From Azonexus sp. (GTDB taxonomy: Bacteria > Pseudomonadota > Gammaproteobacteria > Burkholderiales > Rhodocyclaceae): a stretch of DNA of 64,000 bases. A program made the translations under genes and the position numbers. Shown in pieces: positions 1 through 64,000 of this stretch. The stretch spans positions 46,472 through 110,471 of the forward strand of contig NZ_JAVBXX010000003.1 in assembly GCF_030824335.1 (NCBI RefSeq), in the 5' to 3' direction. The notes beneath the pieces were generated by a model, which worked only from the letters and a program-made list of their open reading frames with translations, did not search any database and was not told the origin of the DNA. Every line of letters starts with the position of its first letter. The first letter of the stretch is position 1.

Positions 1-3000
1 CGACCCCCTCGCCGCGCGCATAGCCGTTGGCCGTCGCGGCAAAAGGCTTGCAACGACCATCCGGCGCCAGCATCCCGGCCTTGTTGAAGCCAACAAAGGC
101 TTCCGGCAAAAGCAGGGCATTGACGCCCCCCGCAATGGCAGCATCGCAATGACCACTGTGAATCGCCTCGACCGCCCGATGGATGGCAACCAGCGCACTT
201 GAGCAAGCCGTTTCCACGGCCAGGCTTGGACCATGGAAATTGAAATGAAAGCTGATCCGGTTGGGGCCAAGCGAAGGCGCCAGGCCGGTCATCGAATAGC
301 CCTCGACCCCCTGCCCGGCTGCAGCAGACAGACGGCCATAGCCGGTGTCGGCAATACCGATGAAAACGCCGGTACGCGAGCCGTACAGGCTGCGCGGCGC
401 ATGCCCGGCGCGCTCAAGCAGATGCCAGGCTTCGCTCAGCAATAACCGCTGCTGCGGGTCCATGGCCCGTGCTTCCGGCCCGGACAGTCCGAAGAAAGCG
501 GGATCGAACGCCGCCATGCCATCGATGAAACCGCCCCACTTGATCTGGGTCCGGTTCGGCTGTGTGGCCGGATCGCCCCACCATGCCTGCCAATCCCAGC
601 GCTCGGCGGGAATCTCGCTGATGCAATCGCGCCCGGCTTCAAGATTCGCCCAGAAAGCTTCCGGATCATCGGCCTTGGGAAAACGCGTCGTCAGGCTGAC
701 GATGGCGATGGGCTCCTGCCCTCGTCGCTGTTCCGCACCTTTGGCCCCCTCCTTACGCTCCCCTGTGGCTCGATACTGTTCCCCCACGTGCAGACTCGTT
801 GCCACTCGGGCCACAGCGGGCTCAACTTGCCATGGCATGATCGGCGCAACCAGTGCTTGTCCCTGCGAGGTCTCAGCCTGCGGTGACGGTGCAGCGGGGA
901 GAATACCCAGACGGCTGGCTAGCGCATCGCCATGCCCTTGAGCCAGGCCGTCGGCGAGTTGACCGAGGGTCGGATACTCGAAAAACAGTGTCGGGGTGAT
1001 TTCCAGGCCAAATTGGTCGTTGACCGCATTAGCGAACTGGGTGAAGCCAATCGAATCGAAACCGTACTCAGCCAGTTCGACATCGGCGTCGAGATCGACC
1101 TGGGCGACCTTGAGCAAACGACTGGCACAGTGCGTAAGGGCGGCCAGCAAGGGCGCGCGCAATGCTTCGGTGGAGACGGATGCCAGTCGGCCAATTGCCG
1201 ATACCGGAATACTGGCGGAAGCAGCGGCAGTATCAGAAGCAGGCAGCCCCTCCGGCTGATTTAACAAGGCAATCCGGCGCTGTAAACGGGTCTCGTCACC
1301 GGCCATCACCAGCAGGCGAACCGGCTGATCAGTCGTTGTGACGGAGAGCACGGCGGCCAGGGCATTCAGGGCGGCAGCGGAGGACAAAGGCGTCAGCCCC
1401 GTGGTTTGCCGCATCAAACGCAGCATTTCCGGCGCCATGTTCATCCCGCCGTCCTGCCACAACGGCCAGGCGATGGCTAGCGTACGTCCCTGGCACACCC
1501 CCTGAATCCTGCGCTGTTCGCGGCGCTCGGCGAAATCGTCGAGGAAAGCATTGGCTGCGGCATAATCGGCCTGACCCGGATTGCCGAAAACACCAGCCAG
1601 AGAACTGAACAAGACAAGAAAATCCAGTTCACGGTCGCCCAACGCACGATCCAGATGGATGGTCCCGCTCACCTTGGGCGCCAGAACCCGGGCCATGCTC
1701 GCCAGATCTTTCTCGGCCAGTGCCTGATCGGCGCAGAGACCGGCACAGTGAAAAACGCCATGCAGACGCCCGCAAGTCTGATGAATCGCCTCGATCAAGC
1801 CTTGCACCGCCAGCGCATCAGCCATATCCACCGCACGATAGCTGACCGCCGCCCCGTTCGCCTGCAGGTCGGCCAGCCAGTCACCACCCGGCTGAGGCGA
1901 ACGTCCCGTCAGAACAATGTTGGCAGCGGGTGCCTGGGCGAGGATGTCGCACACCAGCAAACGCCCGATGGCGCCAGCGCCGCCGGTAATCAGATAAACG
2001 CCATCAGCGCGCCATGAACGGGGAACCGTCTCGCTCTCGCTCAGATTGCGCAGAGTTTTCCAGTGAGTCTGCCACTGAACTGGCTGCAGGCCGGCCGATG
2101 TCTGACGCACGAGCGCTTGCTCGGGAATCGCACTGGCGGCATGCAGCGCCGGCAGCAACTCGCCATCGTCAACCACAACGACCTGGCCGCACAACCGGGG
2201 ATATTCGAGCCGGGCGGTTTTCAGGAGTCCGGACAAGCCGACTAAAGACGCCGCGGCAGGCCCGTCCAGAACAAGTTGCAAAAAGACCGGAAGCGCTGGT
2301 CGCACAGCCTCGCCAAGCAAAGCCTGCACGTGGTGCAACATTAGTCCGGCAGCCAGGGAAAAATCATCGGCCGAACCACTCGTCACGCCATCGAGAATCA
2401 CGCACTCATGGCCCGGCAAAGCTGCCACCAGGGCATTCAGCCGCTGTGCCGAAGCACCGGCCAGAAGTACCAGACGACGAGCAAAGGACGGCACGGTGAG
2501 GTTTTCTGCGACACCAGGCCTGACACTCGGCTGGGCAATTGGCGTCCAGGTCGCGGCAAACAGCAGATTAGCGGCGGCCGGCGCAGCATCAGACGGCGCC
2601 AGCAGGCGGGTACAAAAACCACTCAGGCTGACCCGCAGATTCCCCGACGCATCGAGCAGGTCAAGATCAAGCGTGCGCACAGTGCTGCTTTCCGCTGCCT
2701 CACCAGCGCGAACGCGAACCCACATCCGGGAAGTACAGGGAGCATGGATTTCAACCCGGTCAAGGGCAAACGGCAGGGCTGTTTTCTGGCTATCCCCTGC
2801 CTTTTCCTTGTCTCCCAGCGCCATGCCGATGGTGGCCTGGAAGGCCGCATCAAGCAGACTTGGGTGCAGGACGAATGCCGGCAAGTCGGCCAGCAAGCCA
2901 TCCGGCAACGACAACTCACCCAGCACCTGCGGCCGCCCTTGAGCATCACGGCCCAAGGCCAGTGAATGTAGCGCCCGGTGGGCCGGGCCGTAATCGATAC

Positions 3001-5878
3001 CGATGGCGGCGAAGGCACGATAAACCTCATCCTGCCCCAGCACTTGCGGATGAGCGGCGCGCAAATCCGCCAAGCTGAGCGCTGGCGCCTTGTCCATCGC
3101 TTCTGATTCGGCCGTCGACGCCGAAACAGACTCGCGGGCGGCCAAGCGGGCCTGGGCATGGACTTGCCGCTGCCCGGCGGCATCGCGACTGGCAATTTCG
3201 ACCCGTGGCCAACCGCTGGCATCGACGCTCAGTCCGATATCCAGGGTCAACGGCGCCGTCACCCGTAGAGGCTGTTGCCAGATCAACTGGCGAATGCAGA
3301 AATTTTTCAATCCACGGGCCTCGGCCACACGCTGGACGATTTCAAGGTAGGCCACACCAGGCAGGACCGGCACGCCATGCACACGATGATCAGCCAGGAA
3401 AAACTCCTGCCCTGTCAAATCCAGGCTGAAACCGCCGTCGTCCCGCGCGCGCGGCGTCAAGCCGCTCTGCCGGATGAGCGGTTCAGCAGCCGGCAACCAG
3501 TAGCGCTGACGCTGGAAGGGATAGGTTGGCAGGGCAAGACGGCGTGGTGTCTCACTTCCCCAGGCCGCCGCCCAATCGACTTGGGCACCACTCACCCAGC
3601 GTGCCGCCAGTTCATTGACTGGCAGCTTGGCTGGGACGATCAGTTCGCGACCGGCGACATTGTCCCGGGGCACCTGGCCAACACACCAGGCCCCCGCCTC
3701 CCCGCGCAAAAACGCGGCCAGGCCATCAGCCAACCCGGCACCGTCACCGGCTGTGCAGGCCAGGCGGTAGCGCATGGCATCGCGCCCGATCTGCAGGGTA
3801 TACGCCAGACCGGCAAACAGTTCAGCCGACAAGGGTGGCCGGGCGGTCAGCCAGGCGTGCAACGCCTCGGCAGCCGCACGCAGCGCAGTCTCGCTCCGGG
3901 CCGACAGCGGCAGCACGACGGCACCGGCAAGCCGTGGTGCCGGACGCGCCGGAGTCTGGTATTCCTCAAGCACCAGATGGGCGTTGGCCCCACCCGCACC
4001 GAAGGAACTGATGGCCGCCCGCCGAGGCTGTTCGCAGCCATCAATCACCGGACGCTGCCAGGCTTGTCCGGTACTGGCCAGTTGAAACGGACTACCCGCC
4101 AGTTCGAGCAAGGGATTGGGATCGGCACAATGCAGGCTGCGGTAGCAAAGGCCATCTTGCATGGCCAGGACGAGCTTGATCAACCCGGCCACCCCGGCGG
4201 CCGTTTCGGTATGGCCGATGTTGGATTTCACCGAACCGAGCACGCAATGCGGCGCACCGGGGGGCGGCAAGCCACGCTCCCGATAGAGTTCGGCAAAAGC
4301 GGTTTTCAGCCCCGCCAGTTCGATCGGGTCGCCGAGCCGGGTGCCGGTGCCATGACATTCGATCTGGGTCACGCTGCGCGGATCGATTGCGGCCTGACGA
4401 TGCGCTTCGACGATCAGTCGGGCCTGCGCGGCGGGATTCGGTGCGGTCAGCGAACTGGCTGCGCCGCCGTGATTTTCGGCCGATCCCCGGATCACTGCCA
4501 GGATCTGATCGCCATCGCGTTCGGCCAGATCCAGACGTTTGAGCAGGACAGCCCCCACGCCCTCACTCCGAGCATAACCATTGGCAGCGGCAGAAAAGGT
4601 CTTGCAACGGCCATCCGGACTGAGCATGCCGACCTTGGCGAACATCAAATGCTGGGTCGGCGAAAGCATCAGGTTGGCACCACCGGCGATGGCCATCTCG
4701 CAGCCTTCGTGGCGGATACTCATGATCGCCCGGTGTACGGCAACCAGCGAACTGGAACAGGCCGTATCGATGACCTCGCTTGGTCCCTGAACATCAAGCA
4801 GGAAGGACAGTCGATTGGGGCAGAAAACATGGCCCAGCCCGGTCATCTGCATGGCTTCCATCAGCCCTTGGGCATTGGCCAGTCCGACGTAGTCGAGCAG
4901 GTTGATTCCCAGGAAGATGCCAAGCTTTCGACCTGCCAGCGCAGTCGGTGCATAACCGGCACTTTCGACAAGCTGCCAGACGCACTCGATGAACAGCCGA
5001 TGCTGAGGGTCCATCAACTCGGCTTCCTTCGGCGAAATATTGAAGAAGCCTGCATCAAACTGGTCATGACCGTCGACAAAGCCGCCGTATTTCACATTGC
5101 AGAAAGCCCCCTTGTTCGGATCGCCCCAAATGGACCGCCAGTCCCAGCGTTCCGGCGGAATTTCAACGATGCAGTCATCGCCCTGTTGCAGATGGCGGCG
5201 AAAGGCTTCGAGGTCAGGACTACCGGGAAATTTCCCGGCCATGCCGATGATGGCTACCGGCTCGGCCGGCCCCGGCAGGGGTGGCGCTGAAGCCACCGGG
5301 GCCGTTGGGCTCAAGGCCGCAGCCGCCGGCTTGACCCGGCGGACACCGTATCCGGCCAGCCAGCCGTCAATCGCCGGCGCCTGGCTAGCTGCCTTCGCCA
5401 CAGCAAGGCTGGCCTGCGCCGCGGTACGTGGGGCGGCGACGGGCTTAACGGGCTCCGCCGACCCGGCGTAATGCCGGGCGATGGCGGCACCATGCCGAGT
5501 GCGCAGGATGGTGCACAGCTCATCCAGATGCTTGGCTTCGAAAAACGTCGTGGGGGCAATGGAAACGCCAAGAAAGCGCGAGATCTGGGCCATCAGCTCT
5601 GTGATGGCAATCGAGTCGGCACCGTAGTTGGCCAGATTTTCCCCGGTATCAAAACGCTCGGCTGGCACGCCCAAGGCACGCAAGGCAAGGCGCGTGACGT
5701 CATCTTCCAGACGACGATCCAGCGACGCGGCGCCGGGCGCCTCGGTTGGCGGTGGATTTGCCGCATTTTTGGCGGTCGACCGCTGAACCCGGGCCAAACC
5801 GAGCAACTCCTGCTCAAGCAGATTGCGCATGCCATCGCGCAAGCCTGAAGCCTCTCCCGCCTTGTTATCAGCACCCAT
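1..5878 (-). CDS. trans-AT PKS subunit 2, 3'-truncated by window edge; domains ACP(~5500-5720)-KS(~3960-5263)-DH(~2540-3440)-KR(~1400-2500)-ACP(~930-1150)-KS(1-715, partial)
   Basis: Not in the ORF track, presumably because no stop is reached in the window. Hand translation from ATG 5878 gives ACP YGADSIAITELM, KS EPVAIIG..DTACSSS..ECHGTGT..SNIGH, DH DHRVHGVPVLPG and LHPSLLDAAFQ, KR LITGGAGAIG..GNPGQADYAAAN, ACP YGFDSIGF, and a second KS EPIAIVS..ETACSSA. No AT domain. No listed minus-strand ORF uses this frame, consistent with one open frame. Confidence 0.95.
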   Translation of the reverse strand, partial: MGADNKAGEASGLRDGMRNLLEQELLGLARVQRSTAKNAANPPPTEAPGAASLDRRLEDDVTRLALRALGVPAERFDTGENLANYGADSIAITELMAQISRFLGVSIAPTTFFEAKHLDELCTILRTRHGAAIARHYAGSAEPVKPVAAPRTAAQASLAVAKAASQAPAIDGWLAGYGVRRVKPAAAALSPTAPVASAPPLPGPAEPVAIIGMAGKFPGSPDLEAFRRHLQQGDDCIVEIPPERWDWRSIWGDPNKGAFCNVKYGGFVDGHDQFDAGFFNISPKEAELMDPQHRLFIECVWQLVESAGYAPTALAGRKLGIFLGINLLDYVGLANAQGLMEAMQMTGLGHVFCPNRLSFLLDVQGPSEVIDTACSSSLVAVHRAIMSIRHEGCEMAIAGGANLMLSPTQHLMFAKVGMLSPDGRCKTFSAAANGYARSEGVGAVLLKRLDLAERDGDQILAVIRGSAENHGGAASSLTAPNPAAQARLIVEAHRQAAIDPRSVTQIECHGTGTRLGDPIELAGLKTAFAELYRERGLPPPGAPHCVLGSVKSNIGHTETAAGVAGLIKLVLAMQDGLCYRSLHCADPNPLLELAGSPFQLASTGQAWQRPVIDGCEQPRRAAISSFGAGGANAHLVLEEYQTPARPAPRLAGAVVLPLSARSETALRAAAEALHAWLTARPPLSAELFAGLAYTLQIGRDAMRYRLACTAGDGAGLADGLAAFLRGEAGAWCVGQVPRDNVAGRELIVPAKLPVNELAARWVSGAQVDWAAAWGSETPRRLALPTYPFQRQRYWLPAAEPLIRQSGLTPRARDDGGFSLDLTGQEFFLADHRVHGVPVLPGVAYLEIVQRVAEARGLKNFCIRQLIWQQPLRVTAPLTLDIGLSVDASGWPRVEIASRDAAGQRQVHAQARLAARESVSASTAESEAMDKAPALSLADLRAAHPQVLGQDEVYRAFAAIGIDYGPAHRALHSLALGRDAQGRPQVLGELSLPDGLLADLPAFVLHPSLLDAAFQATIGMALGDKEKAGDSQKTALPFALDRVEIHAPCTSRMWVRVRAGEAAESSTVRTLDLDLLDASGNLRVSLSGFCTRLLAPSDAAPAAANLLFAATWTPIAQPSVRPGVAENLTVPSFARRLVLLAGASAQRLNALVAALPGHECVILDGVTSGSADDFSLAAGLMLHHVQALLGEAVRPALPVFLQLVLDGPAAASLVGLSGLLKTARLEYPRLCGQVVVVDDGELLPALHAASAIPEQALVRQTSAGLQPVQWQTHWKTLRNLSESETVPRSWRADGVYLITGGAGAIGRLLVCDILAQAPAANIVLTGRSPQPGGDWLADLQANGAAVSYRAVDMADALAVQGLIEAIHQTCGRLHGVFHCAGLCADQALAEKDLASMARVLAPKVSGTIHLDRALGDRELDFLVLFSSLAGVFGNPGQADYAAANAFLDDFAERREQRRIQGVCQGRTLAIAWPLWQDGGMNMAPEMLRLMRQTTGLTPLSSAAALNALAAVLSVTTTDQPVRLLVMAGDETRLQRRIALLNQPEGLPASDTAAASASIPVSAIGRLASVSTEALRAPLLAALTHCASRLLKVAQVDLDADVELAEYGFDSIGFTQFANAVNDQFGLEITPTLFFEYPTLGQLADGLAQGHGDALASRLGILPAAPSPQAETSQGQALVAPIMPWQVEPAVARVATSLHVGEQYRATGERKEGAKGAEQRRGQEPIAIVSLTTRFPKADDPEAFWANLEAGRDCISEIPAERWDWQAWWGDPATQPNRTQIKWGGFIDGMAAFDPAFFGLSGPEARAMDPQQRLLLSEAWHLLERAGHAPRSLYGSRTGVFIGIADTGYGRLSAAAGQGVEGYSMTGLAPSLGPNRISFHFNFHGPSLAVETACSSALVAIHRAVEAIHSGHCDAAIAGGVNALLLPEAFVGFNKAGMLAPDGRCKPFAATANGYARGEGV

Positions 5879-5905
5879 CACCGTACCCCGCCTTTATACA
5901 AACGA

Positions 5906-7225
5906 CTACTGTTCCAACATGTTTCGATATTTGCGCATCTCGGCCAGCAACTTCCAGAGATCTGCTTCCCACTGGTGGCGATAGGATTTAACGAAATACG
6001 CCTGGCCAAGATCCGGCTGATCGTGGCACTTGGCTTCGAGAAATGCCTGTAACCCAACGGTGCGTCCGGCCAATGCGCGCGCATAACTGCGCACGAAAGC
6101 GCCCTGGGTCTTCAGACCATCGCCCAGCCCGCCAGCTGCATTGATGAAGCCCATGAACAGCAAGTTATCGTGATTGCGCGGCACCGCGTGCAGAAACAGA
6201 TCCGGAATGCCCGAACGCCAATCGAGCAACGCCGGGTCGAGGAAGGACAAATCACGCTCGTAACCGGTCGCGTAGAGCACCAGATCGAACTCGGCTGAAC
6301 TGCCATCCTGGAAGATCACCTGCTGACCGGCAAAACGACTGACATCCCCCTTGGGTACGATATCGCCGTGGCCGATGTAATACAGCAATTGGGAATTCAT
6401 CACCGGATGCGCCCCATCCAGCGGATAGTCAGGCTGCGGCAAGCCGTAGTCGGTACCGTCGTAGCCGGCCAGCTTGAAGACCTGCTCGATGTAAGCCAGC
6501 GTATCTTCCTTGCTGCCGAAACGACTACCCAGTTCCATCATCCACTGGGGCGTCGCCTTGCCGGCGATGAATTTTGGCTGATAGTAGTAGCCCCGCCGGG
6601 TACTGTGACAAACCGCGCTGGCGTGATGCACCGCATCGACGGCCAGGTCGCAACCCGTATTGCCCCCCCCGATCACCAGCACCCGCTTGCCGCGCAATTG
6701 ATCCGGCGACTTGTAATCGACCGCGTGCAGGACTTCCCCGGCAAACTGCCCGCCGTAGGGCTGCTCCGGATAATGCGGTTTGTTCTGCAGGCCATTGCAA
6801 ACTACCACCAGGGGGTAGTGGGCGCTGCTGTTGCCTCCTTCACTGCGCCAATGCAAGCGCCAGCCGTCGCCATCAGGCACCAGGCGATCAATCCGGGTAT
6901 TGAAACGGGCATGCTCGTAGACGCCGAAGGTCCGGGCATAGTTGCGGATGTAATCCAGCATTTGCCGATGATTGGGATAGACCGGGAAGTCCTCGGGCAT
7001 CGGGAAGTCCTGGACCTGTGTATTGAACTTGGGCGATATCAGGTGCAACGAAGGATAGGTTCGGCCACAGGCGGCCGTCCCGTGCCAGACACCGCCAAAA
7101 TCGTCGGCGGCTTCGTAGAGATCAAAATCGATGCCGCCATCGGCCAGTTCCCGGGCGATGCCAATACCCGTTGGGCCGCCGCCGATGATGGCGACCTTGA
7201 AACCTGCATTTGAATCCATTGTCAT
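5906..7225 (-). CDS. Flavin-dependent monooxygenase, PedG/OocK-like oxygen-inserting (Baeyer-Villiger) type
   Basis: Two Rossmann motifs (IIGGGPTG, VIGGGNTG), FMO fingerprint FAGEVLHAVDYK (FxGxxxHxxxYK), and the segment YPSLHLISPKFNTQ that I recall from trans-AT PKS-associated monooxygenases. Lies between two PKS genes; its ATG overlaps the upstream PKS stop (TAATG). Confidence 0.88.
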   Translation of the reverse strand: MTMDSNAGFKVAIIGGGPTGIGIARELADGGIDFDLYEAADDFGGVWHGTAACGRTYPSLHLISPKFNTQVQDFPMPEDFPVYPNHRQMLDYIRNYARTFGVYEHARFNTRIDRLVPDGDGWRLHWRSEGGNSSAHYPLVVVCNGLQNKPHYPEQPYGGQFAGEVLHAVDYKSPDQLRGKRVLVIGGGNTGCDLAVDAVHHASAVCHSTRRGYYYQPKFIAGKATPQWMMELGSRFGSKEDTLAYIEQVFKLAGYDGTDYGLPQPDYPLDGAHPVMNSQLLYYIGHGDIVPKGDVSRFAGQQVIFQDGSSAEFDLVLYATGYERDLSFLDPALLDWRSGIPDLFLHAVPRNHDNLLFMGFINAAGGLGDGLKTQGAFVRSYARALAGRTVGLQAFLEAKCHDQPDLGQAYFVKSYRHQWEADLWKLLAEMRKYRNMLEQ

Positions 7226-10200
7226 TATCCTGCCTCCCCTTCGAAATGCAATTCGGCCAGCGCGTCAAGTTGCTCGCTCACCACCCCTTCCAGGCACAGG
7301 CAAGGTTTGCCTGCCTGATCGATCAACAGCACGGTCAGTGCCGGGCTATGTGCCACCGGTTGCCAGACCCGGATCGTTCCCTCATCCGGCACACCGCCAT
7401 CAAAGCGCAGGGACGCCACGGCCAGCGGGAAACGCGGCCCCGGCAGACCGGCTTGTTGCTCGAAGAAGGCAATGAGCTGCCACACCGCATCGAGCGCCAA
7501 GGGATCAAATGCCATCGTGGCATCGCCAGGCGGCCGGCTCCACTCTGCCTGCAACCCCTCGCCTGACCGAGCCACGGCGAGAATACCGCGCGCCGCCGGC
7601 CGTGCCAGGCGGAAATCGGCCAACGCATCCAATAACGGCGCGTCAGCCGGCAGCGTCGGCCAGGTATCAGCCATATCGTCAGCCCAGAGCAACTCACCAA
7701 CCTGACAGGCCAGGTTTTCATCGCCCTCAACAGCAATGCGGTAATTCGCCACCGCCTCCGTCAGTTGAACGGTCACCGCCAATTCGTATGGCCTGGCCGC
7801 GATCGACAGCGGCCGCCCCCAAACCAGATGACGCAAACCGCGCACCGTCCGCTTATCTGCCAGTTCGCCAGCAGCCCGCGCCAGTTCGGGATAGAACAAG
7901 CCCGACAGCAGCTTGTCACCGCCAACGCGCTGCAGGCTCAAGCAGGCTTCGTCGCCACGCAGGGTGCACCGGAAATAGACATCGCCGGCTGCGCCGCGCA
8001 CGACAAGAGAAGGCTTCGTTGCCCGACTACTGTCGGGTGCCGCATCAAGCGGTTTAAGCCAGTGTCGTTCCGCGGCAAACGGATAGCCCGGCAGGCGTAA
8101 ACGACGACGCCCGACTGTACCGGCCAGTTGTCGCCAGTCAATGACAGCCCCCTGTAACCAAACCTCGGCCAGGCGTTCAAGACGACCGGCAGCCAGCCAT
8201 TTCCCAAGCAACGCCTGGACATCGCCATCGTCGTCGAAAAGCAGGCGTGCGCCTTGGCTGTTGCCACTCGTCAACAGGCCTGCAACTGACTGACCGGCAG
8301 CCAGTGCGCGCAACTGGCCGAGTAGCTCAGCACGGCTGGAGAACAGGCTGGCGGCCCGGCACTCGAACGCCCGACGGCCACGTTGCAAGGTCCAGCACAG
8401 GTCGGCCAGATTCAATTCGGGTTGCGCTTCGAGAGCACCGAGCAACCCAGCAGCCAAAGCGGCCAGTTGGGCGCGGCTGCGGGCAGAAAGAAGACAAAGC
8501 AACGGTCCGGGCGCTGCCGCCCCGCTCGTCGCTGGCGCTACCGGCCGGTACTCCTCCAGAACGAGGTGGGCATTGGTGCCGCTGAAGCCAAACGCACTGA
8601 CCGCCGCCCGCCGTGGCACGCCAGCCATTGCTGGCCAGGGCGCGCGCACGGTCTGAACGTGGAACGGTGACCCGGCCAAGGCCAGATGTTCGTTCTGGCG
8701 TTCGAAATGAATGCTCGGCGGCAATTCGCCATGTTCAAGTGCCAGCATGGCCTTGATCGCCCCGGCCACGCCGGCCGCCGCCAGCAAGTGGCCGACATTG
8801 CTCTTCACCGAGCCGATGGCCACCGACATTCCCGCGTCGAACGGGCCGAAACCGGCACGCAGCCCCTCGATTTCGATCGGATCACCCAATGGGGTGCCGG
8901 TACCGTGGGTTTCGATCAGGCCAATGCTGGCCGGCGCAATCGCGAAACGGCGATAGACCTGGCTGAGCAGTGCCCCCTGGGCCAGTGGATTGGGCGCAGT
9001 AATGCCGTTGGTGTGACCATCCTGATTGCTGCCCCAACCCCGGATAACGGCCCGGATCGGGTCGCCATCGCGCTCGGCATCGGCCAGGCGTTTGAGCAGC
9101 ACGACCCCGACCCCTTCGCCCGGCACAAAGCCGTTGGCGCGCTGATCGAAACTGTAGCAACGGCCATCCGGCGAGAGCATGCCAACCTTGCTGGTATCGA
9201 TGTGCATGCGCGGCCCGAGCAGGACACACGCCCCACCAGCCAGCGCCAGATCGGTATTGCCGAGGAGCAAACTGTCGCAGGCCTGAGCGATAGCGACCAG
9301 GGAAGTCGAGCAGGCCGTATCGAGCGCCACGCAGGGGCCGCGCAGATCAAGCAGATAAGCAATGCGTGCGGCGAGAATGGAGCCCGCACTACCGATCAGG
9401 CTGTAAGCGTTGGTCTCATGGATCAACTCGCCATAACCGCTATTGCCGCTACCGACGAAAACCCCGCAGCGACTGCCAGCAAGGTCGGCCGGATCAATCG
9501 CCGCATCTTCGATGGCCTGCCATGCGTGTTGCAGAAAGAGGCGTTGCTGGGGATCCATCAATTCCGCCTCGCGGGCGGTGATATTGAAGAATGGCGCGTC
9601 AAACAGATCGATATCGTCAATGACCCCCATCCACTTGCTGTACGACTTGCCCGGCACTTGGGGATCGGGGTCGTAATAGGCCGCAACATCCCAACGACTG
9701 AGAGGAACCTCGTCGATACAGTCGCGGCCATCACGAATATTGCTCCAGAAGGCAGCAAGATCGGCGGCCTTGGGAAAACGGCCAGCGGCACCGATGATGG
9801 CAATCGGCTCGATTGCCGCGGACCTGGTGCCGGATTTAGTGCTGAATTCGGCCCCGGATTCACCCCTGGATTCAGCCATGCTCCGAACAGCGCAGAGCGA
9901 TGGCGGAGATGAGCGAGGCAAGACCGGCAACACAGGCTCGTGCGTCACCGGTGGCCGAACCTCCGGCGCAGCAGTTGGCCCGGTGAGCGCTGCCGGAGCA
10001 GTGGGTAGCAAACGCAGCACTTCCTGCAACAAGGCCCCTACCGTGGGCTGGGCATAAACGCAGGTCGCCGGCAAGGTGATGTCCAAACGGGCGTTCAGCT
10101 TGCGAATCCAGGTCACCGCCAGGATGGAATCCAGGCCGAGTTCGAGGAAACCGGCACTATCGTCGATATCTTCTGCCGCCATCAGCAACTCTTCGGCCAG

Positions 10201-13200
10201 CGTATCGACCACGGCACGGCGTAGTGCCTGCCGGTCCGGGCCGTTCGACGTCGCGGGTGGATTGGCGATTAACACGGGGGCTGCAGCTTCAACACTGACC
10301 ACCGGGTGGGCTGAACCAAGCAGGCGAGCCACTTCACCGAGCAGTGCGCCAACCGTTGGCTGGGCATAGACACAGGTGGCGGGCAAGGCGATGCCCAGCC
10401 GGGCATTCAGCTTGCGAACCCAGGTTACCGCCAGGATGGAATCCAGACCAAGTGCCAGGAAACCGTCGCTGTCGGCAATCTCCGTCGGCGCCAGCAACAA
10501 TTCCTCGGCCAGCGTCTCGACCAGTTGCTGCCGCAACGCTGCCCGCTGCCCTGCCTGCTGCCCCCCCGAGAGGTCCGGCAATTTGCCAGATGCTGGCTGG
10601 GTGGCGGCAAAACTGCTGGCGATGCGCTCCATGACCAACGGATTGCCGATGAAGGTTTTTTCGTGCATCGCCACTTCCTTGACCAGCACGGCCTCGATCT
10701 CGCCATGCAGGACGGCGCTTGCCGCCGCCTTGGCCGCCTGTAATTGTTGCGGTGTCTGGCTGGCCAGACGATGGGCCACGGCCAGCGCGCGTGGCAGGAC
10801 TTCACCCGCCGGGAAAACCGGCAAGGGCATGCCACGCCGGGCGAGTTCCCTGCCCTTGAATTCGCGGGCCGAGAACAGAACCTCACGCCCCAGGTCATCA
10901 CCCAGGCGATGTGGAAAAACCAGGGTCGCACCGGCACCGGGCGTGAAACCGAAACGCAGGTAATTGCTGTGATAAACACTGTCGGCGGCAAACAAGGCCA
11001 GATCGCAGAACATGCCGAGCGACCAACCGGCCCCGATGGCATGCCCCTGCATGGCGGCAATGACCGGTAGCGGGAAATCCAGCGGCAGGCTGTAAATCCG
11101 CTGATCGGTGAAGCGCGTGTCGCCGCGCTGCAGGCTTTCCAGCCCTTCGCGCGTCCCACCACAGGCAAAGTAGGCATCGTGGCCGGTCAGCACCAGCACC
11201 TTGCACGCCGGCATCTCGGCGAGCCGCGCGAAAGCCTCGGTGATGCCTTCCATGAAGGCGGGCGTAAAGGTGTTCTTGTGCTGGCGTTCGAGCATGTGCA
11301 ACACAGCCACGCCATCATCGAACAATTCGAGGGCGATGACCGGTGATGCCAGGGCCAGACGCTGCGGAGCCCCCCAAAGCGCCTGCTCGTCAGCCGTCGG
11401 CAGCCCTTCAGCCAGTTCGCGGCTGCCCAGCGGTGGCGGTGGCAGATCCTGCGGCGCTTGCGGCCCGCGACGCATATGCGCTTTCAATTCGATCAGGGCA
11501 AGGCGCGGGGCAGCGGCAATCTGGTGCGCCAGCGCCATCGCCTGCTCGGCAAGCACTTCCGGCGCGACGACAGCAAGGCCGCTGGCCAGTTCTCGCCCGG
11601 CAACTTCACCCCACAGACGGCGAACCGCTGCCAGGCCAAAACGACGTCGCAACAATGCAGCCGGATCACCTGCCAGGTCGCTGGAAAAATCAGCCGCGAA
11701 GCCCGGTTGACCGTGATAAAGCCCGTTTTCGGCCAGAATCAGGAAATCGCAGTGGGCGGCCAGTGCCAAGCCAGCCCCGCGTGCGGCAGGCACGGCAGCG
11801 ATGATCGGCAGCGGACACAGCAAGGGCACCGCCAGTGCGGCTGGTGCGGCATTGAAATCGAGCGGCGCCCACCAGTCACCCGTGAGCAACAGCGCAGTGA
11901 CCTGCAAATCGGCGGCGGCAACGGAAAGTTCGCCAGCCAGTTCGGCCAACAACGACACATCCCAAGGACCGACGATCTGCAGGGTACGCAGCCCATCGAC
12001 ATCGGGCAGGCGTTGCAGACGGGCGACACCCGACAAGCGCTCGGTTAAGGGCGCCAACTGCACCGGGCGCAGATGGCGCGGTTTGCTCTTTGCTTCGGCC
12101 TCGGCCCGGAAGCATTCGGCCGGCGGCAAAAGGCGATGCACGACTCGTCTGGCTGTGCCGGTCACAAGCCGGGCCGCTTGCGCGGGCGGCAAAACCGGCT
12201 GGGTGAGCGACTCCACGGCGCTGACGGCCAGTTCGACCGACCCAGGCGCAGCATCGACCCAGTACGACTTGCCGGCAAAGACATAGGTCGGCAAGGGAAT
12301 GCGCTGTCTCGAACCAGCGGCAAACTGTCGGCTTGGTGCCGCGTCGTCGCCCGCCAGGAAGGCCTGCGCCAGTTGCCGCAGCATGGCGCAATAGCCGAGT
12401 GCGTCACCGGCAAATGCCCGTCCCGGCAGATCCGGTTGCGTTGCACCATCTTCACACTGCGCCGACACTACAGCCGACACCGTATCGGCATCCCCCTCCC
12501 CGGCCAACCAGGCAGCGAGACGGGTGCCAAGCGCAGCCCGGTCTTCGGCCAGCACGGCCAGGCGGTGGACAAAATGCCGACGACCGACCGCCAAGGTGTA
12601 AGCCACATCGCTCAGCCGCTGTTCCGGTCTGGCCGGCAAATGGGCGAGCAATGCCGCAGCCTGTGCCCGCAACTGCTCGGCCGAACGTGCCGATAGCACA
12701 CACAAGCAGGCTGGCATTTCCGGGGTTTTTGCTGCGTTGACCGCAATATTTTCCTCAATGACCAGATGGGCATTGGTCCCGCCAAAACCGAAGGAACTGA
12801 TCGCTGCCTGGCGCGGCTGCTCTGGCTGGGTCGGCCAGGGCAGCGGTCGATCATTGAGGAAGAACGGACTATCGGCCATGGATAGCGCAGGATTCGGCTC
12901 TCCGGCGTGCAGCGTCGGTGGAATCTGTTCATGTTCCAGCGCCAGCAAAACCTTGAGCAGACCAGTGATACCGGCAGCAGTTGTGGCATGACCAAGATTG
13001 GATTTGATCGAGCCGAGGGCACAGTAGCCGCGCTCCGCCGTCCAGCCACGATAAGCCCGGCTCAATGCCGCGTGTTCGATGGGATCGCCGAGCGGTGTGC
13101 CGGTGCCATGCGCCTCGACCAGGCCGATACGCGCCGGATCGATGCCGTAGCGTTGGTAGACCTCACGGATCAGTTGCTCCTGCGACAGCGCACTGGGCGC

Positions 13201-16200
13201 CGTGATGCCGTTGGTCGAACCGTCCTGATTGATGCCACTGGCGACGATGACACCATGAATGGTGTCGCCGTCGGCCAAGGCCTGGGACAAGGGACGCAGC
13301 AACACCGCGGCAACTGCCTCACCCGGCACGATGCCGTCGGCACCGGCCCCGAAGGCAGCACAGCGACCGCTGGGCGAAAGCATGCCGGCCTGATTGGCGT
13401 AGCGATAAAACCGGGGCGACGACTGAATGAACACGCCACCGGCCAGCGCCAGGTCGGCATCCCCCTGCCACAGACTCTGGCAAGCCAGGTGCACCGCCAC
13501 CAGCGAACTCGAACAGGCCGTATCGACGGCGACGGCCGGACCTTTCAAGTTCAGATGGTAAGCAATGCGCGCTGGAATCAGCGAACAGGTGTTACCCCAG
13601 AACGCCTGCCCCGGCGGCTGGCTGCGGAAAAGTTCCTGGTAATCGCCGTGAGCACAGCCGACAAATACGCCGCAGCGGCGTCCTTCGATATCGGCACCGG
13701 CATGACCGGCATGTTCCAGCGTACGCCAGGCTTCCTCGAGGAACAGGCGTTGCTGCGGATCCATGTAGGTCGCTTCGAGCCCGGAGATATTGAAGAAGCG
13801 GGCATCGAAGCGATCAATCTCCGAAATGAAGCTGCCATGCTGACACCAGCTCCCCGGCTCGGCGTCGCGGAAGAACGGTGCCAGGTCGAAACGGCTTACC
13901 GGCTGAACCAGATCGTCGCCGGCCATGAGGTGCTGCCACAAGGCCTCGGGGCCGGCCGAGCCGGCAAACCGGCCGCTGTAGCCAACGATGGCAATCGGTT
14001 CGCCCAGTTCGGGGGGGGCTGAACGGGCTGGCGGCGCTTGTGGCAAAGTCAGCTCAAGCCGGTCGGCACCGTGCATCAATGCTGCCTTGCTGGCGGAGAT
14101 GTCCGAAACCGCCTCTGCCGCAACGGGGGGAAGGTTGACCTTGGCGATGCTGGCCCCCAAGGCTTGAAGATGGACGGCCAACTGGCTGACGCTCGGATAA
14201 TCGAACAAATCGGTCTGCACCAGTTTCACATCAAGCTGCTGCCGCAGGCGGTGCACCAGTTCTGCGCCAAGAATGGAATCCAGACCGTAATCGGCGAAGG
14301 AAAGGCCGGCGTCAATCTGGGTCGGTGCCAGGTTCAAGGTGGTGGCTAAAGCCGCGACGATCAGACCGGCGAGATCTTTGGCTGTCCCAGCTGCAGTGAT
14401 CGTGCCAGTCGAAGGGACGACAAGCGTTGCTGCGGCACCGGGATTGGCGGTGCTGCTGTCGGGATTGTCGCCAGGATAGGCATCTCTCGCCGAGCCGTGA
14501 TCGCCCTTGCGTTGAGCAGCCCAAACCTGCTGACCCAAAGCGTGCTCCTCGTCCGGCGTTCCACCCAGCCAGACCAGTCCCAGTTCGCCCACCAGGGCTT
14601 GCCAACTATTTGGCGTCAGCGCCGGCGAACCGGGAATGCGCCGTGACGCATCGGCAAAGCGCCACCAGCCTTCGAGCAAACCGAAAGTCAAATGGGTGAA
14701 CAGCGTGGCGCAACTGGTTTCGTTAACCAGCAGAATGCCACCAGGAGCAAGCAGATCGCGCACATTAGCCAGGGTCCGGTCGATATACCGGGTCGCGTGC
14801 AGAACATTGGCCGCAATGACCAGATCGTAGCCCCCCGGCACGACATCCTGCCCGACCAGAGGCTGCTCGACGTCGAACAAGGTCGGGCGCAGCCACGGTG
14901 CCCTGGCACGGAAATGCCGCTCGCCATGGATCAGGAAAGCCCGCGATACGTCGGTATAACAATATTCGGCAATGCTCTCGGTCAGCGGGGTTGGCCTCTG
15001 GGTTGAGCGCACGCTCAGCGCCGCCAATACGGGCTCAGTCGTCCCGCCTGTACCGGCACCAATTTCCAATATGCGCAAACGACATGCCGGATTCAGCGCC
15101 CGTCGCTCGGCCAGCACGGCTGCCGCGGCCTGCGCCAGGCAGGCGTTGAACCGGCCCGCTACCGCGTTTTGCTTGTATACGGCCTCGACGAGGTCCATCC
15201 GGCCATCGGGGAACATCACGGCGGTGGCAGCCAGGCGCTCATCAAGAATTTCCGGCAGTGCATGCAGCACGGTTTCAACCAGGCGAATCTGGGCGGCGGG
15301 TCCATCGGCGATGGCTGCCCGCTGCCGATAAGTCGTCCAGGCAGCCCAGGCGCTGGTCAAATCTTCTCCCGTAGAACCCGGGTACGCCACCAGCAAATCA
15401 AGCAAGGCAGTTCGCCAGGGTTCCCAAGCCGGGCCGAGGGGCTGCGTCGACAAATCGGGCAGCACGGCGCGAACCAATTTGGCCAGTTGGCTTTCCAGTT
15501 CGTCGTGCACTTCCTGCAAGGCAACGCGGCCGGGCTGCGGCGTGTGCAGCACTTTCTCCAAGACCGCGGTCAAGCGCTCGGACTGCCGCGTCGGCAAGCT
15601 TGACGCAGCAGCGCTAGCGAGCGGCCAGTAGCGCTCCCTGGCAAAAGGATAGGTCGGTGCGCTGACCACGCGTGGCGGGTTCTGCCGGGGCAACAAGCGC
15701 CAATCCACATCGACGCCGTGCACCCATAATCCCAGCACGCGCGCCAGATTGTCGCTCACCGCGCCGGCCGCCAGCCAACGCCCGATAATGCTTTGTACAT
15801 CCGGCTCGTCGGCCAGCAGGCCCAAGGCACTGCGTCGCCCGCTGGTATTGCCGCTCAGCGTGCCGTCCGGGTTTTGTCCGGGCACCGCCTGCAACCATGC
15901 CCGCAGCGCATGCGCCAGTTCCTCGTAGGTCGTGGTCTGGATGGCCAGACGATACTCCATCGCCTCCCGGCCAATTTGCAGGGTCCACGCCAGATCAGCC
16001 AGGGGCGGTAGCGCGGAATCGCTGACTGCTTGCCTTGCGGCCGGCAATACCTCCGTCAGTGCGGCGGCAATCGTCGCGATGCAATCCCAATCGGCCACGG
16101 CAGCCACACTCAGGGATATCTCGAAACGCTGCTCCAGGGCATGGCGCAGGGCATGTCGGTGCACGGGCTCGAGGCCGTAGCTATCGAGTGGCTCGTGGGG

Positions 16201-19200
16201 GTCAAAATCGACGGCATCGACACTGAGCAAACCGGCCAGCAACTCGGCGATGACGGGTATCAGGGCCGGGCGACGCACGGTTTCAGCACCGACTGCGGGC
16301 TGTTCGATGAAAGCCAGCAGGCGCTCGGCAACGGCCCGCAGGCCCGCGGCATGGCGCGCCGAAAGCAGGATGGCCTGGCGACTAGCCGAATTTATGTGCC
16401 CGGATTCTGCGCGCACAGAGGCGGCACGCGGCCACTCTTCCAGCACGAGGTGGGCATTGGCCCCGCCAGCACCGAAGGAGGAAACCCCGGCGCGGCGCGG
16501 CGCCTGAGCGACACCGCTGGGTGCCGGCCAGGCAGCGAGTTGGCGTTGCAGGTGAAATGGCGTCCCGGCCAATTCCAGATTGGGATTAAGCGTGTCGGCG
16601 TGCAGGGTCGGCACGAGCTGCTGATGGCGCAGTTGTAGCAATACTTTAGTCAGGCCGGCAATGCCTGCTGCCGCTTCAAGATGACCAATCGCCGACTTCA
16701 CTGACCCGAGGGCGCAGGTCGCGCTGGTAGCGGCGCCCTCACGCTCAGCGAAAGCCTGACACAGGCCGCTGAATTCGATCGGATCACCCAGCTCGGTTCC
16801 CGTGCCGTGCGCTTCGATATAGCCGATGCTGGCAGGGTCAATGCCGGCGTGCACCATTGCCGCCTTGACCACCTCGCCCTGGGCCAGCGGATTGGGCACC
16901 GTATAACCGCTGGTCGTCCCACCGTGATTGATCGCACTGCCCCGGATCAGGCCATGGATCTGGTCGCCGTCGGCCAGCGCCCGCGACAGGGGTTTGAGGA
17001 CGACGCAACCGACGCCCTCGCCCGGCACGAATCCGTTACCACCCGCCCCGAAACTCCGGCAGTGGCCGTCGGGACTGAGCATGCGGGCAGCACACAATTC
17101 AATGTAGTTGTCCGGATGCAGGTAAAGATTGACCCCGCCGGCCAGGGCCATGTCGCACTCGCCCCGGTGCAGGTGTGCGCAGGCTTCGTGGATGGCCGTC
17201 AACGACGACGAGCACATGGTATCGATCGGCATGCTTGGCCCCTGGAGGCCGAGGCAGAAAGAGACGCGATTGGCGACACTGGCAAAGGAAGTGGAGGGGC
17301 GAACGCGTGAACCGCTGCTGCCGGTTTGCAGACCATGCAGCGCATAACCGGTTTTGGTGACCCCGACAAAAACACCGACCCTGCCGCCCATCTGCTCGGC
17401 CAGGCGAGTCCTGGTATAACCGGCATCCTCACAGGCCGCCCAGGCTTCCATCAGGAACAACCGCTCCTGCGGGTCCATGGCCAGCGCTTCGCGCGGGGAT
17501 ATCCGGAAGAACAAGGGATCGAAATCGGCAAAACCGTCGAGGAAACCACCCCAACGGGAATAACTCAGCCCCTGGGCAACGGCCTGCTCCGGATCAGCTT
17601 CATAGAAGCCATCCAGGGACCAGCGTTCGGCCGGGATCTCGACGATGCTTTCGCGCCCGGCAAGCAGATTGGCCCAGAACTGATGCACATCGGCCGCCCC
17701 CGGATAGCGACCGCTCAGACCGATGATGGCGATAGGTTCCGGTGCATCGGCGTGGGTATTGGAACGAGGCAGCGCATCGCTCGGGGAATATGCCAGCGTG
17801 ATCATCTCGCCGGTAGCGCCAGTCGCGAATGTCCGGCCATCCAGTTGGCTGGAAATTGCCCCGATATTGCGGTCGACCGCAATATTTTCATGAAAACCCG
17901 GCGCGCCGAGGACTTCCTGGCCGACCCAGTCCCGGCACGCCGCAGCGTGCTGGTTCAGCAAGTAAGCAGCAACCTGGCCCAGTGTCCGATGTTCGAAAAA
18001 CAGGGTTTTTGACAGTCGACCGAAACGCTCACCCAAGGCCTGATTCAAGCGGTTGATCATCAACGAATCGATACCGTAATTTTCAAGCGGTTGATCAAGC
18101 TCGATCTGAGCTGCCGACAGCCCGGCGATCCGGCCGAGCAATTCGCCCAAATGCTGACCGACGGCCCGGCGCAAGACAGTATCAATACCGGCAGCTACCC
18201 CACCGATTGTTCTAGCCGCTTCGCCACCCAAGGCTAGGCCGGGCAACATGGCGGCCTGCCGGAAAAATGCCCGGATGCGGTCCGCCTCGCCAGCCACCAC
18301 GGCAAGCTGGCGATGGCCGCTCGAGATGGCCGAACGCAAGGCAGTCAGCCCCGCCGCACTGGCCAAGGGACGCTGCCCCATCTGGGCAAAAAATGCCTGC
18401 TCCCCAGCTGCATCGACCTGCATGCCGCCATCCCGCCAGAGCGGCCAGTCGATGGCGAGCATCGGTGCTCCCTGGCTTTCCGCCAGCGCATCAAGGAAAC
18501 CGTTGGCCGCAGCATAATCCGCCTGCCCGGCATTACCGACGGCACCGGCCAGCGAGGAAAAATGCACGAAACAATCCAGCGCCAAGCCACGACAAGCTTC
18601 ATGCAGCGCCCAGGCACCCAGCACCTTGGGGGCCAGCACCGCTTGTAACTGTGCCTGCGTCTTGCGGATAAAGGCACTATCGCGGTGGATACCGGCACAG
18701 TGAATTACCCCATGCAGCCCCCCATACTGCGCCTGGCAATCTTCGACCAGGGCGCTCACGGCAGCCGCATCGCAGATATCCACTTGCCGGTAGTGCACCT
18801 TGGCACCCAACTGACGCAAGTCCTCCAGCGCCGCCTGACGCGCCGGATCGAGCGGCGATACACCGGCCAGAACCAAGCTGGCGCCGGGTGCCCGGCGGGC
18901 AATATCCGCCGCGACCAAACGCCCCAAGGCACCCAGCCCCCCGCTGATCAGATAAATCCCGCCGGGACGCCAGTCGGTGGCGAGCGAAATTGGCGGCAAC
19001 ACTGGCGGCAAATCGCGCCAGAGCCGGACAAAACGTTCGCCCTCCTGGTAACGCACCCGCCGGTGCTCTCCAGCCCCGGCTTCCCGGTCCAGGCAAGCCA
19101 ATGCCTCGGCAGCCGACCATGTTGCCGGCACCTCGACCACCTGACCACGCACGCGCGGCATTTCGGCTGTGACACTGTCGAGCAAGGCAGCCAAGCCGGC

Positions 19201-22200
19201 ATGCACGCTGCGCACACCATCGCGGGGAACCAGTAGCTGAACCAGCAACTCCCCTGCAATACCGGTACTCACCGTTTGTTGCAGGGCCTGCAGAAGAATG
19301 CCGGCCAGCGTCTGGTAACGCGCCGCCGGCGTACCGAGTAAAGGTGGCACGGCAATCAACGCCGTAGCGGAGCCTGCCCCAGCGGCAAGGGGAAACTCGC
19401 AGGGCAGGATCAGACGCCGCAGCGTCAGCGCCCCGCTGCTTGCCGATGACTGCGCTGGCGAGGGCAATGGCAGCGCCTGCCAGTGTGGCACCAGCATCAG
19501 GGCTGGGCTGGCCGCCGGGGCCGACCCGGCGCTGACACGGTCTGCCCCACTCGCCTCTCCAGCGACTGGCAGCCAGTAACGGGTGCTGGCAAACACCTTC
19601 GGCGGCAAGGCTTCTCGCCGTGGCGCTTGTCCCGACCCGAGATACTCTTCGATCACGACATGAGCATTACTGCCGCCAAAACCAAAGCTGCTGACACCAG
19701 CCCGACGCGGCAGTAAGCGGCCATCAGCATCCACCGGCTGGGACCAGGTCTGACGCGAGCGCACCAGATAAAAGGGACTGTCCTGCAATTCGATATAGGG
19801 ATTGACCGAGGCGCAATGCAGGGTGGGCGGCAAGGTCCGCGCCGCCATCGCCAGGATGACCTTGAGCACACCAGCCAGACCGGCTGCCGCTTCAAGATGA
19901 CCAATATTCGACTTGACCGAACCCAGGCCGATGCTGTCCCGTGGCAAGCGAGCATCCAGCCCGGCGTAGGCCAGACGCAAGCCGTTGATCTCGACCGGGT
20001 CACCCAGGCTGGTGCCGGTGCCGTGCGTTTCGATATAGCCGATGCTGGCCGGCTCGATCCCGAGCATCGCTTGTTGTACCAGTTCAGCCTGCGCCTTGGC
20101 ACTGGGTGCGGTCAAGGAACCGGCATGACCACCATGGTTGACCGCGCCACCGGCGATCAGACCCAGGATGCGGTCACCATCGCGTTCGGCAGCGGCTCGC
20201 CCTTTGAGTACCAAGACCACCGCACCTTCGCCCCGAACATAACCATCGGCGGCACTGGAGAAAGTCCGGCAGCGCCCGCTCGGGCTCAACATGCCGGCTT
20301 GCCATGGGCCGGCGAAACCCTCGATGGACAGGGCCAGATTGACACCGCCGGCCAGGGCCATGGCACAACGCCCACTACGAATTGCCTCGACAGCCCGCAA
20401 CAGGGCCACCAGGGAACTGGAACAGGCGGTATCCACCGCCTCGCTCGGCCCATGCAAATTGAATTGCCAGGACAAGCGATTGGCAACCATGGCCAAGGAA
20501 TTGCCAGTCGCCACGTAGGCATCGCTGTCTACGCCGGCATCCTGCAAGAGACTGGCGTAATCGCGGCCGCTGACGCCGACGAAAACCCCCGTTGCCGCCG
20601 GCAGCTCATCGGGACGATACCCGGCAGCCTCGACAGCGCGCCAGGCGGTTTCCAGCATCAAGCGCTGTTGCGGATCGAGACGACTGGCTTCATGGGGCGA
20701 GGTTTTGAAAAAGGCGGCGTCGAAACAATCGATATCGCTCAAAAAGCCGCCCTGAAGGGGAAAACCGGCAGCTTCGAGACGACTGCGATAGGCCGCTGGA
20801 TAACGCTCGAGCGGTAGATCGCCGACCAGATCATCGCCCTGCAGCAGGCGCTGAAAAAACGCCTCGGCATCCGTCGCCCCTGGTAGCCGCGCCGCCAGGC
20901 CGACAATCGCCACGGCATCGTCCGCAGCCTGCTTCGCCACCCGCGCTGCATCCGTCGCATCCTTGGCAACAGGCTGTGCTGTTGCAGGTAACGCGGAAAC
21001 GGCTTCGGGTACGACTGCCGGTGCAGGCAGGCGTGCCGCCAGCCAGCCAGCCAGCGACTCGATATGCTCGCATTCGAAGAAAATGGCCGGCGTCAGGCTG
21101 GCCTCGTAGCGGGCATTGATCTCATTGGCCAGCCGGGTCAGCGAAATGGAGTCAAAACCGAGATCGTGGAAGGGCGAACGCGGATTGATGTCAGCCACCG
21201 GGAACTTGAGCAAATCAGCCACCAGTTCGCACACTCCCAGGCTGAAAGCAGCGCGTGCCACGGCCTCGGGATGAAGATCGTCATGCAGACGGGAAACAGC
21301 CCCCGAAGCAGCCGGAGGCATTGCCGGGATAACTTCACTGGTCGTGGCGCCAGCCGGTGCGCCCAAGGTCAGGCGGTCCGCTGACGGTTCGGCGGCTGAA
21401 GCGATGAGTGCAGCCCGAGTTGCAGCCCGCGGCGACCAGGCCAATTGTTCAGGCAGCGCCAGAGACAAGCCGTTCAGCCCGGCCACGACCGAGCCGTCGG
21501 CCGCCAGGAAGCACACATCCCATCCCTCCCCAGCCAGCAGCGCCGGGCGAAGCAGAAGGTGGCTGACCACGCCACCGGCAAGGAAAACATCGGCCACCCG
21601 ACTCAGGCCGTAGGCGGCAAACTGCGGCCGGAGCAGCAACAGGGCTTGCCAGGCAGCCCCCAACTGAGCGGCCGGGAATTGTACGTTGCGCTTGAAGTGA
21701 TCCTGCATCGGATAGTCCTGGCGCAAGCTGAGCAATACCCCGTCACCGGGTAGCTGCCAAAGCGACTCAACGACTTCCTGGTAGGGCAGGAAAGACTGTT
21801 TTTCCCGGGCCAGTTCCTGGTAAAGCGCCGCGCCCGAAAGACTGCGTACTGAATCAGCCCGCAATGCATCGAGCGCAATGGCCGGCCGATCAGCCGGCAT
21901 GCCTGATGCAACCCGCACACGAGCAAACGGCCGACTGGACGCCCCCCCCTCAGTAACGGCAAGTTCGATCAGTGGCACCGTCCCCTCTGCCAACACCTGC
22001 GCCGACAATTCACTGACCCGCGACCAGTCCGGGGAATAGCCGATTTCCAGTTGGCTCAGTGCAAGGCCTTCGCTGAATCCAGCCAGATGAGCCACCGCCG
22101 CCACCATTTCGACCACCACTGTGGGCAGCAGGCGGGGCTGACGATTGACCGTGTAAACGTAATCAAGCAATTCGTTCAGGTAGATCGGGGTCTGGTAACG

Positions 22201-28479: not shown

Positions 28480-30786
28480 TTAGCCTTGTGGAATCTGCAT
28501 CATGGCAAAACGCTGAACCAGCAAGGCGGCTGTTTTATCCATCAGGTGCCTGGCCAGTTCATCTACGTGTCGAGCGCGCCAAGGCGCCAGTTCGCTCCCC
28601 TGCACCGCCTGGTTGAATGCACCAAGTGCAGGACCGCAATGAATCTGAAAATCCAGTTTATGCGCGCTTTCGCCACGCAATGCCCAGCGACTTGCGTCCT
28701 TGAAATAACGCCCGAAAATCAGCGCCATCCGATGTTTCGGACTGCGCGCCGCACGCTCCAGGTCTGCGGCCGGACAGCTTGTTTGCAACTCGGCAAAAAC
28801 CTCGTCCAGGCTACGCTGGAAGTATCGTTCCTCGAGTTGCTGACGGGTCTTGGCATCCAGCTCGTCAATCGACTCGTGTTGTCGGTAAAGGCTGGCCAAC
28901 TTGTTAGCCCGGTTCGGGAAAAAGATCCCTTTTTTCAGAACCTGCACTCGCGAACCCATTTCGAACTGCAGACCAGAAGGCGCGTAATCGGTGTCGTAAA
29001 CCTGCATTTCCTGCAACAAATCCTTGACCAGATCGCTGGTTCCCGCTTCGACCGTACATTGGTTGATCGAACCAGTCATGATGAAATCGGCCCCCATCAC
29101 GAAAGCAGCCGCGGCAGCCTCGGGCGTTCCAATACCACCGGCAGCCCCGACATAAAGCGGGTGCGCTGGATAGCGGCGCAGCATCTCGTCACGCACACCC
29201 AAGGCCGCCGGAATCAAGGTAAAAGGCATGCGCTGGTCAGTATGCCCACCCGAGTCAGCTTCCATGCACAGGGCATCGGCCATCGGTATGTCAGCCAACA
29301 GTAACGCTTCTTCTTCGTTCAGCCCGCCACTGGCCAGCAACTTGTCAATCAGGCGCTGCGGTGCAGGAGAAAAGAACTGCGCCCCCACATCGGGTCGGGA
29401 AACCTTGGCGACAATTCGATTCCGCACCTCAACCCGCCCGTCCGGACGACGTAACAACCCCTTCGCACGATAACGGACCAATGCTGGCGTCACCTCGACA
29501 AAAGCAGAAGCCTCAATGGTCCTCACGCCGTGAACAAGCAGCAGGTCAACCAGTTGATCCTCAAGTTCGGGGCGATGAATGTGCGCAATAAAATTGACAC
29601 CATAGGGAGCCCCTGACGGAATAGCCTGCTGGATACGGACGATGCTGTTCTCTATCGTCTCCATATCCAGCCCCCCTGCGCCAAAGAAAGCCATTAGCCC
29701 AGCCTTGGCCAGACGCACCACCATATCCACCGAAGAAATGCCCTGGTACATGCCACCGGCGAGGTAAGCGTATTTGAGATTGAAGGTCGCGCGAAATGCA
29801 GCAGAACCAAGAGAAGCCGCACCAAAATGCAGGGGAGTGACGTTCGACACGACCGGAAGCGGATTGATCTGCTGTTGGCTGGCGCTATCGGTCAACGCCT
29901 CCTCGGCCAAAATGCTGGCATCAAGCGGGCCAGCCTCAGTCTGGGTACGCATGACCATCGGCTTCACCACGCTGATCCCCGGCGGACCAATTTCATCAAA
30001 ATCACCGACTGCCAGACCCTTGGCCAGAAGGTAGCGCAGGCTTTCAGCCCAGCGCACCGGTGCCGTGATCTGCTCGATCATGCGCTCCCGGATCAAGCCT
30101 GGAAGGTGTGGGCGCGCCGTGACGTTCGAAATAACCGGAATGGTCGGCGCAGCAAAATGCACTTGCTGGGCGAATTCGCCAAAGGCATCGCGGGCATCCG
30201 CCATAAAAGGTGTATGGAAGGCACCACTGACTTGCAACAGCTTGAAGTACGTCGCCCCGGCTTCCATAAACAGCGACTCGGTCTGAGCAACCGCCTCCCG
30301 GCGCCCGGACAGTACAATCTGCAAAGGCGTATTGAAATTGGCGGCATGGACATCGCTCAACCCGTGTTTGACCAATACCGCTTGAATCTTTTCTTCATCA
30401 AGCCCAAGCACCGCTGCCATGCCGCCGCCATGCGCCTGCCCCATCAACTCGCCGCGCTTTTGCACAAGGCGCAGCCCGGTTTCAAAATCCAGCACCCCTG
30501 CGGCAAACAGTGCAACGTACTCGGCAACGCTATGACCAAGCAGGAAATCCGGTAAAGGTGCATTTTGAATACGCTGCAGGTAAGCAAGACTGTTGACCAC
30601 ATATAGTGCCGGCTGCGTAAATTGAGTCTGGGTAAGTCGCTCCAAGGGCCCGGCCAGGCAAAGTTCGGCAACCGAATAACCAAGGATGCCCTCTGCCTGA
30701 CGCAACAAGTCCGGGAAGGCTGCAAACAAGTCCTTACCCATGCCAATACGCTGCGCCCCCTGGCCGGGAAACATAAAAGCTTTCAT
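28480..30786 (-). CDS. trans-acting malonyl acyltransferase fused to FMN-dependent enoylreductase (AT-ER, PksE/PedB-like)
   Basis: MKAFMFPGQGAQ start with GGAGG RBS; ATG 30786 overlaps the upstream TGA, so the track start at 30822 is probably too long. AT motifs GHSVAEY and SGAFHT; PfaD-like ER motifs AGGMYQGI, EADSGGHTD, GAAGGIGTP, TGSINQCTVEAG. Confidence 0.93.
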   Translation of the reverse strand: MKAFMFPGQGAQRIGMGKDLFAAFPDLLRQAEGILGYSVAELCLAGPLERLTQTQFTQPALYVVNSLAYLQRIQNAPLPDFLLGHSVAEYVALFAAGVLDFETGLRLVQKRGELMGQAHGGGMAAVLGLDEEKIQAVLVKHGLSDVHAANFNTPLQIVLSGRREAVAQTESLFMEAGATYFKLLQVSGAFHTPFMADARDAFGEFAQQVHFAAPTIPVISNVTARPHLPGLIRERMIEQITAPVRWAESLRYLLAKGLAVGDFDEIGPPGISVVKPMVMRTQTEAGPLDASILAEEALTDSASQQQINPLPVVSNVTPLHFGAASLGSAAFRATFNLKYAYLAGGMYQGISSVDMVVRLAKAGLMAFFGAGGLDMETIENSIVRIQQAIPSGAPYGVNFIAHIHRPELEDQLVDLLLVHGVRTIEASAFVEVTPALVRYRAKGLLRRPDGRVEVRNRIVAKVSRPDVGAQFFSPAPQRLIDKLLASGGLNEEEALLLADIPMADALCMEADSGGHTDQRMPFTLIPAALGVRDEMLRRYPAHPLYVGAAGGIGTPEAAAAAFVMGADFIMTGSINQCTVEAGTSDLVKDLLQEMQVYDTDYAPSGLQFEMGSRVQVLKKGIFFPNRANKLASLYRQHESIDELDAKTRQQLEERYFQRSLDEVFAELQTSCPAADLERAARSPKHRMALIFGRYFKDASRWALRGESAHKLDFQIHCGPALGAFNQAVQGSELAPWRARHVDELARHLMDKTAALLVQRFAMMQIPQG

Positions 30787-32438
30787 GGCGTCGCCTCCAG
30801 TTCCTTCCCTTTTTTCTCCCATTCCACACCCCCCAGATCCAGCTTGATCACACGATCAGCCACATGCCAGAAACGGTCATCATGGGTCACGGCAATGACA
30901 GTTTTACCCTTTGCTTTCAAATCCGGCAGGATCCGGTTATAAAAATGCTGACGGAAGTGAAAATCCTGCTCAGCGGACCACTCATCAAATATGTAGATCG
31001 GACGATCTTCAAGTAGTGCAGCGATCAGAGCCAGGCGTTTTCGTTGCCCGGTTGACAGGTGAAGTTCGGAAAAACGTCCATCAACGTAACGCAGCTTGCT
31101 ACTCAAGCCCATCTCCCGAATCAGGCGATTGACCTCCTCCGGATCTCTGCCCTCTTGCCCGTAAAGTCTGTCGAACAAATGAAAATCGGCAAAAATTGCT
31201 GAAAACAGTTCGCGAAAACCTGGCACCTCATTTTTCGCCAAAACCTCCCCGTCTATCTCAATCTGACCACTCTCCACGGGATAAAGACCTGTAATCAAAC
31301 GCAGAGTTGTCGATTTGCCACTGCCATTGCCACCTACCAGAAAAATCAACTCACCGCGTTCTACTTCAAGATTCAACGGTCCCAAACTGAATTCTGCATC
31401 CCCCGATTTGGCACGATAGTTGAATACCAGATTTCGGTAGCCGATACGTTGAAAATCCCGATAAGGTTCCGCGAGCGCCCGAGCGGTCGCAGGGTCGACG
31501 CCAGGAGCCGCATCCAATTGCTGCTCCAGTGAAATAATCGACCTCAGTCCCACTTCAGCACGCACAAACATCGGTGAATGCGCCACGATCAGCGTCAGCG
31601 GCACAATACAAAACATCAGGGTGGCCACCAACTGAAAGACGATGGTGCTATGCGCCGGGACGTAAAGAGGGAAGATAAACCCGACAATCCCAAGCATTGA
31701 ATACACCATGAGCACGCTAAGCAGAACCATGGAAACCCAGTATTCACCAGCACCAACCATCAAACGATGCCCGGTCCGGGATAGATCTTCATAATCAGCG
31801 AAAACAGCTTCGCTGCGCCGGGTATTCAGTATTAACTCCTTCGAACCATCGATGATGTCCGAAATGGAGTCCAGCATCTTGCCTTGGCAGCGGCCCAACT
31901 CTGCGAGAGTCGTGCGAAAACGCGTATTGATGTTCAGGTAACCAACAATCCCCAACACGACGACCACAACAAAGACAATCAATGCCGGCACCGACAGATA
32001 AGCCAGATAAACAAGCGAAACGGCAAGCAGGATTGCCTGCTGAAAGCTATTGATCAATAAGGGAAATGTAACGGAAAGATGGTTGGTTTCCTGAGAAACC
32101 ATGGCATACAACTCCCCTCGCCCGACATCATCGAGGGTTTGCAATTCGGTCCGCCTGAGTTTGGCCGCCACATTGACCCTCAGGTCACGCAACAAGCCTT
32201 CGATAATCCGGTTGGCAAGGAGTAAGGCGCGGTTGTCGCACAAATAATACAAAACAAAAGCCATGACGAAGGCCAGCCAGTGCCAAATATCGGGCCGCTC
32301 CGCTTCGGCCACCAGTTCGGCCACCAGATTGACCATAACCACCAGAAGCGCGTTGGCGATTCCGGCAACCGAAGTCAGCAACAGCATCCGCCCCAAATCC
32401 GGCGGATTGGCCCGTTTGATAAAATCGAACAGGATCAT
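30783..32438 (-). CDS. Cyclic peptide export-type ABC transporter (SyrD/PvdE/YojI family), TMD-NBD
   Basis: Multiple TM segments, Walker A GGNGSGKST, signature LSTGQRKRL, FDEWSAEQD, VTHDDRFW. Confidence 0.9.
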   Translation of the reverse strand: MILFDFIKRANPPDLGRMLLLTSVAGIANALLVVMVNLVAELVAEAERPDIWHWLAFVMAFVLYYLCDNRALLLANRIIEGLLRDLRVNVAAKLRRTELQTLDDVGRGELYAMVSQETNHLSVTFPLLINSFQQAILLAVSLVYLAYLSVPALIVFVVVVVLGIVGYLNINTRFRTTLAELGRCQGKMLDSISDIIDGSKELILNTRRSEAVFADYEDLSRTGHRLMVGAGEYWVSMVLLSVLMVYSMLGIVGFIFPLYVPAHSTIVFQLVATLMFCIVPLTLIVAHSPMFVRAEVGLRSIISLEQQLDAAPGVDPATARALAEPYRDFQRIGYRNLVFNYRAKSGDAEFSLGPLNLEVERGELIFLVGGNGSGKSTTLRLITGLYPVESGQIEIDGEVLAKNEVPGFRELFSAIFADFHLFDRLYGQEGRDPEEVNRLIREMGLSSKLRYVDGRFSELHLSTGQRKRLALIAALLEDRPIYIFDEWSAEQDFHFRQHFYNRILPDLKAKGKTVIAVTHDDRFWHVADRVIKLDLGGVEWEKKGKELEATP

Positions 32439-34063
32439 GGCAATCCACTCCCATCCGGCACAACGACCTGCCCCAGATCCAGAGTCACGATCCGATCAGC
32501 AAGATGCCAGAAACGATCATCATGACTGACCACGACGACCGTCTTGCCAGCCTGTTTGAGCTCAGCCAGAATTTCCGTGTAAAAAACAGTGCGGAAATGA
32601 GCATCCTGATCGGCAGCCCACTCATCGAAAATATAAATTTCCCGTTCTTCGAGTAAGGCGACGACCATGGCCAAGCGCTTGCGTTGACCGGAAGAAAGAT
32701 TCTGAGTGGAAAAACGGCCATCGACATAAAACACCTTGTCCGACAGTTCCATCCGCTCAATCAACTGACTCACCTGGGCCACATCGACATGTTCCAATCC
32801 GTGGAGACGCTCGAACAAGTGGAAATCCGGGAATATGCAAGAAAAGAGTTCGCGATACTCCTGCACGGCATCCTTGGTAAGCACCTCCCCATCAACGCGT
32901 ACGTACCCAACATCCGGCGAATAAAGTGCTGAAATCAGCTTGAGGGCAGTAGATTTACCACTGCCGTTACCGCCCAGCAAAAACAACACTTCGCCACGCG
33001 ACAAGGCCAAATCCCAAGGACCAATACTGAACGTACTTGCACCCGATTCGTCGCGATAGGAAAACCCGATATTTTCAAAGGCAATACGCTCAAAGCCGCT
33101 GAAGCGGGATTCACTCGGCAAGCTATCGGACACTCGGGCGGCGCTGCCTCGATCCAGTGTCTGCTCCAGACTGAAAACATGCCCAAGCCCAATACTGGCC
33201 CGAGTAAACAGTGGTGCGGCTGAAGTAATTGCGGAAACTGGACCAACACAAAAAATGCCCACCGCAGCGATCTTGTAAATTACGTCGGTATAACCGTCAA
33301 AAAATCCCGGCAAGACAAAAATCACGACACCCAGCAAGCCATAGAGAAAAGCATTGCTGAACAACAACAAAACCACCCATTTCCCCCCTATCCCGACAAT
33401 CAAGGACTGCAGATCGTCAACAATCTGCACATAGCGGGCAAACAAGGCATCATTTTTATCAGAATTCAGGCGAATTTCCTGAAACCCTTCCGTGAAATGC
33501 GACAACGAGTCCAGCATTTCACTTTCCTGCGCATGAACGGAAATCATGGCTTTGTTAAGCGCCTTGCGTCTTGTGTAAAAAAACGCCATGGCCAGCAGCG
33601 CGACGCCACAAACCACCAAAAACGACACAAGGGACAAGGTGGCAATATAAAAAAGGCAAAAAACCAACAGGAACAAGCTTTGAGCAGCCCCGACCAACAA
33701 AGGGACATTTTGCGCAAGATGATTAGTTTCCTGAGCGACGACAGCATACAAACGACCGCGCCCAAGAGACTCCAGCGTGCGCAATTCAGCATGACGGATC
33801 TTGTCGGCAAGACGCAAGCGCAACTCGCCCAGGCGCGATTGGAGAAAATCATTCGCGCGACGCAACGATGTCTGGTTAGCCAGAACGTAGATGGCAAAAG
33901 CGAGGATATATAACGCCAGCAACCGAATACTAATCGGCTGAGCAAGCGCCGTCTGTTCCGCTGCGGTGTTTACCAAGCCGATCAAAACCGCATTGGCCAG
34001 CCCGGCCAGACAGGTAACATAGAATGCTCCCATCCTCCCCCCCGGCTTACCCATCTGAAACAA
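32435..34063 (-). CDS. Cyclic peptide export-type ABC transporter (SyrD/PvdE/YojI family), TMD-NBD
   Basis: Walker A GGNGSGKST, LSSGQRKRL, FDEWAADQD. Start uncertain: the frame is open to ~34117 and a GAGG precedes an in-frame CTG at 34081 (MKNLWRLFQMG...). Confidence 0.9.
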   Translation of the reverse strand: MFQMGKPGGRMGAFYVTCLAGLANAVLIGLVNTAAEQTALAQPISIRLLALYILAFAIYVLANQTSLRRANDFLQSRLGELRLRLADKIRHAELRTLESLGRGRLYAVVAQETNHLAQNVPLLVGAAQSLFLLVFCLFYIATLSLVSFLVVCGVALLAMAFFYTRRKALNKAMISVHAQESEMLDSLSHFTEGFQEIRLNSDKNDALFARYVQIVDDLQSLIVGIGGKWVVLLLFSNAFLYGLLGVVIFVLPGFFDGYTDVIYKIAAVGIFCVGPVSAITSAAPLFTRASIGLGHVFSLEQTLDRGSAARVSDSLPSESRFSGFERIAFENIGFSYRDESGASTFSIGPWDLALSRGEVLFLLGGNGSGKSTALKLISALYSPDVGYVRVDGEVLTKDAVQEYRELFSCIFPDFHLFERLHGLEHVDVAQVSQLIERMELSDKVFYVDGRFSTQNLSSGQRKRLAMVVALLEEREIYIFDEWAADQDAHFRTVFYTEILAELKQAGKTVVVVSHDDRFWHLADRIVTLDLGQVVVPDGSGLP

Positions 34064-34162
34064 ACGCCAAAGGTTCTTCAGTTGAATGCCCTCAACATAA
34101 AAACACCTGTGAAGAAATCATTTACATCCTCACCATGAGTCAAATTTTATGCAAAAGTATAA

Positions 34163-34936
34163 ATGACTTGGCCACAGACTCAGCAAGAACTTCAAATGCG
34201 CGTACCCCAATTGCATCAACATGAATGCCATCTCTGGCACATTTCCTTGTGCACACCGGATATGGCGCACTCCTTGCCAACGGAATGCTTGTCGGACGAG
34301 GAAAAAACCCGCGCAGCAAAATTTCTTCGCCCGGAGGCCCGACAACAATTTGTCATGACTCGTCACGCCCTACGCTCGCTTTTAGGCGCTTACCTGAACA
34401 CAACTCCGGAAAAAATACCGCTCCAGGCCAATCAATTCGGCAAACCATCCCTTCCCGTATCATTTGCTTCCCTGTACTTCAACGTAACTCACTCCGGCCA
34501 GCGGGGACTGATCGCCATCACCAGACAAGGCGAGGTGGGTGTCGATATTGAGCAGCAGCGCAAGATGAAAGACCTTCTGGGAATGGCCAGCATGATTTTT
34601 TGCCCGGAAGACCTGCGGGTATGGCAGGAGTTGCCAGTAGCAGAACAAATGCCTGCTTTCTACCGCGCATGGACAGGCAAGGAAGCAATGGCCAAGGCTT
34701 TGGGTTGTGGCCTGACAATTGACCTGAAAGGACTTCGTGTCGACTTTACGCATGAAGCACAGACACAATTCCTGGAAATGGATTTTCCCCCTGGGACAAT
34801 ACATCACTGGCATCTGGCACAACGCAATGTCGTACCAGGCTATTGCGCAGCACTGGCAATCAGAGGAAGCCCCCTCGAAACAATCGATTTAGCATTTGAC
34901 ACACAGCCTGTTCGAACTCCCGGAAATGCTGCTTGA
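34163..34936 (+). CDS. Sfp-type 4'-phosphopantetheinyl transferase
   Basis: Motifs FGKP, FNVTHSG, VGVDIE, WTGKEAMAKALG; divergent from the PKS operon. Confidence 0.93.
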   Translation: MTWPQTQQELQMRVPQLHQHECHLWHISLCTPDMAHSLPTECLSDEEKTRAAKFLRPEARQQFVMTRHALRSLLGAYLNTTPEKIPLQANQFGKPSLPVSFASLYFNVTHSGQRGLIAITRQGEVGVDIEQQRKMKDLLGMASMIFCPEDLRVWQELPVAEQMPAFYRAWTGKEAMAKALGCGLTIDLKGLRVDFTHEAQTQFLEMDFPPGTIHHWHLAQRNVVPGYCAALAIRGSPLETIDLAFDTQPVRTPGNAA

Positions 34937-35096
34937 GCAAACGCAAGCAAGGCAGACATCCCAGATAACTCAAGGACTTGCGTCCTGAGATCCGTTGTCA
35001 TCAGGCTGTGTATAATAATGAAAATTTCATTGCGTGCCTGATCACTCGCGCCACCTCAGTCGACCAACCGAATCAAGGGCTGATTCTTAGGAAAAA

Positions 35097-35648
35097 TTGT
35101 ACAACTCGATGAAAATCAATCTCTTGTGCACCATGAATCTCCTGTTACGGATGTCGATTTCGACTTGCCTGATGTTGGTCAGCAATGCTTTCGCACAAGT
35201 CGATTCGCACAAATCGGTCATCGACAAATACAGCAAAGAGTTGATCAGGCAGCGAGACAAAGGCCCTATTTTTGTTTCAGTCCCTGTAGCCTACGTCTTT
35301 GGCATGGGTGGCGAGCGTAGCCCACTCTATTGTTCACCATCTGTTCGGGCGGCAAATGGATCAAATAAAGTAATCGAAGAACTGATCGTCGGCATCACCT
35401 ATCGTTCGGCAGCCGGCTCATCTGCGGGCTCCAGTGTTTCGCGCTTTACCAACATCAAGGTAAAACGGATCGAGTCGCATTTTTTCAACCAGCTTGAAAC
35501 TTCGAAATGTTCCGGGTTGACCGGAGAATTAAATGTCGTTCGATGTGTTTACACAACTGGCGAAGATTGCTCGGACGATATTCAAGCAATTAACTTCGGT
35601 GCCATCCCGTTGCAATCACGAACAAAACATTCAGGGGAAAAACCATGA
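35097..35648 (+). CDS. Hypothetical exported protein with several cysteines
   Basis: Signal-peptide-like N-terminus ending SNAFA-Q; four Cys in the mature part; stop overlaps the next ATG; AGGA upstream of TTG 35097. Exact start uncertain. Confidence 0.7.
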   Translation: MYNSMKINLLCTMNLLLRMSISTCLMLVSNAFAQVDSHKSVIDKYSKELIRQRDKGPIFVSVPVAYVFGMGGERSPLYCSPSVRAANGSNKVIEELIVGITYRSAAGSSAGSSVSRFTNIKVKRIESHFFNQLETSKCSGLTGELNVVRCVYTTGEDCSDDIQAINFGAIPLQSRTKHSGEKP

Positions 35649-35857
35649 CTCTGGTCATTTACTTATCACTCTGCGTCATGGTGGCCTTGCTTGGCCGCAA
35701 AACAAAACTCGGATTTTTCCGGGGCTTTTTGTTTTGCGTCATGCTTACGCCGTTTGCAATGATGTTTTACCTGCTGATTTTCACGACACTTGACCCGGAA
35801 GAAGACGCGCGCAGCCAGGTAAAGGTCAAGAATCCAACCATAAAGTTTGACGACTGA
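35645..35857 (+). CDS. Small membrane protein (70 aa, two hydrophobic segments)
   Basis: ATGA overlap with the upstream gene, GGGGA RBS, hydrophobic stretches LVIYLSLCVMVALLG and GFLFCVMLTPFAMMFYLLIF. Confidence 0.7.
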   Translation: MTLVIYLSLCVMVALLGRKTKLGFFRGFLFCVMLTPFAMMFYLLIFTTLDPEEDARSQVKVKNPTIKFDD

Positions 35858-36004
35858 TGCAACGATCGGACAATGAGTTGACGGTGTTTTTCCTGGAAAC
35901 GATGCTCACAGGGGCGACTTTTACTATCCAGCGAAATCATCTGGAAGGACAGCATCGCCATATGATTTCTGGGTCTATGCCAGCACTACTGGAGGCAAAC
36001 CGAA

Positions 36005-37042
36005 ATGGATGAAATGATCCAGACTCAGGTTTCACCCATTGCCCGTTTCACCCATTTTCTCCATAAAACCAAACGGCACACGCAGGCATGGTTGCAGGCG
36101 AACCGTTTTGAGTTGAGCGTTTTTTTCCTGCTTTTTGCATTCCTTCTGGTTTTTCTTTTTCACAACATTTATCACACCGTACCTGCCGGACACGTAGGGG
36201 TGCTATGGAAACGTTTCAGTGGCGGTACAGTGACCGAAACCGTTTATCCAGAAGGCTTCAGGCTGACATGGCCTTGGGATTTGTTTCATGTCTACGATGT
36301 AAGACTGCAAAAAATTGAGCGGGAAGTTAAGGTACTGTCCTCGGACGGTCTGGAAATTACGCTGCAACTGGTTTGGCGCTACCACCTCAACCCCAAAACC
36401 GTCGCTGAACTACACAAGGCCATCGGGCCGGATTATTCCGAGTCCTTGATCACCCCGACTGTTGGTGCTCGGGCACGCGACATCATCTCGATGTACCAAC
36501 CAGAAGAAATTTACACTGAGCGCCGGCTGATCATTCAGAACAAGATTCTCGAATCGGTCAGACTTTTTTTGGGCGATCAATTCAAACCGAACATTGACGA
36601 CAGAGAAAACTATATCCGATTCGAAGACGTCCTGATCAAAGGGATGACGCTCCCGACTGGCGTTCAGGATGCAATCGTGCGGAAGAATGCCGCCTTCCAT
36701 GAGATGGAGGAGTACACATTCCGCATTCAAAAGGAAAACAAGGAGGCCGACAGAAAACGGGCCGAAGCAGCCGGTATTCGTCACTTCCAGGAAATTGTCA
36801 GCAGCGGAATGAGTGACTCTTACCTGCGCTGGCGTGGCATTGAAGCCACACTCGAGCTCGCCAAATCACCGAATGCCAAAGTTGTGGTCATTGGCAATGC
36901 AAAAAATGGCTTGCCCTTGATTATGAATACCGAGAGTCAGAGCCTGCAAGACAACCTGTCGGGATTCAATGCCACAACTCAAAAGCGAATTGAGCAAGAG
37001 AAAAAATCTTCTGCCCCTACAAAGCCAGAGACATCACGTTAG
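36005..37042 (+). CDS. SPFH/band-7 (prohibitin-like) membrane protein
   Basis: GGAGG RBS, single TM helix, VPAGHVGVLWKRFSGGT, LSSDGLEI, coiled-coil EADRKRAEAAGIR, typical C-terminal VVVIGNAKNGLPLI. Confidence 0.88.
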   Translation: MDEMIQTQVSPIARFTHFLHKTKRHTQAWLQANRFELSVFFLLFAFLLVFLFHNIYHTVPAGHVGVLWKRFSGGTVTETVYPEGFRLTWPWDLFHVYDVRLQKIEREVKVLSSDGLEITLQLVWRYHLNPKTVAELHKAIGPDYSESLITPTVGARARDIISMYQPEEIYTERRLIIQNKILESVRLFLGDQFKPNIDDRENYIRFEDVLIKGMTLPTGVQDAIVRKNAAFHEMEEYTFRIQKENKEADRKRAEAAGIRHFQEIVSSGMSDSYLRWRGIEATLELAKSPNAKVVVIGNAKNGLPLIMNTESQSLQDNLSGFNATTQKRIEQEKKSSAPTKPETSR

Positions 37043-37064
37043 CCCTGCAGACTCTGGCGAGACA

Positions 37065-37088
37065 ACTGGCTGAGCAAGCTCAGCCAGT
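37065..37088. terminator. Perfect 11-bp inverted repeat at the convergent SPFH/thioesterase junction
   Basis: actggctgagc-aa-gctcagccagt overlapping the TE stop codon. No U-tract, so terminator function is uncertain. Confidence 0.35.
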
Positions 37089-46962: not shown

Positions 46963-46998
46963 AAAAAAATCTCACGGCGCATGGCGCATCGTGAGATT
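46963..46998 (-). terminator. Intrinsic terminator downstream of the BON gene
   Basis: Minus strand reads aatctcacgatgcgc-cat-gcgccgtgagatt followed by a T-run. Confidence 0.6.
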
Positions 46999-47065
46999 GA
47001 AACCTACTGTCCGACCGCCCGGTAGCCAAGCAAACGCTGGCACCGGCGAACGGGCTGATGGTCAA

Positions 47066-47386
47066 TTATTTGATACTCATGCTGTTCTTTACCGCTGTAA
47101 CGCCACGAACCTTGCTGGCAAGCTCGACGGCCTTGCCGGCTGCAGCATGCGAACTGACGAAGCCGCTCAACTGGACAACCCCCTTGTAGGTCTCAACGTT
47201 GATTTCAGTCGACTTCAGACTTGTCTCACCGAAAATGGCCGCCTTGACCTTGCTGGTGATCATCACGTCATCAACGTATTCACCAGTACCTTCCGACTTG
47301 GCGGTAGATGCACAACCTACGGCGCCGAGCAGCGTCAGCGACAAAAACAAGGCAGACAGATATTTGCTGAAGTTATTCATGCTCAA
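47066..47386 (-). CDS. BON-domain (OsmY-like) lipoprotein
   Basis: Lipobox AVGC; BON motif [38 protein letters not shown]. Confidence 0.9.
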
Positions 47387-47694
47387 CGCGCCAACGTAGG
47401 GGCAGGCGGAACGACGATGAGCGTTTCGCTATGGGTTTTCCCCGGTTCTCCAGTCGCCCCGGTCGCGCCAGTTCCACCACTGGAACCGGTCGGGCCGACA
47501 TCACCGGTCGTACCGCTGGCCCCGGTCTGTCCGGTCATGCCACTTGAACCGGCGGCCCCCGTCGGTCCTGCCGGACCGGCCGGACCTGGCACAGGCACGG
47601 TCACCACGGTTGGCGTAACAACCGTTGGTTGTTTGTCACAGGCGCTCACCGCCAAGGCAGCCAACAGCGCCGCACAAATGTTTGAATATTTCAT
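47383..47694 (-). CDS. Collagen-like (Gly-X-Y) lipoprotein
   Basis: Lipobox VSAC; 17 uninterrupted Gly-X-Y triplets from GPAGPAGPT to GEPGKT; GGAGG RBS. Confidence 0.85.
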
Positions 47695-47795
47695 GGGAAT
47701 TCCCTCCGGTTATTGAACGAGCGCCCATCCACTTGGTAGCCAGGCAAGCGCAGGGAATGAGCGATTCAAAGTACCGCGATGCCTTTGGCAGCTCC

Positions 47796-47809
47796 GTTCG
47801 GTTGCGCAC
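47796..47809. promoter_or_regulatory. Palindromic GTnCG-N4-CGnAC site ~100 bp upstream of the collagen/BON operon, possible transcription factor box
   Basis: Minus strand GTGCG-CAAC-CGAAC. Single copy in the window; function inferred only. Confidence 0.3.
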
Positions 47810-48115
47810 ACAGCAGCAAAATACCTGCAGAACTGACGGCACCAGGCTTGAAATGGCTCAATTTGCCAACTCGCTGGCCGCTATCCATCCCTTGCCGTAG
47901 CACAGGAGTTTGCTGTCAGGATTTCAGCTGGCGGCTGATGACTCAGAGCCGCAAAGGTTTAACGGATCGTGCGCTGCCTGGCGATACGCTTCGGCGGTAT
48001 CATCCGGCCTTCAGCACGACAGCCGAGCGCAGCCAAAACGCTGGTCAAACCGCCGGATTGCCGTAACTTGAGACAAAGCTTTGCCGAAAGCAGCCCGGGA
48101 TTCAAGGCCATCACC

Positions 48116-48204
48116 GGGAAAATCTGGGAAAATTTTGATGAAAAAAACCAGTATTTCCCAGCACGGGAAAATATGGAAAAGTAACATAAGTCACTGTTTT
48201 TTAA
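48116..48204. mobile_element. att-junction-like scar at the 3' end of tRNA-Leu
   Basis: GGGAAAAT direct repeats at 48116, 48126 and 48165 with a degenerate copy at ~48175 (two pairs spaced 10 bp), plus taagtcactgtttttt abutting the tRNA CCA end. No integrase nearby. Confidence 0.4.
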
Positions 48205-48289
48205 TGGTGCCCAGGAAGGGACTCGAACCCCCACACCTTGCGGCGCCAGAACCTAAATCTGGTGCGTCTACCAATTTCGCCACCTGGGC
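48205..48289 (-). tRNA. tRNA-Leu (anticodon TAG)
   Basis: GCCCAGGTGGCGAAATTGGTAGACGCA-CCAGATTTAGGTTCTGG-CGCCGCAAGGTGTGGGGGTTCGAGTCCCTTCCTGGGCACCA; long variable arm, encoded CCA. Confidence 0.97.
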
Positions 48290-48329
48290 AAGCGGGCCGC
48301 ATTCTAACACTGACTCGGACTAAGCGCCC

Positions 48330-49139
48330 ATGCCTGTCGATCATTACGAAAATTTTCCTGTCGCTTCCATTCTGGTTCCGCGACACCTGCGCCAACCCAT
48401 CGAGGTGATTTACCGCTTTGCCCGCAGCGCCGACGACATTGCCGACGAAGGCGATGCCACGCCGGAGCAGCGTCTGGCCGAACTTGCCGCCTATCAGGCC
48501 GAACTCGATCGCATTGCCAGCGGGGAATTGCCGCAAACGCCGCTCTTTGTCTCGCTGGCCAAAATTATTGCGGTCCACGCCTTGCCGATCCAGCTTTTCC
48601 GCGATCTGCTCGACGCCTTCGCGCAGGATGTGATCAAGAAGCGCTATGCCGATTACCCGGAACTGATCGATTACTGCCGCCGCTCGGCCAACCCGGTCGG
48701 CCGGCTGGTATTGCACCTGTTCGGACGCACCGAAGCGGAACATCTGGAACAGTCTGACTGCATCTGCTCGGCCTTGCAATTGATCAATTTCTGGCAGGAT
48801 GTTGCGGTCGACTGGCAAAAAGACCGGGTTTACATCCCGCAGACCGACTTCCCGCATTTCAAAGTCAGCGAAGACGACATCGCCCAAGGGCGCAGTTCGG
48901 CCAACTGGGCGGCGCTGATGGATTTCCAGATCGACCGGGCGCAAACGCTGATGCTGCGCGGCGCCCCGCTGGTCCATGCCCTGCCCGGCCGATTGGGCTG
49001 GGAAATCCGCCTGACCGTGCAAGGTGGCCTGCGCATCCTGGAACGCATCCGCCAGGTGCGCGGCGATGTTTTCCACCAGCGGCCAACACTGGGCAAGCGC
49101 GACTGGCTCGTACTGCTCGCCCGTTCCATTAGAATGTGA
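48330..49139 (+). CDS. hpnC: Hydroxysqualene synthase HpnC
   Basis: HYENFPVAS, FARSADDIADEG, LLDAFAQDV, YCRRSANPVGRL, LQLINFWQD. Confidence 0.92.
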   Translation: MPVDHYENFPVASILVPRHLRQPIEVIYRFARSADDIADEGDATPEQRLAELAAYQAELDRIASGELPQTPLFVSLAKIIAVHALPIQLFRDLLDAFAQDVIKKRYADYPELIDYCRRSANPVGRLVLHLFGRTEAEHLEQSDCICSALQLINFWQDVAVDWQKDRVYIPQTDFPHFKVSEDDIAQGRSSANWAALMDFQIDRAQTLMLRGAPLVHALPGRLGWEIRLTVQGGLRILERIRQVRGDVFHQRPTLGKRDWLVLLARSIRM

Positions 49140-49143
49140 CCCC

Positions 49144-49977
49144 ATGAATCCTGACCAATACTGCCAGGAGAAGTGCGCGGCCAGCGGCTCCTCCTTCTAC
49201 TACAGCTTCCTCTTCCTGCCGCCCGAGCGCCGTCAAGCGATCATGGCGCTCTACGCCTTCTGCCGCGAAGTCGACGATGTCGTCGACGAATGCACCGACA
49301 TTTCAATCGCCTCGACCAAGCTGGTCTGGTGGCGCATGGAAGTCGAACGGATCGCCGAAAAACAGGCCACGCACCCGGTCGGCCTGGCGCTGCAAGCGGT
49401 TGCCCCGAGCATCAACCTGCCGAAGGAACAGTTGCTGGAAATCATCGACGGCATGGAGATGGACCTGCAGCAGTCGCGCTATCTCGACTTCAAGGGCCTC
49501 TCGCTGTACTGCTACCGCGTCGCCAGCGTCGTCGGCCTGCTCGCCGCCGAAATCTTCGGCTATACCGACCGGCAGACGCAGAAATACGCGCACGACCTCG
49601 GCATGGCCTTCCAGCTCACCAACATCATCCGCGATGTCGGCGAAGACGCCCGGCGCGGCCGCATCTACCTGCCAATGGATGAACTGAAGCAGTTCAACGT
49701 GCCAGCCGCCGACATCCTCAACGCCAAGTATTCGGACAATTTCACCGCGCTGATGCAGTTCCAGTACGAACGCGCCGAACGCTATTACGAACAGGCTTTT
49801 TCGCTGCTACCGGCGGTTGACCGCAAAAATCAGCGGCCGGGCCTGATCATGGCGGCGATCTACCGGACGCTGCTGGCCGAAATCCGCGACGAGAACTTCC
49901 AGGTCCTGCACCAGCGCATTTCGCTACCGGCCACGCGCAAGCTGTGGCTGGCGACGAAGACCTGGATCAAGGGCTGA
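49144..49977 (+). CDS. hpnD: Presqualene diphosphate synthase HpnD
   Basis: SGSSFYYSF, YAFCREVDDVVDE, IIDGMEMD, QLTNIIRDVGED, GRIYLP. Start taken at ATG 49144 (track ORF extends upstream into hpnC). Confidence 0.92.
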   Translation: MNPDQYCQEKCAASGSSFYYSFLFLPPERRQAIMALYAFCREVDDVVDECTDISIASTKLVWWRMEVERIAEKQATHPVGLALQAVAPSINLPKEQLLEIIDGMEMDLQQSRYLDFKGLSLYCYRVASVVGLLAAEIFGYTDRQTQKYAHDLGMAFQLTNIIRDVGEDARRGRIYLPMDELKQFNVPAADILNAKYSDNFTALMQFQYERAERYYEQAFSLLPAVDRKNQRPGLIMAAIYRTLLAEIRDENFQVLHQRISLPATRKLWLATKTWIKG

Positions 49978-49982
49978 GCACG

Positions 49983-51230
49983 ATGCGCGTCGCCGTCATT
50001 GGCGCCGGCTGGGCAGGTTTGGCCGCTGCGGTTGAACTGACGGAACGCGGCGCCGCCGTCACCTTGATGGAAGCCGGACGCGTGCCGGGTGGCAGGGCGC
50101 GCTCGGTGGAAATCGACGGACGCACGCTCGACAACGGCCAGCACATCCTGCTCGGCGCCTATCGCGAAACGCTGGCGCTGATGCGCAAGGTCGGCGCCGA
50201 TCCTGAACTACTGTTCGAGCGCCGGCCGCTGAAGGTTGTTGATCCCGGCGGTTTCCGGCTGGCTCTGCCGATGCTACCGGCGCCGCTCAACGTCGCCTGG
50301 GGACTGCTCGGCGCTACTGCGGTCGACCTGCCGGAAAAGCTGAAAACCGCGCTGTGGATGCAGGGGGTCAAATGGCGCAAGTTCCGCCTGGCGCGGGATT
50401 GCAGCGTCAGCGAATGGCTCGATGCCGCCGGCCAGACCGGCAAGCTGCGTCGCCACCTGTGGGAACCGCTCTGCCTCGCCGCGCTGAACACATCGGCCGA
50501 CACGGCATCGGCGCAGATTTTTGCCAACGTGCTGCGCGACAGCCTGGGCAGTTCGCGCCGTTCAGACACCGACCTGCTGCTGCCACGCGCCCCGTTCGGC
50601 GAACTGCTGCCGGAACCGGCCTGCCGCTGGCTCGGTGAGCACGGCGCGACGCTACGCTTTGGTCAGCGGGTACGCAGCATCATTGCCAACACTGGATCGC
50701 CCCGCAGCACTCACGATGACTCGCCGTTCCTCGTCGATGGCGAAACGTTTGACGCCGTCATCCTCGCCGTCGCACCGCAACATGTCCCAACGTTGTGGCC
50801 GGCGATGGACATTGCTTTCGACTACGAGCCAATTGCCACGGTCTACCTGCAATTTTCGGCAAAAACCGCGCTGCCCTTCCCGCTCCTCAACCTCGCCGGA
50901 AAATACGGCCAATGGGTCGTCGACCGCGGCAACGGCCTGTTTGCCTGTGTCATCAGCGGGCACGGCGAATGGGAAAGGCTGGATGACGCGGCGCTGGTGC
51001 ACGCCTTGCAGGACGAACTCGGGCTCGGCGAAACGGCAAGCTGGCAGCAGGTAATCCGCGAGAAAAGGGCAACTTTCCGCTGTCGACCGCAGCAGGCACG
51101 ACCCGATCATCGCACCGCCGATCCACGCGTTTTCCTCGCCGGCGACTACACTTGGGCCGATTATCCGGCGACGCTGGAAGGCGCCGTCAGGAGCGGCCTG
51201 CGCGCCGCCCGGGCCGTTCCGCTGGCCTGA
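49983..51230 (+). CDS. hpnE: Hydroxysqualene dehydroxylase HpnE
   Basis: VAVIGAGWAGLAAA, GGRARS, LDNGQHILLGAY, LAGDYTWADYPATLEGAVRSG; follows hpnCD. Confidence 0.9.
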   Translation: MRVAVIGAGWAGLAAAVELTERGAAVTLMEAGRVPGGRARSVEIDGRTLDNGQHILLGAYRETLALMRKVGADPELLFERRPLKVVDPGGFRLALPMLPAPLNVAWGLLGATAVDLPEKLKTALWMQGVKWRKFRLARDCSVSEWLDAAGQTGKLRRHLWEPLCLAALNTSADTASAQIFANVLRDSLGSSRRSDTDLLLPRAPFGELLPEPACRWLGEHGATLRFGQRVRSIIANTGSPRSTHDDSPFLVDGETFDAVILAVAPQHVPTLWPAMDIAFDYEPIATVYLQFSAKTALPFPLLNLAGKYGQWVVDRGNGLFACVISGHGEWERLDDAALVHALQDELGLGETASWQQVIREKRATFRCRPQQARPDHRTADPRVFLAGDYTWADYPATLEGAVRSGLRAARAVPLA

Positions 51231-51240
51231 CCTGCCGTGC

Positions 51241-51918
51241 CTAGGCGTCGATCAAACGCCCCGACTGAATCCGCAGCACGCGCCCGCACCGGGCGGCAAT
51301 CGCCTCGTCGTGGGTGACCAGGATCAGCGTCGTCCCCTGCTTCGCGTTCAGGTCGAACATCATTTCAATCACCTGCGCACCGGTCGCCGCATCGAGGTTG
51401 CCGGTCGGCTCGTCGGCCAGCACCAGCCGCGGTTCCGGCGCGAAGGCGCGAGCCAGCGCAACGCGCTGCTGTTCGCCGCCGGACAGGTGTTTCGGATAAT
51501 GCTTCAGACGGTGAGCGAGGCCGACGCGCGCCAGCCAGTCGCCGGCAATCCGGGCGGCCGCCTTGTTACCCGCCAACTCCAGGGGCAGCATGACGTTTTC
51601 CAGCGCGGTCAGCGACGGCAGCAACTGAAAAGACTGGAAGACGAAACCGAGCAAGCGACCGCGCTGCACGGCCCGCGCATCCTCGTCGAGCGCGGCCAGC
51701 GCCAAGCCATCGAGGCGGATTTCGCCGGCCGATGGAACGTCCAGCCCGGCCAGCAGTCCGAGCAGGGTCGATTTGCCCGAGCCGGAGGCACCAACGATGG
51801 CCACCGTCTCACCCGGCATGACGACAAAGGAGATATCCTGCAAAATCGTCAGCGGCGCACCGCCGTTATCCACCATCTTGCCCAAACCGACCACTTCAAC
51901 TACTGGCTTTCCTGACAT
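51241..51918 (-). CDS. ybbA: ABC transporter ATP-binding protein (YbbA/LolD-like)
   Basis: GASGSGKST, LSGGEQQRVALARA, LADEPTGNLD; divergent from tesA. Start taken at ATG 51918. Confidence 0.85.
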   Translation of the reverse strand: MSGKPVVEVVGLGKMVDNGGAPLTILQDISFVVMPGETVAIVGASGSGKSTLLGLLAGLDVPSAGEIRLDGLALAALDEDARAVQRGRLLGFVFQSFQLLPSLTALENVMLPLELAGNKAAARIAGDWLARVGLAHRLKHYPKHLSGGEQQRVALARAFAPEPRLVLADEPTGNLDAATGAQVIEMMFDLNAKQGTTLILVTHDEAIAARCGRVLRIQSGRLIDA

Positions 51919-52519
51919 GCGTCTTGTCCTTTTCCTGTTTGCCCTGTTTCTTGCCGCCCCCTCAGCCATCGCGGCAAAAACCATCATGGTGATGGGCGAT
52001 TCCCTGTCGGCCGGTTACGGCATTCGCCCGGAACAAGCCTGGCCGTCGCTGCTCGACCGGCGACTGAACGAAAAGCGCCTTGATTATAACGTCGTGAATC
52101 TGTCGATCTCTGGCGAAACCACGGCCGGCGGGCAATCGCGCATGGTCGAAGCGATACGTAAATATCAGCCGAGCATCGTCATCCTGGCGCTCGGCTCGAA
52201 CGACGGTCTGCGTGGTTTGCCGCTAGGCCAGATACGCGGCAACCTCGATGCCATGGTCGACAGCGCCAAAAAATCCGGCGCCCGGGTATTGGTCGCCGGC
52301 ATGCGTCTGCCCCCCAACTACGGTCCTTATGCCGATCAATTCCTGCAAAGTTTTGTCGACATTGCCAAAACAAAACAGACGGCCCTGCTGCCCTTCCTGC
52401 TCGAACCGGTGGCGACCCGCGCCGATCTGTTCCAGGCCGACCAGTTGCATCCAACGGCAGAAGCCCAGCCGCTGCTGCTCGACCACGTCTGGCCCAAGCT
52501 ACAGCCACTGCTCAAATAG
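51917..52519 (+). CDS. tesA: GDSL arylesterase / acyl-CoA thioesterase I
   Basis: Signal peptide, GDSLSAGYG, SISGETTAGG, LGSNDGLRG, DQLHPT. Confidence 0.9.
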   Translation: MRLVLFLFALFLAAPSAIAAKTIMVMGDSLSAGYGIRPEQAWPSLLDRRLNEKRLDYNVVNLSISGETTAGGQSRMVEAIRKYQPSIVILALGSNDGLRGLPLGQIRGNLDAMVDSAKKSGARVLVAGMRLPPNYGPYADQFLQSFVDIAKTKQTALLPFLLEPVATRADLFQADQLHPTAEAQPLLLDHVWPKLQPLLK

Positions 52520-53054
52520 GCCGGACCGCGACGATGGCCTGACGCATGCAGGGTTTCGGCGTATCGGCATAGCCTTCGGCAAAGGCAATTTCGCGCAAAT
52601 CGGCAGCGGCAGTAAGCGCGCGCAACTCCCCAGGCAGCAGCAGAAAATCCGGACTCGACGGTTTGCCGTAAACCGCGTTACCGAGCATGAAAGTTTCGTA
52701 AATCAGCACACCGCCCGGCGCCAGCATGGCAAGCACGTCGGGCAGGCGCGGTCGCCAGAGGTAGTTGGTGACGACGATGCCGGCAAAACGCTGACCGGCC
52801 AGCGGCCAGTCGTCGCCTTCGAGGTCCAGGCAGGCAGTTTCAATGCCCGGCACACCGGCCAGCGCGAAAAGTGCCTCTTTATTGCGGTCGACCGCAAGAA
52901 CGGCGAGATTTTGCCCCGCCAGCAGCCGGGTATGGCGCCCGCTACCGCAGGCCAGATCAAGCACACGGCCGGATCTCGGCAAGTGCGAACAGTAATGTTC
53001 GACCCACGACGAAGGGCGTATGATTTCGGGCAAACCATTAGTGGAGCGTGTCAT
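52512..53054 (-). CDS. Class I SAM-dependent methyltransferase
   Basis: VLDLACGSGRH, GIVVTNYLWRP, LAPGGVLIYETF. Start uncertain. Confidence 0.82.
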   Translation of the reverse strand: MTRSTNGLPEIIRPSSWVEHYCSHLPRSGRVLDLACGSGRHTRLLAGQNLAVLAVDRNKEALFALAGVPGIETACLDLEGDDWPLAGQRFAGIVVTNYLWRPRLPDVLAMLAPGGVLIYETFMLGNAVYGKPSSPDFLLLPGELRALTAAADLREIAFAEGYADTPKPCMRQAIVAVRPI

Positions 53055-53460
53055 GTCGGGAACGGTAATCGTCAGGGAGAACGGGCAAGGAAGATACCAG
53101 CAGGACGTCATTGCCGGCGAGCATCATTTGCTGGCCGACGAGCCGGTCAGCATGGGTGGCGGCGATGCCGGCCCGGCACCTTTCGATTTCCTGATGGCCG
53201 GACTCGGTGCCTGCACCTCGATGACTTTGCGCATGTACGCCGAGCGCAAGGAATTGCCTTTGCGCAACGTGCAGGTCGAACTGTCGCACCACAAGGTCGA
53301 CATCGATGGCGTGGCCCGCGACTGCATCCAGCGCAAGATCACGCTCGATGGCGAACTGAGTGCGGAACAAAGCCAGCGCCTGCTCGAAATTGCCAACAAA
53401 TGCCCGGTACACCGGGCCTTGGCACAGTCCTTCCAACTCGATTGCGCACTCACCGACTAA
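53053..53460 (+). CDS. OsmC/YhfA-family protein
   Basis: LADEPVSMGGGDAGPAPFDFLMAGLGACTSMTLRMYA, EIANKCPVHR (two conserved Cys). Confidence 0.88.
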   Translation: MSGTVIVRENGQGRYQQDVIAGEHHLLADEPVSMGGGDAGPAPFDFLMAGLGACTSMTLRMYAERKELPLRNVQVELSHHKVDIDGVARDCIQRKITLDGELSAEQSQRLLEIANKCPVHRALAQSFQLDCALTD

Positions 53461-53562
53461 GTGATTTCCGCAGGTAATACCCCCTGAATTCACATGGTAT
53501 TGCCTGGCGTAGTATGAGAAAATATTGCACTGCACAATAATTAGCCTGAATAGGAACCTACC

Positions 53563-56259
53563 ATGTTGGAACAGCACTATCTGACTGCGCTTTTCGAACC
53601 CAAATCGGTTGCCGTCATCGGCGCTTCCGAGCGCGAAAACTCGGTCGGCAATGTCATCTTCAGGAACATTCTGGGTTCAGGCTACAAAGGTCGGCTCTAC
53701 GCGATCAATCCCAAGCACGAGACCATTCTCGGCCAGCAGGCCTACAAGTCGATCGAGGAAATCGGTGCGCGTGTCGAGATGGCTGTCATCGCCACCCGGC
53801 CGCAGACCGTACCGCAACTGATCGAACAGTGTGGCCGCAGCGGCGTGCGCAACGTCATCGTGATTGCTTCCGGTTTCTCCGAAGCCGGTCACATCGGTGC
53901 TGCGCTTGAACGCAAGGTGATGGAAATCGCCCGTTCCTACAACGTGCGCATCCTTGGCCCCAACTGTCTCGGCATCATTCGTCCGGAACTCGGCCTGAAC
54001 GCCACGTTCACCAAGATCACGGCCAATCCGGGCAATCTGGCGCTGGTTTCGCAATCCGGTGCGATGTGCTCGGCGGTGCTGGACTGGGCAAAATCGAATC
54101 AGGTCGGCTTCTCTTCGGTCATTTCGCTGGGCATGACCGCCGACGTGGACTTCGGCGAAATTCTCGACTATCTGATCTACGACAGCCGCACCCATTACAT
54201 CCTGATGTACGTCGAAGGCATCCGCAACGCCCGCCGCTTCATGAGCGCCCTGCGTTCGGCAGCCCGCATCAAGCCGATCATCCTGCTCAAGGCTGGCCGT
54301 CATGAAGCCGGTTCGCAAGCCGCCACCGTGCATTCCGGCATGGCGGCCATTTCGGATACCGTATTCGATGCCGCCATCCGCCGGGCTGGCGTGGTTCGCG
54401 TCAAGAATGTCGGCCAACTGTTCTACGCCGCCAAGGCACTGGCCTCCAAATTCCGTCCCCAGGGCGACCGTCTGGCCATCATCACCAACGGCGGTGGTCC
54501 GGGCGCCATGGCAGCCGACCGTGCGGGCGACCTGGGCATCCCGCTGGCCGAACTGTCGGCCGAAACCATGGGCAATCTGAACAAGGTGCTGCCTGCCACC
54601 TGGTCGCACAGCAACCCGATCGACATCGCCGGCGATGCCACACCGGAACGTTACCGCGACGCCCTGCTCGCCGTCACGCAGGATCCGAACGTCGACAGTA
54701 CGCTGGTCATGCTGTCGCCGCAGGCCATGACCGACCCGATGGGCGTGGCGCAGGCCATCATCTCGATTTCCGACAAGCTCAACCGCCGCATCATCTGCTG
54801 CTGGATGGGTGAAGAACAGGTGGCCGAAGCGCGCAAGCTGCTGGAAGACTCCGGGATTCCTGCCTTCCGCATGCCGGAAACCGCCATCGAACTGTTCCAT
54901 CACATTTCCAAGTATTACCGTAACCAGAAGCTGCTGCTGCAAACGCCGGAACCGACGCGCCAGCATGGCCGCCCGGAAACCGAAGGCGCCAAGATGCTGA
55001 TCGAGGCGCTATTGGCCGAACGGCGCAAGGTGCTGTCCGAAATGGAATCGAAAGCCATCCTGCGCGCCTTCAAAGTGCCGGTTGCCCAGACCATGGTCGC
55101 CCGCACCGCCACCGAAGCGCTGCTGCTGGCCGAACAGATCGGTTTCCCGATTGCCATGAAAGTCGATTCGCCGGAACTGCCGCACAAGACCGATGCCGGC
55201 GGCGTCCGTCTGAACATCCAGAATGCGCCAGCGGTACGCAATGCGTATCACGACATCATCGATACGGTGCAAAAGCGCCACCCGGACGCCAAAATCAATG
55301 GCGTCTCGATTGAGCCTTTCCTGTCCCGCCCACATGGCCGAGAAATCATGATCGGCGTGATCCGCGACCCAATCTTCGGGCCGGTCATCACCTTCGGCGC
55401 CGGCGGTTTCGACAACGAGATCTTCAGCGACCGTTCGGTCGCCCTGCCGCCGCTGAACAAGTTCCTGGCCAAGGACCTGATCGAATCGACCCGCACCTCG
55501 AAGATTCTCGATCAATTCCACAATATGCCGCCGGTCGACCGCGAAGCGCTGAAGGAAGTGCTGCTGTGCATCTCCGAAATGGTCTGCGAACTTCCGTGGA
55601 TCATTGAACTGGAAATCAACCCGCTGATCGTGGACGAGCACGGCGCCATCGCGGCCGATGCGCGTATCGTCATCGACCACGCTGCCAACAGTTCCGGCGA
55701 CCGTTACGCTCACATGGCCATTTACCCCTACCCGGTACACCTGATCCAGGAATGGCAGATGAACAACGGGCAGACGGTCACCATCCGTCCGATCCGCCCG
55801 GAAGATGCCGACATGGAGCAGGAATTCGTCAAGGCCATGTCCGACGAATCGCGTTACTACCGCTTCATGGACACCTTGCGCGAACTGACACAGACCATGC
55901 TGGTGCGCTTCACCCAGATCGACTACGACCGCGAAATGGCGCTGGTCGGGACAATCACCGATGATGAAACCGGCAAGGAAAGCCAGATTGGTGTCGCCCG
56001 CTACGTGCTTAATCCGGATGGCGAATCGGTCGAGTTCGCCTTGGCCGTCGGTGACGACTGGCAGAAATGCGGTGTTGGCCGCAAGTTGATGACGGCACTG
56101 GTCGATTGCGCCCGCACCAAGGGTTATCGCGCCGTGGTCGGTGACGTGCTATCGACCAACAGCAAGATGTTCCGCCTGATGACCAGCCTGGGCTTCACCA
56201 TCCATCCGCACCCGGACGACACGGCGGTCAAGCGTGTGGTCAAGCCGCTGACCGGCTGA
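53563..56259 (+). CDS. Acetate-CoA ligase-like/ATP-grasp/GNAT fusion (Pat/YfiQ-type protein lysine acetyltransferase)
   Basis: CoA-binding VAVIGAS, LGPNCLG, SQSGA, ATP-grasp HKTDAGGV and LEINPL, C-terminal GNAT IRPIRPED..FTQIDYDREMA..EFALAV..WQKCGVG. Confidence 0.88.
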   Translation: MLEQHYLTALFEPKSVAVIGASERENSVGNVIFRNILGSGYKGRLYAINPKHETILGQQAYKSIEEIGARVEMAVIATRPQTVPQLIEQCGRSGVRNVIVIASGFSEAGHIGAALERKVMEIARSYNVRILGPNCLGIIRPELGLNATFTKITANPGNLALVSQSGAMCSAVLDWAKSNQVGFSSVISLGMTADVDFGEILDYLIYDSRTHYILMYVEGIRNARRFMSALRSAARIKPIILLKAGRHEAGSQAATVHSGMAAISDTVFDAAIRRAGVVRVKNVGQLFYAAKALASKFRPQGDRLAIITNGGGPGAMAADRAGDLGIPLAELSAETMGNLNKVLPATWSHSNPIDIAGDATPERYRDALLAVTQDPNVDSTLVMLSPQAMTDPMGVAQAIISISDKLNRRIICCWMGEEQVAEARKLLEDSGIPAFRMPETAIELFHHISKYYRNQKLLLQTPEPTRQHGRPETEGAKMLIEALLAERRKVLSEMESKAILRAFKVPVAQTMVARTATEALLLAEQIGFPIAMKVDSPELPHKTDAGGVRLNIQNAPAVRNAYHDIIDTVQKRHPDAKINGVSIEPFLSRPHGREIMIGVIRDPIFGPVITFGAGGFDNEIFSDRSVALPPLNKFLAKDLIESTRTSKILDQFHNMPPVDREALKEVLLCISEMVCELPWIIELEINPLIVDEHGAIAADARIVIDHAANSSGDRYAHMAIYPYPVHLIQEWQMNNGQTVTIRPIRPEDADMEQEFVKAMSDESRYYRFMDTLRELTQTMLVRFTQIDYDREMALVGTITDDETGKESQIGVARYVLNPDGESVEFALAVGDDWQKCGVGRKLMTALVDCARTKGYRAVVGDVLSTNSKMFRLMTSLGFTIHPHPDDTAVKRVVKPLTG

Positions 56260-56276
56260 TCGCACTCGCCACGATG

Positions 56277-56306
56277 AAAAAAAGCGCCTCCCCGGCGCTT
56301 TTTTTT
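56277..56306. terminator. Bidirectional intrinsic terminator
   Basis: aaaaaaagcgcc-tcccc-ggcgctttttttt between convergent genes. Confidence 0.85.
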
Positions 56307-56325
56307 CACTGCTGTTTCTGCCGAA

Positions 56326-64000: not shown

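Follow-up and report, generated by a model that had tools for sequence, protein, structure and literature searches.

The window, the whole stretch of 64,000 nucleotides analysed here, carries what is, judging from its sequence, very probably module 6 of a sesbanimide-type (sbn) trans-AT polyketide synthase (PKS), an oxygen-insertion module split over three genes. A ketosynthase (KS) and a dehydratase (DH)-like domain that lacks the catalytic His end the first PKS, a flavin monooxygenase (FMO) gene follows, and the second PKS begins with the carrier protein (ACP). Both orthology and published work support the original prediction of such a split module with a Baeyer-Villiger monooxygenase. The module type is not new, since the combination of KS with a His-less pseudo-DH, FMO and ACP has already been published as the Baeyer-Villiger oxygen-insertion module of oocydin, pederin and sesbanimide biosynthesis. 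By gene and domain order the window holds an ordinary further copy of the sbnO/sbnP/sbnQ arrangement. What is added here is the rate of evolution, the selection and the natural loss of the dead dehydratase domain, hereafter called DH0.

Organization of the split module

The three genes of the module are tightly linked and have the same orientation. Their features are:

7225–28476, minus strand: sbnO-like trans-AT PKS gene, 7083 aa (ORF list, Pfam)
8701–9810, minus strand: KS6, elongating ketosynthase of the split module (ketoacyl-synt E 9e-90, Ketoacyl-synt_C E 2.6e-39)
8059–8682, minus strand: KS-flanking linker ending in LPGYPFAAERHW (KAsynt_C_assoc, CurL-like_PKS_C and RhiE-like_linker; Pfam)
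7228–8058, minus strand: DH0, full-length DH-like double-hotdog domain with a short acidic C-terminal tail (Pfam, alignment, profile against PDB)
7223–7227, minus strand: TAATG stop/start overlap of sbnO and the FMO gene (sequence)
5906–7225, minus strand: sbnP-like class B flavin monooxygenase, 439 aa (FMO-like E 1.5e-50, motifs, orthology)
5879–5905, minus strand: spacer of 27 nt separating the end of the FMO gene from the start of sbnQ (sequence)
3–5878, minus strand: 5′ part of the sbnQ-like PKS gene, ACP-KS-DH-KR-ACP-KS..., running off the window (translation, Pfam)
5786–5845, minus strand: amphipathic helix at the N-terminus of SbnQ, GLRDGMRNLLEQELLGLARV, a putative docking element (conserved among orthologues)
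5504–5707 (boundaries approximate), minus strand: ACP6, carrier protein of the split module (GADSI, Ser codon 5612–5614; PP-binding)
4127–5266, minus strand: KS7, first KS of SbnQ (Pfam; Cys/His/His present)

Pfam analysis of the sbnO-like PKS gave the domain order KS-DH-KR-ACP / KS-(B)-ACP / KS-KR-ACP / KS-MT-ACP / KS-ECH-ACP-ACP / KS-DH0, with the six KS, MT, ECH and tandem ACPs placed as in SbnO. Its final 1500 aa comprise ECH, two ACPs, KS, the KS-flanking linker and the DH-like domain. The match to the RhiE_B branching domain is weak (E 4.4e-4, 20.6 bits, under the curated cut-off of 27). The active site of KS6 retains Cys (DTACSTS, aa 6389) and two His residues (HGTGT, aa 6524, and NVGH, aa 6563), and because all three are present the last KS of the first subunit is elongation-competent, as had been predicted.

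The predicted TAATG coupling of the monooxygenase gene was located at the end of sbnO, and overlaps of 1 or 4 nt are found at this junction in nearly all orthologous loci. The second junction was scanned for a terminator-like site, and none was found in the 27-nt spacer. The sbnQ-like subunit opens, from 5878, with the conserved helix followed by the GADSI carrier protein, in agreement with the expectation that subunit 2 starts with an ACP; PP-binding was detected in two stretches of this subunit. The helix pattern LR..M..LL.QEL is kept in all orthologues, including those with a fused FMO, and may serve docking. By Pfam the split module consists of KS, linker, DH0 and then an ACP directly before KS7; KR, ER and an active DH are absent. 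Because the module has no KR, a beta-keto substrate should be available to the FMO.

The genes 5′ of sbnO encode an AT-ER protein, two ABC transporters, a PPTase, a Band7 protein and a TE, and housekeeping genes follow. The host is known solely from an uncultured metagenome.

Similarity to sesbanimide clusters

Of the 39 related loci whose flanks could be read, 37 have the order KS-DH0, FMO, ACP-KS. Among them are the loci of Roseibium aggregatum PHM038, a published sesbanimide producer, and of Azovibrio restrictus, Magnetospirillum sp. 64-120, Rhodobium orientis and Magnetovibrio blakemorei, which are, with others, sbn-like clusters according to Kacar et al. Median identity to orthologues is 72% for KS6 and 73% for KS7, and ACP6 is 50–84% identical to orthologous ACPs. 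In each of the orthologous and pederin-like loci the KS located after the FMO is 67–86% identical to KS7, an indirect hint that KS7 may belong to the KS clade that takes over ester (oxygen-inserted) intermediates.

The window was compared with the sesbanimide clusters of Stappia indica PHM037, Roseibium/Labrenzia aggregatum PHM038 and Magnetospirillum gryphiswaldense MSR-1. Gene and domain order are the same (...ECH-ACP-ACP-KS-DH without HxxxGxxxxP, then FMO, then ACP-KS-DH-KR-ACP-KS...), as are the six KS of SbnO, its MT module, and the stop/start coupling between sbnO and sbnP; the second module would match as well, as KS-(B)-ACP, the B domain being a weak hit in the window. In both, the PKS genes have a trans-AT, a PPTase and ABC transporters as neighbours. 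Identity to the PHM038 locus is 73% for the FMO, 74% for KS6 and 76% for KS7. The window differs in that its host is an uncultured betaproteobacterium, that the DH0 catalytic column holds Gln instead of the His seen in PHM038 and many alphaproteobacterial orthologues, that sbnP and sbnQ are separated by 27 nt instead of joined by the ATGA overlap of most alphaproteobacterial orthologues, and that an ER-like (NMO) domain is part of its AT gene. The amidotransferase and ACP loading pair (glutarimide) and the HMGS beta-branching cassette were not found within the window and may sit beyond sbnQ. In sesbanimides F and R the ester is colinear with the split module (bioRxiv 10.1101/2020.09.18.303172; PMC8262917).

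The terminal dehydratase-like domain

DH0 is recognized by Pfam (PKS_DH_N E 7e-8; PS-DH E 3.4e-4), and a profile built from 35 orthologues matched solved trans-AT DH structures over the full length (E 1e-22). Alignment of DH0 with the window's two active DHs showed the His of HxxxGxxxxP replaced by Gln (codon 7930–7932), the Pro by Ser, and the GYxYGPxF motif gone. Both Asp (codon 7489–7491) and Gln of DxxxQ are retained, so that the predicted loss of the catalytic His with preservation of the Asp holds. Going by these alignments, DH0 is a real DH fold with its catalytic motifs gone.

Such a domain could be a mere leftover of a former KS-DH-...-ACP module, with the FMO reaching the beta-ketoacyl-ACP by diffusion or by contacts with KS6, ACP6 or the SbnQ helix, a reading that we consider possible but rather doubtful. 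DH0 is the fastest-evolving and least conserved domain of the block (median identity 31%, versus 71–73% for KS6, FMO and KS7), with degenerate catalytic motifs that vary among loci. Two Hyphomicrobium genomes have lost it by a clean deletion; there the KS linker continues in frame into the FMO, and every catalytic motif of KS and FMO is retained. DH0 is also missing from the KS, FMO, ACP locus of Methylorubrum extorquens AM1. Because of these deletions and this absence, DH0 is not intrinsically required for oxygen insertion, and on comparative evidence it is dispensable in some lineages. Its dN/dS is also relaxed in the Magnetospirillum group (0.42–0.44).

On the other hand, DH0 is full-length and free of frameshifts in 37 of 39 loci, which span Alpha- and Betaproteobacteria and one Myxococcota MAG. 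Over close orthologue pairs its dN/dS is 0.15–0.45, with 0.15–0.25 in most pairs and 0.15–0.19 in Roseibium and Stappia pairs; these values are well under 1 and similar to those of the active DH of SbnQ (0.14–0.28) and of the KS linker. Substitution rates thus indicate that DH0 is under purifying selection. In addition, loss of DH0 comes with a covalently attached FMO in Hyphomicrobium and with helical tails in AM1, which looks more like compensation than like plain loss.

The AM1 locus lies on a megaplasmid and, by organism, presumably represents the toblerol cluster, its FMO probably being TobD. Like the window, it has an FMO (44% identical) flanked by one PKS that ends in a KS and another that opens with an ACP. 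Unlike the window, it has no DH-like domain, the LPGYVF linker motif being followed by 68 residues with a helical tail; the genes do not overlap but are 52 nt apart, and the downstream PKS is ACP-hydrolase-aminotransferase-FMO2.

A cryptic function of DH0, either presentation of the beta-ketoacyl chain to the FMO or use of its Asp (together with His in many orthologues) in an isomerization or ester-related step, appears improbable to us. His30 and Asp194 of the pseudo-DH were remarked on by Kacar et al., 25 of 36 orthologues keep the Asp, as the window does, the catalytic column is His in 17 of 36, and the domain is, as described, under selection. However, neither residue is invariant: the Asp is not a conserved family feature, the orthologues with the His lack the Gly and Pro that complete the motif, and the window has Gln here, with no His close to it. 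Invariance is limited to R69, W88 and L197 (in A1), structural positions that ordinary DHs have as well. The fused and AM1-type modules manage without DH0, and the sesbanimide structures can be explained without dehydration or isomerization.

What the comparison shows would fit DH0 as a non-catalytic adaptor; the docking scaffold for the oxygenase or downstream ACP that the original prediction suggested stays an inference. Most plausibly, DH0 would be a non-catalytic yet selected structural element, an adaptor keeping the FMO, the N-terminus of the arriving SbnQ, or both, close to KS6. That the His-less DH is a selected adaptor rather than a relic, and one that has been replaced at least twice, by fusion of the FMO to the KS linker in the two Hyphomicrobium species and, in AM1, by short helical tails for docking, we put forward tentatively, as something short of probable.

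The flavin monooxygenase

The motifs GGGPTG, FAGEVLHAVDYK, GGGNTG and ATGY were located in the window FMO and correspond to two Rossmann GxGxxG motifs and FxGxxxHxxxY. The enzyme is 65–85% identical to 36 syntenic orthologues, its closest relatives being those of Rhodocyclaceae/Azovibrio-type MAGs (82–85%); identity is 82% to the Azovibrio restrictus enzyme and 73% to the FMO at the sbnP position of R. aggregatum PHM038. A neighbor-joining tree (without bootstrap) placed it inside the SbnP clade, with the FMOs of pederin-like PKSs as sister group, other PKS-associated FMOs branching next and non-PKS FMOs outside. Its placement relative to OocK, PedG and TobD is indirect, relying on the literature and on the probable TobD of M. 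extorquens AM1. No clustering with alpha-hydroxylases or epoxidases, named beforehand as telling against the original prediction, was seen: chain 8odw, a PKS-associated oxygenase of mupirocin biosynthesis that we take to be the alpha-hydroxylation component, is only a distant match (E 1e-29).

The oocydin genes oocJ/oocK/oocL of Serratia plymuthica 4Rx13 share with the window a KS with a His-less pseudo-DH, a free-standing gene for an FAD-dependent FMO between two PKS genes, and a carrier protein (the OocK module being KS, pseudo-DH without His, and ACP; PMC6174933). They belong to another assembly line with another product, and are likened to the window by module logic. OocK converts beta-ketothioesters to malonyl esters in vitro and is the only one of these enzymes for which Baeyer-Villiger activity has been shown (PMC6174933). 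It belongs to the same clade and is itself FMO-like (PMC6174933, PMC7586987), and OocK and PedG have been linked to SbnP-type oxygenases (bioRxiv 10.1101/2020.09.18.303172). By analogy, the window FMO would perform the same Baeyer-Villiger chemistry as OocK.

The pederin genes pedF/pedG/pedH and the pederin-like orphan clusters of Azospirillum and Methylobacter share the block of FMO followed by ACP-KS, and have a DH-like domain after the last KS of the upstream PKS. In two pederin-like loci the FMO is 63–65% and KS7 69% identical to the window, whereas the upstream module is KR-ACP-KS and KS6 is merely 47–48% identical, hence another chain; in the Methylobacter locus a transposase stands in place of the downstream PKS. 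The pederin ester, unlike that expected here, is cleaved to leave a terminal alcohol. LbmC-Ox of lobatamide biosynthesis is likewise a flavin monooxygenase, and its substrate is a beta-keto intermediate carried by an ACP while the chain is being elongated (PMC7586987), but it is located inside the PKS polypeptide, belongs to the clade II oxygenases and not to clade I with OocK, PedG and SbnP, and gives the reversed ester orientation (glycolyl-type product).

That the FMO is some other on-line tailoring oxygenase (alpha-hydroxylase, epoxidase or N/S-oxygenase) lying between PKS genes by chance is very improbable: FxGxxxHxxxY(K) is a general FMO signature and not that of type I BVMOs, the best solved relatives are generic FMOs (8z12–8z17, E 1e-63; ancestral mammalian FMOs, E 1e-43) and homologues are annotated "trimethylamine monooxygenase" or "CzcO", but all 36 homologues of at least 65% identity lie in the same split PKS module, the orthologous clusters yield the module-colinear esters cited above, the FMO-like OocK carries out Baeyer-Villiger oxidation, 8odw is distant, and the KR-less module puts a beta-keto substrate at hand.

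Proposed mechanism and implications

In the proposed scheme, KS6 would take the chain, which bears an exomethylene group, from the tandem ACPs of module 5 and condense it with malonyl-ACP6. The intermediate would remain a beta-ketoacyl thioester because the module has no KR and Gln replaces the catalytic His of DH0. The SbnP-like FMO, using FAD, NAD(P)H and O2, would then carry out Baeyer-Villiger oxidation at the beta-keto group, placing oxygen between C-beta and C-gamma and leaving a malonyl ester still bound to ACP6. KS7 of SbnQ would accept this ester and elongation would go on. The outcome would be an internal ester as in sesbanimides F and R, which could later be hydrolysed to short sesbanimides.

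DH0 is selected, yet naturally replaceable by a KS-linker-FMO fusion, which may be useful to PKS engineers adding in-chain oxygen. If the adaptor reading is true, the rule for transplantation would be to keep DH0 with its FMO or to fuse the FMO right after the LPGYPF..W linker. For the host, an uncultured betaproteobacterium found widely in metagenomes from wastewater, groundwater and freshwater sediment, the window adds one more orphan sesbanimide-type cluster, which predicts that this organism may make an ester-containing glutarimide polyketide.

Organization of the split module

The module is encoded by three genes on the minus strand of the window:

7225–28476, minus strand: open reading frame of an sbnO-like trans-AT PKS gene (7083 aa)
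5906–7225, minus strand: open reading frame of a flavin monooxygenase (FMO) gene (439 aa)
from 5878, minus strand: sbnQ-like downstream PKS gene, starting 27 nt past the FMO stop and continuing beyond the window edge

Pfam analysis of the SbnO-like protein revealed six KS domains in the order KS-DH-KR-ACP, KS-(weak RhiE-type branching domain)-ACP, KS-KR-ACP, KS-MT-ACP, KS-ECH-ACP-ACP and KS-(KS-flanking linker)-(DH-like). The last of them, KS6 (~8701–9810, minus strand), contains the Cys/His/His triad. The stop codon of the sbnO-like gene overlaps the ATG of the FMO gene in a TAATG sequence at 7223–7227. The FMO carries two Rossmann motifs and an FxGxxxHxxxY(K) motif. The SbnQ-like protein begins with ~55 residues that include a helix, followed by an ACP (ACP6, with a GADSI motif) and then by KS-DH-KR-ACP-KS. 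A scan of both gene junctions for terminator-like sites found none. Open reading frames, Pfam domains, motifs and the TAATG overlap are thus all in place, and the coordinates and module description of the original prediction are accurate.

The monooxygenase and its relatives

Hundreds of close relatives of the FMO are present in a large protein collection, the best 120 being 63–85% identical to it, and relatives with at least 65% identity were found at 36 loci (one genome per species). Among related loci with readable flanks, 37 of 39 have a KS-linker-DH-like end upstream and an ACP-KS start downstream. Such syntenic loci include that of Roseibium aggregatum PHM038 (FMO 73% identical), the strain for which the sesbanimides and their sbn cluster were reported, and those of Azovibrio restrictus (82%), Magnetospirillum sp. 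64-120, Rhodobium orientis, Magnetovibrio blakemorei, Azorhizobium doebereinerae, Oceaniovalibus and Stappia sp. BW2, all seven of the latter being listed in the same work as carriers of sbn-like clusters (bioRxiv 10.1101/2020.09.18.303172).

In a neighbor-joining tree the window FMO falls inside a Rhodocyclaceae-type subclade of the SbnP clade, its nearest relatives (84–85%) coming from Rhodocyclaceae-type betaproteobacterial MAGs. Next to the SbnP clade are FMOs of pederin-like PKSs from Azospirillum and Methylobacter (63–65%), then other PKS-linked FMOs from the Methylorubrum extorquens AM1 megaplasmid (44%) and an Azospirillum plasmid (46%); FMOs of non-PKS contexts (28–40%) are outermost. 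The best matches among solved structures were only generic FMOs (8z12–8z17, E 1e-63); a PKS-associated oxygenase chain from the mupirocin system, 8odw, which we take to be the alpha-hydroxylation component, matched at E 1e-29. Assignment of the window FMO as an alpha-hydroxylase or epoxidase was rejected.

Two of the more distant loci are organized differently. On a Methylobacter metagenome contig (L057, 5810–8139) a pederin-like PKS ends in KS-DH-like and is followed, after a 190-nt gap, by the FMO gene; a Y1 transposase and unrelated genes occupy the place where the downstream ACP-KS PKS usually stands. The assembly line may have been truncated naturally. The 46% identical FMO, encoded on the Azospirillum argentinense plasmid AbAZ39_p3 (L059, NZ_CP007796.1 31045–46274), represents a second PKS-linked type; its gene is immediately followed by that of a large PKS with a helix, ACP and KS at its N-terminus. 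Unlike in the window, no KS-DH0 terminus precedes this FMO; instead, a free-standing ACP, an ECH, an LnmK-type acyltransferase/decarboxylase and another hydroxylase are found upstream.

OocK of the oocydin system turns beta-ketothioesters into malonyl esters (Meoded et al., PMC6174933), and colinearity between the SbnO/SbnP/SbnQ split module and the sesbanimide F ester has been noted (Kacar et al.). The proposed split oxygen-insertion module of KS-DH0, Baeyer-Villiger FMO and ACP is supported by the anatomy and FMO orthology established here, while its chemistry is taken from OocK and the sesbanimide structures; by this analogy the window FMO very probably performs Baeyer-Villiger oxidation. 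KS6 would elongate the module-5 product onto ACP6, and the beta-keto group would be kept, since the module lacks both a KR and an active DH. The FMO would then insert oxygen to give an ACP-bound malonyl ester, and elongation would be resumed by KS7, the first KS of the SbnQ-like protein.

Fold and motifs of the DH-like domain

DH0, the DH-like domain that ends the SbnO-like protein, is matched weakly by Pfam in both PKS dehydratase halves (PKS_DH_N, E 7e-8; PS-DH, E 3.4e-4, under the cut-off). A profile built from 35 DH0 orthologues and searched against the PDB matched the trans-AT PKS dehydratases 5j6o and 5hst over its full length (~E 1e-22), and this search identifies DH0 as a genuine double-hotdog DH fold. 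A single-sequence AlphaFold2 model (mean pLDDT 35, pTM 0.22) was too poor for use.

DH0 was aligned with the two DHs in the window whose motifs are complete, the first DH of SbnO and the first DH of SbnQ. Its HxxxGxxxxP motif has Gln in place of His and Ser in place of Pro, the GYxYGPxF motif is lost, and both Asp and Gln of DxxxQ are present, confirming the predicted loss of the catalytic His with retention of the Asp. The C-terminal DH of SbnO was already described as lacking HxxxGxxxxP (Kacar et al.). The motif columns are variable across 36 orthologues. The "His" column is occupied by His in 17 of them, mostly alphaproteobacterial and including the sesbanimide producer PHM038, and these 17 are without the Gly and Pro of the motif; in the betaproteobacterial group, to which the window belongs, His is wholly lost. 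The Asp column holds Asp in only 25 of the 36, so the Asp retained in the window is not family-defining. The same 17 "dead" DHs with a His in the catalytic column also hold the Asp.

Conservation, selection and loss of DH0

The original prediction viewed the dead DH as a possible docking scaffold for the oxygenase or the downstream ACP. Within the block, conservation is lowest for DH0, the median identity of orthologues to the window being 31%, compared to 72% for KS6, 71% for FMO, 62% for ACP6, 73% for KS7, and 43% for both the KS linker and the active SbnQ DH. The domain retains its full length in 37 of the 39 loci, and purifying selection acts on it: for closely related pairs whose synonymous sites are not saturated (dS 0.3–0.45), dN/dS was 0.15–0.19 in Roseibium and Stappia and 0.42–0.44 in the Magnetospirillum group, compared to 0.14–0.28 for the active SbnQ DH and 0.04–0.15 for KS and FMO.

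In two Hyphomicrobium MAGs (L020 and L023, both 1–7266) the whole of DH0 is precisely deleted. The FMO continues in frame ~25 residues past LPGYPF..W, where the KS linker ends, giving a KS-linker-FMO protein followed by the ACP, and every KS and FMO catalytic motif is intact. A third Hyphomicrobium locus (L022) has kept DH0 and has the FMO as a separate gene. An assembly artefact was rejected: the MAGs come from separate studies, their catalytic motifs are whole and their junctions are only 78% identical in DNA, so the fused architecture is inherited. When the linker-FMO junction was searched against a set of 5.8 billion proteins, the best 120 matches were all free-standing FMOs of 371–460 aa; the fusion is thus either rare, or giant proteins were missed by the word index. 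Clade I oxygenases are trans-acting in published descriptions, so the fused, DH0-less form may be undescribed in the literature.

The AM1 megaplasmid locus (L058, NC_012811.1, 2050–15313), presumably the toblerol locus, encodes an upstream PKS without any DH-like domain that ends in a helical tail 68 residues past the LPGYPF-type KS linker motif. The FMO is free-standing. The downstream PKS opens with a helix and its ACP, after which come a hydrolase, an aminotransferase and another FMO domain that is only distantly related (31% identity).

Taken together, the low identity, the purifying selection, the Hyphomicrobium deletion and the absence from AM1 indicate that DH0 is kept for something besides catalysis and that it is not intrinsically required for oxygen insertion. 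In the loci without DH0, either the FMO is covalently tethered or terminal helices are present. The domain may also be a tolerated relic. A role of DH0 as adaptor or docking element is compatible with the comparative data and plausible, if tentative.

For the SbnQ side of the inter-subunit contact, a better candidate would be the N-terminal amphipathic helix LR..M..LL.QEL (5786–5845, minus strand), which precedes ACP6 in every orthologue, fused ones included. An Ala/Pro-rich spacer separates it from the ACP. The C-terminal tail of SbnO (7228–7269, minus strand) is short and carries acidic residues as well as one hydrophobic position that is conserved (...I/L...EE..). Tail and helix could form a putative docking pair.

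Environmental occurrence and transcription

The exact sequence of window positions 4800–9000 is present in a freshwater sediment metagenome, with close variants in metagenomes from wastewater, groundwater and soil, where runs hold 26–68% of its 31-mers. A few contigs of 150–256 nt from wastewater RNA-seq libraries are at least 99% identical to the FMO gene, one of them spanning the FMO/sbnQ junction. This handful of short metatranscriptome contigs is at most a hint that the FMO gene is transcribed.

Surroundings of the module

Upstream of the sbnO-like gene are accessory genes, followed by the cluster boundary and housekeeping genes (38065–64000):

28480–30822, minus strand: trans-AT gene whose product combines an AT, an NMO-type (enoylreductase-like) domain and a FabD helical-insert segment
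30000–38000: lower-GC island (49–53%, vs ~62% for PKS genes) with two ABC transporter genes, a PPTase (plus strand), a Band7/SPFH protein (plus strand) and a thioesterase
within 38065–64000: GH94 cyclic-glucan-synthase-like protein (2965 aa)
within 38065–64000: squalene/phytoene synthase and amine oxidase (hopanoid-type pair)
within 38065–64000: Pat-like acyl-CoA-synthetase/GNAT acetyltransferase; LysR regulator
within 38065–64000: sulfate/thiosulfate ABC transporter with two binding proteins

The lower GC suggests a mosaic origin of the accessory part of the cluster. To account for the saturated portion of sesbanimide F, Kacar et al. postulated a trans-acting enoylreductase, and the AT-NMO protein could be its source. 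Neither the sbn amidotransferase/ACP loading pair nor the HMGS cassette was found within the 64-kb window, and the branching domain of the SbnO-like PKS scored under the Pfam threshold; a complete sesbanimide pathway in this organism is therefore only likely. The window module is one more, so far uncharacterised, member of a published module type (Meoded et al.; Kacar et al.; Awal et al.).
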